Of a DNA stretch of 64,000 nucleotides, positions 1 to 64,000 are shown piece after piece; within the stretch, counting starts at the first letter, position 1, and each line of letters starts with the position of its first letter. Made by a program: the position numbers and the translations under genes. Under the pieces are notes generated by a model. That model ran no database searches. It saw nothing but the letters and a program-made list of their open reading frames with translations, and was not told the origin of the DNA. The DNA lies in the NCBI GenBank assembly GCA_030591565.1, contig JAUVAU010000003.1, forward strand, positions 4,879 through 68,878, read 5' to 3'. The DNA comes from Deltaproteobacteria bacterium. GTDB lineage: Bacteria > Desulfobacterota > Deferrisomatia > Deferrisomatales > BM512.

Positions 1-46
1 TGGCCGTTACAATTACCCCACGTTGTTCTTGCGAAACAACGGGCAA

Positions 47-71
47 CGTTCGAGTCTCGCCTCCGGCACCA
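47..71 (+). other. tRNA 3'-end-like remnant (T-loop, acceptor 3' strand, ACCA); not a complete tRNA
   Basis: CGTTCGAGTCTCGCCTCCGGCACCA closely resembles the T-loop/acceptor/CCA end of type II (Leu-like) tRNAs. The expected 5' T-stem strand (CAACG) cannot pair with CTCGC, and no acceptor 5' strand fits. A terminator hairpin follows. Confidence 0.35.
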
Positions 72-79
72 GTATAATC

Positions 80-122
80 AATGGGTTACAGGCTTTTGCT
101 TGTAGCCCATTTTCCTTTTTTT
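80..122 (+). terminator. Rho-independent terminator-like hairpin after the tRNA-like end
   Basis: AATGGGTTACAGG-cttttg-CTTGTAGCCCATT imperfect stem followed by TTTCCTTTTTTT. Confidence 0.4.
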
Positions 123-430
123 AAACCCCAAATGCCAACATCAGCAAAAAACCAACTCTGATCTGAGGTTTCAAAAAGGACCGGTTTTGAACCAATTGCG
201 AGGGCTTTTCCTTATATCCATAATCCAACAACTACCGATAGGCATAAATCGCATCTCCCAAGGCTAAACTCGGATGCACCACGGAACAGTTTTGTCGCAG
301 TTGACTGCGAGCACTTTTTAAAGTGTCCGATTACAGATAGCCAAAATATCAATCACCTGCTAGAACTGGATGAACTCTAAATCACCATCTACGCAAAAAC
401 TTGAACAACTCGATTCTGGAGGGGATTAGT

Positions 431-2353
431 ATGAGAAAGATCTTTGACGGCGCATTGGTACTCTTGGCCTTATCCTTGACCCTGTTTGCTGTGGGCTGCG
501 GTTCCAGTGAAAGCAGCACGGCTACCACGGTGGAGGTGGAGGCGGACACCACACCGCCCACGGTGACTTACACATCACCAGCGGCGGATGATATGGATGC
601 CGCCGTAGACACGATGGTCGCGGTGACCTTTAGCGAGGCGCTGGACGCTACGACCGTAGACGGTGCGACGCTCACGCTTCTAGCCGCTGGTGAGACGACC
701 CCAGTGACAGCGACCATCGCCTATGACGACGGCCTGTATCAGGTAACCTGCGACCCCTACTACCAGCTAGCACCCTCTACCACATACGCCGCCACACTAG
801 TCACTACGGTAGCCGACTTGGCTGGCAATCTGCTGGCGGATGGCCTTACTTACCCCTTTGACGCTCTTACCTGGTCCTTTACCACAGGTGCCGACCTCGT
901 AGCCCCCGACGTAACTGCAGTCTTTCCCGCTGACGGCTCTGTGGCGAGCGCGGTAACTATAGCGAGCGCAACCTACAGCGAAACCCTCAACGTTGCCCCG
1001 ACAGATGGCGCGATGACGCTCACCTGCGGCGGCGTGGATGTGACTGGTACGGCCAGCTATGCTGATCTGACTCAGGCCACCTTCACCCCAGACGCGTCGC
1101 TCACTGTGGGCGACTCTTGCACCGCCACCTTCTTTGCCACATTGACCGACGCAGCGGCAAATTCCGGCGAGGCCACGGCCACATGGTCCTTCACGGTGGA
1201 CTACCCCCGTATTACCGGCACGCCCGTGGCTGCTGGTCCCATGGGCGCTGGCACCCCGGTTGAAATCACCGTGCCGATCAACGCGGCGGCCGAGTGCGTA
1301 ACCGTGGGCTTGCTTGATGGAATGGACAGCGTTGGCTCGGGCGCTAACTGCGTTGCCTCACCGGGCGACACGGAGATCGTCGTCAGCGTAAACACCGACC
1401 CCGGTCCCGGCGGTGACTATGTCATCGCGGTCCAGGTCGACCACTCCAACGGCCCCCCGGTTTCTGATTACTTCTTTGACGATACGGTCTCCGCGGACAA
1501 CTACACCTGGTCCACCTCCGGCATTACCCCCGAAGACTCGGGCATCCCTCTGGGCATGGTCACCCTGGAACCCCTGCCAGATTTAACGGTGGCGATTTTA
1601 GACGTGACAATTGATGGTTCCGACACCTTTGTCAACTACGAGGTCTGCAACATCGGTTTCGGAGACACTGCCGACTCCTTTGAGGTGGGGATATTCATTG
1701 ATCCGGTTACTACGCCCCAGCTTGGCGATACGCCCGATATCACGAGAGCAGTGGCAGCCCTTACAACAGGCGGGTGCGCAACCGATTACGTACAGGTTGC
1801 TACCCCCTTAACAGGACGATTCACTGACTATTATGCAATGGCCGACAGCGCCCAAGACGTAACAGAACCGAATGAGGCCAACAACGTCAGCGCTCCATAC
1901 ACTGTTCCAACCGGCGTAGCCCCCGAAACCTACACCGGCTCCTCGCTATCCCAGGAAATTCCCGACGCCTGGGGCGGAGGTCCCGGCGTTCTCCAGGAGG
2001 ACATCACCGTAACTTCAATAGCAGCACTGGACGATATCGTGGTGACCATAGATATAACCCATACCTATGTCAGCGACCTTGATATCTACCTGGTCTCGCC
2101 TTTGGGCACCACTATAACCCTCAGCAATGATAATGGGGGTGGCAGCGATGATTACACTATGACTGTCTTTGACGACACTGCTGCTACATCCATAAACTCC
2201 GGCTCCGCCCCCTTTACCGGCACATACCGCCCCGATCAGCCTCTCTCCACCTTTGCCGGTGAAAATCCAAATGGTACCTGGATACTGCGAATTGAAGATG
2301 ACTCTATACTAGACACCGGCACCATCTGGTCCTGGTCGATAGGAATCTGGTAG
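431..2353 (+). CDS. secreted lipoprotein with Ig-like (SbsA/Big-type) repeats, a CARDB-like segment and a C-terminal proprotein-convertase P-domain
   Basis: ORF 401..2353. The in-frame ATG at 431 is preceded by GGAGGGG. Lipobox LFAVGC. Repeated TPPTV..SPA..V.V.FSE..D..T segments. LPDLTV...NIGFGD...EANN segment. C-terminal DLDIYLVSPLGT...NPNGTWILRIED. Confidence 0.85.
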   Translation: MRKIFDGALVLLALSLTLFAVGCGSSESSTATTVEVEADTTPPTVTYTSPAADDMDAAVDTMVAVTFSEALDATTVDGATLTLLAAGETTPVTATIAYDDGLYQVTCDPYYQLAPSTTYAATLVTTVADLAGNLLADGLTYPFDALTWSFTTGADLVAPDVTAVFPADGSVASAVTIASATYSETLNVAPTDGAMTLTCGGVDVTGTASYADLTQATFTPDASLTVGDSCTATFFATLTDAAANSGEATATWSFTVDYPRITGTPVAAGPMGAGTPVEITVPINAAAECVTVGLLDGMDSVGSGANCVASPGDTEIVVSVNTDPGPGGDYVIAVQVDHSNGPPVSDYFFDDTVSADNYTWSTSGITPEDSGIPLGMVTLEPLPDLTVAILDVTIDGSDTFVNYEVCNIGFGDTADSFEVGIFIDPVTTPQLGDTPDITRAVAALTTGGCATDYVQVATPLTGRFTDYYAMADSAQDVTEPNEANNVSAPYTVPTGVAPETYTGSSLSQEIPDAWGGGPGVLQEDITVTSIAALDDIVVTIDITHTYVSDLDIYLVSPLGTTITLSNDNGGGSDDYTMTVFDDTAATSINSGSAPFTGTYRPDQPLSTFAGENPNGTWILRIEDDSILDTGTIWSWSIGIW

Positions 2354-2381
2354 AGATCCACCGCATCGCATAAACGAAAAA

Positions 2382-2408
2382 GACCGCCCTTCGGGGCGGT
2401 CTTTTTTA
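2382..2408 (+). terminator. Rho-independent terminator
   Basis: GACCGCCC-ttcg-GGGCGGTC followed by TTTTTTATT, 28 nt after the stop at 2353. Confidence 0.7.
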
Positions 2409-2534
2409 TTGGCTATGGGTTAATGTGCATACAGGTTTTGCAAAATCCTTCCTTTTCGGAACAATTCTAGATCAGCTATCGGGATGTTGCAAAAAGCCGC
2501 CTTTTCTCAAGGCAAGAAAGTGGCCCTGCCGCTG

Positions 2535-3134
2535 TTAATGTTCAAGCCTGCTTCCGCCCTCAGCGATATTGCGAGCAGATCTCGCATCAGACAGTATGCG
2601 GCTTATCGTCGCGCATGAAACAGAAAACAACCGAGCCACTTCAGCATTGATCTTTCGGCCTGTAGTTACCATTTCAATGATCTCAGCCTTTTGCTCGGTA
2701 GTGAGTTTTCTTGGCCGTCCCAGCACCTTGCCTCTCATGCGAGCAGCTACCAAACCTGCCTTCGTCCTTTCGCGAATCATTTCCCTCTCAAACTCAGCAA
2801 AGCTACCAAGCATCTGCATTAACATTCTGCCGGCGGGAGCCGTTGTGTCAATAGCCTCGGTGAGGCTGCAAAAACCTGCTCCTTTAGCTTCAATCAAATC
2901 CATTATGGCCAAGAGGTCTTTCAATGAGCGAGACAGGCGATCGAGCTTCCAGACGACCACAACATCGTCGGCACGAAGAAGGTCGATCATATGGTGAAGC
3001 TGTGGTCTTTCCCAGCGTCCGCCTGATGCTTGGTCTTCAAAAATGCGATGTGCGCCAGCTGCCTTTAGCGCATCAACTTGGGCTTTAGTGTCCTGATTAT
3101 CTGCTCTTGAAACCCGTGCGTATCCCATAAACAT
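2535..3134 (-). CDS. serine recombinase (resolvase/invertase, Hin/Gin/Pin-like)
   Basis: MGYARVSRADNQD catalytic-Ser N-terminus, KLDRLSRS motif, GRPRKLT linker and C-terminal HTH. Start moved to the ATG at 3134, which has an AGGAAGGAG SD 7 nt upstream. Confidence 0.9.
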   Translation of the reverse strand: MFMGYARVSRADNQDTKAQVDALKAAGAHRIFEDQASGGRWERPQLHHMIDLLRADDVVVVWKLDRLSRSLKDLLAIMDLIEAKGAGFCSLTEAIDTTAPAGRMLMQMLGSFAEFEREMIRERTKAGLVAARMRGKVLGRPRKLTTEQKAEIIEMVTTGRKINAEVARLFSVSCATISRILSDARSARNIAEGGSRLEH

Positions 3135-3347
3135 GACAATTCTCCTTCCTTTTTCGGCACAGGCCACCTTCATATATAAAGATGGCTCGCATCAGAGAAT
3201 CGTCAAAAAGGACCGTTTTTTCATCGCGACTTAGAAGAGTTGCAAAAGTCCCAAAAGGCTTCATGCAACCAATGCGTTCATTTTAAAATAGATCGGCACC
3301 TGACGTGAGCCGCTTTATCGAGGTGAGCCCTCAAAACGTTGGCGTTG

Positions 3348-3812
3348 TCACAATTCGAGGATTTTGTTTAGGTAGTAGAGGCGATTTCGGTACCACTCAG
3401 TGGTCAGGATCGCCACCCCGCCAAATATAACAGCCCAGTAGCTTTCCTGAAGTACTCCGCTAACGTGGTAGAAGCCCAAAAAGGCTGCCAGATAGGCGAC
3501 ATGATGGAATCCGTTCCCCGGGGAACTTTGCCCAGCCATACGGGTGATGCTTAAAATCATCGCCGAAAACAGATACAAGACGAAGGTGGCGTTGACCAGA
3601 AGCGGCGGTGGCGGTTGCCCCATGATGCTCTTCCATTGCTCGGGCATGGCAGGAATATACATAAACCCTGTGCGTGCCCAAATGCCTATGGATAAAAAAA
3701 CCACCAGCGGCCACAGCCCACGATGGATTTTGACCTCCAGCGCCGCTATGTCGGACGCGGTAGTGCCACCTTCACCATTGCGGTCCTTGGAACTTTTGTT
3801 TTCGCCACTCAT
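3348..3812 (-). CDS. hypothetical integral membrane protein (about 4 TM segments)
   Basis: ORF with several hydrophobic helices, co-oriented with and downstream of the redox operon. No recognisable family and a weak SD. Confidence 0.45.
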   Translation of the reverse strand: MSGENKSSKDRNGEGGTTASDIAALEVKIHRGLWPLVVFLSIGIWARTGFMYIPAMPEQWKSIMGQPPPPLLVNATFVLYLFSAMILSITRMAGQSSPGNGFHHVAYLAAFLGFYHVSGVLQESYWAVIFGGVAILTTEWYRNRLYYLNKILEL

Positions 3813-3971
3813 GAATCGTCCAGTCGTGTAGCCGGGTGGCTCAGTGTTAGCGCCCCCATGTGCTGTCGGTCAAACGATTTTTGCAATACTCTTCGAGAGC
3901 ATAACGCAAATCCGCTATATCGGTCTAATGAATCTGCGCTGGTCCGGGTTAGTACTGCAATTGCCCTCGAT

Positions 3972-4772
3972 TCAGTGTGTATCTCCTTTTTTGAGCATCA
4001 ATTGTATTTTTCGTACTGCGCTTGCTACCTCTTCCAATTCACCTGCCAATCTGGGCGGCGGCGTCTTGGTGTCGCCGGTCGATACGCAGTAGAGATATTT
4101 GCCCAGTTGGCGTAGCGGACTCACCACGTTCATTTGCAGAAGGGCTGCAACGCCCCCTATGATCAACAAGAGCATCATCACGCCAAATACCGTCAAGCGC
4201 CGACCCATTACAGCCAGGCTATGGCGCAACGGTCCTTCAGAGAGCCCGATATCGAGTGTGCCGAGGACCGTCTGGGTGGGTGGGTGGTGGTGGCACTGCG
4301 CGGTGTGGCATGTCTCATCGTTGTAGATGGCGGCGGTGGTTGCCATCACCGGCTCGCCGGAGTCGCTGACAAATCTTCTGGTCTGCTCCATGGGGCCGAG
4401 TGTTTTTATCGGCTCTCTTCCACTATGACAGACTGAGCAGCCCTCGACTTCGACGTTTACCTCTCGCCCCACGTCTTCGCTGTTCCCGGAGAAGACGATA
4501 ACCCCCTTCTTGTTGAATATTCGCACGTACTCCACAAGATGCTCTTCATTTACGCTCTCCACGATGTTGAGCAGGGCTTCCCGGTCGTCTTGTAGCATGG
4601 CGTAACGGGTAGACTTAAGCAAAACGTTGGAGATGTCGTTTGCATGCAGGATGTTTTCTTCAATCCGGTCGCGCTGCATGCTCGAATAGAGCAGCAGACA
4701 GCACACGACTATAAAACCGGTTGTGGTAAAAACCACGGGAATGATGGCTTTCGCTGCTAGGGTTTTGAACAT
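3972..4772 (-). CDS. membrane-anchored periplasmic haem-c sensor domain protein with HAMP-like tail, lacking a kinase transmitter
   Basis: TM1, periplasmic domain with CSVCH and CHTAQCHHHP, then TM2. Clear paralogy by eye to residues 1-250 of the kinase at 11032..12576 (KSTRYAMLQDDRE vs KTTHYQMLENNRE; AIYNDETCHTAQCHHHPP vs AIYNQESCYTAPCHFHPP). Ends after about 60 cytoplasmic residues. Confidence 0.75.
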   Translation of the reverse strand: MFKTLAAKAIIPVVFTTTGFIVVCCLLLYSSMQRDRIEENILHANDISNVLLKSTRYAMLQDDREALLNIVESVNEEHLVEYVRIFNKKGVIVFSGNSEDVGREVNVEVEGCSVCHSGREPIKTLGPMEQTRRFVSDSGEPVMATTAAIYNDETCHTAQCHHHPPTQTVLGTLDIGLSEGPLRHSLAVMGRRLTVFGVMMLLLIIGGVAALLQMNVVSPLRQLGKYLYCVSTGDTKTPPPRLAGELEEVASAVRKIQLMLKKGDTH

Positions 4773-4850
4773 CTAAGCACCCCTTCCCGCATCGCCCGCA
4801 CCCCAGTTTGGACTGCGTCGAGGCTTTTCCTGCACTGTCCCGTACTGCGT

Positions 4851-6182
4851 TTATGCGGACACCTCTCCAAGCGACTGAGTCTCTGATGGCTTCTCGGCGC
4901 TCGGGATTACTACGACTGCTTCCTCCACGACCGTTTCCTCTTTCCATGTGTAGAGGATGGGCAGCCGATAGAGCAGGAAGCGGTATACCAAGAGATAGAT
5001 GGTGAATATTGAAACTACAATTATTATCTCGCCTATGTGCGGCAACTCCTGGTAGAGATTCCAGTTAAAGGTAAAGAGTGCTGTATTGAGGCGATTAAGA
5101 ACTATGCCCAGCACGGTGAGCAGCGCCGCGAAACGAGCCAGGCCGACCTTGTTGTGGCGGATGGAATAAGCGAACAAAACGATCGGGACCACCACCCCCA
5201 TAAGCATCTCCATGCCATACAATCCTCCCCAGCTGGTGGCGAGATAAGCCCACTCGTTATCGTGGGCAAGGCCGATGAGTTTTATGGTGAAGTAGGTTAC
5301 CAATCCCATGCTGGCCCCTTTGGCCAGACCGATTGTCAGGCGATCCAGATTATCCAGGAAGTTGCTGTCGCACCTCCAGCCCATCGTTCGCTTGATGATG
5401 GTGCTCACCACTATTACCATGCAAAGGCCTGCCGGAATTGAGGAGCAGAAGAAGAACACCCACTGAAACTCATCGGAATACCAGAGGGGATGTACCTTGC
5501 CCGGAGCATAGGTAAAAAGTGCACCCAGCGCGCCTTGATGCAGGGTGGAGAGGATGATGCCCGCAGTGGTCAGTCCCAGGGCTATCCTGCGTATAAAACG
5601 TTTGCCCGCGAGCCACCCGACCCACTCGAAAAAGGATGCGGACACCTCGGCCATCTGGACCGACAGGTAGGTAGCCACATGCCAGCCCACCAGGAAGAGG
5701 ACTGCGGCGGGCCCCCAGGAGACCACCATCGGATAGGGCAAGCGCCAGGGCTGCCCCAGGTCGGCCAGCAGATAGACTACGGCAAAGAGGTAACCCAACA
5801 ATCCGTTTAGAAGAGCCAATCGCTCAATGGATTCGTAATCGTGTCGCCCAAAAACCTCCACGGTGGTGCCCAATAAAAATCCCGAAGCGGAGAGGGGGAC
5901 CATACAGAATAGGCCAAACCCCAGAAAAAGCCCCCAGGGGTAATCGTTTGAGGCGTGCGTGACGTACCCCAGGCCGAAGATGAAACGACTGACGATGACT
6001 GGCAGACCGACGACCAGGATCACCGCCGCCACCCAATTGAGCGGATTTCTAAATGCCTGTGACAAGTAGTCGCGCAGGCTCAAGCCTAGCAGCAGTTTCT
6101 CTTTGAATGTCCACGGCTGTTTGTCGGGAGCGGGGCGGGGACCGTCAAGCGGTGTGGTTCCGTTCTTTACCAACCTTTTCAT
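4851..6182 (-). CDS. NrfD/PsrC/HybB-family integral membrane quinone-interacting subunit
   Basis: 443-aa polytopic membrane protein. ATGA start/stop overlap with the upstream FeS subunit gene. Typical third gene of cytochrome-FeS-NrfD modules. Confidence 0.8.
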   Translation of the reverse strand: MKRLVKNGTTPLDGPRPAPDKQPWTFKEKLLLGLSLRDYLSQAFRNPLNWVAAVILVVGLPVIVSRFIFGLGYVTHASNDYPWGLFLGFGLFCMVPLSASGFLLGTTVEVFGRHDYESIERLALLNGLLGYLFAVVYLLADLGQPWRLPYPMVVSWGPAAVLFLVGWHVATYLSVQMAEVSASFFEWVGWLAGKRFIRRIALGLTTAGIILSTLHQGALGALFTYAPGKVHPLWYSDEFQWVFFFCSSIPAGLCMVIVVSTIIKRTMGWRCDSNFLDNLDRLTIGLAKGASMGLVTYFTIKLIGLAHDNEWAYLATSWGGLYGMEMLMGVVVPIVLFAYSIRHNKVGLARFAALLTVLGIVLNRLNTALFTFNWNLYQELPHIGEIIIVVSIFTIYLLVYRFLLYRLPILYTWKEETVVEEAVVVIPSAEKPSETQSLGEVSA

Positions 6183-7120
6183 CGGCTTTCTCCCTTCTTA
6201 TCGTCCTGACAATCAGCGGCTGCATTACGTTCTCTTTTTTTAGCCAGCATGTGAAAACCGGTGAACAGGGCAGGCCAAATGGCGAGCACCATCGGGACCA
6301 TACCGAGAAAGCCCTTTACATTCGAAATAATCGGCTCTTTTTGCAAAGTAGTGTCAAAACCTACCTGTTCGAAGGGGACGCCGGACAGGTACATCCAGGC
6401 GGTTCCACCCACCTCTTTTTCCCCATAGATATGATCGACATATTTGTCGGGCTGATATCTGATCCTTTCGCGCCCTATCGCTAACAGCTGCTCGCGGTGG
6501 CCAAAGACCATCGCTTCCTGCGGACAAGCCTCGACACATGCCGGGGGTTGTCCGTGCACCAGCCGGTTGTCGTAGCAAAAGTTGCATTTAACGATGAGGG
6601 GGTTCAAGGCGCTGGAGTAGCTGTAGGCCGGAACGTAGAAGGGGCAGGCGACCATGCACATACGACACCCGACACAAACCTCGGGGTCATAGATGACTGC
6701 GCCCTCTCCGGTCTTTGTGTATGCGTTGACAAAGCACGAGGTCAAACATGAAGGCTCGTTACAATGGTTGCACTGCATCTTTCTAAACACGGGGGTATCC
6801 GAGCCGGGTATTTCGTAGCGGTTCACCACCGTGTAGGCACTTTCGTCCGTTCTGCGTTTTGCCCCATTGTGCGACTCTTTCTCCAGAACCGAAAGATCGT
6901 CAAAGGGCTCCTGTGGCGCAGGCAGATTGTGCTCCGCGTTGCACGCCGCCTCGCAGGTTCGGCAACCAATACATCTGGTCAGATCCACGAGCACGCCCAT
7001 GCCATCGGGGTAGCCCTGAAGCTTTGGTGCCGCCCACGCTGAGCGTGCCCCTCCGATGGAGCCGGCCACCGCACCTGCGACGCCCGCGGCCAAAAATTTT
7101 CTTCGGCTTATTTTACCCAT
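6179..7120 (-). CDS. periplasmic 4x[4Fe-4S] ferredoxin-type subunit (HybA/NrfC/HmcB-like) with Tat signal and C-terminal TM anchor
   Basis: SRRKFLAAG twin-arginine signal. Cys clusters CIGCRTCEAAC, CNHCNEPSC, CVGCRMCMVACP, CNFC...CVEACP. C-terminal hydrophobic helix. Confidence 0.9.
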   Translation of the reverse strand: MGKISRRKFLAAGVAGAVAGSIGGARSAWAAPKLQGYPDGMGVLVDLTRCIGCRTCEAACNAEHNLPAPQEPFDDLSVLEKESHNGAKRRTDESAYTVVNRYEIPGSDTPVFRKMQCNHCNEPSCLTSCFVNAYTKTGEGAVIYDPEVCVGCRMCMVACPFYVPAYSYSSALNPLIVKCNFCYDNRLVHGQPPACVEACPQEAMVFGHREQLLAIGRERIRYQPDKYVDHIYGEKEVGGTAWMYLSGVPFEQVGFDTTLQKEPIISNVKGFLGMVPMVLAIWPALFTGFHMLAKKRERNAAADCQDDKKGESR

Positions 7121-7172
7121 ATTGAAACTCCTCCCGATTCAATCCCTGACAATTACCCCCTTGCAACGGGTA

Positions 7173-7709
7173 TCAGTGGGTACCACCCCCGCCACCCGCT
7201 GCGACCTTCGCATTCGGGGTTTCAAGGCTGGCCTTGAAAAGACTATCTCCAAGCTGATTTCGCTCATGGCAATCCTGGCAACCGATGGGAGCCCCCTCAC
7301 TGATGTGGCATCCCAGACAGCTGCGGTGGTAGGCACCCTTGAGTCCAGGTTTGTCAACATGATAGCGCCTGGACTCACGCTCCCTGCTGTACACCTGCTC
7401 GGCGCTGAAGGGGTCCGGCGCGTGGCACCGCTGGCAAGCCACCGGTGACGAAGCCTCGGTCCTGTCGTGACACATCGTGCATTTCTCATCCACGGCGGGG
7501 GTGCCGGCGGTGTGGTGGTGGCACGCAGCGCAGCTCTCGACGATATCGATATGCATGGAGTGATCAAAGTCCACCGCGTAGTAGTACTTGGCGAGACCGT
7601 CGATCTCTACCGTGTCGGGCAAATCTGCCGCCGTGCAGTGAACTGCCCACAGCGAGAAAAATGCTAAAAACGCCAATATTTCAGTTCTACGTTTCAGTCG
7701 TGCTTGCAT
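7173..7709 (-). CDS. periplasmic multihaem cytochrome c (5 CxxCH; c3/NrfB-like)
   Basis: Signal peptide. CAACH, CTMCH, CQRCH, CLGCH, CQDCH. c3-like VDFDHSMH motif. Confidence 0.85.
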   Translation of the reverse strand: MQARLKRRTEILAFLAFFSLWAVHCTAADLPDTVEIDGLAKYYYAVDFDHSMHIDIVESCAACHHHTAGTPAVDEKCTMCHDRTEASSPVACQRCHAPDPFSAEQVYSRERESRRYHVDKPGLKGAYHRSCLGCHISEGAPIGCQDCHERNQLGDSLFKASLETPNAKVAAGGGGGTH

Positions 7710-7770
7710 CGTTACCTCTTTTTCAACCTGAGTAAGGTTCGCAAAGGGTCCATTCGCGCTTGGCCGCCAA

Positions 7771-7938
7771 TCATTCCGGGGGCGTGTTTATGTAGCGGTA
7801 AAAGATAGGAAATCCGACGAAAAATCCGGCACATATCAGATATTCCAACCCCTTGACGTAGGTATAGAAGTCAACCATCGTGTGGATTGTTTTCACTTCA
7901 CCGACGGAGACGAACATCTGTAGAAATTGCTCTAACAT
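7771..7938 (-). CDS. small hypothetical protein (55 aa), absent from the ORF track
   Basis: ATG at 7938 preceded by GGGAGGTGAGAG. MLEQFLQMFVSVGEVKTIHTMVDFYTYVKGLEYLICAGFFVGFPIFYRYINTPPE. One C-terminal hydrophobic helix. Lies between co-oriented operon genes. Confidence 0.4.
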   Translation of the reverse strand: MLEQFLQMFVSVGEVKTIHTMVDFYTYVKGLEYLICAGFFVGFPIFYRYINTPPE

Positions 7939-7988
7939 GGTCTCTCACCTCCCTGTACACCGCGGCCCGGCTACAGCCCTAATGCGTG

Positions 7989-8231
7989 TTATTGCTTTTG
8001 CCTCGCCCTTACCAAGACCTTCTCCCGCAAGTTCTCGGCGATGCCCTTTAGCATTCCGATGAGCAGAAACATGGCCGGAGCAAGCTGAGCGATAATCACC
8101 AGGGCACATAAGCCGAGAAAACCGATAATCAACAGCCCGCTGCTGTAGACCTGGGTCGTATCCACTGCCAGGGCGGGCGCTACTGCCGCCATCCAAGCAA
8201 CTAAAGCCGTAAGGAGTGTAATTCGTTTCAT
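7989..8231 (-). CDS. small secreted/membrane protein (80 aa), paralog of 8818..9075
   Basis: Signal peptide ...APALA, then a TM segment GLLIIGFLGLCALVIIAQLAPAMFLLIGMLKG that aligns with the TM of the 85-aa protein at 8818..9075. Confidence 0.55.
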   Translation of the reverse strand: MKRITLLTALVAWMAAVAPALAVDTTQVYSSGLLIIGFLGLCALVIIAQLAPAMFLLIGMLKGIAENLREKVLVRARQKQ

Positions 8232-8254
8232 GGTTGCCTCCCTTCCTTTCGCAT

Positions 8255-8701
8255 TTAAGGTCGCCGGTATTTGGGCGAAGCATTTGCCCCTGTAGCCATC
8301 GTGACGCCGTCATGCGGTTCGGCATTGCCGCCCAACCCCCTGAACGCGCACTCGACGACGGACATGATCTCTTCGCGGTCATCACTGCCTACCGACTTCA
8401 TCAGGTAATAAAAGATCCCTTCATCGCGTAGCCGTCTCAACTCGGGTGCCGCTATTTCTTCCGAGGCGATGATCACCTTCAACTCCGAGCTGCAACTCTT
8501 GAGCACCGGCAACAGGTCGAGCGCCGAAACACCGTCTATGCGCCCCCCCAAGATAAGAACCTTGGCAACGTTTTTGAGGATCACGTCTATCGCCTGAGCG
8601 CACGAGCGTGTGGTGAATACGTCGTAGCCCGCCTCTGTGAGTAAACCGCTTAACTTCATCCGCGATGAAACATCATCGTCGGCTATCAAGAGCGCCAGCA
8701 T
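8255..8701 (-). CDS. receiver-domain-like protein (probable pseudo-receiver)
   Basis: LLIADDD beta1 acidic pocket and conserved S and K positions. At the expected phospho-acceptor position the sequence reads VLILGGRIDG (Gly instead of Asp). Start set at ATG 8701 with a GAGGGAGGG SD. Confidence 0.7.
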   Translation of the reverse strand: MLALLIADDDVSSRMKLSGLLTEAGYDVFTTRSCAQAIDVILKNVAKVLILGGRIDGVSALDLLPVLKSCSSELKVIIASEEIAAPELRRLRDEGIFYYLMKSVGSDDREEIMSVVECAFRGLGGNAEPHDGVTMATGANASPKYRRP

Positions 8702-8817
8702 CGTAGTCACCCTCCCTCGAACACGGTTAAGGGCATTGAACACACACAGCTATTCACAGTTATTCACCCCTGCTTTGGGGCGAGCAGGGGTTGGGCACAA
8801 AGTGGCCTGCCAAAGCC

Positions 8818-9075
8818 TTAACGCGCACTGTCCGTAGGGACCGCGCCGGTATCTTCCTCAGCAGGCTTTTTGAACAAGCCCACGAGCATCATGGAGAGCA
8901 GTACAAACGCCGGCACCACCTGCATCATGATGATGAAGGCACCGAAACCCAAGAAGACGACCGTCCACAACCCCATCCCTTCTCCAGGGGGTGCCCCTGC
9001 TGCGGCCATCGCCATCTGCACAGTGAACATCCAAACAATTGCGCACCCGATGTACATGAAACACTTCCTAGTCAT
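8818..9075 (-). CDS. small secreted/membrane protein (85 aa), paralog of 7989..8231
   Basis: Start at ATG 9075 with an AAGGAGGAGG SD. Signal-like N-terminus and TM LWTVVFLGFGAFIIMMQVVPAFVLLSMMLVG. The longer track ORF would overlap the sigma54 promoter. Confidence 0.55.
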   Translation of the reverse strand: MTRKCFMYIGCAIVWMFTVQMAMAAAGAPPGEGMGLWTVVFLGFGAFIIMMQVVPAFVLLSMMLVGLFKKPAEEDTGAVPTDSAR

Positions 9076-9130
9076 GACCTCCTCCTTTTGCCGCTTTGCA
9101 TCAGCCTTCGGCCTTCCGCCCTTGGAGGAG

Positions 9131-9146
9131 TGCATCAGTCATGCCA
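9131..9146 (-). promoter_or_regulatory. sigma54 (-24/-12) promoter candidate
   Basis: Minus strand reads TGGCATGACTGATGCA, with GG and GC spaced exactly as in the consensus TGGCACG-N4-TTGCA. It is 55 nt upstream of the ATG at 9075 and adjacent to a divergent sigma54-dependent response regulator. Confidence 0.55.
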
Positions 9147-9533
9147 CGTCAAAACAAAACTGGACTATGGGGGCTCTATCAAGCTAACTAGCTGTTATTC
9201 TAGGATATTTAAAAATGATAGCTGTAAGATGAATTTGCAATTAACGCTGGAAACGCATAATAAACTTATGCACCCAACGGAAAGACACAGAGGAGTGGAA
9301 GAGCAGAAAGCAGCGTATTTCACTTATTTTCAAGGTGTTGATATAGAACATCCCCCTGAATACTTTATTTGTTCATGTGACAAACGGATGAATAATCCAC
9401 GTAAACTTCAGGGGAGACTTGCAAGAAGGGGCATTTATGCTAAAAGTATTGGTGACGTAATTGATGGTCGTATTTTTCTGGTGTTGCTTTTTTGCTTTTA
9501 TTACATTTTTCATCCATTTTTGGGAAAAATCTC

Positions 9534-10973
9534 ATGGGTAGCAAAATACTTGTCGTAGATGATGAGGACGTAGTACGCAAAAGCATTTGCCGCATTCTCA
9601 GCGATCCAGAGTTTAGTGTCGAAACATTTGCATCCGGAGCCATGGCGCTGGCGGAACTGCAGGGCAACGCTTACGACCTGGCAATAACTGACCTGAAGAT
9701 GCCGGGCATGAACGGTATTGAGGTTCTAAAAGCGATTCAGGTGCTTCAACCCAATTTGCCGGTGATCATGATCACCGGGTATGCCACGGTCGATACCGCC
9801 GTCGAGGCCATGAAATGTGGCGCTTTCGACTACATCGCAAAGCCATTCACACCGGAGCAGATACTTGGCACTGTAAAAAAAGTGTTGAAATGGCGCGCCG
9901 CCAGAGCACTGGATACACAAGAAGACGAACACCTGACGCACTTTGAAAAAATTATAGGGCAAAGCGCCGCAATGCAGTTGGTCTACCACAGAATTCGTCA
10001 CGTGGCGCCCACTGACTCCACCGTGCTTATTAGCGGTGGCAGCGGAACAGGCAAAGAGCTTGTCGCCCGGGCAACTCACAACTGCAGCCTTCGGCGCAAC
10101 CGCCCCTTTGTAGCTGTTGATTGCGCAGCGCTTGCCGAAAATCTGCTGGAGAGCGAACTTTTTGGCCACGTCAAGGGATCGTTCACTGGTGCTATCAGTA
10201 CAAAAATCGGACTCTTCAAGGTTGCTGACGGGGGTACCCTCTTTCTCGATGAAATTTCCAACCTGAGCCTATCGGTCCAGGCCAAGCTCCTTCGTGCATT
10301 GCAAGAGCGCGAAGTCCTACCTATAGGCAGCACCAAAAGCGTCCCCACCGACATTCGGCTCATCGCTGCGACAAACCGAGATATTAAAACACTCGTGGCC
10401 CAAAAAAGATTCAGGGAAGACCTCTTCTTCAGGCTCAATATCATCCCAATCAATCTACCGCCGCTACGGGAGAGGGAAGGCGACCTGGGGCTTCTGGCTA
10501 GTTCTTTTCTTGCCAAGTACGCTGAGAAAATGGCCAAGCCAATCGAGAGCTTTTCAGCCGCCGCGCTGGCACACCTGGAGGCCTACGACTTTCCAGGCAA
10601 CGTGCGCGAATTGGAAAACCTGGTCGAAAGGGCGGTCGTCTTGTGCTGCGGTACGCAGATACAAAAGATTGACCTCGAACTTCAGGGCGATGCGGTAGAC
10701 ACCACGCCAAAAACGGCCGAGGATCTCAAACAGCTCAAAAAGGCAGTGAGAGAGCAGGCGGTCCTGCCCGCCGAGAAAGCTTTTGTTTTGGCCGCGCTTG
10801 ACCGTAACAACTGGAACGTGACCAATGCGGCGGCGCAAACTGGTATGTTGAGGCAAAACTTTCAATCGCTCCTGCGAAAACACAGCATCCGGCCCACCGC
10901 AAACGATTTGCCCGACCAACGACAGGGAGACGTTCAAGAAGATGACGCGCTCCCCAAATCCTCTGAGTGTTGA
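9534..10973 (+). CDS. sigma54-dependent response regulator (NtrC family: receiver, AAA+ activator, Fis-type HTH)
   Basis: KILVVDDE...DLAITDLKMPGMNG receiver. GGSGTGKE Walker A, GAFTGA-like GSFTGA, ESELFGH. C-terminal HTH. Confidence 0.9.
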   Translation: MGSKILVVDDEDVVRKSICRILSDPEFSVETFASGAMALAELQGNAYDLAITDLKMPGMNGIEVLKAIQVLQPNLPVIMITGYATVDTAVEAMKCGAFDYIAKPFTPEQILGTVKKVLKWRAARALDTQEDEHLTHFEKIIGQSAAMQLVYHRIRHVAPTDSTVLISGGSGTGKELVARATHNCSLRRNRPFVAVDCAALAENLLESELFGHVKGSFTGAISTKIGLFKVADGGTLFLDEISNLSLSVQAKLLRALQEREVLPIGSTKSVPTDIRLIAATNRDIKTLVAQKRFREDLFFRLNIIPINLPPLREREGDLGLLASSFLAKYAEKMAKPIESFSAAALAHLEAYDFPGNVRELENLVERAVVLCCGTQIQKIDLELQGDAVDTTPKTAEDLKQLKKAVREQAVLPAEKAFVLAALDRNNWNVTNAAAQTGMLRQNFQSLLRKHSIRPTANDLPDQRQGDVQEDDALPKSSEC

Positions 10974-11031
10974 GTAGGCCAGTGGGTATCCCGGCAGGAG
11001 CATTGTTGTCGGTTTCTTTGGGGGTGGGCCA

Positions 11032-12576
11032 TTGAACCTGATCGCTAAACTCACCCTGGCAATCAGCACTCTATTGATCCTGGCGATGATCCCCTTTGCC
11101 TATCTAAACGTCAACGCCATCAAAAAGTTGCTCTATGAAGAGGCGGTCACCTCCGCCGATAACGTCAGCGAGACGATTATCAAGACCACCCATTACCAGA
11201 TGTTGGAAAATAACCGAGAGCGGGTCTACCAGATGATCCAGGAGGCGGGTCGCCAGGAAGGCATCGAGTACATCCGCATGATTACAAAAGATGGCAAGAT
11301 CATCTTCTCCACCAATAGCAAAGAGGTGGGGGGCAACCTCGACAAGACCGCCGCCCCCTGCGATATATGCCACGCCGCCACAAACCCGCTGGAACATGCT
11401 TCGCCAATGAACAGGAGCCGGGTGTTCAATAGCGCCGAAGAAGTTGAACTGCTAGGCATAACAAAGGCCATCTACAATCAGGAGAGCTGCTACACGGCGC
11501 CGTGCCACTTTCACCCTCCCGACCTGAATATCCTCGGAGTGCTGGACACTGTCGTATCCCTTGAATCCATGCGCATCAAGACCACCCAATACGCACAACG
11601 GCTGGTGTTGCTAACTCTTGCCATGCTCTTCGCCATCGGAGCCTCCATAACCCTTATGATCCAGCGGCAAGTGAGCCGCCCCATCAAAAATATTTTGGAA
11701 CACACCAGAAGAGTCGGCGCGCTGGAATTTGGAACAAGGCTAACAGCAAAGAGTAACGACGAGATAGGGGCGTTGGCGGTTGCCTTCAACAAGATGACCG
11801 ACAATCTAAACGTGTCCAAATCGGAACTTGAAACATGGGCCCACACACTGGAATCCAAAGTAGAAAAGCGCACACGCGAGCTGGCGCACATGCAAGCCCA
11901 AATAATCCAGGCGGAAAAATTAGCATCGCTCGGCGAGATCATCGCCGGTATCGCCCATGAACTCAACAACCCCCTCACCGGGATACTGGTCCTCTCCTCT
12001 TTGATCGAAAAAGAAGCCCCGCTAGACCCACACCACCGGGAGGATATGGAATCGATCGTCCACGAAAGCCAACGCTGTGCACGCATAGTCAAAGGACTGT
12101 TGGATTTCTCACGTGTATCGGTGCCGGAGATGGTCTACTACGACATCAACCAAATAATGGAAAGCACTCTTGCTCTCATCGGGACGCAATCAATCTTCCA
12201 CGACATCACCATTCACACGCACTATGACAAAACGTTGCCCAAAGTGATGGTTGACACCAACCAGCTTGAACAGGTCTTCATCAACATCTTGCTAAACGCC
12301 GGACAGTCAATAGCTGAAAAGGGTGAAATCTCGATTACGACCCGAGCGGACACATCACACATATGCATCCAGGTACGCGATAACGGCAAGGGGATACCCT
12401 CCGAGCATCTGGGTAAGATATTCGACCCGTTTTTTACCACGAAGGAGAACAAAGGGACGGGGCTGGGCCTCTCGGTGTCCTATGGCATAGTGGAAAACCA
12501 TGGTGGAACCATTGAGGTCGAGAGTCAGCTTGGAGACGGAACACTTTTTACTGTTCGGCTACCCGTTAGCGCCTAA
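11032..12576 (+). CDS. sensor histidine kinase with periplasmic haem-c (CxxCH) sensor domain, HAMP, HisKA, HATPase_c
   Basis: TM, then CDICH and CYTAPCHFHP, then TM, HAMP, H-box GIAHELNNPL, and N/G boxes (DNGKGIP, GTGLGLS). TTG start with a GGGGGTGGG SD. Confidence 0.9.
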   Translation: MNLIAKLTLAISTLLILAMIPFAYLNVNAIKKLLYEEAVTSADNVSETIIKTTHYQMLENNRERVYQMIQEAGRQEGIEYIRMITKDGKIIFSTNSKEVGGNLDKTAAPCDICHAATNPLEHASPMNRSRVFNSAEEVELLGITKAIYNQESCYTAPCHFHPPDLNILGVLDTVVSLESMRIKTTQYAQRLVLLTLAMLFAIGASITLMIQRQVSRPIKNILEHTRRVGALEFGTRLTAKSNDEIGALAVAFNKMTDNLNVSKSELETWAHTLESKVEKRTRELAHMQAQIIQAEKLASLGEIIAGIAHELNNPLTGILVLSSLIEKEAPLDPHHREDMESIVHESQRCARIVKGLLDFSRVSVPEMVYYDINQIMESTLALIGTQSIFHDITIHTHYDKTLPKVMVDTNQLEQVFINILLNAGQSIAEKGEISITTRADTSHICIQVRDNGKGIPSEHLGKIFDPFFTTKENKGTGLGLSVSYGIVENHGGTIEVESQLGDGTLFTVRLPVSA

Positions 12577-12733
12577 AATCGGCAGTGACTTGCAGTCATT
12601 GAAGAAAAGCAAAAACCAGCATGCCAGACGCCTGTTCATTCCTGGATCGCAAGAGCAGCAATTGAAAGATTTAGCTCGTCACACACACATGTCTGGAGTT
12701 TGTCAAAACCGTTCCTTTTCGTAAAGTGAGCTG

Positions 12734-13165
12734 GTGTACCTGCTGACGCGCACGGTGCGATACCTGGAGGCAAAGGGCGTGCGCGACCGCTTCACGCTCA
12801 TCGCCGCGGGAGGACTGAAGGGCCCGGCGGACTTTGCAAAGGTGCTTGCGCTGGGAGCCGACGCCATCTACACCGCCGGGTTCGCCAAGTTCGCCCTGGG
12901 CTGCGTCTACTGCCGCTCCTGTGAATCGGGTAGCTGCCCCACCGGGATTACGACCCAGGACCCGACTTTGCGTCGCCGCCTCACTGTGGACACCCGCGCA
13001 CGCGAAGTGGAGAACCTCCTTCGGGTTTCCACTAATGAAATCGCAAAAATGTGCCGCCTCTGCGGAGTAAATTCCATTAGCGCTTTGGATCGGGACCTTG
13101 TCCGTGCTTTAACGATTGAAATCTCAACCGCCGCCGACGTGCCCCTCGCCTCCCGGGCGGAGTGA
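12734..13165 (+). pseudogene. C-terminal fragment of a glutamate-synthase (GltB FMN-domain) family protein
   Basis: IAAGGL..ADFAKVLALGADA...CRSCESGSCPTGITTQDP matches only the last ~140 aa of ~450-500-aa GltS-domain proteins. No upstream reading frame supplies the N-terminal part. Confidence 0.6.
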
Positions 13166-13197
13166 GGGGGTGCAAGGTGGTTCACGAGGACCGATAA

Positions 13198-13737
13198 TCA
13201 GCCCATGAGCTGTTCAATGTTCTTCCTGAAATAATCAAGTTTGCATTGGATTATTTCCACGGGAGTCTGGATAAACTCAAAAAATTCCAGGACGGCCATA
13301 TCGTCAATGGGTTCGAGGCCAAAATCAAGAATCACCACGGTGTCGTAGAAACCGAAGTTCTGGCGTGCATCCACCTCATCCCAAGACAGCGCATCCTGAA
13401 AAATTTCGCGCCAGTGCTTTAGCCACCCCGGAGTCATGACGAAAGCCTTGTTGTCCTCCAGCTTCCGGCGTTCCTTATCATCGAGAAAAGCCGCTATGCA
13501 ATCTTTTCCCGGTAGCCGACTCCCCTCATGCTCTGCCAGTAAATCGTCAATTTGCGGATGGCAAGCTCCGTAGAGACAGGTCACACCGTCCGCCCCGGCC
13601 ACTGCCTTATCCAGAGCGCTTTTAAGCAAACCCAAATCCGCATGAAGACCTGGGGAAAGCCAGTCAACGTCATTGGCCTTGGCCCCCAGAACTTCTTCAA
13701 CTTCTGATTGAAACACCTGGCATCCAATAATTTTCAA
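13198..13737 (-). CDS. DUF1638-like protein
   Basis: 179-aa ORF. MKIIGCQVF...LYGACHPQIDDL...FVMTPGWLKHW resembles DUF1638 family members (from memory). Confidence 0.65.
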   Translation of the reverse strand: MKIIGCQVFQSEVEEVLGAKANDVDWLSPGLHADLGLLKSALDKAVAGADGVTCLYGACHPQIDDLLAEHEGSRLPGKDCIAAFLDDKERRKLEDNKAFVMTPGWLKHWREIFQDALSWDEVDARQNFGFYDTVVILDFGLEPIDDMAVLEFFEFIQTPVEIIQCKLDYFRKNIEQLMG

Positions 13738-13769
13738 AGCATCTCCCTCATGGTGAATTCCAGCCGCAT

Positions 13770-14438
13770 TTACTCCTTGTCCGAAAGTTTGGCTGTTAAC
13801 GCCGAACCTATCTTCTGTCCAAGTTCAGTGGCCCCCCTGAGCGCTGTCTCCTGGTCTTCAAGGCAGCGAATGCCCACGGACTCAACTGTGGCGTCAGCAC
13901 CATATAGCATTTTGACGGCGCTCATGGAGCACTCATCCCCATAGCCGCACTTGACGCAAGGGACGTTTTCATCGAGCATAACATCGCCCATATAGTCCAT
14001 GCCCTCTTCCATGGCGAAGAATTGTATTGCGTTCACACCCATATCGCCTGCCGGCGGCAACCCTTCAGCTCCTCGCGGTACGGCCGTAGTGATTACACAA
14101 GCGGCAGCTTTCCCAACCAAAAAGCCATGTTTATGACGCAAGGGGTAGAGCCTTTCAATGAACGCCTTCGTCCTGGAATCCAGAGTTGAATAGGGCGTGA
14201 ATCCGCCTATTACCAGGGCATCCGCGCCCTTGACTTTTTCGGCCAATTCAATGCCATCGTCTTTGATGACGCACACGTTTGTTTCCACGCAGCCCAAGCA
14301 TGCCTGGCAAGGCGCGACCGTGTAATCCTTAAGCTTGATGAATTCAGTCTCTGCGCCGGAGGCCTCTAATACGGCCTTTACGGCGCGGTCCGTGTTGCTG
14401 TTTTTAACCGGGCTTCCCGAAACGCCTAAAACCTTCAT
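13770..14438 (-). CDS. NADPH-dependent FMN reductase / iron-sulfur flavoprotein family
   Basis: MKVLGVSGSPVKNSNT flavodoxin-like N-terminus. CQACLGC Cys cluster. Start at ATG 14438, 6 nt after GAGGGAGGA. Confidence 0.8.
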   Translation of the reverse strand: MKVLGVSGSPVKNSNTDRAVKAVLEASGAETEFIKLKDYTVAPCQACLGCVETNVCVIKDDGIELAEKVKGADALVIGGFTPYSTLDSRTKAFIERLYPLRHKHGFLVGKAAACVITTAVPRGAEGLPPAGDMGVNAIQFFAMEEGMDYMGDVMLDENVPCVKCGYGDECSMSAVKMLYGADATVESVGIRCLEDQETALRGATELGQKIGSALTAKLSDKE

Positions 14439-14583
14439 TGTCATTCCTCCCTCTCTAAAATCGGTCGGATTGTCCCAACCTTTTCCAGAACGATACTCAC
14501 TTAAGGGGCTAGGTTTTGTAGCCAAGGCTACAGGATGGCGTATTTGTCTTTTATTGGATTGGCAGGAAGCAAAGGGATAGTGG

Positions 14584-15306
14584 TCAAGTCTCAGCACGGG
14601 TAACAAAGAGATGTTTCCCGTGGCTCTTCACCTTGCCGAGGTCTTTAAGCTTTTTCATTGCTTTTGTAATGCTGACTCGGTGTGCTCCGACAAGGAAACC
14701 GATCTCTTCATGGGTCAATGGAAATGCGATACTCCAGCCACCCGGCACGGGAGTCCCCACCTGTTCGGCCACGTTGACCAGTACTTTGTAGAGCCGCTCT
14801 TCAATGCTCGGCTCCGAAAGTGCTCCCAATTTGCCAGTCAGGTAATCTATGCGCTTTGACAGATTGCGGATAACGGTGAGGCCGACCGCTGGGAAAGCTG
14901 ACACCATGCCCTCAAAAGTACCACGGTCGATCCCGCAAGCCATGGTAGGTTCCAGACAGGTAGCCGTTACAGGATACTCGCCGGATTCTTCTATGAGGAC
15001 GTTTTCGCCCAGCAGGTCACCCGCCTTGCGAATGTCCAAGGTGAGCGTGCGACCGTCCTCGGTGGTTTTCCACAGCTTCACGGAACCCATCTTCAAGAGG
15101 TACATGGAATCCGCTTCTTCTCCCTGATGAAAGAGAATCTCGCCCTCCCCAAGCTTGCGACGAATGAGTTGTGAAGCTAGCCCCGCTCTCGCTTCTGCAG
15201 GAACTCCTTTGAATAACCATGTCTGCCCGAAACAATTGGGATGCAGCGCCACCTCCGGCCCAGCTATTTTCTCGCACAGACAGCTACTATCGCTCATGGT
15301 AAACAT
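14584..15306 (-). CDS. Crp/Fnr-family transcriptional regulator
   Basis: cNMP-binding-like beta-barrel (GEILFHQGEEADSMYLL..G) and C-terminal HTH (THEEIGFLVGAHRVSITKAMKKL). Confidence 0.9.
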   Translation of the reverse strand: MFTMSDSSCLCEKIAGPEVALHPNCFGQTWLFKGVPAEARAGLASQLIRRKLGEGEILFHQGEEADSMYLLKMGSVKLWKTTEDGRTLTLDIRKAGDLLGENVLIEESGEYPVTATCLEPTMACGIDRGTFEGMVSAFPAVGLTVIRNLSKRIDYLTGKLGALSEPSIEERLYKVLVNVAEQVGTPVPGGWSIAFPLTHEEIGFLVGAHRVSITKAMKKLKDLGKVKSHGKHLFVTRAET

Positions 15307-15348
15307 CCTTCAGAGGTGGCGGTTTCATATCGGTGTATCGCCGAAATA

Positions 15349-15465
15349 TTATTGCTGAAAGTAGAAAGGCGCGTTGATATTAATTTCATGAATTGATCCT
15401 GTGGTGTTTATCAATATCTTACCCGCTGAAACCTGGGCTGTAGCACTGGCAACTTGAGTAGCCAT
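15349..15465 (-). CDS. small ORF, 38 aa (MATQVASATAQVSAGKILINTTGSIHEININAPFYFQQ)
   Basis: ATG at 15465 preceded by AAGGGAGGAAAAGAG. Ends 42 nt upstream of the crp/fnr-family gene on the same strand. No recognisable family. Confidence 0.4.
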   Translation of the reverse strand: MATQVASATAQVSAGKILINTTGSIHEININAPFYFQQ

Positions 15466-15848
15466 CTCTTTTCCTCCCTTGAGATTTAATGTTCGAGATG
15501 ACCATACGGCATTTCTGCAAGTTTGCAAGGCAGCACGCTTTGAGATGAGTGCCGACACCAGTAACACCGCTACGACCAGGAGGCGAGCGGGGGTAACGAG
15601 GAAGGCAGGGGGAAATATTTATCAAACACCCCCTTGTCACCACCCACTGCTGCGCTACCTTCCCGGTAAATGAGGTGGAGCGGGGAGACAGGTTTCCAGC
15701 ACTATCGATGAGTCGACCCTCCCCCTGACATCGCTTACCCCGAACGCCTTAATACAAAAAATGGAGGTGACTACCCGGATGGTATGAAGGCACGACTAAG
15801 GATGTGAATTATTTCTCTTGTGGAATCTTTTTCAAGAAGGAGAGTTGG

Positions 15849-17942
15849 ATGCGACACAAAATTCTGATTGGTTTAGTGGCAATGGCGGCAACACTGGCCC
15901 TGGGCGCGACTGCGCAGGCGCTAAATGAGGAGTGTGCTGACTGCCACACCGAGCGGGTCGCCGACCTTGGCGCATCATCCCATAGCGGCCTTGTTTGTGA
16001 AACATGCCACGAAGGGGCGGGCAACCACGGTGGCGACATGACGAAGAAGACCACCGTCCATTTCGACCTGGAGGTGTGCGCCGGATGTCACCCCGACCAG
16101 TATGGAACCTACATCTATGGGGATGACTGGAAGACCACCTATGGCGGCTCCCCCGGCCCGGACGCGGTCAACCCCCTGCCCGGCGGGATGACGTATCTGT
16201 GGAACAAGCTCAACGACTTCGCCCACTACAATGACATCATCGACGGCTACGGGTTCACTCGTGAGTACAACGAAGAGCGCTCCCACAACGTTATGATTCA
16301 GGACCACTACGACATTACCCGAGGCAAGAAAGACACCTGCTTGCAGTGCAAATCCACCAAACTGGCCTATTACTGGGACTCGGGCCAGACCCGCGAGATA
16401 CTGAACGACGTCACCGTACACGCCGGACACATGGCTGAGGCGGTCACCGTGCCCAAGGGCACCACGGTTTCCATGTATACGGCCCGGGATGCGCCCTACC
16501 CCTACACCCACGAGGCCCGGGTCCTGGTGACCCTGCCCAACGGGACCATGTATTCCAGCTTCGACTACCCCGGCGCTGAGAACAACGGCATCTGGACCTG
16601 GGCAGCCGTCTACGCGCTGACGGTCAATGAACTGTCCGCCAATTCCCCGACCCGGCTCTCCGGCAACGGCTGCAACCACTGCCACGACCCGCACAAAGCC
16701 AATCAGGACAGCGAGGGCAGGCCCACCGGCTTTCGCCTGATCCGCAAGTCGCTCATCTACGCTATTGAAAACAACGGCATCAATCCATATGAGCCGGGCA
16801 GCCCGATCGCCTTCGACGGCGACACCGCCCTGACCATGGACGAGGGGATCGCGCTCTGCGCCCAGTGCCATGTGGAGTACGTCTGCGGCAACAGCCCGCT
16901 GGACAAGATTGACCGTGACTTCTTCTCCTGGGCCAAAGCGGCCGACCTTGAGACGGTCTACGCCAACAACTTCCCCGGCTGGGGGGATTATAGCGATCGC
17001 AAGTACGTGCAGGACTGGGTCCACGGAACAGGCGGACTCTCAAGCCCCAACGCACCCGGCAACGGGGTGAGCTTCCTCACGCCTTACCCCATTGAGGAGG
17101 AGCTCATCAAGAGCCAGCACCCGGAGGCGGAGACCTATTGGGGCAGCCGCCACTACGGCAACGATGCAGCGTGCTTCGTCTGTCACATGCCCAAGGTCAC
17201 CAAGATCAGCGATGGCACCACCTTCACCAGCCACTGGATCGCATCCCCCAATAAGTACATGGATCTGGTGCCGGCGGAGGCCTTCGCGACCACCTTCGGC
17301 GTGGAAGTGGACCGCACCGGGATCATCTCTCCCTGCGGCGAGTGCCACGGAGGCAAACTCTCCCGGATGAAGGACAAGGCGACACGCATTCAGGACGGCA
17401 TCTACGACGACGCGCTGGCAGTCGAGACCGCCCTGGTGGAGAGCCTGGCAGCCATCAAGGCCGCCAAAGACGCCCTCGCGGCGGGTGGCGCAGTGGATAC
17501 GGATCTGCTGGAAGCCGCGACAGAGGACCATCGGGCAGCCCACGTGCGGTGGGAAAACCTGGTGGTCTCCGAGAACAGCATGGGCTTCCACAATCCCTCA
17601 GAAGTCGGCACGGAACTGGGCAACGCACTGGCATTGGCGAAATCAGCCAAGAATAATGCCGAAGACGCCGTAGGCAGCGGCCCCGCCTGTACCGACGGGG
17701 ATAGCGACGGCTATTTCGTCGATTGCGAACCCTTTGACTGCGACGACGCCGACCCGCTCGTCAATCCGGACGCGGCGGAAGTATGCGACAACGGGATCGA
17801 TGACGACTGCAACGGGCTGATCGACACCGCCGACCCCGCCTGCCAGGCGGTGGACTGCTCCGTCTTCGAGGACCGCACCTCCTGCAGGGCCAACGCAACC
17901 TGTAGCTGGGATAACAAAGCCGGTGTGTGCGTCACGAAGTAG
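15849..17942 (+). CDS. octahaem cytochrome c with a CxxCK haem (nitrite-reductase NrfA/ONR-like) and a C-terminal Cys/Asp-rich metal-binding-motif extension
   Basis: Signal peptide. CADCH, CETCH, CAGCH, CLQCK (16338-16352), CNHCH, CAQCH, CFVCH, CGECH. C-terminus CDDADPLVNPDAAEVCDNGIDDDCNGLID. Start at ATG 15849 with a GGAGAG SD. Confidence 0.85.
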   Translation: MRHKILIGLVAMAATLALGATAQALNEECADCHTERVADLGASSHSGLVCETCHEGAGNHGGDMTKKTTVHFDLEVCAGCHPDQYGTYIYGDDWKTTYGGSPGPDAVNPLPGGMTYLWNKLNDFAHYNDIIDGYGFTREYNEERSHNVMIQDHYDITRGKKDTCLQCKSTKLAYYWDSGQTREILNDVTVHAGHMAEAVTVPKGTTVSMYTARDAPYPYTHEARVLVTLPNGTMYSSFDYPGAENNGIWTWAAVYALTVNELSANSPTRLSGNGCNHCHDPHKANQDSEGRPTGFRLIRKSLIYAIENNGINPYEPGSPIAFDGDTALTMDEGIALCAQCHVEYVCGNSPLDKIDRDFFSWAKAADLETVYANNFPGWGDYSDRKYVQDWVHGTGGLSSPNAPGNGVSFLTPYPIEEELIKSQHPEAETYWGSRHYGNDAACFVCHMPKVTKISDGTTFTSHWIASPNKYMDLVPAEAFATTFGVEVDRTGIISPCGECHGGKLSRMKDKATRIQDGIYDDALAVETALVESLAAIKAAKDALAAGGAVDTDLLEAATEDHRAAHVRWENLVVSENSMGFHNPSEVGTELGNALALAKSAKNNAEDAVGSGPACTDGDSDGYFVDCEPFDCDDADPLVNPDAAEVCDNGIDDDCNGLIDTADPACQAVDCSVFEDRTSCRANATCSWDNKAGVCVTK

Positions 17943-17966
17943 CGACATCTTTTCATCGAAATGATT

Positions 17967-17996
17967 GAGGGGAGCCCAGCGGCTCCCCTCTCTTTT
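17967..17996 (+). terminator. Rho-independent terminator
   Basis: GAGGGGAGCC-cagc-GGCTCCCCTC followed by TCTTTT. Confidence 0.6.
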
Positions 17997-18162
17997 CGGA
18001 TTAACGGTATCGTTTTAAACCATCCAATAATATCAAGACGATGGGAAACTTTGTAGAATTGAGCATAAACCGGGGAAAGCAACAAGTGCAGAGAATCGGA
18101 ACTGACTGTGACTACAAATACTGTGAACCGTCAGAGCCCGTGGGAGTCATAGGGCTGCTTTG

Positions 18163-18426
18163 CTACCCTCCACTCCGGGTCAGGGGTTGCAACAGGTATT
18201 CCTTTTCCTTGGCGGTCAGGCTGTCGTCACTATCACCGCTTGGGTGCAGCAATTTTTCCAGCTCCTCGCCGAGCATGGCGCGCAACGCCAGCAGTTGCCG
18301 CTGATATTCTGTACAGCGGGGGCAAAGCCAGAGGTGGAACGCCAGCGACAACCGCTCTTTCAGCGGTAGCGGCGCATCCAGGCCTTTGGATACTTGACGG
18401 GCCGCTTCGCGACACTGAAGCATCAT
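18163..18426 (-). CDS. anti-sigma factor (zf-HC2 type)
   Basis: MMLQCREAARQ...H..LC..C motif. ATGA overlap with the stop of the upstream ECF sigma gene. Confidence 0.7.
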   Translation of the reverse strand: MMLQCREAARQVSKGLDAPLPLKERLSLAFHLWLCPRCTEYQRQLLALRAMLGEELEKLLHPSGDSDDSLTAKEKEYLLQPLTRSGG

Positions 18427-19049
18427 CCCAATTCCTTTCCGTGGACAAACCCACTTCGTTCCAGACAGGCCCGTAGAGCCAGGCGCGCTCGGTGGAGTAT
18501 CACCCATACATTGGTCGTCGTAGTCTCGAATTCCTTACAGAGTTCCTCGGTGCTCAGCCCCTCCATCTCGCGAAGAACGAAGATGCTTGCCCGCTTGGCC
18601 TGGAGCCCCTGAAGGCAAAGCTGAAGCGCTTTTCGGAACTGTTTACGGTCCAGCGCCCTGCTGGGGTCGAAGGGCCATGCTCCCGGTGGCGCGAGCCACT
18701 GACCATTCTCGGCGAACAGCTCCGCCTCCGGGTCTGCAACCGGGCTGTCCGGGGACCGGGCTACCCGTCGAAAATGATCTACGATCTTGTGACGCAGGAT
18801 GCCTATGAGCCATGTCTTCGGGCTGGAGCGTCCATTGAACTCAGCGCCCTTCACCACGGCAAGGAAGGTCTCCTGCACCAGCTCCAGGGCCACCTCACGG
18901 TTGCCCACCCTTGACATGGCGTACCGGAAGAGAGCATCCGCGTACTCGGTCGCCCACCGCTCGATATCGGCTTCGGCGACAATGGCTCCTGCCGGGGTGA
19001 TTTGGGGTGCGCTGCTGGAGGACTCCTGATTATCCATGGTAGGCACCAT
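18423..19049 (-). CDS. ECF-type RNA polymerase sigma-70 family factor
   Basis: Region 2 (ELVQETFLAV..., PKTWLIGILRHKIVDHFRR) and region 4 (LREMEGLSTEELCKEFETTTTNVWVILHRARLALR). Confidence 0.9.
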   Translation of the reverse strand: MVPTMDNQESSSSAPQITPAGAIVAEADIERWATEYADALFRYAMSRVGNREVALELVQETFLAVVKGAEFNGRSSPKTWLIGILRHKIVDHFRRVARSPDSPVADPEAELFAENGQWLAPPGAWPFDPSRALDRKQFRKALQLCLQGLQAKRASIFVLREMEGLSTEELCKEFETTTTNVWVILHRARLALRACLERSGFVHGKELG

Positions 19050-19368
19050 ATATGAAAATTGGAACTACTGCCAACAACTACCTAAGCGTTCGGACTGCAT
19101 GCAAAACCCGCCACTCGCTCAAGTGCCGCCTCGCCGCCGACACTGACATCAACGACTCGAATAACGCTCCAATCACCTGCCCGGGTCGGGGCAGGTGTAA
19201 GGAAATATTTTATTGAACGACAGATCGGTTATATATCGGAAAAAACACGCTGAGGAAAGGAGGCCTCCGAATTTGCGACCAGCTGCCCAGGGCGGCAACT
19301 CAGGCTGTTGACAATGCCAGGGGAAATCAAAATGCACTATTCGAAGTTAACTACAGAAGGAGAATGCT

Positions 19369-19887
19369 ATGACACGCAAGATTTTAGGTACGTTGGTGGT
19401 GGGTGCGCTCTTGGTTGTGTGGGGCTGTGCGGCCTCGCAACATAAAACGGCACAAGCGGGGCCTTCGGAGCTGACGGGCGCGTCCGTTTGGAGTTGGATG
19501 CAGGAGCAGTCATATCAATCGTGGACGATGTGGCCGGGCAAGAGCGCCTTGTATAAAGGCCGCGAACCCCACGGGATGCTCCTGACTACCTACGTGAACG
19601 GACCGGCCGGCCATGCGGCAAAATACAACAAGCGCCCCATGCCCGAGGGTGCGGTGATCGTAAAAGAGAACTACAAGCCGACCAAGGAGCTGGCCGCGAT
19701 CACTGTAATGGTGAAATCGAAGGGCTACAACCCCGACGGCGGCGACTGGTGGTGGGCGAAATACGGCCCGGATGGCACGACCTTGAAGGAAGGCACAGTA
19801 GGTGGGTGTCTTAACTGCCACGGCATGGAAAAAGGGAACGACTACATCCTGACCGACACGGACCACCAGCACGACAAGCATAAATAG
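19369..19887 (+). CDS. cytochrome P460-family lipoprotein (single C-terminal CxxCH)
   Basis: Lipobox VVWGC. HGMLLTTYVN, VIVKENY, ITVMVKSKGY, GDWWWAKY, and a C-terminal CLNCH. This layout is typical of P460 / cytochrome c'-beta proteins. Confidence 0.65.
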   Translation: MTRKILGTLVVGALLVVWGCAASQHKTAQAGPSELTGASVWSWMQEQSYQSWTMWPGKSALYKGREPHGMLLTTYVNGPAGHAAKYNKRPMPEGAVIVKENYKPTKELAAITVMVKSKGYNPDGGDWWWAKYGPDGTTLKEGTVGGCLNCHGMEKGNDYILTDTDHQHDKHK

Positions 19888-19933
19888 AGGTAGCTTCACC
19901 GTTCCAAACTCATTTTCGAGACAGGAGATAACC

Positions 19934-20290
19934 ATGAAAGTAAAAATTCTGATTATCGCTATTTTATCTATTTTCGTAGCCGCCGGTGTGGCGTCAAGTG
20001 CAACTTCCGCCGGGAATGGTTGTGAGACTATGTCGAAAAAGGGGACGGCGTCATGCCAGTGCGGTGATGCGAACTGCGCCTGCGCAAGCGGCGACTCCTC
20101 CAAATGCTCCTGCGCAACGGACTGCAAGTGCGGCGACGCGAACTGCGCCTGTGCGAGCGGCGACTCCTCCAAGTGCAAATGCAGCCAGGCCAAATGTGAT
20201 TGCAGTGGCAACGTAGATGGCAAATGCTCCTGTGACGCCGATTGCACGTGCGGACACTGCATGACCGATGGCAAAGCCGGACCTGTCTGA
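19934..20290 (+). CDS. secreted Cys-rich metallothionein-like repeat protein
   Basis: Signal peptide, then about 24 Cys in 90 residues. CGDANCACASGDSSKC occurs twice. Confidence 0.75.
   Translation: MKVKILIIAILSIFVAAGVASSATSAGNGCETMSKKGTASCQCGDANCACASGDSSKCSCATDCKCGDANCACASGDSSKCKCSQAKCDCSGNVDGKCSCDADCTCGHCMTDGKAGPV
20060..20176 (+). repeat. coding tandem duplication (two near-identical 48-nt segments, 69-nt period)
   Basis: TGCGGTGATGCGAACTGCGCCTGCGCAAGCGGCGACTCCTCCAAATGC versus TGCGGCGACGCGAACTGCGCCTGTGCGAGCGGCGACTCCTCCAAGTGC. Confidence 0.85.
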
Positions 20291-20563
20291 GCATCACGAA
20301 ACCATACCAGTATCCCGGCCATGAACACCTTAATTATGGCGGAGACAAACAGGGGTGCACAGACTACCCTTGTACACTCAAATTCGAGTGGGAAAGCTGT
20401 GCATCCCATCTTGTCTCGAAGAGCCACAACGCATTGTGTGGCAGGTAGATGGTTCATAAAAAGCAACCTATGACTGTCAGCCGACGGGCTTGCGGCGCAC
20501 TTGAAATACCAGTCCAAGACCAGGCGCGAGTCCTTTACCTGTTTCCGATAAAGAGGAGAAAAA

Positions 20564-21019
20564 ATGTTGAAGACAATTACCGCCTTAACCATGGTCACGA
20601 TGTTGTGCGTATCTGTCTCCCACGCAGCCGACGGATTGGTTCGAGTAAAAAGCGCCCACGACGTGGCTACGACCGCCGAACGTCTGAGTACGATTCTGAC
20701 CGAGAGGGGGATGAACATCATCGCCAGGGTCCAACACTCCGAAGCAGCCAAGAACGCTCAACTGGAGCTGCGCCCGACGGAACTATTGATATTCGGGAAT
20801 CCTAAAGTCGGGACGCCGCTGATGCAGTGCGGGCAAGCCGTCGGGATCGATCTACCCCAAAAGGCCCTGATCTGGGAAGACGAGGCTGGGGGCGTGTGGC
20901 TCGCCTACAATGATACGGAATACCTGAAAGGGCGGCATTCGCTGGAGGGGTGCGACGCTGTGTTGGGGAAAGTCTCGACCGCGCTGGCCGGTTTTGCCGA
21001 GGCCGCCACCGCACCATAA
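20564..21019 (+). CDS. DUF302 domain protein, secreted
   Basis: Signal peptide. LLIFGNPKVGTPLM...GIDLPQKALIWEDE..GVWLAYND, typical of DUF302. Confidence 0.85.
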   Translation: MLKTITALTMVTMLCVSVSHAADGLVRVKSAHDVATTAERLSTILTERGMNIIARVQHSEAAKNAQLELRPTELLIFGNPKVGTPLMQCGQAVGIDLPQKALIWEDEAGGVWLAYNDTEYLKGRHSLEGCDAVLGKVSTALAGFAEAATAP

Positions 21020-21120
21020 AGAGGAATATCGCAACCATTGAGACCGGGTAGATATACGGCGTCAGTTCGCGCTGATGCGAGTCAATCTTCAATCACGACC
21101 AACAAGAAAGAGAGCTTTTC

Positions 21121-22518
21121 ATGGTTTACGTGTTACCCGTGCTGGCGGGCTTTGTAGCCATTACGTCGATTATATTGTCACCGAAGGCGCGAACGGAAGG
21201 CACCTTTTTCAAGGGGCTGAGTGCGACCGGCGCACAACCGGGATTGTTGACCCTGGTATTCTCGCAGGTCACAACCTGGATTTTTGCCCGTTCGCTGCTT
21301 AATGCGGCAATCCTCGGATTTTATTACGGTATCTGGGGAACGCTGGCTTACGCCTTCTACTATTTTTCCTTTTTGACCGGTGGCCGCATTGTCGATCATT
21401 TACGCTTCGAGCAGGGTTTCAATAGCGTCCAGGCGTTCTTGTTCGCCCGTTTCGGTCGAGCCGGGACCAGCTGCTATAATTTTGTCGTCGGCGTGAGGTT
21501 GATCAGCGAGGTGTTCGCCAACCTGCTGGTGATCGGCATCCTCTTCGGCGAAGCCGGTTCGCAAACCTACACCCTGGTGATCCTCGCCTTTGCCGCGGTC
21601 ACCCTGTTTTACTCGATGCTCGGTGGCCTGCACGCTTCGCTTCGCACCGATCTGTTCCAGATGGTTCTCTTTCTCGGAACCCTGGCGATGCTGCTGGTGA
21701 TGGTGATAGGCAGCCAAACCATCGCCCTTGGCGATCTCTGGTCCGTATCGTTCGATGCCAGCGAGCCCGGACCGGTGTTGATGATAGTCGCGCTGTTGCA
21801 GGTCTGGAGCTACCCGATGCACGACCCGGTGATGATGGACCGTGGCTTCCTGGCCGACCGGGAGACAACCCGACGTAGTTTTCTGCACGCCTGCTGGATC
21901 AGCTTCATCTGCATCTTGCTCTTCGGTTGTCTGGGCGTCCTGGCGGGGGCAAACGCCGTGGGTGGCGAAGCCCTGAACGCGACCCTTGAGCGGCTGCTCG
22001 GTGAAGTGCCGATGCTCGTCTTCAGCAGCTGTCTGATTATTTCGGCCATGTCGACCCTCGACAGCACCCTCTCCAGCTCAGCCAAATTGATCGCCTACGA
22101 CATGGGAATGGTGAAGACGACGCTGCGAAACGGTCGGCTGGTGATGGTAGCCTTTATGCTGCTCGGGCTGTTTCTGCTCTTCCTCGGCAACAAGGACCTT
22201 TTCAGCGCCGTCGCCGTTAGCGGTACGGTCTCAATGTATCTGGCTCCCGTGATCTTTTTTTCCCTCTGGGGCAACCGCAGCGACATCCCGGTGTGGAGCT
22301 ACCTGCTGAGCTTTGTTCTGGCCCTGGTCGGTGCGCTGCTCTACTTCACCGAATCCAGCGGTTACTCCGCCATGCTCGGCGACATCCACAAATACACCAA
22401 GCTCCTCTATATCTGTATCGCAGTGCTTGGCGGCGGCACCCTCTCCTTCTGGCTGGGGGGACGCCTCTCTCGACCAAGAGCAACGGGAGCAGCCGGAGTA
22501 GCGGGAGCAGTGAAATGA
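21121..22518 (+). CDS. sodium:solute symporter-like polytopic membrane transporter
   Basis: 465 aa, about 12 hydrophobic helices, SSS-like ...FLFARFG motif. Confidence 0.7.
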   Translation: MVYVLPVLAGFVAITSIILSPKARTEGTFFKGLSATGAQPGLLTLVFSQVTTWIFARSLLNAAILGFYYGIWGTLAYAFYYFSFLTGGRIVDHLRFEQGFNSVQAFLFARFGRAGTSCYNFVVGVRLISEVFANLLVIGILFGEAGSQTYTLVILAFAAVTLFYSMLGGLHASLRTDLFQMVLFLGTLAMLLVMVIGSQTIALGDLWSVSFDASEPGPVLMIVALLQVWSYPMHDPVMMDRGFLADRETTRRSFLHACWISFICILLFGCLGVLAGANAVGGEALNATLERLLGEVPMLVFSSCLIISAMSTLDSTLSSSAKLIAYDMGMVKTTLRNGRLVMVAFMLLGLFLLFLGNKDLFSAVAVSGTVSMYLAPVIFFSLWGNRSDIPVWSYLLSFVLALVGALLYFTESSGYSAMLGDIHKYTKLLYICIAVLGGGTLSFWLGGRLSRPRATGAAGVAGAVK

Positions 22519-23366
22519 GCCGGACCAAGGTCCGCGATCTTGGCCGACTGGAGGGGCCGGTCCTGGTCTTCGGCGGGGCCTACAGCAACCTGGCTGCGAC
22601 GACCGCGTTGCGCAAGGAAGCCAACCGGCTGGGTATCCCGCCGGAGCGGATCATCTGCACAGGCGATCTTGTCGCCTACTGTGCCGAACCGGAACAGACG
22701 GTCGAACTGATCCGCGATTGGGGAGTGCACGTGGTAATGGGAAACTGCGAAAAGTCGCTGGCCGAGCGCGCCATCGACTGTGGCTGCGGCTTTGACGAGG
22801 GGGGCACCTGCGCGGCCCTTTCGGTGGACTGGTACCAATATGCAGACAGTAAAATCAGCGCGCAAGACAGGGGCTGGATGGGCGAGCTGCCGCACCGGCT
22901 GGTCTTTGAGTTCGGCGCTCGTAAGTTCACAGTGGTCCATGGCGGCGTCACCCAGCTCAACCGCTTTCTCTTCGCCTCATCACCCGGGGCGGAAAAACAG
23001 CTGGAGTTTGACGCCCTGGAAGACGGGACAGATGGGGTGATCGCAGGGCACTGTGGAATCCCCTTTGGTCAAATGGTCGGGGAAAAGGTCTGGCTCAATG
23101 CCGGGGTGATCGGCATGCCGGCCAATGACGGCACCCGGGATGGCTGGTACATGTTGCTTGACCACGCAGCAGCACAACTACAGGCCCACTGGCGTCGGCT
23201 GGCCTATCCCTGCGGGGATACCCGGCAGACAATGCACAGGGCTGGGCTCAACTCCGGCTATGCCGATGCGATCATGAGTGGACTCTGGCCGAGCGAAGAT
23301 GTGCTTCCTTATGCAGAAAAAAGATTGCGTGGCAAAGCACTGACGTTGGAGCCGCTCACGTTCTGA
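22515..23366 (+). CDS. metallophosphoesterase family protein
   Basis: VFGGAYSN, TGDLVAY, GNCE, VVHGG, AGHCG metal-ligand motifs. ATGA overlap with the transporter stop. The track ORF's upstream extension lies inside the transporter gene. Confidence 0.8.
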   Translation: MSRTKVRDLGRLEGPVLVFGGAYSNLAATTALRKEANRLGIPPERIICTGDLVAYCAEPEQTVELIRDWGVHVVMGNCEKSLAERAIDCGCGFDEGGTCAALSVDWYQYADSKISAQDRGWMGELPHRLVFEFGARKFTVVHGGVTQLNRFLFASSPGAEKQLEFDALEDGTDGVIAGHCGIPFGQMVGEKVWLNAGVIGMPANDGTRDGWYMLLDHAAAQLQAHWRRLAYPCGDTRQTMHRAGLNSGYADAIMSGLWPSEDVLPYAEKRLRGKALTLEPLTF

Positions 23367-23491
23367 TTTAGTTTGCTCAAAATATATAATTTGCCCCCCA
23401 TCTTAATGGGGAAGAGCAGCTAACATATCCTAAACACTCAAAATTCCAAATTTACTACGTATTAAGGGCAATACGCTGTACCATTTCACTG

Positions 23492-23520
23492 TTGACACAG
23501 GGGAATACCGGGGGCATACT
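23492..23520 (+). promoter_or_regulatory. sigma70-like promoter candidate (TTGACA-17-CATACT)
   Basis: Perfect -35, 17-nt spacer, 4/6 -10. About 40 nt upstream of the first NifX-like gene. Confidence 0.35.
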
Positions 23521-23556
23521 GTGCTTATACACAAAACGTGAGATGGGAGTGGTTAG

Positions 23557-23919
23557 ATGAAAATTGCAATTACCGCAATGGGGGCAACTCCAAACGACTC
23601 GGTGGATGAGCGTTTCGGGAGGGCCTATTGGATTCTTTTTTATGATGACGAGGCCGATAGCTGGGATGCCTTTGACAATTCCGAAGCGCGTAACGCCATG
23701 CAGGGCGCGGGCATCCGTGCCGCGCAGGCCGTGGCGGATCGTGGCGCGGAGGTCGTCGTCACAGGCGCAACCGGCCCCAAGGCCTTCCAGGCGCTAAGTG
23801 CCGCTGGAATCAAGATATACCACGGCGCGAAGGGTACCACTGCGGCCCAGGCTCTTGAAGCGATGCAAGGCGATGAGCTGGAAGTGGCAAGCGCGCCTTC
23901 CAGTCCGGGTCACGTATAA
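23557..23919 (+). CDS. NifB/NifX-family (dinitrogenase FeMo-cofactor-binding-like) domain protein
   Basis: MKIAITA...FGRA..F.IYD...AG...V.TG..GP.A...L...GI. Confidence 0.85.
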   Translation: MKIAITAMGATPNDSVDERFGRAYWILFYDDEADSWDAFDNSEARNAMQGAGIRAAQAVADRGAEVVVTGATGPKAFQALSAAGIKIYHGAKGTTAAQALEAMQGDELEVASAPSSPGHV

Positions 23920-23968
23920 AACCATCTATGTAAAATAGTCTTATCAACACAATATACGGAGAAAATTT

Positions 23969-24346
23969 ATGATGAATCAGAGTGTTTTGGCAATTCCTTC
24001 CATGGCTCCCGGTGGGTTGGAGGCCGCCCGTTCGGGACATTTCGGACGGTGTGACGTGTTTACCATGATCCACCTCGAAGATGGAGCGGTCAGCCAGTGC
24101 CGAGTCGTATCAAATGTCGAACACAGCGAAGGCGGGTGCCTCGTGCCCGTCAATCTCCTGCAGAAAGAGGGTGCGACCTCCATCGTCGTTGGCGGCATCG
24201 GCATGCGCCCGCTCATGGGTTTTAAATCTGTAGGTATTGATGTTCTGGTGGGCGCGGGCGATACGGTGGGAGACGTTGTGGAACTGTATCTCAAAGGCGA
24301 AGTTCGTCCCATCAGCGAAAATGACGTCTGCGGGGGTCATGGTTAA
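23969..24346 (+). CDS. NifB/NifX-family domain protein (second copy)
   Basis: HFGRCDVFTMI...VVGGIGMRPLMGFKSVGIDV. Confidence 0.85.
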   Translation: MMNQSVLAIPSMAPGGLEAARSGHFGRCDVFTMIHLEDGAVSQCRVVSNVEHSEGGCLVPVNLLQKEGATSIVVGGIGMRPLMGFKSVGIDVLVGAGDTVGDVVELYLKGEVRPISENDVCGGHG

Positions 24347-24390
24347 ACACTGTGGCGGTTGAGAAGATCGACCACAAGAGGAGGTGCAAG

Positions 24391-24663
24391 ATGCCTTTTG
24401 GAGATGGAACAGGACCGAGAAGTGTTGGAATGGGGGCCGGAATGGGGCGCGGCAACGGGAGGGGGCGCGGCCAATGTATGGGAGGCCAGGGCGCCATGCT
24501 CCGCAATCGCGGGGGAGGTGCCGGCTTCGCCGCACCCACAGTGGAGGGGCAAACTGAATTGGAGGCGATGAAGGCGCGGCTGGAATCGCTCCGAAGTGAA
24601 GTGGAGATGCTGCGTCAAACCATGGCGCGGCTATCTTCAGAGCAGGAGGAGGCGCAGGGTTGA
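24391..24663 (+). CDS. DUF5320-like protein (Gly/Arg-rich N-terminus, coiled-coil C-terminus)
   Basis: MPFGDGTGP..GMGAGMGRGNGRGRG then a coiled coil. Start at ATG 24391 with a GAGGAGGTG SD. Confidence 0.7.
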   Translation: MPFGDGTGPRSVGMGAGMGRGNGRGRGQCMGGQGAMLRNRGGGAGFAAPTVEGQTELEAMKARLESLRSEVEMLRQTMARLSSEQEEAQG

Positions 24664-24740
24664 TCCCTGCCCTCTTTCTCCCTGCCCTCTCTGCCTGATC
24701 TCTCTGGGTAAGAGACACACTCAAAACAGAAAGCGAGTTT

Positions 24741-25637
24741 ATGAAAATCACCATCGCGAGCGGAAAAGGAGGGACGGGGAAGACGACCGTAGCCACCAAT
24801 CTGGCGCTCTCTCTCACACGCACCGGACACCGGGTCGCATTGCTGGACTGTGATGTGGAGGAGCCCAACTGTCACCTCTTCATCCAGCCCTCCTTCGAGA
24901 AATCGTCAAAGGTTACCGTGCCGGTTCCCCGCGTCGATATGGAGAAATGCACCGGCTGCGGAAAATGCGCCGAGGTCTGCGCCTTCGCCGCCATAGCGGT
25001 GTTGGGGGGGAACGTTCTGGTCTTCGACAATCTCTGCCACAGCTGCGGCGGCTGCATGCTCTTTTGTCCTGAAAAAGCCATCTCGGAAGTAGATCGCGAA
25101 ATTGGAATAGTAGAGCATGGAACGGCGAAGGGTTTCAGCTTCACGCAGGGCATTCTCAACGTCGGAGAAGTCAACACCCCGCCGCTGATCAAAGAGGTCA
25201 AGCGACAGGCAAGTGAGGCTGAAATAATCATTCTCGATGCGCCGCCGGGGACCTCCTGCCAGGTCATTGAGACGATTCAGGAATCGGACTTCGTGCTGTT
25301 AGTGACGGAACCGACCCCGTTTGGTCTCAACGACCTCGAAATTGCGGTGGAGATGGTTCGCGCACTGGAGATTCCCTTTGCGGTGGCCGTCAACCGCCAC
25401 GGCATCGGGGACGACAGGGTACACACCTATTGCGAAGAGGAGGGCATCCCCCTCCTGCTCGAAATCAACGAAGACCGGCGGATCGCCGAGGCCTACTCCG
25501 TCGGACAACTCGCCGTGGAGGTTATGCCCGAGTTGGAAAATAAATTCATTGAATTTTACGACTCCATCGCTCACCACCTTCATGTGGGCGGCATAGGCGG
25601 CTCTGACGAAAAACTCTCCCGACGCGGGGGGGGGTAA
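24741..25637 (+). CDS. MinD/ParA-type P-loop ATPase with inserted 2x[4Fe-4S] ferredoxin domain
   Basis: SGKGGTGKTT Walker A. CTGCGKCAEVC and CHSCGGCMLFCP. The last ~15 codons and the stop lie inside repeat copy 1. Confidence 0.85.
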   Translation: MKITIASGKGGTGKTTVATNLALSLTRTGHRVALLDCDVEEPNCHLFIQPSFEKSSKVTVPVPRVDMEKCTGCGKCAEVCAFAAIAVLGGNVLVFDNLCHSCGGCMLFCPEKAISEVDREIGIVEHGTAKGFSFTQGILNVGEVNTPPLIKEVKRQASEAEIIILDAPPGTSCQVIETIQESDFVLLVTEPTPFGLNDLEIAVEMVRALEIPFAVAVNRHGIGDDRVHTYCEEEGIPLLLEINEDRRIAEAYSVGQLAVEVMPELENKFIEFYDSIAHHLHVGGIGGSDEKLSRRGGG

Positions 25638-25860
25638 CACTAAACAGGACTAAACCGGGCTAAACCGGGCTAAACCGGAGCTTTTGACCGATGACTGGGC
25701 AAACGCCTGGCTAAGCCGACGATAAACTGGAAACCCCGAAGATCATTCGAGGATTAGGAAGGGAAGAAAAATGACCGCAGGCATACTGATAGGTATTTCG
25801 AGGATCATTTTTCGCCCCTGACAACGTCAATCGGAGGATATCCGGGGTTTTTCAACAAGC
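25592..25860 (+). repeat. interspersed intergenic repeat, copy 1 (orientation A)
   Basis: Aligns along its length with 29008-29238, 34254-34519, 35861-36097 and 44913-45143. Contains 4 tandem CTAAAC(C/A)GGG units. Lies between two co-directional operon genes. Confidence 0.9.
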
Positions 25861-25888
25861 TCATAGAGACGATGGAGGTGGTTTCGCC

Positions 25889-26761
25889 ATGAAAGAACTG
25901 GTAATCATCAGCGGCAAAGGGGGCACGGGCAAGACCAGCATCGTCGCCTCATTCGCCGCTTTGGCAAAGCAAAAACTCATGGTCGACTGCGACGTTGACG
26001 CTGCGGACCTTCATCTGGTTCTGACCCCGACGGTGGAAAAGCGGGAAGAGTTCATCGGCGGAAAGGTCGCGCAACTCGACGGTGAAAATTGCACCGGGTG
26101 CGGCGTCTGTATGGAAGTTTGCCGGTTTGACGCGGTCGAGGTGAAACAGGGAGACGTTTACACAATTGACGAGATATCCTGCGAGGGATGCGGCGTCTGC
26201 GCTCTTTCCTGCCCCGTCGAGGCGATATCGATGGAGGACGCCGTCAGCGGCGAGTGGTTCATCAGCGCCACCCGACACGGCCCCATGATACACGGCAAAC
26301 TGGGGGTGGGCGGCGAAAATAGCGGGAAAATGGTCGCCCTCCTGCGAGAGCAGGCAAAGCAGCTGGCCGAGCGAGAGGGGTTGGAGTTGATTATCGTAGA
26401 TGGTTCTCCGGGGATCGGATGTGCAGTCATCGCCTCCATCACCGGTGCGGACCAGGTCCTTATTGTCGCGGAACCCACAGTGACGGCCATCCACGACCTG
26501 CGCAGAGTGTCGGAGTTGGCGCGTAATTTCAAAATCCCCACGGCGCTCTGCATCAACAAATGGGAGATAAACCCCGACCTTTCCGCCCAGATTGAAGCAG
26601 AGTGCGCGGAGACGGGGATTCAATTCGTGGGGAAGATACCCTATGATCCCGCTGTCGTGGGTGCCCAGCTTGAAGCCTTGACCGTCGTCGAGTTTGCCCA
26701 GGGGGCGTTGCCCGACGCCATCGGCGAGGTGTGGAAGAAAACCCGGCAAGCGATGGAGTAG
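25889..26761 (+). CDS. MinD/ParA-type P-loop ATPase with inserted 2x[4Fe-4S] ferredoxin domain (second copy)
   Basis: SGKGGTGKTS. CTGCGVCMEVC and CEGCGVCALSCP. Confidence 0.9.
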   Translation: MKELVIISGKGGTGKTSIVASFAALAKQKLMVDCDVDAADLHLVLTPTVEKREEFIGGKVAQLDGENCTGCGVCMEVCRFDAVEVKQGDVYTIDEISCEGCGVCALSCPVEAISMEDAVSGEWFISATRHGPMIHGKLGVGGENSGKMVALLREQAKQLAEREGLELIIVDGSPGIGCAVIASITGADQVLIVAEPTVTAIHDLRRVSELARNFKIPTALCINKWEINPDLSAQIEAECAETGIQFVGKIPYDPAVVGAQLEALTVVEFAQGALPDAIGEVWKKTRQAME

Positions 26762-26838
26762 CCACCGGACAAAATCATTTGGGAGAGAAGGCCCAAATTA
26801 TAGCTGGTTGACTATAGCTGCTCGGTTACGTCTGCAGG

Positions 26839-26911
26839 CTTGACGTATTTCGAGGATCATTTCTTAGCCTGCCGAAGTCAATCGGAAAAAAGGCAGCCCT
26901 TCTCAGCGATC
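26839..26911 (+). repeat. short repeat module related to the right-hand part of the large repeat
   Basis: CTTGACGTATTTCGAGGATCATTTCTTAGCCTGCCGAAGTCAATCGGAAAAAAGGCAGCC... matches 42762-42835 and the TATTTCGAGGATCATTT...GTCAATCGGAGG core of the large copies. Confidence 0.75.
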
Positions 26912-27212
26912 AAGGGTCTTGGTGGGGCTCCACGATAATCATCTTGCCATTCACAAGAGCGTCGGCAACCTTGGAGCGGGCGCTTGTCAGCAGGCGCTGC
27001 ACCGTCCCCCGCGAGACCCCCATACGTTCTCCCGCCTCCTCCTGGGTAAGCTCCTCCTCCCCGTCGCAGAGGCCCAGCGTCTCAAGCTCATCGTAAGCCA
27101 GAAAGATCTGTTCCAACCCCTTGCTCGGCACCCCGGCGGGTTTGAAGATCGACTCCACATCCCCACGAAAGCGCCAGGAACATCTTCTCGGTTTTTTAGG
27201 ACGAGGCGACAT
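26910..27212 (-). CDS. DUF134 (UPF0251) family DNA-binding protein
   Basis: MSPRPKKPRR...F.P.G......L..DE.E...L.D...L.QEEA...MGVSR.T....L..AR.K.A.AL..G. Confidence 0.85.
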   Translation of the reverse strand: MSPRPKKPRRCSWRFRGDVESIFKPAGVPSKGLEQIFLAYDELETLGLCDGEEELTQEEAGERMGVSRGTVQRLLTSARSKVADALVNGKMIIVEPHQDP

Positions 27213-27552
27213 ATTTTAAATACCCCGGCAGTTTCCCTGCCATCTGAAGTCAGAAGGACTACCCTTGCAGCGCCGCACATCTTCCTCCCGGTTCCACAAA
27301 CTGCTCTACGTTTGGAATCCCTGGAGAAATGCCTGTGCATATGCACGATATGCCACCGCTGTATCTCTTGTCAATAGGGGAAGCTGAGGGCTGGCCCAAC
27401 CTCGGTCGATTACAGAATGATAAACGGGGCTCGGTGACATGATGACGGCGGTGTGCTATTGTGAAAACGTGAACTTTGGGGGAGATTTCAAAATCTTCAA
27501 CTACAATTCGGCTACAGCTGCTTCATCCACCACGCAAAAGGAAGGAATTCAA

Positions 27553-27711
27553 ATGGGTACAAAAAGCTTTTTGGCCTTGATGGCAATCTCACTGGCTCTA
27601 ATGTTACTGCTGACAGCCTGTGGAGGTGGCAGTTCAAGCTCCTCCAGCACAACAACAGGCACGACGCTGGTGTGGGATTCGGGAACCTGGGACAATAACA
27701 CTTGGGAGTAA
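27553..27711 (+). CDS. small lipoprotein (52 aa)
   Basis: ATG 27553 with an AAGGAAGGA SD. Lipobox LLTACGGG followed by a Ser/Thr-rich linker. Confidence 0.5.
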   Translation: MGTKSFLALMAISLALMLLLTACGGGSSSSSSTTTGTTLVWDSGTWDNNTWE

Positions 27712-27715
27712 ACAA

Positions 27716-28849
27716 ATGAAAACAAAATTGATGCTTATATGCCTTATCACACTGATAACCGCCTCCATCAGCTTCGCGGGCCAGGTCGCCCCCCTTACCC
27801 AGATGGTCTCGGGTGGAACCGCCAGCGCAGCCGAGGTGAACGGGAACTTCACCGCCCTTGAGACAGAGGTAAACGACAATGACACGCGACTTGCAGACCA
27901 TGTTGTCGATACCGCCCTTCACTCCGACACCCTGGCAGACCTGAGCTGTGCGACAGACCAACTTATCCAATTCGACGGTACAAGCTGGACCTGCATCGAC
28001 AACCCCATCCCCCTCCTCCAGGCACAGGTTGACCTACAGGAAACCCGACTGGCGGATTTGGAGGCCCTGCTCACCCATTTCTCCCGCGTCGATAACGACG
28101 TGACCATAACCGGGGCCAACCTGCACGTGGTCAACGGCCTCGGCTCCACCGACACGGTGAACGGCTTTGGCAACCTGATCATCGGCTACGACGAGGCAAG
28201 GGATACAGGAAGCGACAAATCGGGCTCCCACAATCTGGTGGTGGGTATCGAACATAATTACTCCAGCTATGGTGGGCTGGTAGCAGGATATCGGAATGCT
28301 GTTTCAGGTTTCTACGCTTCAGTCAGCGGCGGAAATCAAAACACCGCCAGCGGCCATTATTCCTCCGTCAGCGGCGGTATTGTGAACGATGCCAGCGGCC
28401 ATTATTCCTCCGTTACTGGTGGTGCGGGTAACGACGCCACCAACCATTTTTCCTCCGTCAGCGGCGGAGATAACAACACCGCCAGCGGCCAGTATTCCTC
28501 CGTCAGCGGCGGAAACAGCAACACCGCCAGCGGCGATTATTCCTCCGTCAGCGGCGGATACGGCAACGATGCCATCGGTGAGTATTCCTCCGTCAGCGGC
28601 GGAAATATAAACGATGCCGAAGGCCTGTATTCCTCCGTCAGCGGCGGGAATTCAAATGACGCAATCGGTTGGGGTTCTTCCATTAGCGGCGGAACTGATA
28701 ACCAAGCCACCGGTCAGGAGTCATCCATTAATGGAGGAGATTCTAACATCGCCGGCGGGGTGGCGTCCTCCGTCAGCGGCGGAGACACCATAACGGCATC
28801 GGGAATGTATCACTGGGCGGCGGGACATTATTATTCACCCACCCCGTAG
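27716..28849 (+). CDS. secreted repeat protein (coiled-coil N-terminal region plus 11 x 15-aa YSSVSGGxxNxAxGx repeats)
   Basis: Signal peptide ...SISFAG. Heptad-like EVNGNFTALETEVNDNDTRLADH and LQETRLADLEALL. 11 tandem 15-residue repeats. Confidence 0.8.
   Translation: MKTKLMLICLITLITASISFAGQVAPLTQMVSGGTASAAEVNGNFTALETEVNDNDTRLADHVVDTALHSDTLADLSCATDQLIQFDGTSWTCIDNPIPLLQAQVDLQETRLADLEALLTHFSRVDNDVTITGANLHVVNGLGSTDTVNGFGNLIIGYDEARDTGSDKSGSHNLVVGIEHNYSSYGGLVAGYRNAVSGFYASVSGGNQNTASGHYSSVSGGIVNDASGHYSSVTGGAGNDATNHFSSVSGGDNNTASGQYSSVSGGNSNTASGDYSSVSGGYGNDAIGEYSSVSGGNINDAEGLYSSVSGGNSNDAIGWGSSISGGTDNQATGQESSINGGDSNIAGGVASSVSGGDTITASGMYHWAAGHYYSPTP
28313..28807 (+). repeat. coding tandem repeat, 11 x 45 nt
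   Basis: Units TAT TCC TCC GTC AGC GGC GG...AAC..GCC..GGC recur in phase from 28313 to 28807. Confidence 0.9.
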
Positions 28850-28870
28850 GAGAGGTGCCATAAGGATAAA

Positions 28871-28910
28871 AACGGGGGCTTGGGCGCAATGCCGGAGCCC
28901 CCGTTTTTTT
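28871..28910 (+). terminator. Rho-independent terminator
   Basis: AACGGGGGCT...AGCCCCCGTT stem followed by TTTTTTT. Confidence 0.7.
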
Positions 28911-29007
28911 GTCTATTCGCCACAGGCGGCGAGGGCGGCGGCTCAGTGAGTATTTCCGCGTGGCGGCAACATATGCTTGAGAGGTCCGGCAGCTTACTGC
29001 CCTAGGA

Positions 29008-29238
29008 CTTGTTGAAAAACCCCGGATATCCTCCGATTGATGTTGTCAGGGGCGAAAAATGATCCTCGAAATACTATCAGTATGCCTGCGGTCATTTTTC
29101 TTCCCTTCCTAATTCTCAAATAATATTCGGGGTTTCCAGTTTATCGTTGGCTTAGTTAGGGGTTTGTCCGGCAGCGGCTAAAATTTCTAGTTCAGCGTTA
29201 TTCCCCGCTTCGGGAGAGTTTTTCGGAGAGCCTCCTAG
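29008..29238 (-). repeat. interspersed intergenic repeat, copy 2 (orientation B)
   Basis: Starts CTTGTTGAAAAACCCCGGATATCCTCCGATTGA and ends GGGAGAGTTTTTCGGAGAGCCTCCTAG. Its terminal CTAG supplies the stop codon of the kinase gene. Confidence 0.9.
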
Positions 29239-31241
29239 CTGCACTTTTCCAGCGCTTCGCGCAGCACCCTTGACAGCTCCGATCGTGTCCAGGGTTTGTG
29301 GAGCAGGGTGGTGAGGTCAAGCTTTGCCCCCTCCTTGTTCAGGTCGTCGCTGCGGCCTGTGCATACGATGATCGGGATATCGCTGCGTATCGCCCTTACC
29401 CTGTTCATCAGCTCATTCCCGGCGATGACCGGCATCGCAAGGTCGGTCACGACGATATCGAACTCAAGGGGCGCGTTGCCGAACCTTTCCAGCGCGACTG
29501 CGGGGTCGGTGAACACTTCGGGAGTATACCCCAGGCTCACCAGTGACAGCTTGGCCAGTTCGGCGAGCATCGGCTCATCATCTACGAAGAACACCCGCTC
29601 ACCACTGCCGTTTTCAAACTCTTCAATCTGCTTCGTCGCCTCACACTCACCCCCGTGGCTGGGAAAGAAGATTCGGAACTCGGTGCCCCCTCCGGGTGCG
29701 CTCTCCACCGATATGCTGCCCTCATGTGCGGACACTATGCCGTGGACAACGGCCAACCCGAGGCCGCTTCCCTCTCCCACCCCCTTGGTAGTGAAGTATG
29801 GCTCGAACACCCTCGCGCGTATTTCTTCGTCGATCCCCGACCCGTTGTCGCGCACGACAAGCCGCACGTAATCGCTCGTCTCACCCGCTCCAGCCTTCAT
29901 AATCTGCACCGTCCCGAGCGACACGGTTATCTCTCCCCCCTCTTCTCCCATCGACTGGTAAGCATTCGTGCACAGGTTGACCAGCACCTGTTGTATCTGC
30001 GCCGGGTCGGCGAAGATGCAGGGCGACTTTTCAGGCAACTCGGCAAGCAGCTGGACATTGGGGGGAAGAGTGGCGCGCAGCAGCTGCTCTGTCTCCCAGA
30101 CGATAGTATTGATGGGAACGGGCTTTCGCCGCTCGACCGCCTTGCGGCTAAAAGCCAGAATGCGCGCAATAACTTCCTTGGCCCGCTGTCCGGCGTTGAA
30201 GATGTTCGTGACGTTATCGTGGCCTCTCGTCCCTGAAGGGAGCTCGAGCAAGGTCAACTCTGAATAGCCCAGGATGGCGGCGAGGATGTTGTTGAAATCG
30301 TGGGCAATACCCCCGGCAAGGGTGCCGAGCGCATTGAGCTTTTCAGATTGGCGTAGCTGCGCTTCAAGCTCCTTGCGTTCATTTTCGACCCTTACACGGT
30401 CGGTTATGTCGGAGATGATGCTGGCGAACCCGGTTACATTACCCTCCCCGTCGCGCATGTAGTCCCAGTCCACCTGCACGTCAAGTACGCGACCATCCTT
30501 TGTGGTATTTTGGGCGATCCAGGATATTGGAGCAGGCTGCTCGGCGACCAGATATTCAAGGTATTGGGGAAGATTCCTGGTCTTCTCATCATCAAACATC
30601 AAATCCCAGAGTTTTTTACCCAACCCCTCGCCCGGCTCGTAGCCCATCATCTTCTCGAAGGTCTGGCTCATAAACGTTATCGTCCCCTGTGCGTCACACT
30701 CCTGAATGCCGCTGGGGAGACGTCGGATGAGGTCGGCGATGCGCCGCTCGCTCTGCCTGAGTTTTTCCTCAACCCGCATACGCTCAATCTCGGCAACGGC
30801 ACGCAGGGCAAATATCCGCAGCGTGGATTTTATCTCTTCAACATCTTCAATCTCGCGCTTGTACATGACGGTCACCACGCCAAGCGTATTGCCCTGGGAG
30901 TCTTCAAGCGGAGCGCCGACAAAAGCCTCGACACCCATCTTGTCAAAAAACTCGTTCCCACTAAAGTGCGCGCGCACCGCTGAGGCATATGCGAACACGC
31001 CCCGACTGACCACATCCTGGCAAGGGGTGTTCGCAACCGCATACTCGACGTTCTCCACGATCTCCCCACCCACGCTTAAAGCGATGGTTGTGAGAGAACT
31101 TCCCGAGTCGTCCAGCTCGGCGATAAAGGCGTAGTCAGAACCAAGAACATCGACGAGGCTGTTGGCGAGGCTGCGAAAAAAGCCCTCGCCCACGGTGGAG
31201 GAGACCACCTCGGCGATGCGCATGAAGTCATTCGTTTGCAT
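29235..31241 (-). CDS. hybrid sensor histidine kinase (GAF, PAS, HisKA, HATPase_c, receiver)
   Basis: H-box GIAHDFNNIL. N/G boxes (DNGSGID, GSGLGLA). C-terminal receiver FFVDDE...DIVVTDLAMP. Start taken at MQTNDF (31241). Confidence 0.85.
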   Translation of the reverse strand: MQTNDFMRIAEVVSSTVGEGFFRSLANSLVDVLGSDYAFIAELDDSGSSLTTIALSVGGEIVENVEYAVANTPCQDVVSRGVFAYASAVRAHFSGNEFFDKMGVEAFVGAPLEDSQGNTLGVVTVMYKREIEDVEEIKSTLRIFALRAVAEIERMRVEEKLRQSERRIADLIRRLPSGIQECDAQGTITFMSQTFEKMMGYEPGEGLGKKLWDLMFDDEKTRNLPQYLEYLVAEQPAPISWIAQNTTKDGRVLDVQVDWDYMRDGEGNVTGFASIISDITDRVRVENERKELEAQLRQSEKLNALGTLAGGIAHDFNNILAAILGYSELTLLELPSGTRGHDNVTNIFNAGQRAKEVIARILAFSRKAVERRKPVPINTIVWETEQLLRATLPPNVQLLAELPEKSPCIFADPAQIQQVLVNLCTNAYQSMGEEGGEITVSLGTVQIMKAGAGETSDYVRLVVRDNGSGIDEEIRARVFEPYFTTKGVGEGSGLGLAVVHGIVSAHEGSISVESAPGGGTEFRIFFPSHGGECEATKQIEEFENGSGERVFFVDDEPMLAELAKLSLVSLGYTPEVFTDPAVALERFGNAPLEFDIVVTDLAMPVIAGNELMNRVRAIRSDIPIIVCTGRSDDLNKEGAKLDLTTLLHKPWTRSELSRVLREALEKCS

Positions 31242-31364
31242 ACTAAATTCCCTAGCTCCAATAAATTTTGAATGGGTTCCCGAGTGGACGATTATACCCG
31301 GAGGAAAAACATCTGCACACACCTATAGATTTTCATAGCCGTGCACGCCGCGATCAGGGCAAGC

Positions 31365-31775
31365 TCACCCCTCCATATCAAATAGAGTGACCAGCGCGTG
31401 GGCTATCTGCTTGCCCTCTGCGTTGTCCGCCCGCGCTTCGACGTTGACGATCTTCTTGCCGTTGCGGATCACCCTGGCATCCACAGTGATCCGCTCCCCC
31501 ATCGCCGCCGGGCGGAAGAAATGAATCTCCACCCCCTCGGTCGTGAGTTTTCGCCCCGAGGGCAGCAGACAGCCCGGGAAAAACACCACCGTGTCCACCA
31601 CGGCGGCCACCGCGCCCCCGTGCAGCCCACCCATGTAATTGCCGTGGGTCTCATCGACGATGAACGACATCCGGGCGGTATCCTGCGTCACCTCATCCAG
31701 TTGCACATTCAGATGCGCCATGAAGTTGACTCTTTTGAATATCTCTTGGGCAGCCTTGGTGTATGTATCGGTCAT
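31365..31775 (-). CDS. PaaI-family hotdog-fold thioesterase
   Basis: N..G.LHGGAVAAVVDT motif; 136 aa. Confidence 0.85.
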   Translation of the reverse strand: MTDTYTKAAQEIFKRVNFMAHLNVQLDEVTQDTARMSFIVDETHGNYMGGLHGGAVAAVVDTVVFFPGCLLPSGRKLTTEGVEIHFFRPAAMGERITVDARVIRNGKKIVNVEARADNAEGKQIAHALVTLFDMEG

Positions 31776-31891
31776 GAGTCCCTCTCTTCCAGGCGCGTTC
31801 GATCTTCGGATAGGCGGCTATTACAACTATGTGGATATTGGTCAGGTATACTTTAATAGTCCAGACGAGCACTAGAAAAAAGGGGAAACAA

Positions 31892-32485
31892 ATGGCGAAT
31901 TTAGCGGTTATCTACCACTCGCAGTTCGGACACACCAAACTCCAGGCCGAAGCGGTCGCCAGGGGGGCAACATCGGTCGATGGCATGGATGCCACCCTTT
32001 TTACCGCCGAAGAAGCGTCGGGCAAACTTGATGAGCTGGACGGCTACGACGCACTGATCTTCGGCACCGCCACCTACATGGGCAACATCTCGGCAGGGAT
32101 GAAGCAGTTCATGGAGGCCTCGGCGGCAAAATGGTTCACCCTGGCCTGGCGCGACAAGATCGCCGGGGCGTTCACCAACTCCAGCTCCTTTAGCGGCGAC
32201 AAGCTGAACACCCTGCAGGGCCTCGTGGTCTTCGCCATGCAGCACGGGATGATCTTCGTGGGGCTGGGCATGCTCCCCGCCCAAAGCGACATGGACTCGA
32301 TGAACCATATCGAAGGCCCCGGCCCCAACGTGACCAACCGTGCGGGTTCCTTTATCGGCCCGATGTCGGCGAGCTTTCAGGTCAACCCACCCGAGGCGCC
32401 CGCGCCGGGTGACATCGAAACCGCAGAGCTTTATGGACAGAGAGTGGCTGAGAAGACCCTGGTCTTCCTGGCGGGTAGGGGCTGA
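31892..32485 (+). CDS. flavodoxin-like NAD(P)H:quinone oxidoreductase (WrbA-like)
   Basis: LAVIYHSQFGHT...LIFGTATYMGN. Start at ATG 31892 with an AAGGGGA SD. Confidence 0.85.
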   Translation: MANLAVIYHSQFGHTKLQAEAVARGATSVDGMDATLFTAEEASGKLDELDGYDALIFGTATYMGNISAGMKQFMEASAAKWFTLAWRDKIAGAFTNSSSFSGDKLNTLQGLVVFAMQHGMIFVGLGMLPAQSDMDSMNHIEGPGPNVTNRAGSFIGPMSASFQVNPPEAPAPGDIETAELYGQRVAEKTLVFLAGRG

Positions 32486-33700
32486 TCAGCTCGGGGGTTC
32501 GTGTCGCCCGTCCACATTGTACAGCGCGCACATTACCGGGTCGGGCTTACAGGGGTCAGGGGCGCGAAAGCGGCACCCTCCCCCGCACTCCTCAGCTTCG
32601 GGGCACCGGTTGCACCCCTCCACCTCTTTCAGGACGACCGGTTTTCTCGCCTGCCAGCATGTTGCGAGCCCTTCACCTATTTTGCCCAGCGGCTTGTCGA
32701 AATAGAAGCCGCACTGGGCCACCGTACCATCAGCGCCCACGGTCGCTAGGTGTAGCCCGCAAGCCATCCCGTCGCTTCCGCCGTGGTAGGCCCCGCCAAA
32801 GCCGCGGGATATGGCAGCCGCCCCCTGCGCAGCGGTGACGCCCTCCACGGCAGAACCGCCTTCCAGTCTGCCGCTTGGACAGGGCACGTCGATGCTCCAC
32901 TCACGCGCATCCAGGCGGCGCACCAGCTCGCCCAGCTCTTCCAGCTCACCGAGGTTGCCGGGGTGGGCCATGGTCGCGATGGAGAGGTCCCGGCCCGACC
33001 CCGCCACCACCTCCGCAGCTTTTACCGCAGGACCGAAGGTCGCACCGCCCCGTAGGGCTTCGTGCCCCGCACGCATCCCATCGAGACTTATCTGAACCTC
33101 ATCCACCCCCAGCCCCCTGAGTGTCTTCCCGTCGAGCAGCAAACCGTTGGTCAGGAGAACCTTGCGAAAACTCCTGGCGGCCAGTATCTCGTTGATTTCC
33201 TCCCACCGTGGGTGGGTCAGCGGCTCACCACCGCTCACGAGCAGGCGCAGCCCGCCCAGCTGCTCAAACTCATCGCACACCCTCTCCACCTGGGCGGGGT
33301 CAAGGTCCACCGGTCTGGCTTTGCCAAGGTAGCAGTGGCTGCATTTGAGGTTACAGCGCCAGCTCACCTGCAACTCCAGGTAGCGCAGAGAGGGGAGGAG
33401 TACCAGCTCGTTTGGTCCAGGCCCCTTATGTAGGGGCTGTGGTTGGTCGTGGAGTTGGAGCAGCCCTTCTTCCAGGCAGTACTCCAGAAACTCCGCTTCA
33501 AGGTCCGCCTGGGCCACGGTCATATCGCCAAGGCAGCGCCCGAGTCCTTCCAGCGCTTCATCGTTCAGCTCGTAAAGCTCGTCACCAAGCGCGTCATAGA
33601 GGCAAGGCTCCTCCAGGCGGCGCAGCAGCGCCCTGTCGGCGAGACGTATGAATTTTTTGGAGGGGTCACGAGGGGCAGGAGGGTTGGGTGATTGATTCAT
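32486..33700 (-). CDS. radical SAM / SPASM-domain peptide-maturase-like enzyme with N-terminal PqqD/RRE-like domain
   Basis: CNLKCSHC (CX3CX2C). C-terminal CNRCPEAEECGGGC (CX2CX5CX3C SPASM motif) plus upstream auxiliary Cys. About 95 N-terminal residues (LYDALGDELYELNDEALEGL) resemble PqqD-type recognition elements. Confidence 0.9.
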   Translation of the reverse strand: MNQSPNPPAPRDPSKKFIRLADRALLRRLEEPCLYDALGDELYELNDEALEGLGRCLGDMTVAQADLEAEFLEYCLEEGLLQLHDQPQPLHKGPGPNELVLLPSLRYLELQVSWRCNLKCSHCYLGKARPVDLDPAQVERVCDEFEQLGGLRLLVSGGEPLTHPRWEEINEILAARSFRKVLLTNGLLLDGKTLRGLGVDEVQISLDGMRAGHEALRGGATFGPAVKAAEVVAGSGRDLSIATMAHPGNLGELEELGELVRRLDAREWSIDVPCPSGRLEGGSAVEGVTAAQGAAAISRGFGGAYHGGSDGMACGLHLATVGADGTVAQCGFYFDKPLGKIGEGLATCWQARKPVVLKEVEGCNRCPEAEECGGGCRFRAPDPCKPDPVMCALYNVDGRHEPPS

Positions 33701-33703
33701 CGG

Positions 33704-34036
33704 TTACCAGCGCCCGGTGCTGATGAGCCCCGCGATACCACAGAGCGCTCCGCAGGGTGCGCAATCATCGTTGGAGACCTCTGGATTTCTAAAATCGCAA
33801 TCCAGCGGGGGGTAGGAACACTTCTCACAAATTTCAACGAGGCGGGGGTCGTCGCCGTGGATTGCGTAGAGTGGATAAGCCGGGTTGAATTCCAGGGCGT
33901 ACAGCTCATCCCAGCCGGTCCTGGAGATATGTTCCAGCAGCGGGGCCAACGCGCCGCAGCCGGGGTCGTCGAACTTCTCAGCCTTGAAGTATCGGCAAAA
34001 CCTTCGACAGATATCTTTGCGAAACTGGGTATCCAC
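33704..34036 (-). CDS. hypothetical 110-aa protein with 9 Cys
   Basis: GAGGAGGG SD. Stop is 3 nt before the rSAM start. Cys motifs CRRFC, CEKC...C, CAPCGALC. No family recognised. Confidence 0.65.
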   Translation of the reverse strand: MDTQFRKDICRRFCRYFKAEKFDDPGCGALAPLLEHISRTGWDELYALEFNPAYPLYAIHGDDPRLVEICEKCSYPPLDCDFRNPEVSNDDCAPCGALCGIAGLISTGRW

Positions 34037-34067
34037 TCACTGCCCTCCTCGGAAACAGGACAAGGAA

Positions 34068-34097
34068 ATGGGGAGAACCTTTAGAGGCCCTCCCCAT
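34068..34097 (-). promoter_or_regulatory. intercistronic stem-loop between the peptide ORF and downstream genes
   Basis: 8-bp perfect stem ATGGGGAG/CTCCCCAT with a 14-nt loop, 15 nt after the peptide stop. Confidence 0.35.
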
Positions 34098-34111
34098 CGC
34101 CAACTTTTCGA

Positions 34112-34174
34112 CTAGCAGGAGCTAGCGCACTTGCACATGCCGCGTTTGGTACGGACAACTTTGCGAATCTTCAT
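34112..34174 (-). CDS. 20-aa Cys-rich peptide MKIRKVVRTKRGMCKCASSC (candidate RiPP precursor); absent from the ORF track
   Basis: ATG at 34174 lies 4 nt after AGGAGGG. Basic N-terminal half and a C-terminal CxCxxxC. First gene of the rSAM/SPASM cassette. Confidence 0.5.
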   Translation of the reverse strand: MKIRKVVRTKRGMCKCASSC

Positions 34175-34216
34175 GGTTCCCTCCTGGTGTCTGTCGGTTG
34201 GTAAAGCCACGGTTTT

Positions 34217-34244
34217 AGTATTCCACGTATTTTACCCGTGTCAA
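34217..34244 (-). promoter_or_regulatory. sigma70-like promoter candidate (TTGACA-16-AATACT with TGG extension)
   Basis: Minus strand reads TTGACAcgggtaaaatacgtggAATACT, about 45 nt upstream of the peptide ATG. Confidence 0.4.
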
Positions 34245-34253
34245 CAACTAGTA

Positions 34254-34519
34254 GCTTGTTGAAAAACCCCGGATATCCTCCGATTGACGTTGTCAGGGGC
34301 GAAAAATGATCCTCGAAATACCTATCAGTATGCCTGTGGTCATTTTTCTTCCCTTCCTAGTCCTCGAATGATCTTCGGGGCTTCCAGTTTATCGTCAGCT
34401 TAGCTGGAGGTTTGCCCAACATCAGCTAAAATCTCCAGTTTGGCCCGGTTTAGCCCTGTTTAGCCCTGTTTAGTGTTACCCCCTCCGCTTCGGGAGAGTT
34501 TTTCGTCAGAGCCTCCTAG
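34254..34519 (-). repeat. interspersed intergenic repeat, copy 3 (orientation B)
   Basis: Full-length copy with about 4 tandem GGTTTAGCCC-type units (34435-34475). Confidence 0.9.
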
Positions 34520-34555
34520 AGTATACCAGACCTTCCGTTGGGGTGAACCATCCAA

Positions 34556-35794
34556 TCAAAAACTGTACTTCACGCGGGCGTAGACGTTGGTGTCATTCTC
34601 AAATTGCCCGAAGAAGGTATCCTCATCCCCGATGAACACATTGCCGCCCACGGTAAATTTGATATTGTCGCTCGCCTTGTAGGTAACCTTGGGACGCAGA
34701 TACACGTCCTCGTCGGTGGGAGAGATGAAGGCGAAGAGCGAGCAGATGAGGTTTTGCTGCATGAACATCGCCATATATCTTACCGTGACCCACACCCTGT
34801 CCTCGTCCCGGTCCAGCCCTCCACCATCTTCGGCAGTGGAATCCCAATCCATCACTCTCTCAAGGTAGAGCTGCACACCCAGGTTGTGGTTGGTTATCAG
34901 CTCATGGCTGTAACCCGCCAGCACCCTCGCCTCGGAGTTGACCACATAGGGGTTGTCGCCGTCGGGGTCATCCATACTGCGGTAGTAGGAGGTCTCGAAG
35001 TTAGCCACTCCGCCCAGGATCGAGCCGCGAAGGCTTGCGCCGCCGGAGGCCAGCCGGGGGAAGTAGAGCCGGGAGGTCGCCGCGTCCATACCGAGGGGTT
35101 GTCCGTAGCGTCCCCTGTAGCCGTAGAGCGCCCACTCCCAACCACCGATGTCGGAATAAACCCGCGCCGATATCTCGGAGTTGCCGAGGGTATGGTCCGG
35201 CTCGTCGGGGCTAATCGGAGTGGTTGAATCCATTGGCCCAACCGTGCCCATCCCGCCCCAGTAGGAGAGCCGCTCGCCGGAGATATAGCCATCTGAATCG
35301 AAGATCGGCACCCAGGCCATATCCACGCTCACCACATCGCCAAACCAGGTTCCCCGCACCGCGTTGGAGGGCTTTTTCAGGTACTCATCATCGCGGCCTA
35401 TGAAGAAGCTCTGCCAGTCCTTGGGGAAGAGATCGTTCAGGAAGACCAGATCGCCGGTGCCCCAGGTCAACACCTGCCTGCCGATCTTCAGGTCCACGCT
35501 GTCGAGCGGAGTAGCAAGGATGTTGGCCTCCCTTATGTCCAGCTCGGAGTCGCCCTCCACTCCGTCGAAGAGGAAATCGCCGCGAAACTGCATCGTGCCC
35601 ACATCCGCTTCATGCATCAGGTCGAGCTGAAACCGCGACTCCCCCATGAGGAAGTCATCTTCGGCGTGATCGTCCTCCACGACGCGAGAAGCCGCCCCCA
35701 CCTCAAGAAAGCCGCTAATGGACAGCTCCTCGGCCAGCGCCTGGTGTGAAAAAACCAGCAGCAGCGCCAGTGAACTAAAGAGTATTCGTCTCAT
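34556..35794 (-). CDS. putative outer-membrane beta-barrel protein (third gene of the RND/LolA-like operon)
   Basis: Signal peptide ...SHQALA. Alternating beta-strand pattern. C-terminal ...YARVKYSF (terminal Phe). Confidence 0.7.
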   Translation of the reverse strand: MRRILFSSLALLLVFSHQALAEELSISGFLEVGAASRVVEDDHAEDDFLMGESRFQLDLMHEADVGTMQFRGDFLFDGVEGDSELDIREANILATPLDSVDLKIGRQVLTWGTGDLVFLNDLFPKDWQSFFIGRDDEYLKKPSNAVRGTWFGDVVSVDMAWVPIFDSDGYISGERLSYWGGMGTVGPMDSTTPISPDEPDHTLGNSEISARVYSDIGGWEWALYGYRGRYGQPLGMDAATSRLYFPRLASGGASLRGSILGGVANFETSYYRSMDDPDGDNPYVVNSEARVLAGYSHELITNHNLGVQLYLERVMDWDSTAEDGGGLDRDEDRVWVTVRYMAMFMQQNLICSLFAFISPTDEDVYLRPKVTYKASDNIKFTVGGNVFIGDEDTFFGQFENDTNVYARVKYSF

Positions 35795-35860
35795 CAAATT
35801 TGCTCCCGTTACCATTACTCGGTATTTGGCCCAAGTAATTATTGAAATCACTACCTGCGG

Positions 35861-36097
35861 CTGTTGAAAAACTCTCCCGAAGCGGGAGGGGTAACGCTAA
35901 ACAGGGCTAAACCGGAGATGTTAGCCGATGTTGGGCAAACCTCCAACTAAGCTGAAGATAAACTGGAAACCCCGAAGATACTTCGAGGGCTAGGAAGGGA
36001 AGAAAAATGACCGCAGGCATACCTATAAGTATTTCGAGGATCATTTTTCGCCCCCCGACAACGTCAATCGGAGGATATCCGGGGTTTTTCAACAAGC
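35861..36097 (+). repeat. interspersed intergenic repeat, copy 4 (orientation A)
   Basis: Begins CTGTTGAAAAACTCTCCCGAAGCGGGAGG and ends GGATATCCGGGGTTTTTCAACAAGC. Lies between two co-directional minus-strand operon genes. Confidence 0.9.
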
Positions 36098-36102
36098 TAC
36101 CA

Positions 36103-36900
36103 CTATCGGCGGATATATTTACGCGGAGGCTTTCGTAAATAGCGCTCGGTAAAGATCGACTCGTCCAGCCCCACGTCATATTTAACACCGGAGAAATTCA
36201 TCACCGTCGCCCCCCCGCTGGGGATATCCTTGACCCGCGCTTTGGTAACCGTGGGGATACCGCCCACCTCTTCAACTTCAAGCGCCTCGACCACCCGGTA
36301 CAGCTCTCCCTGCTTGTCAAGATACTCCGCCTTCATCGGCAGGTAGGTCTGCTTGTCGACCCACATCTTGTAGGAGGAGAACTCCACCGAACCGGGGTCC
36401 TTGGGGGTATTGGAGATAACGTAGCTATCCTCCGTGGTCTCCTCAAGCACGTGCTCATCCTCGGTGAGGTTGCGCCCGGATACATCTTCGTAGAAGAAAT
36501 GGGAACCCACGAAGCTGGTGCGCTTGTCCGACGCCGCGATCCTCTTCACCAGATCGAGCGCAGGCAGATAGAGCCAGCGGTCGTCGTCGCCATCCACCTT
36601 TTTGTGGACCAGGAAAACGGTCTTCTTAACGTCGCCGGGTTTGTGGAAGTAGATGTAGAAGAGCTGGTCGCCCCCGTCGGTCTTGTCTTTGCGAAGGATC
36701 GTGAACTCGCGGCTGCGCTCGCTGCCGGAAGCCGACGTCATCACCATCTTGACCCGCGCCTTGCCGTCGTCGCCGCCATAGTAGGAGGCGTTATTGGCCT
36801 TTCCCACGATGGTGTTCACGTCGTCGGCAGCCAACACGCCACCAGCCGCCATTACCACCAGGGCGCAAGCCGTCATCATATAAATCAGCTGTTTTTTCAT
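36103..36900 (-). CDS. outer-membrane lipoprotein-sorting (LolA-like) family protein
   Basis: Signal peptide. ...DRWLYLPALDLVKRIAASDKRTSFVGSHFFYEDV... typical of the LolA-like proteins encoded next to MMPL/RND exporters. Its start overlaps the RND gene stop (TGATG). Confidence 0.8.
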   Translation of the reverse strand: MKKQLIYMMTACALVVMAAGGVLAADDVNTIVGKANNASYYGGDDGKARVKMVMTSASGSERSREFTILRKDKTDGGDQLFYIYFHKPGDVKKTVFLVHKKVDGDDDRWLYLPALDLVKRIAASDKRTSFVGSHFFYEDVSGRNLTEDEHVLEETTEDSYVISNTPKDPGSVEFSSYKMWVDKQTYLPMKAEYLDKQGELYRVVEALEVEEVGGIPTVTKARVKDIPSGGATVMNFSGVKYDVGLDESIFTERYLRKPPRKYIRR

Positions 36901-39572
36901 CACGCTTCTCCTTTTATTTCGCACGCAACACCATCCTTATCGACCGTCTTTTTAAAGAGCAGCCCGGCCATTATGCGGATGAGTGAAGGAAGTATTATAA
37001 GGGTTCCGATTCCGGAAATGCCCATTATCAGCGCCAGGAAGAGCCCCACAGTGCGGTAGGGGACCAGGGTGGAGAGCAGCAGCGGCAAGAAGCCCACGGC
37101 GATAACTACCGCGTTGCGGGCAATCGCTCTTGCTGGCGCTTCCGCCATCTCCAGCGCCGCGCGGGGCCAGGAGTTGTGCTCGCTGGTCAGCTCACGCGCC
37201 CGCTGGATGTAGTGGATGGCAAAATCGATCGACATCCCCAAGGTCAAGCTGGAGAGGATCGCCACCGGCATATCGTAGTCCTTGCCCACCATCCCTATCA
37301 GTCCATAGATGAATGCGATCGTCACCGACAGCGGGATCATGCTCAGCACGCCCCACAGAAGCGAGCGAAAGAGCACCGACATCAGGATGAGCACGATGAA
37401 GAAGCTGCCCAGCAGACTCTCAAGCATCCCGGTCACCATCTTATCCTGCCACACCACGTTGAGGTAGGTCAGCCCCGCCCAGGCGTAGGTCAGCCCTGCG
37501 GGGGGCGGGTTTTGCACGACGAAGGCGTCCACCTTGGAGACGACCTCTTCCATGTCCGTGTTGTCGCCCGATTTCAGCTGGACCCAGATGTTGAGCTTGC
37601 GGTAATCGGGCGTAACCAGATGCCACACGTCGTCGGGGTCGTGGCTGGACTGGAAGGAGAGGATCGACTGGGCCACCGCCGCCGGGGTATCGGGTATGCG
37701 GTAGGCTTCCGGCTTGCCCTCGTATAGCTCCATGTGTACTTTTTTGACCATGTCGGCCAGCGAGTTGGATTTGCCCACCAGCTCCATCGACCCCATGTAG
37801 GCCTGGAGCTTCTCCACGTAGGCAAGAACCTCGGGCGACTTGAAGAGATGCAACCCGAGGCGAAAATCCTCAACCTCGTCGGAGAGCAGGTCCAGCTCGT
37901 CGAGGAGATCGTAGTCCTCCTGATCCACCTTGTCGGTCAGCTCTTCGAGCCGTGACTGCAATGTGGAGAAGACCTTTTCGTGTTCACCCCACACACGGGC
38001 CTCCACACCGGCTGCCGCCATATCGTTAAGTTCGCCCAGGAGGATCGTCGCGGCAGTGGCGACCGCCGGAGACCCCTCATGTTTGGACTTGGTTTCAAGA
38101 TAGAGGGCCAAGGGCTTGAGCTCACCCTCCGCAGCGTTAGCACTACCACCCTCTTCACTACCTGGCCCCAGCACGAGATATGCGCCGTAGGTGCCGCCAA
38201 AGTGGCTGTTCAGCACCCTGTCGGCAACGCGGATCGGGTGTTCGGTGTTGAACCATTTGACCGGGTTGTCGTTGATTTTTATCTTGGTTATCCCAAAAGC
38301 CGACACTGCAATGACCGCGACCGTAATGATGATCAGCACCTTGGCGTAACCCTGGGTGAGGCCACCAGACCACCTGACCAGCCGCGCCAACGGCGTGCCG
38401 CCTGCGCGTCCGCACTCGTCCTGGGCGCTCGCGCCGAAGTTCTCCAGCTTCTTCTCGGGTATGAAGAGCATGATATATGCCGGGACCAGCATGATGGTGA
38501 GCAACCAGGCCAGCCCGACCCCAAACGCCACGAAGAGGCCAAAGACCTGCACGGGCGGAATGGGCGTGAGCGCGAGGCTGGCGAAACCGGCCATCGTCGT
38601 CACCGAGGTATAGAGCATGGGCATGAAGAGCTCGTCCATCACGGCTCGAAGGGTTTTTGCTCTGTCCCGGTAGGTCTGGTAGTGGTCAAAGAAAACCGAG
38701 AGGATGTGCACCGAGTCCACCACCGCTATGGGCATGAGGAAGATCGGTATCATGGAGCTCATTATGTGGACGGTGAACCCCAGGGAGATCAGCGTGCCCA
38801 TCGTCATCGCGACGGTGAGCATCGCCACCATCATGGGTGAGATGACGAGGATGAACGATTTGAAGAAGAAGAGCATCAGCAGGAATATCAAGAGCCCCGC
38901 AAGCGGTGCGGAGATGCCCATCTGCTGGAACATCTCGACGCCAAAGGTGTCTTCGGCCACCGGCAACCCGGTTATGTGGTACTGCTCCTCGCCGGAGACT
39001 TCCGCATCAATCAGTTTCTGGATATCGCCGCTGACCCTGTGGGCGATCTCTTTATGCTCGATGGGGACGTATATGGCCAGCGCGCGACCGTCTTCGCTAA
39101 CAAGCGTCCCGTTGAACATGGGGTTCGCCAGGATGCGCGAGCGTATATGCTCCGCCTCCTCATTTGTCTCCGGGGGGGCCTCCATCAGGTACTTGAAGCG
39201 CACCGTGCCGGGACCCGCCTGCAGTATGTCATCCACAGTGGAGGGCGCCATAAGGTCGCGCACCACCACGCCTTCAACTTTTTTCAAACCCTCGGTGATG
39301 CGATAGACCTTCCCCAACGTCGCGGGGTTGAAGACACCATTGGGGTCCTCCTCGTTGATGACGCCGAGGATTATCATGTCAGAGAGCTCGAAGCTCTCCT
39401 TCACCTCGTTATGGAAGACACGCACCTGCTCATCTTCGCCGAGCATATTCTCCGGGTCGGTGTCGACGCGGATGTTGCCCACCCTCAGCAAGGTCAGCAC
39501 GGTGAGCGCCAACGCCAGCATGATTACCACTTTCGGGTGGCGGATGGAAAAATCGATAAGGAAACGTCCCAT
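36900..39572 (-). CDS. RND-superfamily (MMPL/HpnN-like) exporter
   Basis: About 890 aa with two 6-TM bundles and two large periplasmic loops. N-terminus MGRFLIDFSIRHPK...DTDPENML. Start at ATG 39572 with an AAGGGGA SD. Confidence 0.85.
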   Translation of the reverse strand: MGRFLIDFSIRHPKVVIMLALALTVLTLLRVGNIRVDTDPENMLGEDEQVRVFHNEVKESFELSDMIILGVINEEDPNGVFNPATLGKVYRITEGLKKVEGVVVRDLMAPSTVDDILQAGPGTVRFKYLMEAPPETNEEAEHIRSRILANPMFNGTLVSEDGRALAIYVPIEHKEIAHRVSGDIQKLIDAEVSGEEQYHITGLPVAEDTFGVEMFQQMGISAPLAGLLIFLLMLFFFKSFILVISPMMVAMLTVAMTMGTLISLGFTVHIMSSMIPIFLMPIAVVDSVHILSVFFDHYQTYRDRAKTLRAVMDELFMPMLYTSVTTMAGFASLALTPIPPVQVFGLFVAFGVGLAWLLTIMLVPAYIMLFIPEKKLENFGASAQDECGRAGGTPLARLVRWSGGLTQGYAKVLIIITVAVIAVSAFGITKIKINDNPVKWFNTEHPIRVADRVLNSHFGGTYGAYLVLGPGSEEGGSANAAEGELKPLALYLETKSKHEGSPAVATAATILLGELNDMAAAGVEARVWGEHEKVFSTLQSRLEELTDKVDQEDYDLLDELDLLSDEVEDFRLGLHLFKSPEVLAYVEKLQAYMGSMELVGKSNSLADMVKKVHMELYEGKPEAYRIPDTPAAVAQSILSFQSSHDPDDVWHLVTPDYRKLNIWVQLKSGDNTDMEEVVSKVDAFVVQNPPPAGLTYAWAGLTYLNVVWQDKMVTGMLESLLGSFFIVLILMSVLFRSLLWGVLSMIPLSVTIAFIYGLIGMVGKDYDMPVAILSSLTLGMSIDFAIHYIQRARELTSEHNSWPRAALEMAEAPARAIARNAVVIAVGFLPLLLSTLVPYRTVGLFLALIMGISGIGTLIILPSLIRIMAGLLFKKTVDKDGVACEIKGEA

Positions 39573-39887
39573 TTTACTCCCCTTCAAATTTTTGTGATTA
39601 ACCAGATACTTCACTTTGATGTGGGGGGAAGGAAAAAGTCACATCCCTAAACAATCGTCAAAACAATTGTACTAAACATGGATTCTACACCAAAACAGGT
39701 ATTTCCAGCGGCAAACCGTTTTTCAACCCACATCGGCAATTCTACTCGCCCTTACGCTCAGCCACCACCGCTGCTAAGCGTCTTCTTAATATTTACGTGG
39801 GGCGGGTTTGCCGTTGCACCCCTTGGTGGTGAACGATTAGGATGATTAGCCCGTCAACATTGATCCAAACGGAGTACCCTGTACCGG

Positions 39888-40940
39888 ATGACGCACCAGG
39901 AGACCGACACAGCTTTTCAACAGCGGATGCTTCAGCACGTCTCGCGCACCTTCGCGTTGACCATTCCACTGCTGCCCCCCGACATTGCGGCAGCCGTGGG
40001 CAACGCCTACCTGGTGTGCCGGATCGCCGACACGATTGAGGATGACCCCTCCATGGCGCTGGGGAAAAAGCAGGAGCTTTTTTCAAGGCTGGTCCAATCC
40101 GTCGAGGGGGAGCTGGACCCGGAGCTCTTCGCAGCCCAAGCCGCACCGCTGCTCTCCACCAATATCCCCAAAGCTGAAAAAGAGTTGATGGAAAAGAGCG
40201 CGCGCGTCCTGAGGGTCACCCACGAGCTTCAACCGGTGCGACGCGGGGCGATATCAAAATGCGTGGCGCTGATGGCCGAGGGGATGGAGACGTTCCAAAA
40301 CACCCAGAGTTTGAGGGGGCTGCGCGACCAGCCCGAGATGGACCGCTACTGCTACTACGTGGCCGGGGTGGTGGGTGAGATGCTGACCGAGATCTTTTGC
40401 GATCACGACCCCCGCATCGCCGCCCATGGGGAGCAGCTCATACCCCTTGGCCGCTCCTTTGGACAAGGGCTGCAGATGACCAACATCCTTAAAGATGTGT
40501 GGGATGACAGGAGACGGGGCGCATGCTGGCTGCCCCGCTCGGCGTTCAGGGGGATGGAGGATTGCACCGACCTCGTGGCCCAGGCGCGGCAGGAGGAGGT
40601 GTTCGTTGAGGGGATGGCCGGGCTGACCGACCTTTGCGCGGCCCACCTGGATAACGCTTTCAAGTACATCACCATGATCCCCCCGGATCAGGGCGGGATA
40701 CGCAAATTCTGTTTACTGGCGCTCGGCCTTGCGCTGCTTACCCTGCGAAAGCTCTCGGGCCCTGCGCACTTCATCCCCGGCGTAAAATCCAAGATCGGAC
40801 GCACGTCGGTGATGATGACCCTCTCCGGGGTAAAGCTGCTGGCGGGAAACGACTTTGCCCTTCGCCAGGCGCACCGCGTCCTCATCGCGCCTTTTGCTAA
40901 GAGGCTCCCCAAGGTAGAGGTAGAGATATTCACCCCTTGA
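39888..40940 (+). CDS. squalene/phytoene synthase family protein
   Basis: SRTFALTIPLLP, YLVCRIADTIED (Asp-rich box 1), YCYYVAGVVGEM, GLQMTNILKDVWDD (box 2 region). Confidence 0.85.
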   Translation: MTHQETDTAFQQRMLQHVSRTFALTIPLLPPDIAAAVGNAYLVCRIADTIEDDPSMALGKKQELFSRLVQSVEGELDPELFAAQAAPLLSTNIPKAEKELMEKSARVLRVTHELQPVRRGAISKCVALMAEGMETFQNTQSLRGLRDQPEMDRYCYYVAGVVGEMLTEIFCDHDPRIAAHGEQLIPLGRSFGQGLQMTNILKDVWDDRRRGACWLPRSAFRGMEDCTDLVAQARQEEVFVEGMAGLTDLCAAHLDNAFKYITMIPPDQGGIRKFCLLALGLALLTLRKLSGPAHFIPGVKSKIGRTSVMMTLSGVKLLAGNDFALRQAHRVLIAPFAKRLPKVEVEIFTP

Positions 40941-40945
40941 GCGTC

Positions 40946-40987
40946 ACAGATCGCTGACAAAGCCTGTCTTTTCTCCGATTGACGGCG

Positions 40988-40992
<5 letters not shown>
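40946..40992 (-). repeat. short repeat-terminus fragment
   Basis: CAGATCGCTGACAAAGCCTGTCTTTTCTCCGATTGACGGCGTCAG is the reverse complement of the CTGACG..GTCAATCGGAGAAAAGACAGG.TTTG.CAGC.ATCTG module at 42790-42835. It fills the gap between two convergent genes. Confidence 0.7.
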
Positions 40993-42541
<1,549 letters not shown>

Positions 42542-42592
42542 TTGTCGCCTCCAGATAGATTAAGCGCGTAATTGTAGCCGTGATGCGCAGTA

Positions 42593-42608
42593 ATTACAAT
42601 ATTGTAAT
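42593..42608. promoter_or_regulatory. perfect 16-bp palindrome ATTACAATATTGTAAT (operator/UAS candidate), copy 1
   Basis: Self-complementary 16-mer 52 nt upstream of the activator start. Repeated 15/16 at 42838-42853. Confidence 0.4.
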
Positions 42609-42691
42609 CACAGGCTGTTCCAAAGGTGGACAAAAGGAGGTTGGCTGGAAAATTGTCTACTTGCGACTGCCTGTCTGCTTACCCAGCCTGA

Positions 42692-42835
42692 CAGATTGCT
42701 GACAAGGGCTGGATTTTCTTTGAGAACGAGGAAGGTGATAAGAAATAACCGGAGGAATACCCTGACGTATTTCGAGGATCATTTCTTAGCCTGACGAAGT
42801 CAATCGGAGAAAAGACAGGTTTTGCCAGCAATCTG
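42692..42835 (+). repeat. MITE-like mini-element (~144 bp) with terminal inverted repeats of the repeat-family terminus
   Basis: Left end CAGATTGCTGACAAGGGCTGGATTTTCTTTGAG is an imperfect inverted copy of the right end CGGAGAAAAGACAGGTTTTGCCAGCAATCTG. The interior matches 26839-26911. Confidence 0.65.
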
Positions 42836-42837
42836 AT

Positions 42838-42853
42838 AATTACAATATTGTAG
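42838..42853. promoter_or_regulatory. palindrome copy 2 (ATTACAATATTGTAGG, 15/16)
   Basis: Immediately abuts the right end of the mini-element. About 125 nt upstream of the GT2-acyltransferase gene. Confidence 0.35.
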
Positions 42854-42979
42854 GCAGGTCGTTTGTGTTTTCCTTCTGATGCCCCCTCTGCTAGAGTTCA
42901 CGTGCTTTGGATTTAACGCGTACTACAAGGCGTTGTTGCGCGCGGCGAGGGTGAGCCCGGGCGCGCCTTTGAGGCTATC

Positions 42980-44893
42980 GTGAACCCCAATATTTCCCCC
43001 AATACTACTGCCAATATTACTGTAATCATCCCCACGCTGAACGAGGAGCACTCCCTTGAAGGGCTGCTGGGCGACCTCGTGTCACAACGTGACATTCTAA
43101 TTGAAATCATAGTGGTTGACGGCGGCAGCACTGACCGCACCAGCGAAATATTTTCAAGCGTGTCTCAAGCCCACTCCATACCGCTGCGCTGGCTGAATTC
43201 CACCGCTGGGCGCGCGGTGCAGATGAATACGGGCGTGGCCAAGGCGCGGGGGTCAGAGCTGCTCTTCCTCCACGCCGACACGAGAATCGACTCTGACCAA
43301 CTGCTCGCGGCTGCCTTTAGCGAGATCGTGCGCGCACGTGAGCTAAACCCCGGCAAACCGGTGGCAGGCCACTTCGGCTTGACCTTTGGCGACCACGGGC
43401 CGGAGCGCGACGGGGCCTACTACTTCTACGAGGCCAAGACACGTCTGAACCGCCCCGACTCGATCAACGGCGACCAGGGTTTTTGGGTGGACGCGGAGTT
43501 TTTCGGCCACCTCGGGGGGTTTGACGAGACACTGGAGTTCATGGAGGATGTCCGCTTCGCCCTGAAAGTGGCCGAGACGGGGTTATGGGTGAATCTTCCC
43601 GGCAGGCTGACCACCTCGGCGCGAAGGTTCGAGTCCGAGGGGCTTGCACCCAGACAGCTTCTAAATTCTTTTCTGCGCTGCTTCGTACATATCGACTTCC
43701 CGCTCTTTTTCAAGCAGGCCTCCAAGGCGTACAGAGCGCAAAATAAAGCCGAAAAAATGGACCTTGAGCCCTTTTTGAGGCTTGCCCATGAAATAACTGC
43801 GCGTGGCGGCATGTTCGGCTGGCTCAGATGGTGGTATAAGACTGGCTGCTACATTCGCGACAACGCTTGGCAACTGACCTTTGTCCTCGATTGCAAGCGA
43901 AACAGACGCAGGGGGTTTGCGCCGGGCGAGGGTCCGGCGACGATCACCGAAAAGTTTGAACCCGCGTTCAACCTCATCACCGACAACGCTCTGGGAAGAA
44001 CCGCCACCCTGGTCCTTTCCGTTTGCACTTTTTTCATCCTTTGGACATACCTGCTATGGGCGAAGGAAAAGGAACACCGCAAGATGTTTGAAGAATATGG
44101 CGATGTGCCGTTCGCCGATATGGACAGCTACCGCACGCCAAAGCAGACAAAAACCTCCTGGCTTTTCCGGCTCTTCGGGAACTTGTATTTTTACGCGATA
44201 ATGCTCCTCGCGATCGTCAGGCCAAGCTCCAAACTTGCCCAGCGCGGCAACTACGATCACTCCGCCTGGGTAAGAAGCTCCTTTGCCGTATTCAGGTTTA
44301 TGGAAAAAATCGGGGTCAAGTTCGAGATAACCGGCCTGGGCAACTTACGAAAACTCGATGGCCCGGTGGTCTACGTAGCCAACCACATGAGCACGCTGGA
44401 GACCTTTATCCTCCCCGCCGTCCTGGCCTGCCGTGGCGAAATGACCTTTGTTATCAAGGAATCCCTGATGGACTACCCGGTCTTTGGCCCCATCATGCGC
44501 TCACGCGATCCGATCACGGTGGGACGCGACAACCCCAGGGATGACCTGATGGCGGTATTGCAGGGGGGCAAAAAGAAACTTGGCGAGGGCACCAGCATCG
44601 TCGTCTTCCCCCAGACCACCCGCTCGCTCTATTTTGACGCCGAAAAGTTCAACTCCATCGGGGCAAAGCTGGCCGCCAGGGCCGGAGTTGTGCTGGTCCC
44701 CATCGCGCTCAAAACCGACGCATGGGGGCAGAGAAGGGGTGAGAAGTTCAAGGATTTTGGGCCGATGGACCCGAAACTACCGGTAAAATTCGCTATCGGC
44801 GACCCCATTCGGCTCAGCGGCAAGGGCAATGAGGCCCACGCGGAATCGATGGAGTTCATCCGCTCCAACCTTGAGAGCTGGCTAAACCGGTAG
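42980..44893 (+). CDS. fusion protein: family-2 glycosyltransferase (N-terminal), TM linker, PlsC-type acyltransferase (C-terminal)
   Basis: VIIPTLNEE...VVDGGSTD GT-A signature. Central hydrophobic helices. C-terminal VANHMSTLE (HX4D/E box) and FPQTTRS. GTG start is uncertain. Confidence 0.75.
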   Translation: MNPNISPNTTANITVIIPTLNEEHSLEGLLGDLVSQRDILIEIIVVDGGSTDRTSEIFSSVSQAHSIPLRWLNSTAGRAVQMNTGVAKARGSELLFLHADTRIDSDQLLAAAFSEIVRARELNPGKPVAGHFGLTFGDHGPERDGAYYFYEAKTRLNRPDSINGDQGFWVDAEFFGHLGGFDETLEFMEDVRFALKVAETGLWVNLPGRLTTSARRFESEGLAPRQLLNSFLRCFVHIDFPLFFKQASKAYRAQNKAEKMDLEPFLRLAHEITARGGMFGWLRWWYKTGCYIRDNAWQLTFVLDCKRNRRRGFAPGEGPATITEKFEPAFNLITDNALGRTATLVLSVCTFFILWTYLLWAKEKEHRKMFEEYGDVPFADMDSYRTPKQTKTSWLFRLFGNLYFYAIMLLAIVRPSSKLAQRGNYDHSAWVRSSFAVFRFMEKIGVKFEITGLGNLRKLDGPVVYVANHMSTLETFILPAVLACRGEMTFVIKESLMDYPVFGPIMRSRDPITVGRDNPRDDLMAVLQGGKKKLGEGTSIVVFPQTTRSLYFDAEKFNSIGAKLAARAGVVLVPIALKTDAWGQRRGEKFKDFGPMDPKLPVKFAIGDPIRLSGKGNEAHAESMEFIRSNLESWLNR

Positions 44894-44912
44894 CCAATCG
44901 ACCTTTAAACCC

Positions 44913-45143
44913 AGGAGGCTCTCCGAAAAACTCTCCCGAAGCGGGGAACAACGCTAGACTGAAGATTTTAGCCGATGTCGGGCAAACCTCCAACCAAGCC
45001 GACGATAAACAGGAAACCCCGAAGATCATTTGAGGGCTAGGAAGGGAAGAAAAATGACCGCAGGCATACCTATAAGTATTTCGAGGATCATTTTTCGCCC
45101 CTGACAACGTCAATCGGAGGATATCCGGGGTTTTTCAACAAGC
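44913..45143 (+). repeat. interspersed intergenic repeat, copy 5 (orientation A)
   Basis: AGGAGGCTCTCCGAAAAACTCTCCCGAAGCGGGG...GGATATCCGGGGTTTTTCAACAAGC. Lies 20 nt after the upstream stop and just upstream of the groES promoter. Confidence 0.9.
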
Positions 45144-45177
45144 CCCTAAAAAACCACACTTTTTTTCGCTACATCTA

Positions 45178-45206
45178 TTGACGTTACAACGGTTGGTGGT
45201 TATCTT
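45178..45206 (+). promoter_or_regulatory. sigma70-like promoter candidate for groES-groEL (TTGACG-17-TATCTT)
   Basis: 5/6 -35, 17-nt spacer, 4/6 -10, about 90 nt upstream of groES. No CIRCE inverted repeat seen. Confidence 0.4.
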
Positions 45207-45295
45207 CCCGCTTCCGAGCGAACAATTCTCGATGATTTTCAAAAAAGCAAACAACCACAATAGTTTTTGATCCAATCCGAGGAGGAAAGCGAAAA

Positions 45296-45583
45296 ATGAA
45301 AATTAGGCCCCTACAAGATCGCGTGATCGTCAAGCGCATGGAAGAAGAGCAGACCACTGCCAGCGGTCTCATCATCCCCGACACCGCCAAGGAAAAGCCC
45401 CAAAAGGGTGAAATCGTCGCCGTAGGCCCCGGCCGCAAAGGCGACGACGGCAAGCCCCAGCCCATGGATGTCAAAGCGGGGGACAACATCCTCTTCTCCA
45501 AGTACGCCGGGACCGAGATCAAGGTTGAAGGCGAAGAGCTGCTGATCATGCGCGAAGACGATATCGTCGGCATAATCGAATAA
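45296..45583 (+). CDS. groES: co-chaperonin GroES
   Basis: [14 protein letters not shown]...[23 protein letters not shown]...; GGAGGAAAG SD. Confidence 0.97.
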
Positions 45584-45628
45584 TCATAAATATTAAAACT
45601 TGATGTAATAGGGAGGCAAAGACCAATC

Positions 45629-47281
<1,653 letters not shown>

Positions 47282-47308
47282 ATCCACCATAAAACTGCTT
47301 GTACAAAA

Positions 47309-47347
47309 GGCCCATTCGGATATGTTTTCCCGGATGGGCCTTTTTTA
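47309..47347 (+). terminator. Rho-independent terminator
   Basis: GGCCCATTCGG...CCGGATGGGCC stem followed by TTTTTTATTTT. Confidence 0.7.
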
Positions 47348-47542
47348 TTTTATCCCAGCTGTGGAAATATCATCTTAAAGTGACAGTTTGCGGCTAAAAT
47401 GACCAATCGATAATGTACAGAAATAATTATATTCTGGACGTTAACCGGAAAAAGCCCGATAATTTTATAAGCGTCTTACATATTGAATTGATTAGCATTT
47501 TTGTCTTCATTCGTAAATGTATTTGGGTGTATCTGGGGAAGC

Positions 47543-48505
47543 ATGCCAAGGAAGATTGCAACAGTCGCTCTCGTATTGGCGCTTGCGGTCGTTTTCGCCT
47601 CTACGGGTTATGCTGGAAACCGTAAAGAAGCTCGAACCCTTTACAAGAAGGGGTTATGGGACTTCAGATCAGGCAACATCGAAGCGGCAGTAGAACACTT
47701 CGCCCTCTCGGCCGAAAAAGACCCCGACTTTCCCCACCCCTGGCTCGCCCTTGGAAGAATCTACCAGGAATCGTTTGAAACAACGATGCACGGCTATGCC
47801 GAGGCCGTCGATGCCTATACCTCCCTGAGTGAAATTCTCATCAGGAATCCCCCCGACGAGCGCGCCAAGGATTTGTTGCAAGGCTACTACTTCATGGGGC
47901 AACTTCATCTCAAAGGCGGCGACTACACAAAGGCCCTGTGGGCGCTTGAAAAATTTATCGAAGTCTACCCGGATTTCGGCAAGCTGGGCAACGTCTACAA
48001 CTCCATTGGCATCGCCTACTACTATCTCGATCAATACAACCGCGCCGTGGTCAACTTCAAACGTGCGCTTGAGCACGACGCCACCCTGACCGAGGCCCGC
48101 TTCAACCTCAGGAGCGTCTTCACCCGGGTCACCGCTTTTAACGAGGCGCTGGTGCTGCAACGAGCCGGCGAGCCGGAAAAGGCGCTACGCAGGCTCATAA
48201 AGCTGCGCGACCTGGCTCCCCGTTATCTGGCGGGCAGGCGACTTGAAGCAAAGCTGATGGGCGATCTTGGCAAGCCCGAAGAGGCTGTCCTCATATACAA
48301 CGAGATACTTGGCTTCCAGCCCAACAATCCCGAGACCTACTGGATGCGCATAGATATGGCCAAGACCTTGATCTCTCTTGGCGAAAATGACCAGGCAAAA
48401 AACGTTTTGCTGGAGAACCTCGCGCGCTTTCCCGAGCAGCAGGACCAGCGGGCCCGCATGGAAGTCGTTATGCTGTTGACCAAACTCAGTCAGGTTTCCA
48501 AATGA
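47543..48505 (+). CDS. secreted TPR-repeat protein
   Basis: Signal peptide ...STGYAG. Several 34-residue TPR-like units (A..YY.LG..Y...G.Y..A...F..AL...P). Confidence 0.8.
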   Translation: MPRKIATVALVLALAVVFASTGYAGNRKEARTLYKKGLWDFRSGNIEAAVEHFALSAEKDPDFPHPWLALGRIYQESFETTMHGYAEAVDAYTSLSEILIRNPPDERAKDLLQGYYFMGQLHLKGGDYTKALWALEKFIEVYPDFGKLGNVYNSIGIAYYYLDQYNRAVVNFKRALEHDATLTEARFNLRSVFTRVTAFNEALVLQRAGEPEKALRRLIKLRDLAPRYLAGRRLEAKLMGDLGKPEEAVLIYNEILGFQPNNPETYWMRIDMAKTLISLGENDQAKNVLLENLARFPEQQDQRARMEVVMLLTKLSQVSK

Positions 48506-49923
48506 GCTTTCACTGCCCAATGCGCCTTCACTGGAAAGTCCCGGTCCTCATTGCGCTCCTGCTCTTCCTTGCAGTTCCAGCTTCCTTCGCTGAGCTGGCG
48601 CCGGTTTCCGGTCCCCACGCCGAAGAGCTTGACTGCTATGACTGCCACATCGGCGGCTCCGAGGCCGACCCCGGCGAGATAAACGACTGCGATGAATGCC
48701 ACTCGGCAGCGGAAAACATCCACCCCATCGACATGATCCCCATGATCAACATACCCGAGGGGTTCGCGCTTAGCCGTGAGGGAAAGATGCTTTGCCGCAC
48801 ATGTCACAAACTCCACGGCGGAGACATCGACCACAAGTTCCTTAGCGACGCGGGCAGCGGATACCTCAGTGGCCGCGCCTCTTTCTGCGCCAGCTGCCAC
48901 GGCTCCGAAAATGTGCGGACCAACCCCCACTCTGCCAGACGCGGCGACAAACGCTGCACCTTTTGCCACCTCAGCGTTCCCACCGGGCCTGAAGATGGGG
49001 CATCGACGGTACGCACCAAGGTGGTGAAGCTCTGTGACTTCTGCCATGGCGCGGTGGAGAAAAACCATCCACGCAACATCGACCCCAACCTGGAGATACC
49101 AAAAGAGCTAAAACTGGACAAGGACGGTAACTGGACCTGCGTAACCTGCCACCAGCCCCACGGCACGATTGACACCACCCATTATATCCTCACCCCCTTT
49201 GTCGAGTTCATGGAACGCGGCAAGGGCGAAAACCCACATAAGCCCGATTTCTTCGCTTGTACTGCCTGCCACGCGGAATCTACCGAGGCCTCCATAAGGG
49301 TGCCCGGTTTCATGCTCAGATACCGCGGGGATATCAATATAATGTGTATCTCCTGCCACGTAACCGATCGTGGTCACCACCCCACTGGCCTGGATCTGCC
49401 CGAAGCCATGTCCGCGAGGCTGGCAGAATCGGGAGCCGACCTCCCACTGGACGAAGAGGAGCGTATCAGCTGCTACACCTGCCACAACAATCAGTGCGAC
49501 ATTGAAGAGTTTTCCATGACAGTTCGCCAGTACGACGCCAAAACCTACAACACGGCCCTTTGCTGGAATTGCCATGACCAGAGCGAATACTCACAGTCCA
49601 CCCCCCACACCCCCAACCCGGACACCTGCACCCACTGCCACGAGACCAGGCCGGTTGAGGGCATGGGCCAATCCACGCTAATGGCTGTGTCGCTAATGGT
49701 GTGTTTGCACTGTCACGATGTAAAACCACACCCCATGGGAAAGAGCCACCTCGCCAAACCTTCGGAGGTAATCGACGTCAACCCCTCCCTGCCGCTGTCC
49801 AAAACAGGTGAAGTTACCTGCGTCACCTGCCACGATCCCCATTACGACCCGGAGGGCAGACCGCACCGGTTAAGAGTCGCCGAAGCGGCGTCCATATGTA
49901 ACATGTGCCACTGGAAGGGCTGA
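48502..49923 (+). CDS. periplasmic multihaem cytochrome c (15 CxxCH motifs)
   Basis: Signal/TM anchor. 15 CxxCH motifs counted in 473 aa. ATGA overlap with the TPR gene. Confidence 0.85.
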   Translation: MSFHCPMRLHWKVPVLIALLLFLAVPASFAELAPVSGPHAEELDCYDCHIGGSEADPGEINDCDECHSAAENIHPIDMIPMINIPEGFALSREGKMLCRTCHKLHGGDIDHKFLSDAGSGYLSGRASFCASCHGSENVRTNPHSARRGDKRCTFCHLSVPTGPEDGASTVRTKVVKLCDFCHGAVEKNHPRNIDPNLEIPKELKLDKDGNWTCVTCHQPHGTIDTTHYILTPFVEFMERGKGENPHKPDFFACTACHAESTEASIRVPGFMLRYRGDINIMCISCHVTDRGHHPTGLDLPEAMSARLAESGADLPLDEEERISCYTCHNNQCDIEEFSMTVRQYDAKTYNTALCWNCHDQSEYSQSTPHTPNPDTCTHCHETRPVEGMGQSTLMAVSLMVCLHCHDVKPHPMGKSHLAKPSEVIDVNPSLPLSKTGEVTCVTCHDPHYDPEGRPHRLRVAEAASICNMCHWKG

Positions 49924-50059
49924 CAACTCCCTTCTTCGCGAGGCCGGTATGTATCACTTTGCAAATCCCTTCGTATATTTGATAGTTGCGCCAATCCTGC
50001 CCGGACCTTAAAATCGTCCCAATCCTGCAACTTGCACTCAATGGCTCGCTACGGGTCCT

Positions 50060-51307
50060 TTGAAGGAGAGGGTTATCCTGTCGTCCTCATCGAAAAAACT
50101 GCTCTCCAAGCTGGGCTCCGTGAAGCTTGCGCTTTGGTTGATCCTGCTGTTGGCCGCTTTTGCGGCCGTGGGTTCGCTGGAGCTTTTGCCACAAGGGTTG
50201 CCCCCTGAGCAGTACCTTGGGGACTACGGGGCGGCTGGGAAGATGCTTGTCTGGCTCGGACTGGATTCCTTCTACACCAGCTACCCCTATCGGGGGCTGC
50301 TGGCGCTTTTCTGCCTGAACCTTCTTGCCTGTGCCCTTGGCCGCAGCATCGACGGCTTTTTAAATGCTTTTGCCCGTGGCAAGGCTGGTGGACACGCGTT
50401 GATAGTTGAGCGCAGCCGGACGCTGACCTTTCTAAAAGACAATGGCTTCACCATCAAAGACACCGACCCCATCTCCGCCCGGAGGCGCACATTCACCTTT
50501 TTGGCCTTCCCCCTGGTCCACCTCGCCCCCATATTGATCTTCGCCGGGGCGCTCTGGGGCACCGAAGGCGGCTTCATCGTCACCAAAAATATCCACGTGG
50601 GGAGCATTAACGAGGAATTTTTCAGCTGGAAGGAGCGCAGAGAGATAACGCTGCCCTTCGCCATCAGCGTTCGGGAGTTCAACACCACCTACCACCGTCC
50701 CCTTAGGATCAAGCTACAAGTGCTCCTACCCGACAAACAAAGCGCGGAGGTCTCCACGCGTGAGTCGAGCTACTTCCCCATCGAGGGTACCGACTACATG
50801 GCGATGGCTGAGAATCTGGACCTGGACTCCTTCGATATGGACTATTACATCAAGCGCGGCGCTGCGACGCTTGGCCCCTTCTCCAAAGGCAAAGAAGAGG
50901 GCGCACCCATCCTTCTCAGGCCGCTGGGTTGGAAGGGCGACGAAAAGCGCGGCGAGGCGCTCGTCTCCTTCTACGCAACCGATGGCGCACTTATCTCAAC
51001 CAACACGCTGGCGGTCAATGAACCGGCAGTGGTAATGGGCCACAGGGTATTTATAACCGCCTGGGGGGCTGACGCCGAGGAGAAACCTTTCGTCGGAATT
51101 CAGATAACCCGGGACCCCGGCCAGCCGCTACTGTGGGTTGGTTCGATCTCGCTGACCTTGGGAATAACGATGATGCTCTTCATGGAAGGCGCTTGGTGTC
51201 GCGAAGAGGATGGTATGCTGGTGGGGCGTGCGAGCGGGCGGAGGAAGCTCTTCGCCAAACTGTTGAAAGAGGCTGGCGACCCACAAAAAGGGACGGAACC
51301 CACGTGA
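50060..51307 (+). CDS. ResB/Ccs1-like cytochrome c biogenesis family membrane protein
   Basis: N-terminus LSKLGSVKLALWLILLLAAFAAVGS, further TMs, a large periplasmic loop and a C-terminal TM. The exact start codon is uncertain. Confidence 0.65.
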   Translation: MKERVILSSSSKKLLSKLGSVKLALWLILLLAAFAAVGSLELLPQGLPPEQYLGDYGAAGKMLVWLGLDSFYTSYPYRGLLALFCLNLLACALGRSIDGFLNAFARGKAGGHALIVERSRTLTFLKDNGFTIKDTDPISARRRTFTFLAFPLVHLAPILIFAGALWGTEGGFIVTKNIHVGSINEEFFSWKERREITLPFAISVREFNTTYHRPLRIKLQVLLPDKQSAEVSTRESSYFPIEGTDYMAMAENLDLDSFDMDYYIKRGAATLGPFSKGKEEGAPILLRPLGWKGDEKRGEALVSFYATDGALISTNTLAVNEPAVVMGHRVFITAWGADAEEKPFVGIQITRDPGQPLLWVGSISLTLGITMMLFMEGAWCREEDGMLVGRASGRRKLFAKLLKEAGDPQKGTEPT

Positions 51308-52767
51308 GCATTCAGACACGGCTTTGGCTTGTCGTAACAGCACTGTTGGCGGCGGTGCTCGCGGGCAACGCGGTGGTTGTCCTGGGCGTAGAAACAAGGC
51401 AGATAAGGAGCGGCTTCGAGCGCGAAAGCCTCTCCTTCGCCAACCTGGCTGCTCCCCAGGTTTTGCGAGCCTACGGCGAGTCAAACAGGGAAACCGACGA
51501 CCCGGTACTCAACCAGCGCCTCTCCGAGCTGGCCGCGGGGCTACCTTCGCTAAGCTCCATGGCGCTGCTCAGCCCGCGAGGAACAGTGCTGGCCCGCTAC
51601 CCCAAGGATGCCGGGATACCCCCATTCGAGCCCCTTCGGCTGACCTCTCCCGACAGCAAATCAAACTACATCGACGAAGACACTGGCCGCGCGCTCGAGT
51701 TGGTGGTCCCGCTCTCCGCCCGACCCTCGTCTCCCCCGGTTTTCCTGAGGATAACGGTCAGGGAGAATCCGGTGATCGAGCGCATACGCACGCTACGCTT
51801 CGCCTTCGGTACAAGCCTTGTCGTCCTGCTGGTTCTGGGTGCGTTAATAGCCTTCAGGGTTGCAGCCGTGATTGTGAAACCGGTAAAAAAGCTAACGGCC
51901 GCCGCCATCTCCATACGTGATGGCGACCTTGCTTCCCGCGTCACCGATTACGGCACTGGCGAAATCGCCGAACTCTCCGCCAGCTTCAACGACATGGCCC
52001 AAAAACTCCAGACCCAGACCGACCAGCTTGAAGAACGCAACGAGGATCTGCAAAACGCCTACAATGAACTGCAAGCTCTTCAAAATGAATTGATGGCGCT
52101 CGAAAGGATGGCCGCCGTCGGGCGCACCGCCTCGGCGATCTCCCATGAGATAGACAACCCGATAGGCGTGATTCTGGGTACAGCCGAGATGCTTTGCGAG
52201 CAACTTGAGGACAGCCCGGACCTTCTTGAGGACGCACAACTGATCGAGCAGGAGTGCAAACGGTGCAGGCGCATAGTACGCGATCTTCTAAATTTAAGCA
52301 GGCCCGCAGAATCGGATGACGGCCCGGTTGATTTAAGGCCGACCACCGAGGGGATACTCCGGGGACTAAAACACCACCCCGCCTTCAAGGGAATCGAGCT
52401 TCGCACGAACTGGCCCGAATTAATCCCACCGCTTTCCATTGACACCGATGGCCTAAAGCAAGTCCTCTTGAACCTCCTCCTGAACGCCGCAAACTCCATG
52501 GGGGGAAGCGGAGTGGCGGGCATTGACGTCCACATAGAAGACGACTGGGTCGCGATAGAGATATGGGACGAGGGGCCGGGAATAGAGGGGGGGAATCTGG
52601 ACAAGATTTTTGAGCCCTACTTCACCACCAGCAAGGGCACCGGCAAGGGCACCGGCCTGGGCCTGGCTGTGAGCAGGCGCATCGTGGAGCGGTCCGGGGG
52701 TTCAATCTCGGCGGAAAATCGCGCACAAGGCGGCAGCGTCTTCCGGGTCAGGTTGCCCACCGGCTAA
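51304..52767 (+). CDS. sensor histidine kinase (TM, periplasmic domain, TM, HAMP, HisKA, HATPase_c)
   Basis: GTGA overlap with the ResB-like stop. H-box AISHEIDNPI. N/G boxes (DEGPGIE, GTGLGLA). Confidence 0.85.
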   Translation: MSIQTRLWLVVTALLAAVLAGNAVVVLGVETRQIRSGFERESLSFANLAAPQVLRAYGESNRETDDPVLNQRLSELAAGLPSLSSMALLSPRGTVLARYPKDAGIPPFEPLRLTSPDSKSNYIDEDTGRALELVVPLSARPSSPPVFLRITVRENPVIERIRTLRFAFGTSLVVLLVLGALIAFRVAAVIVKPVKKLTAAAISIRDGDLASRVTDYGTGEIAELSASFNDMAQKLQTQTDQLEERNEDLQNAYNELQALQNELMALERMAAVGRTASAISHEIDNPIGVILGTAEMLCEQLEDSPDLLEDAQLIEQECKRCRRIVRDLLNLSRPAESDDGPVDLRPTTEGILRGLKHHPAFKGIELRTNWPELIPPLSIDTDGLKQVLLNLLLNAANSMGGSGVAGIDVHIEDDWVAIEIWDEGPGIEGGNLDKIFEPYFTTSKGTGKGTGLGLAVSRRIVERSGGSISAENRAQGGSVFRVRLPTG

Positions 52768-52813
52768 GCGAACTACCGCAGGCTCACGCCCCTGCTATTA
52801 CCTTAGGAAGAAT

Positions 52814-52852
52814 AAAAAAGGGCCAACCCCATATGGGATCGGCCCTTTTTAT
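52814..52852. terminator. bidirectional terminator-like hairpin between convergent genes
   Basis: AAAAAAGGGCC...GGCCCTTTTTATTT; A-run and T-run flank a short GC stem. Confidence 0.5.
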
Positions 52853-52869
52853 TTGTCGCTTTAAATCGC

Positions 52870-53751
52870 TTAGTCTTCGAGCCAGCTGTGGCTGTAGAGG
52901 ACGTCGCCGTTGAGGGCCTTAAAGGTCTTCTCAAGGACTATTTCGCGATCGGTGGTGGCGGTGACTGCTTCGCCATCCTGCATCTTCTTGATGAAAGCGG
53001 TGTCTTCCACCAACTTGCCCTGGCAAAGATCCATCATGTCTTTGTCGTAGGCGTCGACGATGGCCGATTCCTGACCCAGGTTGAAGAGCATCATCAGATA
53101 GACCTGGTTGAGGATGGGGCGCAGCTCGTCGGGGGCTCCGTTGGAGACGTTGGACAGGCCGCAGGTGTTGGTCGCGCCGGGGACGATCTCGCAAACCATG
53201 GGCAGAAACTCCATGTAGGATTTGACCTGGTTGATGTCAACCGAGACGGGCAGTACGATGGGGTCAACCCAGTAGCGGGCATGGTCGATGCCAAGCTCGT
53301 CGGCGGCGATCATGATGGTGGAGAGCGCCACTGCGCGCTCGTTGGCGTCACGCGGAATGCCCTCTTCGCTCATGGTCAGCGCCACGAAGTCGGCGTCATA
53401 ATTCTTGACCAGGGGAAGGCGCGCCGCCATGTATGCAGGGTTGGCGTCGATGGAGTTGACCAGCGCGCGCTCGTTGCAGACCTTGAGTCCTGCTTCAACG
53501 GCAACACTGTTGGTGGAATCAAGCGCCAGACGCACGTCGCTTTTGACTTCCTGCACGGTCTCGACCAACCACTTCATCATCTCGTCGCCGGCCTTGCGGG
53601 CGGGTCCGAGGTTGAGGTCGATCATATCTGCGCCGGCGGCCAGTTCCTCTTCCATCATCTGCTGGATCGGAGCTTTGTTGCGCTCGCGAATGGCCGGGCC
53701 GATCGTCTTGGACATGATGTTGATTGATTCGGCAATCGTATATATTTTCAT
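52870..53751 (-). CDS. acsE: methyltetrahydrofolate:corrinoid/iron-sulfur protein methyltransferase
   Basis: Pterin-binding fold motifs (INIMSK..., DMIDLNLGP, LDSTN, VNSI). Position in the acs cluster. Start at ATG 53751 with a GGAGGAAAC SD. Confidence 0.88.
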   Translation of the reverse strand: MKIYTIAESINIMSKTIGPAIRERNKAPIQQMMEEELAAGADMIDLNLGPARKAGDEMMKWLVETVQEVKSDVRLALDSTNSVAVEAGLKVCNERALVNSIDANPAYMAARLPLVKNYDADFVALTMSEEGIPRDANERAVALSTIMIAADELGIDHARYWVDPIVLPVSVDINQVKSYMEFLPMVCEIVPGATNTCGLSNVSNGAPDELRPILNQVYLMMLFNLGQESAIVDAYDKDMMDLCQGKLVEDTAFIKKMQDGEAVTATTDREIVLEKTFKALNGDVLYSHSWLED

Positions 53752-53846
53752 GTTTCCTCCATTGGTATATATGGACCGGCTTAGCCATTCCATACGAAAA
53801 GATAAGGGCGACCCGCCTGTTAGCGCGAGCCGCCCATATTAACCCT

Positions 53847-55190
53847 CTAGAGACCTTTGAGGAATTTGGGGAGGTCAGCCGCTTCGCGGGGACCAATGAT
53901 GACTTCGTACTCAGCTCCCAGTTCTTCCTCGAATTCACCGGAAAGCTGTGCAACGTAACCGGGGATGATGATCTTCTTGTGGTTGACGACATCGGAGATG
54001 CCCGACTTCTTGACGAAGGGGGCCATGGCGTCGGCGACAAACTTACCGGCAGACCACGCGGTCAGAACACTCATACCGTCGGTGTCCATGATCAGCAGCC
54101 TTGTGGGTACGCGGCTGGCCTCCACCTCGGCGCTGACGACGAAGTAGGTCAGGGCGAAGTTGGTGGTGATGATCACCGGGCTGTCGGCGGTGGGGTTGTT
54201 GATGTCGTAGATACCCTGGTCCATCGTCATGGGGCGCTGCGGATCGGTGTAGACGTTGAGACGGTTGACGGTGGTGGGCAGCATGAACGCCGCGTCAAGG
54301 GTGGAGACGACGACCAGACCGGCGTACTTGGCCAACACGATGTTGGCGTAGGCCGCTTCTTCAAGAAGATCTTCGCTCATCGCGCAGGGGAAAGCGATGG
54401 TCGGGAAACCCAACTCACGGGCCTTCTTGTCCAGCGCTGCGCGGCGAATGGCGATGTTGCTGGTGACTGCATCGCGGATGCCGGTCCAACCGGGATCGAG
54501 GATAGCTTCCTTGATACCGGCGGCTACGAATTTTTCGCCAACTGCGGCGAGATCTTCGAGGGTGTCACCCTTGGCGACGATGGTGCAGCCATACTCTTTG
54601 GCCATCGCGACGAAATCGTCAGCGGTGTCCGCGGTGGCGGCGTGCAGGGCGAATTTCTTGCCCTTGAGGGCTTCGCCGGCGGCTTTCAGGGTGTCAAGGT
54701 CAGCCGAGGAGACGACGATCCCCTTTTCAGTAGCTGCGGCGACTTTGTTGACCAGCGCAAGGAAGGAATCCTTGTCGCCTTTTTTGTCCCAGCAGAAAAC
54801 GCCGTTGCCTTCGAGAGTGAAACCAACGCGCTCGAAGGAGACATCCGCCAGGTTTTTCAGCTCCGCGTCCACCTTGGCGTCATCATCTTCATTGGTCAGA
54901 GCGACCAGGATGCCGGCGGCGTTCACGAAGGTTTTTTCATGGCGATACTTGACAGTTTCACCACCTACTTTGAAGCCTGCATCGCCCTGACCCAGCGTAA
55001 CAACGCGGATCGGAGGGGCGCTGGCTTCCGCCAGTTCCGCTTGCGCCTCGTCAGAGACGTGTGGACACTGGCTTAGTTCCGCCTTACCTGCGGCCAATTT
55101 CATGGCAAACGCCAGGCAGGTCGGATCGCCGCAGTCTTTGCAGTTGGTCTGCGGCAGCATTTTATAAATCTGAATTCCGGAAAGTGCCAT
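53847..55190 (-). CDS. acsC: corrinoid/iron-sulfur protein large subunit
   Basis: N-terminus LPQTNCKDCGDPTCLAFAMKLA...CP [4Fe-4S] motif; 447 aa. Confidence 0.9.
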   Translation of the reverse strand: MALSGIQIYKMLPQTNCKDCGDPTCLAFAMKLAAGKAELSQCPHVSDEAQAELAEASAPPIRVVTLGQGDAGFKVGGETVKYRHEKTFVNAAGILVALTNEDDDAKVDAELKNLADVSFERVGFTLEGNGVFCWDKKGDKDSFLALVNKVAAATEKGIVVSSADLDTLKAAGEALKGKKFALHAATADTADDFVAMAKEYGCTIVAKGDTLEDLAAVGEKFVAAGIKEAILDPGWTGIRDAVTSNIAIRRAALDKKARELGFPTIAFPCAMSEDLLEEAAYANIVLAKYAGLVVVSTLDAAFMLPTTVNRLNVYTDPQRPMTMDQGIYDINNPTADSPVIITTNFALTYFVVSAEVEASRVPTRLLIMDTDGMSVLTAWSAGKFVADAMAPFVKKSGISDVVNHKKIIIPGYVAQLSGEFEEELGAEYEVIIGPREAADLPKFLKGL

Positions 55191-55240
55191 GACCCGATAC
55201 TCCTTTCGTCAAAATACTAAAATTTAAAAATATCCGTTGC

Positions 55241-55297
55241 CGTGCCGTTAAATAGTGCGCCGGGAGGGGGTTTCGTTGCCCTCCCGACGCCGGCACG
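55241..55297 (-). other. intercistronic extended stem-loop between acsB and acsC
   Basis: CGTGCCG...CGGGAGGG-gtttcgttg-CCCTCCCG...CGGCACG nested inverted repeats. Confidence 0.3.
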
Positions 55298-55304
55298 ATT
55301 TAAT

Positions 55305-57509
55305 TTAGAACATGGAGTCCATCTCAAGGGCGGGATGTCCGACCTTCTGCATGAATTCCATCACCTCTTCTTCGGTGACTCCGTCCTCTTCGGTAGCGAT
55401 CTTTTCGTAGAGGTCGGGGCAGCCCATTTCGGCGCCGCGAGTTTCGATCACTTCCTTCATCGCTTCCTTCAGACCCTTGGGCAGCCACGCTACGCGCAGG
55501 ATGCCGCCTTCGGCGCTGATGAACTTCTTGGAGCCGATGTAGAACTTGGAGATGCCCACAAACCCGGGGGTCTGCGCGCCGCCGCCGCAAGAACCGGCGA
55601 GGGTGGAAAAGGGCATTCCGCAAGGAGTCATGCCCGCGAAGTCACGGTCAACGACCATGACGGCGTTGGCCATGGGCATGAGGACGGTTATGGCCTCGAA
55701 GCAACCACAGGAGGTCATCGGGTCGACCATCAGTGAGTAGGCGCTGAATTCCGGCACCGCCTCATGAGAGTTGGTGTAGACGAACTGGTTGACGCCAGTC
55801 CACTTGCCCAGGGTCTCATCAAGGACTTCGCCTTTTTCGATGGGCTGGTTGGGGCCGGTGGGCGTAATTTCATACGCCGCTTTGCCGTCGAGCCAGTTGT
55901 ACGCACCGCACAGGCCGGGACGCTCGGGGGTGATCACGCAGACGTGATCGGGAGCGAAGGACTGGCACAGTGTGCAGCTGTAGTAGGTGTCAATATTCTC
56001 ATCGGTCATGGAGCCCAAACGCTCTTCGCGCTCTTTGTAGGTTGCACGGGCTTTTTCCATAAGCTCGGTGACTTTGGCGGGATCGGTGTACATGGTCACC
56101 TGGACCTTGTCCACGATCTTGCCAAACTCGTTGTGGAACTTCGCGTGCAGGACGGTGCCGAAATGCTTGAGGCTGAATCCCGCTCCAAAAGACTTCTTGG
56201 AGATACGCATCCACAGGATGTCGCGCTGACCGATGTGCAGCACGCCCTCTGCGCCGTTTAGCAGATGGTGAATCTGGCGCTCAAGGATCGGCTCGAAGTC
56301 AGGCTGCATGTTGCGACCGGCGACTTCAACCCAGATGGCGAGAGGATAGACTTTGCCCTCTTCCATATCGGAGAGATCGGGTCCGACCACTTCAAACTTG
56401 CCATCTTCCACTTCATCGAGTTCCAGGGTACGGCAGAACTCGAAGCCCTCTGCCTTGGGTCCGGCTAGCTCGACATGCATCTGGTCGCGGCTGATACGCT
56501 CGCCTTCGAAGGCGGGAGAGTGCGACACGGGGATGTCGATCTTGGTGATCTGAATCTTGAGGCCGCGAACTTCGATCGCCTTGGCGACGATCTGGTCGTG
56601 GGCGATGTTGGAGACGACGTGCTCGTAGGTGCAAACACCGGTGGGCAGGACTTCCGGGATGTCGGAATCAGCGATGGTCGGAAAACCATAGTTGATGACA
56701 CCGGCTGCAGCTGCATACCATTCGTCGGTAACTTTACCCAGCGCCACCACGAAGGCGAAGACGCGGTACTGGTTGTATTTGAGGATACCGGCAAAGTCGC
56801 CCGGCTCCACGCCGCCAAATGCCATGGCTGCGCGTGTTGCGAAACCGACCGCGTGGATCGCGGCCGAGGTGTCGCGGCCAAAGGGCACCAGACGGGTAGG
56901 CCAACCGACCTGAACGTCTTCTTCCGCCAGCTGCTCGGAAAAGCTGGTGCCGTTGTCATTGCCCGCAATGAAGACGTAGATGCCTTTTTCCTGGAGCTCT
57001 TTGGCGATCGACGCCGCGGTCTTGCTATCGGGGGCAGCACCCACGACGGCGGCGAAACCCGGAGCGGAACCGTCAACGAACTCGACGCCGCGCTTACGCA
57101 TGATGACGTCATCGGCGGCACCCATCCAAAGGTTGTCTTCGGTGGGGTCTTCGCCCAGGCAGTAGGGGATCGGATCTTCAAGGTACTTCAGTGCTTCTTC
57201 CATGTCGAAGCAGAAAAGAGTCTGCATACCGGCGTCCAGGCCGTGGCCCAGGTAGGGAACCCAGAGGTTGTCCTTTACCAAGGGGGGTAGCAGCTCTTTG
57301 CATCTGGCGAGGACGGGCAACATGTCGCCCAGGGTTTCTACCTTCATGCCCAGTATGCCGTAGATGACGGGCAGGTAGTAACCGGTGTTGGGAAACTTGA
57401 CTTCCTTGTCCGCGCCGAACTTGGCTATGGCGTCGTTTACTTTCCCTTCCACGCGAGCGTAGACTTCGTGCCCACCGCGGATGGCTCCTGAAAGGATAAT
57501 TTTGGACAT
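55305..57509 (-). CDS. acsB: CO-methylating acetyl-CoA synthase (A-cluster subunit)
   Basis: 734 aa. A-cluster Cys region ...CTLCQSFAPDHVCVITPERPGLCG... and ...SCGCFE... Sits next to cooS/acsA. Confidence 0.92.
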   Translation of the reverse strand: MSKIILSGAIRGGHEVYARVEGKVNDAIAKFGADKEVKFPNTGYYLPVIYGILGMKVETLGDMLPVLARCKELLPPLVKDNLWVPYLGHGLDAGMQTLFCFDMEEALKYLEDPIPYCLGEDPTEDNLWMGAADDVIMRKRGVEFVDGSAPGFAAVVGAAPDSKTAASIAKELQEKGIYVFIAGNDNGTSFSEQLAEEDVQVGWPTRLVPFGRDTSAAIHAVGFATRAAMAFGGVEPGDFAGILKYNQYRVFAFVVALGKVTDEWYAAAAGVINYGFPTIADSDIPEVLPTGVCTYEHVVSNIAHDQIVAKAIEVRGLKIQITKIDIPVSHSPAFEGERISRDQMHVELAGPKAEGFEFCRTLELDEVEDGKFEVVGPDLSDMEEGKVYPLAIWVEVAGRNMQPDFEPILERQIHHLLNGAEGVLHIGQRDILWMRISKKSFGAGFSLKHFGTVLHAKFHNEFGKIVDKVQVTMYTDPAKVTELMEKARATYKEREERLGSMTDENIDTYYSCTLCQSFAPDHVCVITPERPGLCGAYNWLDGKAAYEITPTGPNQPIEKGEVLDETLGKWTGVNQFVYTNSHEAVPEFSAYSLMVDPMTSCGCFEAITVLMPMANAVMVVDRDFAGMTPCGMPFSTLAGSCGGGAQTPGFVGISKFYIGSKKFISAEGGILRVAWLPKGLKEAMKEVIETRGAEMGCPDLYEKIATEEDGVTEEEVMEFMQKVGHPALEMDSMF

Positions 57510-57528
57510 TCTGTTCTAGCCTCCCTCT

Positions 57529-59481
57529 TTAAAGTTCCAGCTGGCGACGGGCTTCCATGTCGAAGAGCACGCGCTCTTTCTTTTCCATGATGCCCAGCGC
57601 TTCGCGCTTTTTGTTAATGTGATCGATCATCATTTTGGCCATTTTGTAAGGATCGGGCTCGAAGGCCCAGGTTGCGCCCAGGTCCTCTTCCATGCCGCCA
57701 AACAGGTAATCGGCAAACTTCGTACCCTCGGTGACCGGGAAGGTAACGCCGAAGACGGTGTAGACGCCGCTTGATACGAAGTACTGGCCGATGGAGATCG
57801 CCTTTTCGCTCATGTACTCGGGCGCTGCACCTGCAACCGGCAGGTCGGAGATATCGTCGCCCAGCCCACCCGTCTTGACCATCTCGGACAGAGCAATCAG
57901 GATGCGGCTGTTGTCCACGCAGGAGCCAGAGTGCAGCACCGGCGGCATGCCGACGGTTTCGCAGACTTCGGCCAGACCTGGGCCGCAGTACTTCTTGGCG
58001 ATCGCCGGATCCATGAAGCCGGCCTTGGCCAGCGAGATCGCCGAGCAACCGGTCTGGACTACCAGCACGTCGTTTTTCAGCAGCTCTTTCACCAGCTCGA
58101 CATGCACCCAGTCGTGCTTGACGCGGGGGTTGGTACAACCCACTACGCCAGCCACGCCGCGGATGCGACCGTTGATGATGTTCTCGTTTAGCGGGGTGTA
58201 GGAGCCGCGAAAGGAGCCGCCCAGCATGTAGTTGATCGTCTCGTGACTGAAACCGCCAATCATTTTCGTCTTCGTGGACGGTATCTGTACCTTGTCGCCG
58301 CGGTTTTTGAAGTTGTTGATGCCGATTTCCATCAACTCGATACCTGCTGCGCGAGCGTCGTGCTCACCGTGGAACTCGACATGCTCGGCACCGTCGATGT
58401 GGCAGCGGTAGTTGGTGGTGACAAACTTGGTGTGGTAGCACTTGGACAACTCGGCCAAGCTAGCCATGATGCACTGCACGTCCACCATCATCACGTCCAC
58501 CGCGCCGGTGATAATCGCAGTATCGCACTGCATGAAGTTACCGGCGTGGGGGATGCCGTTGCGAATGAGCATCTCGTTGCCCGAACAGCACATGCCCACC
58601 AGATTGATGCCGGCGGCGCCAGCGGCCTTGGCCTTGGCGAGCAGCTTTTTGTCGTCGGCCAGGCGCACCATCATGTCCAGAAGCTGGGGCTCATGGCCGT
58701 GGACGATCACGTTGACCTGATCTTTTTCAAAGACGCCGAGGTCCATCTCGGCGGCAATCGGCTTGGGGGTGCCGAACATTATGTCGGAAAGCTCGGTGGA
58801 GATCAGCGAGCCGCCCCAGCCGTCGGCCAGTGAGCAGCGGATGGCGCCCTGCATGATGTTGTAGTATTCCTGGTCCACGCCCATGTGGGTGCGGTGCATC
58901 ATCTCGACCACTTCGCGGTCGACGCCGCGGGGCAGGTAGCCTTTTTCCTTCCACAACTCGAAGCGCTTGGGGGGCGCCAACTCCAGCCCTTTTACGTGAC
59001 CAGCCTGCTGGCCAAACTGCGCCAGGCAAGCCTCGCCCAGCTCAATGCCGACCTGCTGGTTGTCCTTGCCCTCGGTCTCGATGCCCATCTGGCCCGCGAA
59101 GACCATCATCTTCTTCTCGTCCTTGATCTCGAAGTCAGAGTTCTCGCCCTTGGCCACGGAGAGGAACAGCTCTGCCATCTCGCGACCGTGGTCCGAATGG
59201 GCTGCGGTTCCTGCGGCAATTGCGCGGGCAAAGCCACGGGCCTGGAAAGTGTCGATGTTTGCGCCGCAAACGCCGACCTTCTCGTAAGGGGCCTTGGCGG
59301 AGAGGCGGCAGGGGCCCATGAAGCAGTGTTTGCAACAGGCCTGCTGCGCCCCGATGGGGCAGGGTTTCATCTCGTCGGCACGGTCAAAAGAGGTGGAAAC
59401 ACCCTCTTTGCGTCCCTTGGTAAGCATTTCTGCGGTGGACTCACAAATTGTGATGTCCTGAATTTCACGAAGTTTTGCCAT
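57529..59481 (-). CDS. acsA: anaerobic Ni-Fe carbon monoxide dehydrogenase catalytic subunit
   Basis: N-terminal Cys motifs CPIGAQQACCKHCFMGPCR and CGAN. 650 aa CooS-family layout. Confidence 0.92.
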   Translation of the reverse strand: MAKLREIQDITICESTAEMLTKGRKEGVSTSFDRADEMKPCPIGAQQACCKHCFMGPCRLSAKAPYEKVGVCGANIDTFQARGFARAIAAGTAAHSDHGREMAELFLSVAKGENSDFEIKDEKKMMVFAGQMGIETEGKDNQQVGIELGEACLAQFGQQAGHVKGLELAPPKRFELWKEKGYLPRGVDREVVEMMHRTHMGVDQEYYNIMQGAIRCSLADGWGGSLISTELSDIMFGTPKPIAAEMDLGVFEKDQVNVIVHGHEPQLLDMMVRLADDKKLLAKAKAAGAAGINLVGMCCSGNEMLIRNGIPHAGNFMQCDTAIITGAVDVMMVDVQCIMASLAELSKCYHTKFVTTNYRCHIDGAEHVEFHGEHDARAAGIELMEIGINNFKNRGDKVQIPSTKTKMIGGFSHETINYMLGGSFRGSYTPLNENIINGRIRGVAGVVGCTNPRVKHDWVHVELVKELLKNDVLVVQTGCSAISLAKAGFMDPAIAKKYCGPGLAEVCETVGMPPVLHSGSCVDNSRILIALSEMVKTGGLGDDISDLPVAGAAPEYMSEKAISIGQYFVSSGVYTVFGVTFPVTEGTKFADYLFGGMEEDLGATWAFEPDPYKMAKMMIDHINKKREALGIMEKKERVLFDMEARRQLEL

Positions 59482-59524
59482 TCCTTAAACCTCCCTTAGT
59501 GGGATATTGCGGTAAGGCCAGTGA

Positions 59525-60475
59525 CTAGGCCATTACGTCGTCAATTACCTTTTTGATTACCCGCACCGACTCAGGATGGCGCAGGATGAGGATGTCAGCT
59601 CCAGAGACCAGAAGATCAGACGCTGTGACGATTTCCCAGAGGATGCCACGGGTCTTGAGGTCGCCGAATCCAGGTTCTTCTTTTTCGGAGATACCGGCTT
59701 CGCGGGTCTTCCAGGCGTACTTGGCGACGTCGCAGATCAGGGGTAGCTGCATTTTTTCGTCACCCTGCTTTAGCGCGGTAAGGCGGATACGCTCCATGAC
59801 CGAGTAGGTGTACTCGATACCGTAGCCAAGGGCGCCGGTGGAGGGATCCATGATGATCTTGTTCGCGGGAACGCCCAGGTTGCCAAGCAGGATGTTGAGC
59901 TGTTTGGCCATGTTGACGTCAATGGGGGTCTGGGCGACCACGGTGTGACCGTAACCGATGGCGGCGCCACCGATCTTCTTGTAGTTGTCTTCAGTGGCGG
60001 GGCCAAGGATGAGGTTCATCCCGTCGCAAACTTCAGCCACTTTGGAGAGAACTTCGGCGTCTTTTTCAGCACTTTCGCTACCCCATACTACTAGAGGTAC
60101 GCTGATGGCCTCGGCGACTTTCTTGACCAGTGCGGCAGCTTCGTCCGCGCCGGTGTCCATGTCGTTGGGGTCGGTTGACGCCAACTGCAGGCAGATCATC
60201 TCAGCGCCATATTCGTCCTGGCACTTTTTGGCCCATGCTACGGGGTCGCCGATAACATCGGCAAAGGGCGCTTTGGCTTCTGCCGTCCACGACTCAGTGG
60301 CTGCCACGTTGTCATAAACTTCCATGGCGACAAGAGCCCTGTTGGGCACGTCACCTTCGAAGTTACAAAGGGGCATCACGTTCTGACCACCTACTTTTGC
60401 AATACCGTCTCCGCTTCCCACAGCGATTTCCAGGATAGACCCGGAGTAAGTGTCTTTCGGGAATTGAAATGCCAT
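59525..60475 (-). CDS. acsD: corrinoid/iron-sulfur protein small subunit
   Basis: 316 aa TIM-barrel-type protein in the acs cluster. MAFQFPKDTYSGSI... Confidence 0.88.
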   Translation of the reverse strand: MAFQFPKDTYSGSILEIAVGSGDGIAKVGGQNVMPLCNFEGDVPNRALVAMEVYDNVAATESWTAEAKAPFADVIGDPVAWAKKCQDEYGAEMICLQLASTDPNDMDTGADEAAALVKKVAEAISVPLVVWGSESAEKDAEVLSKVAEVCDGMNLILGPATEDNYKKIGGAAIGYGHTVVAQTPIDVNMAKQLNILLGNLGVPANKIIMDPSTGALGYGIEYTYSVMERIRLTALKQGDEKMQLPLICDVAKYAWKTREAGISEKEEPGFGDLKTRGILWEIVTASDLLVSGADILILRHPESVRVIKKVIDDVMA

Positions 60476-60558
60476 GTTGCCTTCTCCTTTCGTCCGTTTG
60501 GCGAAATATAACTACTACAATTGACATTAAAAAAACTTTGGGGAATCGTACTGCCGGT

Positions 60559-61311
60559 CTACTCCTCCCCAGCCAAATATTTTTCCATTATCTCCGATAC
60601 CGCTTTCACCGCTTCGCTCTCGTCGGGAAGTTCTGCGGTGGGTCTCCCTTCAAGATCGTAGCTATAAACCAATTCGTCATTGGGCACCACACCGGCCAGT
60701 TCGAGCCCCAACTTATCTATTTCAGCCCTGGTCTCGTCGGCCAACCCGTCGGGGACGCGGTTGACGATGAGCGCAAGTTTTTTAATGTCCAGCTTCAGCT
60801 CTTTGACAAGGTCGCGTATGCGCCCCGCTGCCTGGATGCCGCGAAACGAGGAGTCGGTCACGGCGAACATGATGTCCATGTTGTGCGTGGTGCGCCGGGA
60901 CAGGTGCTCCATCCCCGCTTCATTGTCCAATATGGTGTACTTATAGCCGTCGACTATTTCATCAACGTATTTCTTACACAATGTGTTGGCGTAGCAGTAG
61001 CAGCCTGCGCCCTCGGGCCTGCCCATGCATATGAGATCGTAGCCCTCGGCCTCGATCAGACACTCCTGGGTCTTGTAGTTGATGAAGGCATCCTTGGTCA
61101 TCCCGACGGGGGTGGCGCCAAGTCCTTCGCGAATCTCGCCGATCGTCTGGTGAACACCTACGCCCAGCACTTCGTTCAGATTCATGTTCGCATCGGCGTC
61201 CACCGCAAGCACCCTGCCCTCGCCCTTTTTGACAAGGTGGCGAATAATCAGTCCCGTTATGGTCGTCTTGCCGGTGCCGCCTTTACCTGCAACTGCTATG
61301 TTCAATCCCAA
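60559..61311 (-). CDS. cooC: CooC/AcsF-type nickel-insertion accessory ATPase
   Basis: AGKGGTGKTT deviant Walker A. CxC motif (GAGCYCYAN). 250 aa. Confidence 0.9.
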   Translation of the reverse strand: MGLNIAVAGKGGTGKTTITGLIIRHLVKKGEGRVLAVDADANMNLNEVLGVGVHQTIGEIREGLGATPVGMTKDAFINYKTQECLIEAEGYDLICMGRPEGAGCYCYANTLCKKYVDEIVDGYKYTILDNEAGMEHLSRRTTHNMDIMFAVTDSSFRGIQAAGRIRDLVKELKLDIKKLALIVNRVPDGLADETRAEIDKLGLELAGVVPNDELVYSYDLEGRPTAELPDESEAVKAVSEIMEKYLAGEE

Positions 61312-61325
61312 AATTAGTTACCTTG

Positions 61326-63299
61326 CTAGCTTTCTAATTTCCCTTTTGCCACGGCTTCGTGCATCTCTTCGAGCCGCTTGACGCGGATGGGGAACTCTTC
61401 CAGTCTGGTGTGTGGCAAAAACAGCGCCGCCACGTATTCGTCCATGTACATGTTTGAAGTGGAGAGCTCAATGTTTGTAATCATCGAACCGATCACTTCG
61501 GCTTCCTCTACCTTGTCGCGGTACAAGCTGGCGAGTCTGCAACCTTCAAGGCTGGTGTTGCCGCCGTACTCGACTATTTCGGGGTCCGCTTCGGGGAGCA
61601 GCCCTATGGTCATCGCCTTTTCAACGTCGATGAATTGTCCGAAACCACCGGCGATGATTATCTTCTCAAGGTCGGAAAACTGTAAGCCTACGCTCTTTAG
61701 CAGCACCGCGCAGGCTGAGTAGATCGACGCCTTTGTGCGCATGAGGTTGTCGATGTCGGGCTCGGTTATCGCCAGGTCCTCATCAAGTTGGGTATCTTCA
61801 GCTCGGCACAGGACATATTCCCAGCCGCCTTCACCCTCTCGTACCCGCCAGGTCTCTTCAGCCAGCTCGCGGTTGAACTTGCCATTCTGGCTTATCACAC
61901 CCGACATCTGCAACTCGGCTATACAATCAATCATACCCGAGCCGCATATCCCTTTCGGCTTTACCTGGCCGATGGTCATTATCATCGGCTCGTAGTCCAT
62001 CGGGCTGACCCTTACCTGCTCGATGGCTCCAAAGGAGGCGCGCATGCCGAACTTGACACCGCCACCCTCGAACGCCGGGCCGGCCGAGGCCGAGGCCGAG
62101 ACCATCCAGTCCTTATTACCTATTATTATTTCGCCGTTGGTGCCCACATCCATGAAGAGCGTCAGCTCTTGCTTCAGATGTATCTCGGTCGCCAACACCC
62201 CGGCGGTTATATCGCCACCAACGTAGGAGGCGACGCAGGGCATGATGTATGCCGAGACGTGGTCGGGAACCGCGACGCCGAGCTGGGAAGCCGTGAGGGT
62301 GGTGTAAAGGTTCGCCACCGGCACGTAGGGGGCTTCTCGTATATATTTCGGGTTCAGCCCCAAAAGCAGCTGCGTCATCGTTGTGTTGCCGCCGAAAACC
62401 ATGTGTGTAAGGTTCTCGCGGTCACCACCGGCTTTTTCAAAGACCTCGTCAATAACTGTGTTGATCGTCTTGACCACTCGTTTTTGCAGCGTCTCAAGTC
62501 CGCCCTTCTTGGCGGCATTGACCATGCGGCTGATGACATCTTCGCCCATGGACATCTGGGCGTTGTAGTCGGCCGAGAAGGCCAACTCCTTGCCGGTCAT
62601 CGCGTCGAGCAGTTTGGCGTGTATCGTTGTGGTTCCAACGTCCACTGCCAGTATGAGCGCTTTCTCCCGGGTATCGCCCGGTTCTACCTTTAATATCCTG
62701 GACGGCTCTTTAAAGCGGCAGACCGAAATGGTGGCTTTCCAATCCTCTTGCCTCAAGAGGGTTGACAGATCCTTCAGGATCGTCAGGTCGGCCGTCACCT
62801 TGGGTATGTCATAGTCGCGTTTTAGCGCCTGGCCCACACGCGCCATGTCGGAGATATTGTCATCCTCACTCGGAGGGCTCATCTCGACGTAGTATTTTGC
62901 GACTATCGGCTCGGGCGCCACATTTTCATACTCGGCGCCCCACTTTGCCTGACTTATTACATGGTCTACCTGCCCGGCGCCCTGTCTTGTGAGCACTCCT
63001 TTTTCATGCCGGGATTCGATGGGAATCTCGACGCGCAGGTCCGACTTGATATTCGTGCGGCAGGCCAGCTTGAATCCCTCGTCCCACTGCTCATCGCTGA
63101 GCTTGGAGCTACGCTCGGAGTCAACCTCGCCTTCCAGAAGCTTGATCTTGCATTTTCCGCAAGTACCCGCACCGCCACAGGACGCATTTATATGCACACC
63201 GGCTACTATCGCGACGCGCAAAAGGTTTTCACCTTCATTAAAGACGTCTATCGCGACATTGTCCGGCTCGAATACGACGGTGTATTTCTTTTCGGGCAA
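61326..63299 (-). CDS. acsV: corrinoid activation/regeneration protein (reductive activator of CoFeSP)
   Basis: N-terminal plant-type [2Fe-2S] ferredoxin (CGGAGTCGKC...C) followed by an ASKHA/DUF4445-like ATPase domain. Confidence 0.85.
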   Translation of the reverse strand: MPEKKYTVVFEPDNVAIDVFNEGENLLRVAIVAGVHINASCGGAGTCGKCKIKLLEGEVDSERSSKLSDEQWDEGFKLACRTNIKSDLRVEIPIESRHEKGVLTRQGAGQVDHVISQAKWGAEYENVAPEPIVAKYYVEMSPPSEDDNISDMARVGQALKRDYDIPKVTADLTILKDLSTLLRQEDWKATISVCRFKEPSRILKVEPGDTREKALILAVDVGTTTIHAKLLDAMTGKELAFSADYNAQMSMGEDVISRMVNAAKKGGLETLQKRVVKTINTVIDEVFEKAGGDRENLTHMVFGGNTTMTQLLLGLNPKYIREAPYVPVANLYTTLTASQLGVAVPDHVSAYIMPCVASYVGGDITAGVLATEIHLKQELTLFMDVGTNGEIIIGNKDWMVSASASAGPAFEGGGVKFGMRASFGAIEQVRVSPMDYEPMIMTIGQVKPKGICGSGMIDCIAELQMSGVISQNGKFNRELAEETWRVREGEGGWEYVLCRAEDTQLDEDLAITEPDIDNLMRTKASIYSACAVLLKSVGLQFSDLEKIIIAGGFGQFIDVEKAMTIGLLPEADPEIVEYGGNTSLEGCRLASLYRDKVEEAEVIGSMITNIELSTSNMYMDEYVAALFLPHTRLEEFPIRVKRLEEMHEAVAKGKLES

Positions 63300-63408
63300 A
63301 TCCTCTTCCCCTGTGTGGGAAGCCTATAAAAAATCCGGGAGGGGGAAGCAGGTTCTTCCCCCTCCGGATTAATTGAGCTACCTGGTCTAAACGTTAATTG
63401 ATGATGGC

Positions 63409-64000
63409 CTAGAAGAGGCCTTTGATCTTTCCGTCATCATCAATGTCCATATACTGGTACGCCGGGTCGGCACTGAGCCCCGGCATGGTGCGCATCTCGC
63501 CGAGCAGCGGGTAGAGAAAACCAGCACCCAGGCTTGCGCGGATGTCGCGGATCGGCACACGGAAACCCTTGGGGCGACCCTTGAGCGTGAGATCGTGGCT
63601 GAGCGACAGGTGAGTCTTCGCCATGCAGATGGGCAACTTGTCGTAACCCAGCTTGGTAAACGATGCGATCTTCTTCTCGGCTTCGGGCATGTAGTCCACA
63701 CCGTCGGCTCCGTAGATATCGATGGCGATCTTCTCGATCTTCTGCTTGATGGAGAATTCGTCGGGATAGAGGAACTTGAAGTCTTTGGGCTCTTCGCAAG
63801 CATCCACGACTGCCTGGGCGGCTTCTTCGGAACCGGCTCCGCCATGCATCCAGACATCAATCGGCACAGAGGCAGAGGCGCCACACGCTTCGGCGCGTTT
63901 TTTGATCATCGCGACTTCGTGGTCGCGGTCAAAGGCGAAACAGTTGATCGTGTTGACAACCGGCACACCAAACTTGCGCATGTTCTCGATGTGGGCTTCG
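63409..64000 (-). CDS. fhs: formate-tetrahydrofolate ligase, C-terminal part (gene runs off the window end)
   Basis: ...LPICMAKTHLSLSHD...GFRVPIRDIRASLGAGFLYPLLGEMRTMPGL...; the frame stays open to 64000. Confidence 0.9.
   Translation of the reverse strand, partial: EAHIENMRKFGVPVVNTINCFAFDRDHEVAMIKKRAEACGASASVPIDVWMHGGAGSEEAAQAVVDACEEPKDFKFLYPDEFSIKQKIEKIAIDIYGADGVDYMPEAEKKIASFTKLGYDKLPICMAKTHLSLSHDLTLKGRPKGFRVPIRDIRASLGAGFLYPLLGEMRTMPGLSADPAYQYMDIDDDGKIKGLF

What the first reader, a model, noticed from the sequence alone, without database searches (positions are those of the whole stretch)
32486..34244. Compact RiPP-like cassette: unannotated 20-aa Cys-rich peptide, 9-Cys protein, RRE-radical SAM-SPASM enzyme
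Seen in sequence (minus strand):
- A 63-nt ORF (34174 to 34112) encodes MKIRKVVRTKRGMCKCASSC. It sits 4 nt after AGGAGGG and about 45 nt after a TTGACA-16-AATACT promoter candidate. It is too short for the ORF track.
- An 8-bp stem-loop follows it.
- Next is a 110-aa protein with 9 Cys (SD GAGGAGGG).
- Three nt later starts a 404-aa enzyme with CX3CX2C (CNLKCSHC), a canonical CX2CX5CX3C SPASM end, and an N-terminal ~95 aa that looks PqqD/RRE-like.

Established knowledge: RRE-rSAM-SPASM enzymes install thioether or other crosslinks on Cys-containing ribosomal peptides (sactipeptides, ranthipeptides/SCIFF).

Inference: this is a peptide-maturation system whose substrate is the 20-mer (basic 12-aa leader, core MCKCASSC), the 110-aa Cys-rich protein, or both. 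A precursor this short combined with an extra Cys-rich partner is not a layout I recognise.
Basis: partly seen in the sequence, partly recalled or inferred. Interest (0 to 1): 0.85.

Follow-up and report, generated by a model that had tools for sequence, protein, structure and literature searches.

The report
Conserved 20-residue peptide with radical-SAM maturase
This is a real, unannotated gene for a 20-residue cysteine-rich peptide, sitting with a radical-SAM enzyme and a new seven-cysteine helper protein; the set recurs in hundreds of mostly anaerobe-lineage genomes and matches no curated family.

Summary

- **The peptide gene is real.** The 63-nt ORF (MKIRKVVRTKRGMCKCASSC) recurs next to homologous radical-SAM (rSAM) genes in 57 of 65 related loci with enough flank. 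It is 20 codons in all but one (21). All 63 listed copies have a purine-rich, mostly GGAGG-type, ribosome-binding site. I3, C14, K15, C16 and C20 are invariant through synonymous codon changes only.
- **Its position moved, the link held.** It lies upstream of the enzyme in one clade and just downstream in another.
- **A hairpin usually follows it.** A terminator-like hairpin follows the stop codon in about 80% of copies.
- **The 110-aa protein is a partner, not a substrate.** It belongs to an unnamed family with seven invariant Cys. In many genomes it is fused to the enzyme's N-terminus.
- **The enzyme is a peptide maturase by fold.** It has CX3CX2C and a 7-Cys SPASM motif. Its predicted fold matches SkfB, SuiB, CteB and PqqE. 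No NCBIfam model comes near its cut-off.

Most likely this is a new three-part peptide-maturation system whose product stays in the cell. The chemistry is unknown: thioether crosslinks are the leading guess, and a peptide-derived cofactor or metal ligand is the more novel alternative.

The parts
34269..34283 (-). Terminator-like hairpin plus T-run. It closes the upstream transcription unit (the 431-aa gene at 34556..35851).
   Evidence: Consensus scan. This is a pattern match only.
34217..34244 (-). Sigma-70-like promoter candidate, TTGACA-16-AATACT, with a TG extended -10.
   Evidence: 10 of 12 matches. The region has 2 sites against 0.6 expected in shuffles.
34179..34185 (-). Shine-Dalgarno AGGAGGG, 4 nt before the peptide ATG.
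   Evidence: A purine-rich, mostly GGAGG-type site precedes all 63 homologous peptide genes listed.
34112..34174 (-). Precursor peptide gene, 20 aa: MKIRKVVRTKRGMCKCASSC. Basic leader M1-M13; core C14-K-C-A-S-S-C20 at the C-terminus.
   Evidence: It is conserved in 57 of 65 well-flanked loci. I3, C14, K15, C16 and C20 are invariant, with only synonymous codon differences at those positions.
34064..34101 (-). Hairpin (14-bp core at 34067..34098) followed by a U-rich tract, between the peptide gene and the partner gene. Probably a leaky terminator or transcript stabiliser.
   Evidence: -34.6 kcal/mol, z = -2.96. Equivalent hairpins with unrelated stem sequences follow about 79% of 63 homologous peptide genes.
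34043..34050 (-). Shine-Dalgarno GAGGAGGG for the 110-aa gene, 6 nt before its GTG.
33704..34036 (-). 110-aa Cys-rich partner protein. It has 9 Cys, 7 of them invariant in the family: C10, C14, C27, C70, C73, C80 and C95. D81, P94 and G96 are also invariant.
   Evidence: It is fused to the N-terminus of the rSAM in proteins of about 500 aa. No Pfam, NCBIfam or PDB relative was found.
32486..33700 (-). 404-aa radical SAM/SPASM enzyme with an N-terminal peptide-binding-like domain.
33416..33664 (-). N-terminal winged-helix (RRE-like) domain of the enzyme, residues about 13-95.
   Evidence: AF2 model, pLDDT about 94 over this region, with a beta-strands-then-helices layout. Full-length Foldseek alignments to SuiB and CteB. 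The only PDB sequence hit is PqqD at E = 1.5. Pfam PqqD does not match.
33332..33355 (-). CX3CX2C radical-SAM cluster motif (C116, C120, C123).
   Evidence: Invariant in 66 of 66 homologues.
32528..32761 (-). SPASM domain with seven invariant Cys (C314, C330, C363, C366, C372, C376, C391).
   Evidence: The Pfam SPASM model matches only 7 of 66 family members, but the motif is canonical.

Best explanation
This is a self-contained, three-gene peptide-maturation operon on the minus strand.

- Transcription (inferred): a promoter drives the 20-aa precursor gene. A leaky terminator hairpin after that gene probably keeps peptide transcripts in excess of the two enzyme genes.
- Recognition (inferred): the N-terminal winged-helix domain of the rSAM enzyme binds the basic, conserved leader (M-K-I-K/R-K-V/I-x-K/R).
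- Chemistry (inferred): the rSAM core abstracts a hydrogen atom from the invariant C-terminal core C-K-C-x-x-S-C. The 7-Cys SPASM domain supplies two auxiliary Fe-S clusters. One of them probably has an open site for a substrate thiolate, as in CteB. The most likely outcome is one or more intramolecular sulfur-to-carbon (thioether) crosslinks, from Cys to Lys15 and/or Ser19.
- Partner protein (inferred): the 110-aa protein is a dedicated module of the enzyme, not a substrate. Its seven invariant Cys suggest that it binds metal or Fe-S and acts as electron donor, sulfur or metal donor, or substrate chaperone.
- Fate of the product (inferred): no protease or exporter is consistently linked to the system and the core hardly varies across phyla. 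The product therefore most likely acts inside the cell, like SCIFF, PQQ or mycofactocin, and is not a secreted bacteriocin.

Shown here: the gene is real, it is coupled to the rSAM, the partner is fused to the enzyme in many genomes, and the enzyme has the fold of a peptide maturase. Not shown: the binding, the chemistry, and the role of the partner.
For: - Gene reality: a 20-aa ORF with consensus M[KT]I[KR]K[VI]x[KR]xxxxxCKC[K/A]xSC* occurs in 61 of the 80 related loci, plus two variants. That is 57 of 65 loci with adequate flanks. It is always on the rSAM strand.
- Purifying selection: positions 3, 14, 15, 16 and 20 show 600-936 synonymous and 0 nonsynonymous codon-pair differences.
- Rearrangement kept the link: 32 loci have the peptide gene upstream and 25 have it immediately downstream of the rSAM.
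- Hairpins: hairpins with unrelated stem sequences follow the stop codon, with a median z of -3.9.
- Partner as enzyme module: proteins of about 500 aa are Cys-rich domain + RRE + rSAM + SPASM. The family has 252 clusters at 50% identity, with 7 invariant Cys.
- Enzyme class: the AF2 model has pLDDT 92.6. The best Foldseek hits are SkfB, SuiB, CteB, anSME and PqqE. The best PDB sequence hits are PqqE and SkfB. It has 3 + 7 invariant Cys.
- Not a curated family.
- No consistently linked protease or exporter: ORF clustering.
- Established knowledge that rSAM-SPASM enzymes make thioether RiPPs, including the conserved SCIFF peptides: PMC10114670.
Against: - No experiment or expression data exist for this system.
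- The RRE is not detected by Pfam. Its only PDB sequence hit, to PqqD, is not significant (E = 1.5).
- The partner protein modelled poorly (pLDDT 62) and has no detectable relatives, so its role is a guess.
- Eight of 65 well-flanked loci lack the peptide gene within 4 kb.
- About half of the well-flanked loci show no seven-Cys partner within 4 kb. At least three loci, including two deltaproteobacterial MAGs of the ATP-grasp group, carry a reduced form that retains only three of the conserved Cys.
- The core is only 7 residues, which leaves few acceptor residues for classical sacti- or ranthipeptide topologies.
- Extreme conservation of the core fits a cofactor or metal ligand as well as it fits a crosslinked peptide.
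Confidence: 0.72

Rival explanations
1. The peptide is the precursor of a small sulfur-rich cofactor or metal-binding prosthetic group, and is not a crosslinked peptide end product. This would parallel PqqA to PQQ and MftA to mycofactocin. The rSAM would do the first committed step on the invariant C-terminal CKCxxSC. Clade-specific accessory enzymes would finish the product.
For: - The core and the 20-codon length are almost invariant across Desulfarculaceae, Desulfobacterales, Syntrophaceae, Nitrospirota, Chloroflexi and Actinomycetota. That is unlike fast-evolving bacteriocin cores.
- The core is at the very C-terminus, as in MftA.
- The best NCBIfam and PDB sequence matches include the mycofactocin maturase and PqqE.
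- Accessory genes in relatives point to metal, sulfur or redox chemistry. They include a cupin with a His-rich tail that is fused to the Cys-rich domain in P0317, a DsrE-like protein, rubrerythrin and a flavodiiron protein, and a FecCD/BtuF-type ABC importer directly upstream in Desulfoferula.
Against: - No peptidase is consistently linked to release a small molecule.
- None of the accessory genes is universal, and none lies in the window.
- The NCBIfam similarity to PqqE and MftC is generic: about 60 bits over the rSAM core only.
Confidence: 0.2
2. The 110-aa Cys-rich protein is the substrate, or a second substrate, of the rSAM. This would parallel the Cys-rich QhpC subunit that QhpD crosslinks.
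For: It is Cys-rich (9 Cys), sits next to the enzyme, and is translationally coupled to it with a 3-nt gap.
Against: - It is fused N-terminally to the enzyme in at least 12 loci and in several database proteins. That would limit such a substrate to one turnover.
- Its seven Cys and the D-F / P-C-G-G motifs are invariant at 20-30% overall identity. That pattern is typical of a metal site.
- In Nitrospirota it lies on the opposite strand, or is absent, while peptide and rSAM stay adjacent.
- The enzyme already has a dedicated peptide partner.
Confidence: 0.05
3. The 63-nt ORF is a regulatory leader peptide. Ribosome stalling at its Cys codons would control the following hairpin and so the expression of the downstream genes. 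It would not be a substrate.
For: The ORF has three Cys codons in its last seven, and a terminator-like hairpin follows it, upstream of the enzyme genes.
Against: - In 25 of 57 loci the ORF lies downstream of the rSAM and still carries its hairpin.
- The basic N-terminal residues I3, K5, V/I6 and K/R8 are conserved at the protein level. An attenuator would not require that.
- Tandem duplicate copies exist in L007 and L011.
Confidence: 0.03
4. The rSAM is a non-peptide enzyme, for example a NirJ/AhbD-like tetrapyrrole enzyme. The small ORF would be an unrelated small metal-binding protein, a mini-metallothionein, that merely travels with it.
For: The top NCBIfam hits by score are NirJ, NirJ2 and AhbD. 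CKCK-type motifs resemble metallothionein motifs (my own knowledge).
Against: - Those scores are about 63 bits against cut-offs of 500 bits or more.
- The enzyme has an N-terminal winged-helix domain and aligns over its full length with the peptide maturases SuiB and CteB.
- Adjacency to the peptide gene survived a change of gene order.
- No tetrapyrrole genes are linked.
Confidence: 0.04

Closest known systems
SCIFF / ranthipeptide systems (CteB, Tte1186 and their six-Cys-in-45 peptides)
   Same: - An RRE-rSAM-SPASM enzyme sits next to a short, Cys-rich peptide that is strongly conserved across a large anaerobic clade.
- No linked protease or exporter, and the physiological role is unknown.
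- The SPASM domain has 7 Cys.
- Foldseek matches CteB (5why).
- Thioether chemistry for this class is described in PMC10114670.
   Different: - No SCIFF maturase model appeared among the NCBIfam matches listed; the sactipeptide maturase models StsB and AlbA scored 46-48 bits against cut-offs of 625-850.
- The peptide is 20 aa with 3 Cys and a CKCxxSC C-terminus, and it lacks the Asp/Asn/Thr acceptor pattern of ranthipeptides.
- The taxa differ: Desulfobacterota, Nitrospirota and Chloroflexi rather than Clostridia.
- There is an extra seven-Cys partner protein or domain.
PQQ pathway (PqqA / PqqD / PqqE)
   Same: - A very short, highly conserved precursor.
- A hairpin after the precursor gene.
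- A PqqD-type recognition element plus an rSAM-SPASM enzyme.
- PqqE is the best PDB sequence hit (6c8v, E = 9.5e-10). PqqD is the only PDB sequence hit of the N-terminal domain.
   Different: - The PqqE model scores 58.6 bits against a cut-off of 381.
- The peptide has no Glu/Tyr pair.
- No pqqB, pqqC or pqqF genes are present.
- The RRE is fused to the enzyme rather than separate.
Mycofactocin (MftA / MftB / MftC)
   Same: - A short precursor whose reactive residues are at the very C-terminus.
- An rSAM-SPASM maturase, whose model is among the best NCBIfam hits (63 bits).
- An intracellular product.
   Different: - The cut-off is 265 bits and is not met.
- The C-terminus is S-C, not V-Y.
- No MftD or MftE homologues are linked.
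Streptide-type RaS-RiPPs (SuiA / SuiB)
   Same: - A short precursor, with hydrogen abstraction from a Lys side chain in the known system.
- The best full-length structural alignment: 5v1t and 5v1q, TM 0.60-0.65 over 437-458 columns.
   Different: Sequence identity is 14-16%. The peptide has no Trp. The known system is regulated by quorum sensing in streptococci, and this one occurs in quite different lineages.
Quinohemoprotein amine dehydrogenase maturation (QhpC / QhpD)
   Same: An rSAM-SPASM enzyme sits next to a small Cys-rich protein of about 100 aa.
   Different: Here the Cys-rich protein is fused to the enzyme in many genomes and looks like a metal-binding module. No dehydrogenase subunits are linked. 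A separate 20-aa peptide is the conserved partner.

Membership tests
Radical SAM / SPASM peptide maturases (general class) | CX3CX2C motif for the SAM-binding [4Fe-4S] cluster | tested here: met
   C116/C120/C123 are invariant in 66 of 66 homologues. Pfam Radical_SAM matches at E = 5e-17.
Radical SAM / SPASM peptide maturases (general class) | C-terminal SPASM motif CX9-15GX4C ... CX2CX5CX3C ... C | tested here: met
   C314-x15-C330 (GTVAQC), C363-x2-C366-x5-C372-x3-C376 and C391 are all invariant. The Pfam SPASM HMM matches only 7 of 66 members, so the sequence is divergent.
Radical SAM / SPASM peptide maturases (general class) | RiPP recognition element (PqqD-like winged helix) | tested here: inconclusive
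   - For: the AF2 model shows a confident beta-strands-then-helices domain at residues 17-84, and there are full-length Foldseek alignments to SuiB and CteB.
- Against: Pfam PqqD matches only 1 of 66 members at E = 0.14, and PqqD 5sxy is the sole PDB sequence hit, at E = 1.5.
Radical SAM / SPASM peptide maturases (general class) | Co-located precursor peptide gene | tested here: met
   The 20-aa gene is adjacent in 57 of 65 well-flanked loci, in two different gene orders.
Radical SAM / SPASM peptide maturases (general class) | Demonstrated modification of the peptide | not testable with these tools
   This needs co-expression and mass spectrometry.
Sactipeptide / ranthipeptide (SCIFF) maturases | Score above the curated cut-off of a family model (AlbA, StsB and similar) | tested here: not met
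   AlbA scores 46 bits against 850. StsB scores 48 against 625. No family member comes near a cut-off.
Sactipeptide / ranthipeptide (SCIFF) maturases | Cys donors in the core peptide, and thioether bonds in the product | tested here: inconclusive
   Three invariant Cys are present. The bonds themselves cannot be tested here.
PQQ biosynthesis (PqqE / PqqA) | PqqE equivalog score, and a Glu-X3-Tyr core in the peptide | tested here: not met
   58.6 bits against a cut-off of 381. The peptide has no Glu or Tyr.
Mycofactocin (MftC / MftA) | MftC equivalog score, and a C-terminal Val-Tyr | tested here: not met
   63 bits against a cut-off of 265. The peptide ends in Ser-Cys.
NirJ / AhbD tetrapyrrole radical SAM enzymes | Equivalog score, and linked heme d1 or alternative heme pathway genes | tested here: not met
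   About 63 bits against cut-offs of 500-515. The neighbours are a flavodoxin-like protein, a thioesterase, a histidine kinase, an MMPL protein and a LolA-like protein.
Anaerobic sulfatase maturase | Cognate sulfatase with a C/S-x-P/A-x-R motif nearby | tested here: not met
   No sulfatase lies among the neighbours. anSME is only a fold-level match.

The most novel reading that the evidence does not exclude
The operon makes a peptide-derived, sulfur-rich redox cofactor or metal ligand used inside the cell by these lineages (sulfate reducers, syntrophs, Thermodesulfovibrionales and others). It would be a third example of the PQQ/mycofactocin logic. Its new feature would be a dedicated seven-Cys Fe-S partner that donates electrons, sulfur or a metal to the invariant C-terminal CKCxxSC.
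Probability: 0.2. Interest if true: 0.88.

Novelty: new variant of a known kind. Interest (0 to 1): 0.68.

Why it matters
- **A missing gene.** The tested exact sequences of this 20-codon gene are absent from a collection of 15 billion predicted proteins, and no 20-aa gene is called at its position in any of the five public loci inspected (L081, L083-L086). Yet it is one of the most strongly conserved small ORFs one could ask for, present in hundreds of species-level genomes across several phyla.
- **A candidate for new chemistry.** Together with an rSAM family that has no curated model, and a seven-Cys protein family with no name, fold or relatives, it defines a system that has not been characterised.
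- **Two possible outcomes.** If the product is a crosslinked peptide, it adds a minimal scaffold and a new accessory component to rSAM RiPP enzymology. If it is a cofactor or metal ligand, it would bear on the redox or metal physiology of sulfate reducers, syntrophs and Nitrospirota.
- **A practical use.** The peptide consensus and the partner-domain alignment can be turned directly into annotation models.

Tried and rejected
- A word-indexed homology search with the 110-aa protein alone found only itself. A profile built from locus-derived sequences was needed.
- The AF2 model of the 110-aa protein was poor (pLDDT 62). Its Foldseek search gave only noise, with Mcl-1 at E > 2.
- A profile-profile comparison of the Cys-rich family with the rSAM/SPASM family gave 0.9% probability. 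My HMM had weakly hit SPASM regions, so I had considered a 'SPASM-like' origin. That idea is not supported beyond a shared CxxCx5C motif.
- A PDB profile search with the Cys-rich family found nothing significant. NCBIfam found nothing either.
- Pfam did not detect a PqqD domain.
- Five full-text literature searches found no description of this system. They used the peptide motifs CKCKSSC, CKCKASC, GLCKCK and TCKCK, and combinations of SPASM, RiPP and the carrier taxa.
- The cupin gene found after the rSAM in relatives is not in the window (tblastn). No second peptide copy is in the window either.
- Rfam found no known RNA in the window.
- A relaxed search for peptide variants in the 8 well-flanked loci that lack one found none.
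- The leader-peptide/attenuator idea and the idea that the 110-aa protein is the substrate were rejected. The reasons are given under the rival explanations.
Full report
**1. Observation**

All features lie on the minus strand.
- The 63-nt ORF at 34174..34112 encodes MKIRKVVRTKRGMCKCASSC. AGGAGGG lies 4 nt upstream.
- A promoter-like TTGACA-16-AATACT sits at 34244..34217, with 10 of 12 matches and a TG before the -10. It comes directly after a terminator-like site at 34283..34269 that closes the upstream gene.
It has 14 pairs, -34.6 kcal/mol and z = -2.96 against shuffles, and is followed by a U-rich tract.
- The 110-aa ORF (34036..33704, GTG start, GAGGAGGG 6 nt upstream) has 9 Cys.
- Three nt later the 404-aa ORF begins (33700..32486). 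It carries CNLKCSHC and CNRCPEAEECGGGC.

**2. Is the small ORF a gene?**

- The rSAM has about 1,600 database homologues at 45-64% identity.
I fetched 80 of them. They come from Desulfarculaceae (including Desulfocarbo indianensis), Desulfobacterales, Syntrophaceae, Desulfomonile, Nitrospirota/Thermodesulfovibrionales, Nitrospinota, Chloroflexi and Actinomycetota.
- A pattern scan found a 20-codon ORF, M[KT]I[KR]K[VI]x[KR]xxxxxCKC[K/A]xSC*, in 61 of the 80 related loci, plus two variants. It is always on the rSAM strand and, in all 63 copies listed, preceded by a purine-rich, mostly GGAGG-type, ribosome-binding site.
- Of the 65 loci with at least 900 nt upstream and 400 nt downstream, 57 carry it.
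- Among 62 distinct DNA sequences, I3, C14, K15, C16 and C20 are invariant. S19 and K5 are each conserved in 62 of 63 copies. At the invariant positions there are 600-936 synonymous codon-pair differences and no nonsynonymous ones. All three stop codons are used.

This is purifying selection on a protein. The ORF is a real gene.

**3. Coupling to the enzyme**

- The gene order differs between clades. In 32 loci, as in the window, the peptide gene precedes the Cys-rich gene and the rSAM. In 25 loci (Nitrospirota, Syntrophaceae, Chloroflexi) it lies immediately downstream of the rSAM. Adjacency that survives a rearrangement is strong evidence for a functional link.
- Two loci (L007, L011) have tandem duplicate peptide genes.
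- A GC-rich hairpin, usually followed by a T-run, follows the stop codon in about 79% of the 63 copies. The stems have unrelated sequences and the median z is -3.9. This is the arrangement often seen after RiPP precursor genes and after pqqA (my own knowledge). It would give excess precursor transcript.

**4. The 110-aa protein**

- A single-sequence search found only itself.
- A profile built from the loci found 344 proteins. An exhaustive HMMER scan of 1.84 billion representative proteins found 252 clusters at 50% identity. Wherever a source gives a name it is 'hypothetical', and none has a Pfam domain.
- C10, C14, C27, C70, C73, C80, D81, P94, C95 and G96 are invariant at about 20-30% overall identity.
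- Homologues of about 500 aa (P0047, P0091, P0100, P0105, P0114, P0120, and at least 12 loci) are fusions of this domain to the N-terminus of the RRE-rSAM-SPASM enzyme.
- In some Nitrospirota the gene is on the opposite strand. About half of the well-flanked loci show no seven-Cys partner within 4 kb. At least three loci (two deltaproteobacterial MAGs of the ATP-grasp group and an Actinomycetota MAG) carry a reduced form that retains only three of the conserved Cys.
- One protein (P0317) fuses the domain to the cupin described in section 6.
- These facts point to an accessory, probably metal- or Fe-S-binding, module of the enzyme, not a substrate.
- Its structure prediction was poor (pLDDT 62). 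No fold, PDB, NCBIfam or profile-profile relative was found.

**5. The enzyme**

- Pfam sees only Radical_SAM.
- The best NCBIfam scores are about 63 bits (NirJ, MftC, AhbD, PqqE, ScmE, WgkB and others) against cut-offs of 265-850 bits. None of 66 family members comes near any cut-off. The family has no curated model in the June 2026 release.
- The invariant Cys are 116/120/123 plus seven in the SPASM region. This is the 7-Cys arrangement. In CteB that arrangement leaves an open iron site on auxiliary cluster I for a substrate thiolate (my own knowledge of the CteB structure).
- The AF2 model is confident (pLDDT 92.6). Its best PDB matches are the peptide maturases SkfB, SuiB (437-458 aligned columns, TM 0.60-0.65) and CteB, followed by anSME and PqqE.
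- Residues 17-84 form a confident strands-then-helices domain. At the sequence level Pfam PqqD fails. A profile of this domain retrieves only PqqD from the PDB, at a non-significant E = 1.5. The RRE is therefore supported by predicted fold but not by sequence.

**6. Wider context**

- In the window the operon stands alone.
  - Downstream on the opposite strand lies a flavodoxin-like gene (31829..32485). Its stop codon abuts the rSAM stop codon.
  - Upstream on the same strand lie a 431-aa protein of unknown function, a LolA-like protein and an MMPL transporter. They are separated from the operon by a terminator-like site and the promoter.
- ORF clustering across the 81 loci found no universally linked protease or exporter.
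- Several accessory genes are clade-specific, and none is in the window.
  - A distant cupin with a His-rich tail sits directly after the rSAM in about 17 loci.
  - A DsrE-like protein occurs in a MAG labelled Desulfarculus baarsii.
  - A DUF192 protein and an upstream FecCD/BtuF-type ABC importer occur in Desulfoferula.
  - An ATP-grasp ligase follows the peptide gene in nine loci labelled Syntrophaceae or Deltaproteobacteria.
  - Rubrerythrin, a flavodiiron protein and a second rSAM-SPASM enzyme occur in Nitrospirota.
- Together these hint at metal, sulfur or redox chemistry. Each could also reflect synteny inherited within one clade.

**7. Mechanism**

- Best supported:
  - The winged-helix domain binds the conserved basic leader.
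  - The rSAM abstracts a hydrogen atom in the invariant CKCxxSC tail.
  - The SPASM clusters, and probably the seven-Cys partner, complete an oxidative crosslink. S-C thioethers to Lys15 or Ser19 are the most likely outcome.
  - The product stays in the cell.
- What is shown: the gene is real, it is coupled to the rSAM, the partner is fused to the enzyme in many genomes, and the enzyme belongs to the peptide-maturase class by fold.
- What is inferred: binding, chemistry and the role of the partner.
- The main alternative is a peptide-derived cofactor or metal ligand on the PQQ/mycofactocin pattern. It fits the extreme conservation and the strictly C-terminal core equally well.
- Three other readings are disfavoured (see the rival explanations): the 110-aa protein as substrate, a Cys-sensing attenuator, and an unrelated small-molecule rSAM.

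**8. Comparison with known systems, and novelty**

- The system works like SCIFF/ranthipeptide, streptide, PQQ and mycofactocin systems. It fails every curated membership test that could be run here.
- Its distinctive features are a fixed 20-residue precursor with a CKCxxSC C-terminus and a seven-Cys partner domain with no detectable relatives.
- Five full-text literature searches, including the peptide motifs themselves, found no description of it.
- Ten exact peptide sequences are absent from a collection of 15 billion proteins. That collection may under-represent products of this length. No 20-aa gene is called at the peptide's position in the five public loci inspected, including the complete Desulfoferula mesophila genome.
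- General background on rSAM-SPASM RiPP enzymes comes from PMC10114670.
- Verdict: a real and widespread system that has not been characterised. It is a new variant of the rSAM-RiPP kind.

Noticed in passing
window 34438..34473: A tandem array of 3.6 copies of a 10-nt unit (GTTTAGCCCT on the + strand, AGGGCTAAAC as read on the operon strand). It lies about 200 nt upstream of the operon's promoter candidate and could be a regulator-binding site.
   Followed up: partly
window 31829..32485 (+): A convergent flavodoxin/FMN-reductase-like gene of 218 aa. Its stop codon abuts the rSAM stop codon within the palindrome TGATCA, with no spacer or terminator between them. It is a possible reductant for the rSAM, but the link is not conserved in other loci.
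   Followed up: partly
window 34556..39614 (-) and 39888..40940 (+): Upstream on the same strand lie a 431-aa protein with no Pfam match, a LolA-like protein and a 904-aa MMPL/RND-type transporter. A divergent squalene/phytoene synthase gene follows. This looks like a lipid (hopanoid-like?) export locus unrelated to the peptide operon.
   Followed up: no
L002, L004-L008, L010, L013, L018, L021, L035, L040, L074, L075, L079, L081, L084 (directly after the rSAM): A fourth gene of about 115 aa. It is a distant Cupin_2 relative with invariant THACY and GHEE motifs and a His-rich C-terminal tail. In P0317 it is fused to the Cys-rich domain. It is absent from the window.
   Followed up: partly
L084 6188..6529: In a MAG labelled Desulfarculus baarsii, a DsrE-like (sulfur-relay family) gene overlaps the rSAM stop codon by 4 nt and precedes the cupin gene.
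   Followed up: no
L025, L037, L038, L047, L063, L064, L066, L069, L080 (after the peptide gene): An ATP-grasp ligase of about 305 aa lies immediately downstream of the peptide gene in loci labelled Syntrophaceae or Deltaproteobacteria. It could be a clade-specific tailoring enzyme. In L038 and L069 of this group, and in the Actinomycetota locus L067, the Cys-rich partner is reduced to a form that retains only three of the conserved Cys.
   Followed up: partly
L026, L032, L044, L048, L053, L061, L062: Nitrospirota loci place one or two rubrerythrin genes, a flavodiiron protein and a second rSAM-SPASM gene of about 330 aa next to the system. These are oxidative-stress genes typical of anaerobes.
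   Followed up: partly
L081 2204..7654: In Desulfoferula mesophila a BtuF/CbiZ-FecCD-ABC importer lies directly upstream on the same strand, and a DUF192 gene sits between the peptide and the Cys-rich gene. ABC ATPase genes also lie upstream in L004, L007, L009, L011 and L013.
   Followed up: no
P0243 (474 aa): The Cys-rich domain appears at the C-terminus of a response-regulator/PAS/histidine-kinase-like protein. It may be a true fusion or a gene-call read-through.
   Followed up: no
window 27620..28849 (+): A 409-aa ORF has a weak, sub-threshold match to the 'grass antifreeze beta roll' Pfam family (25 bits against a cut-off of 30).
   Followed up: no
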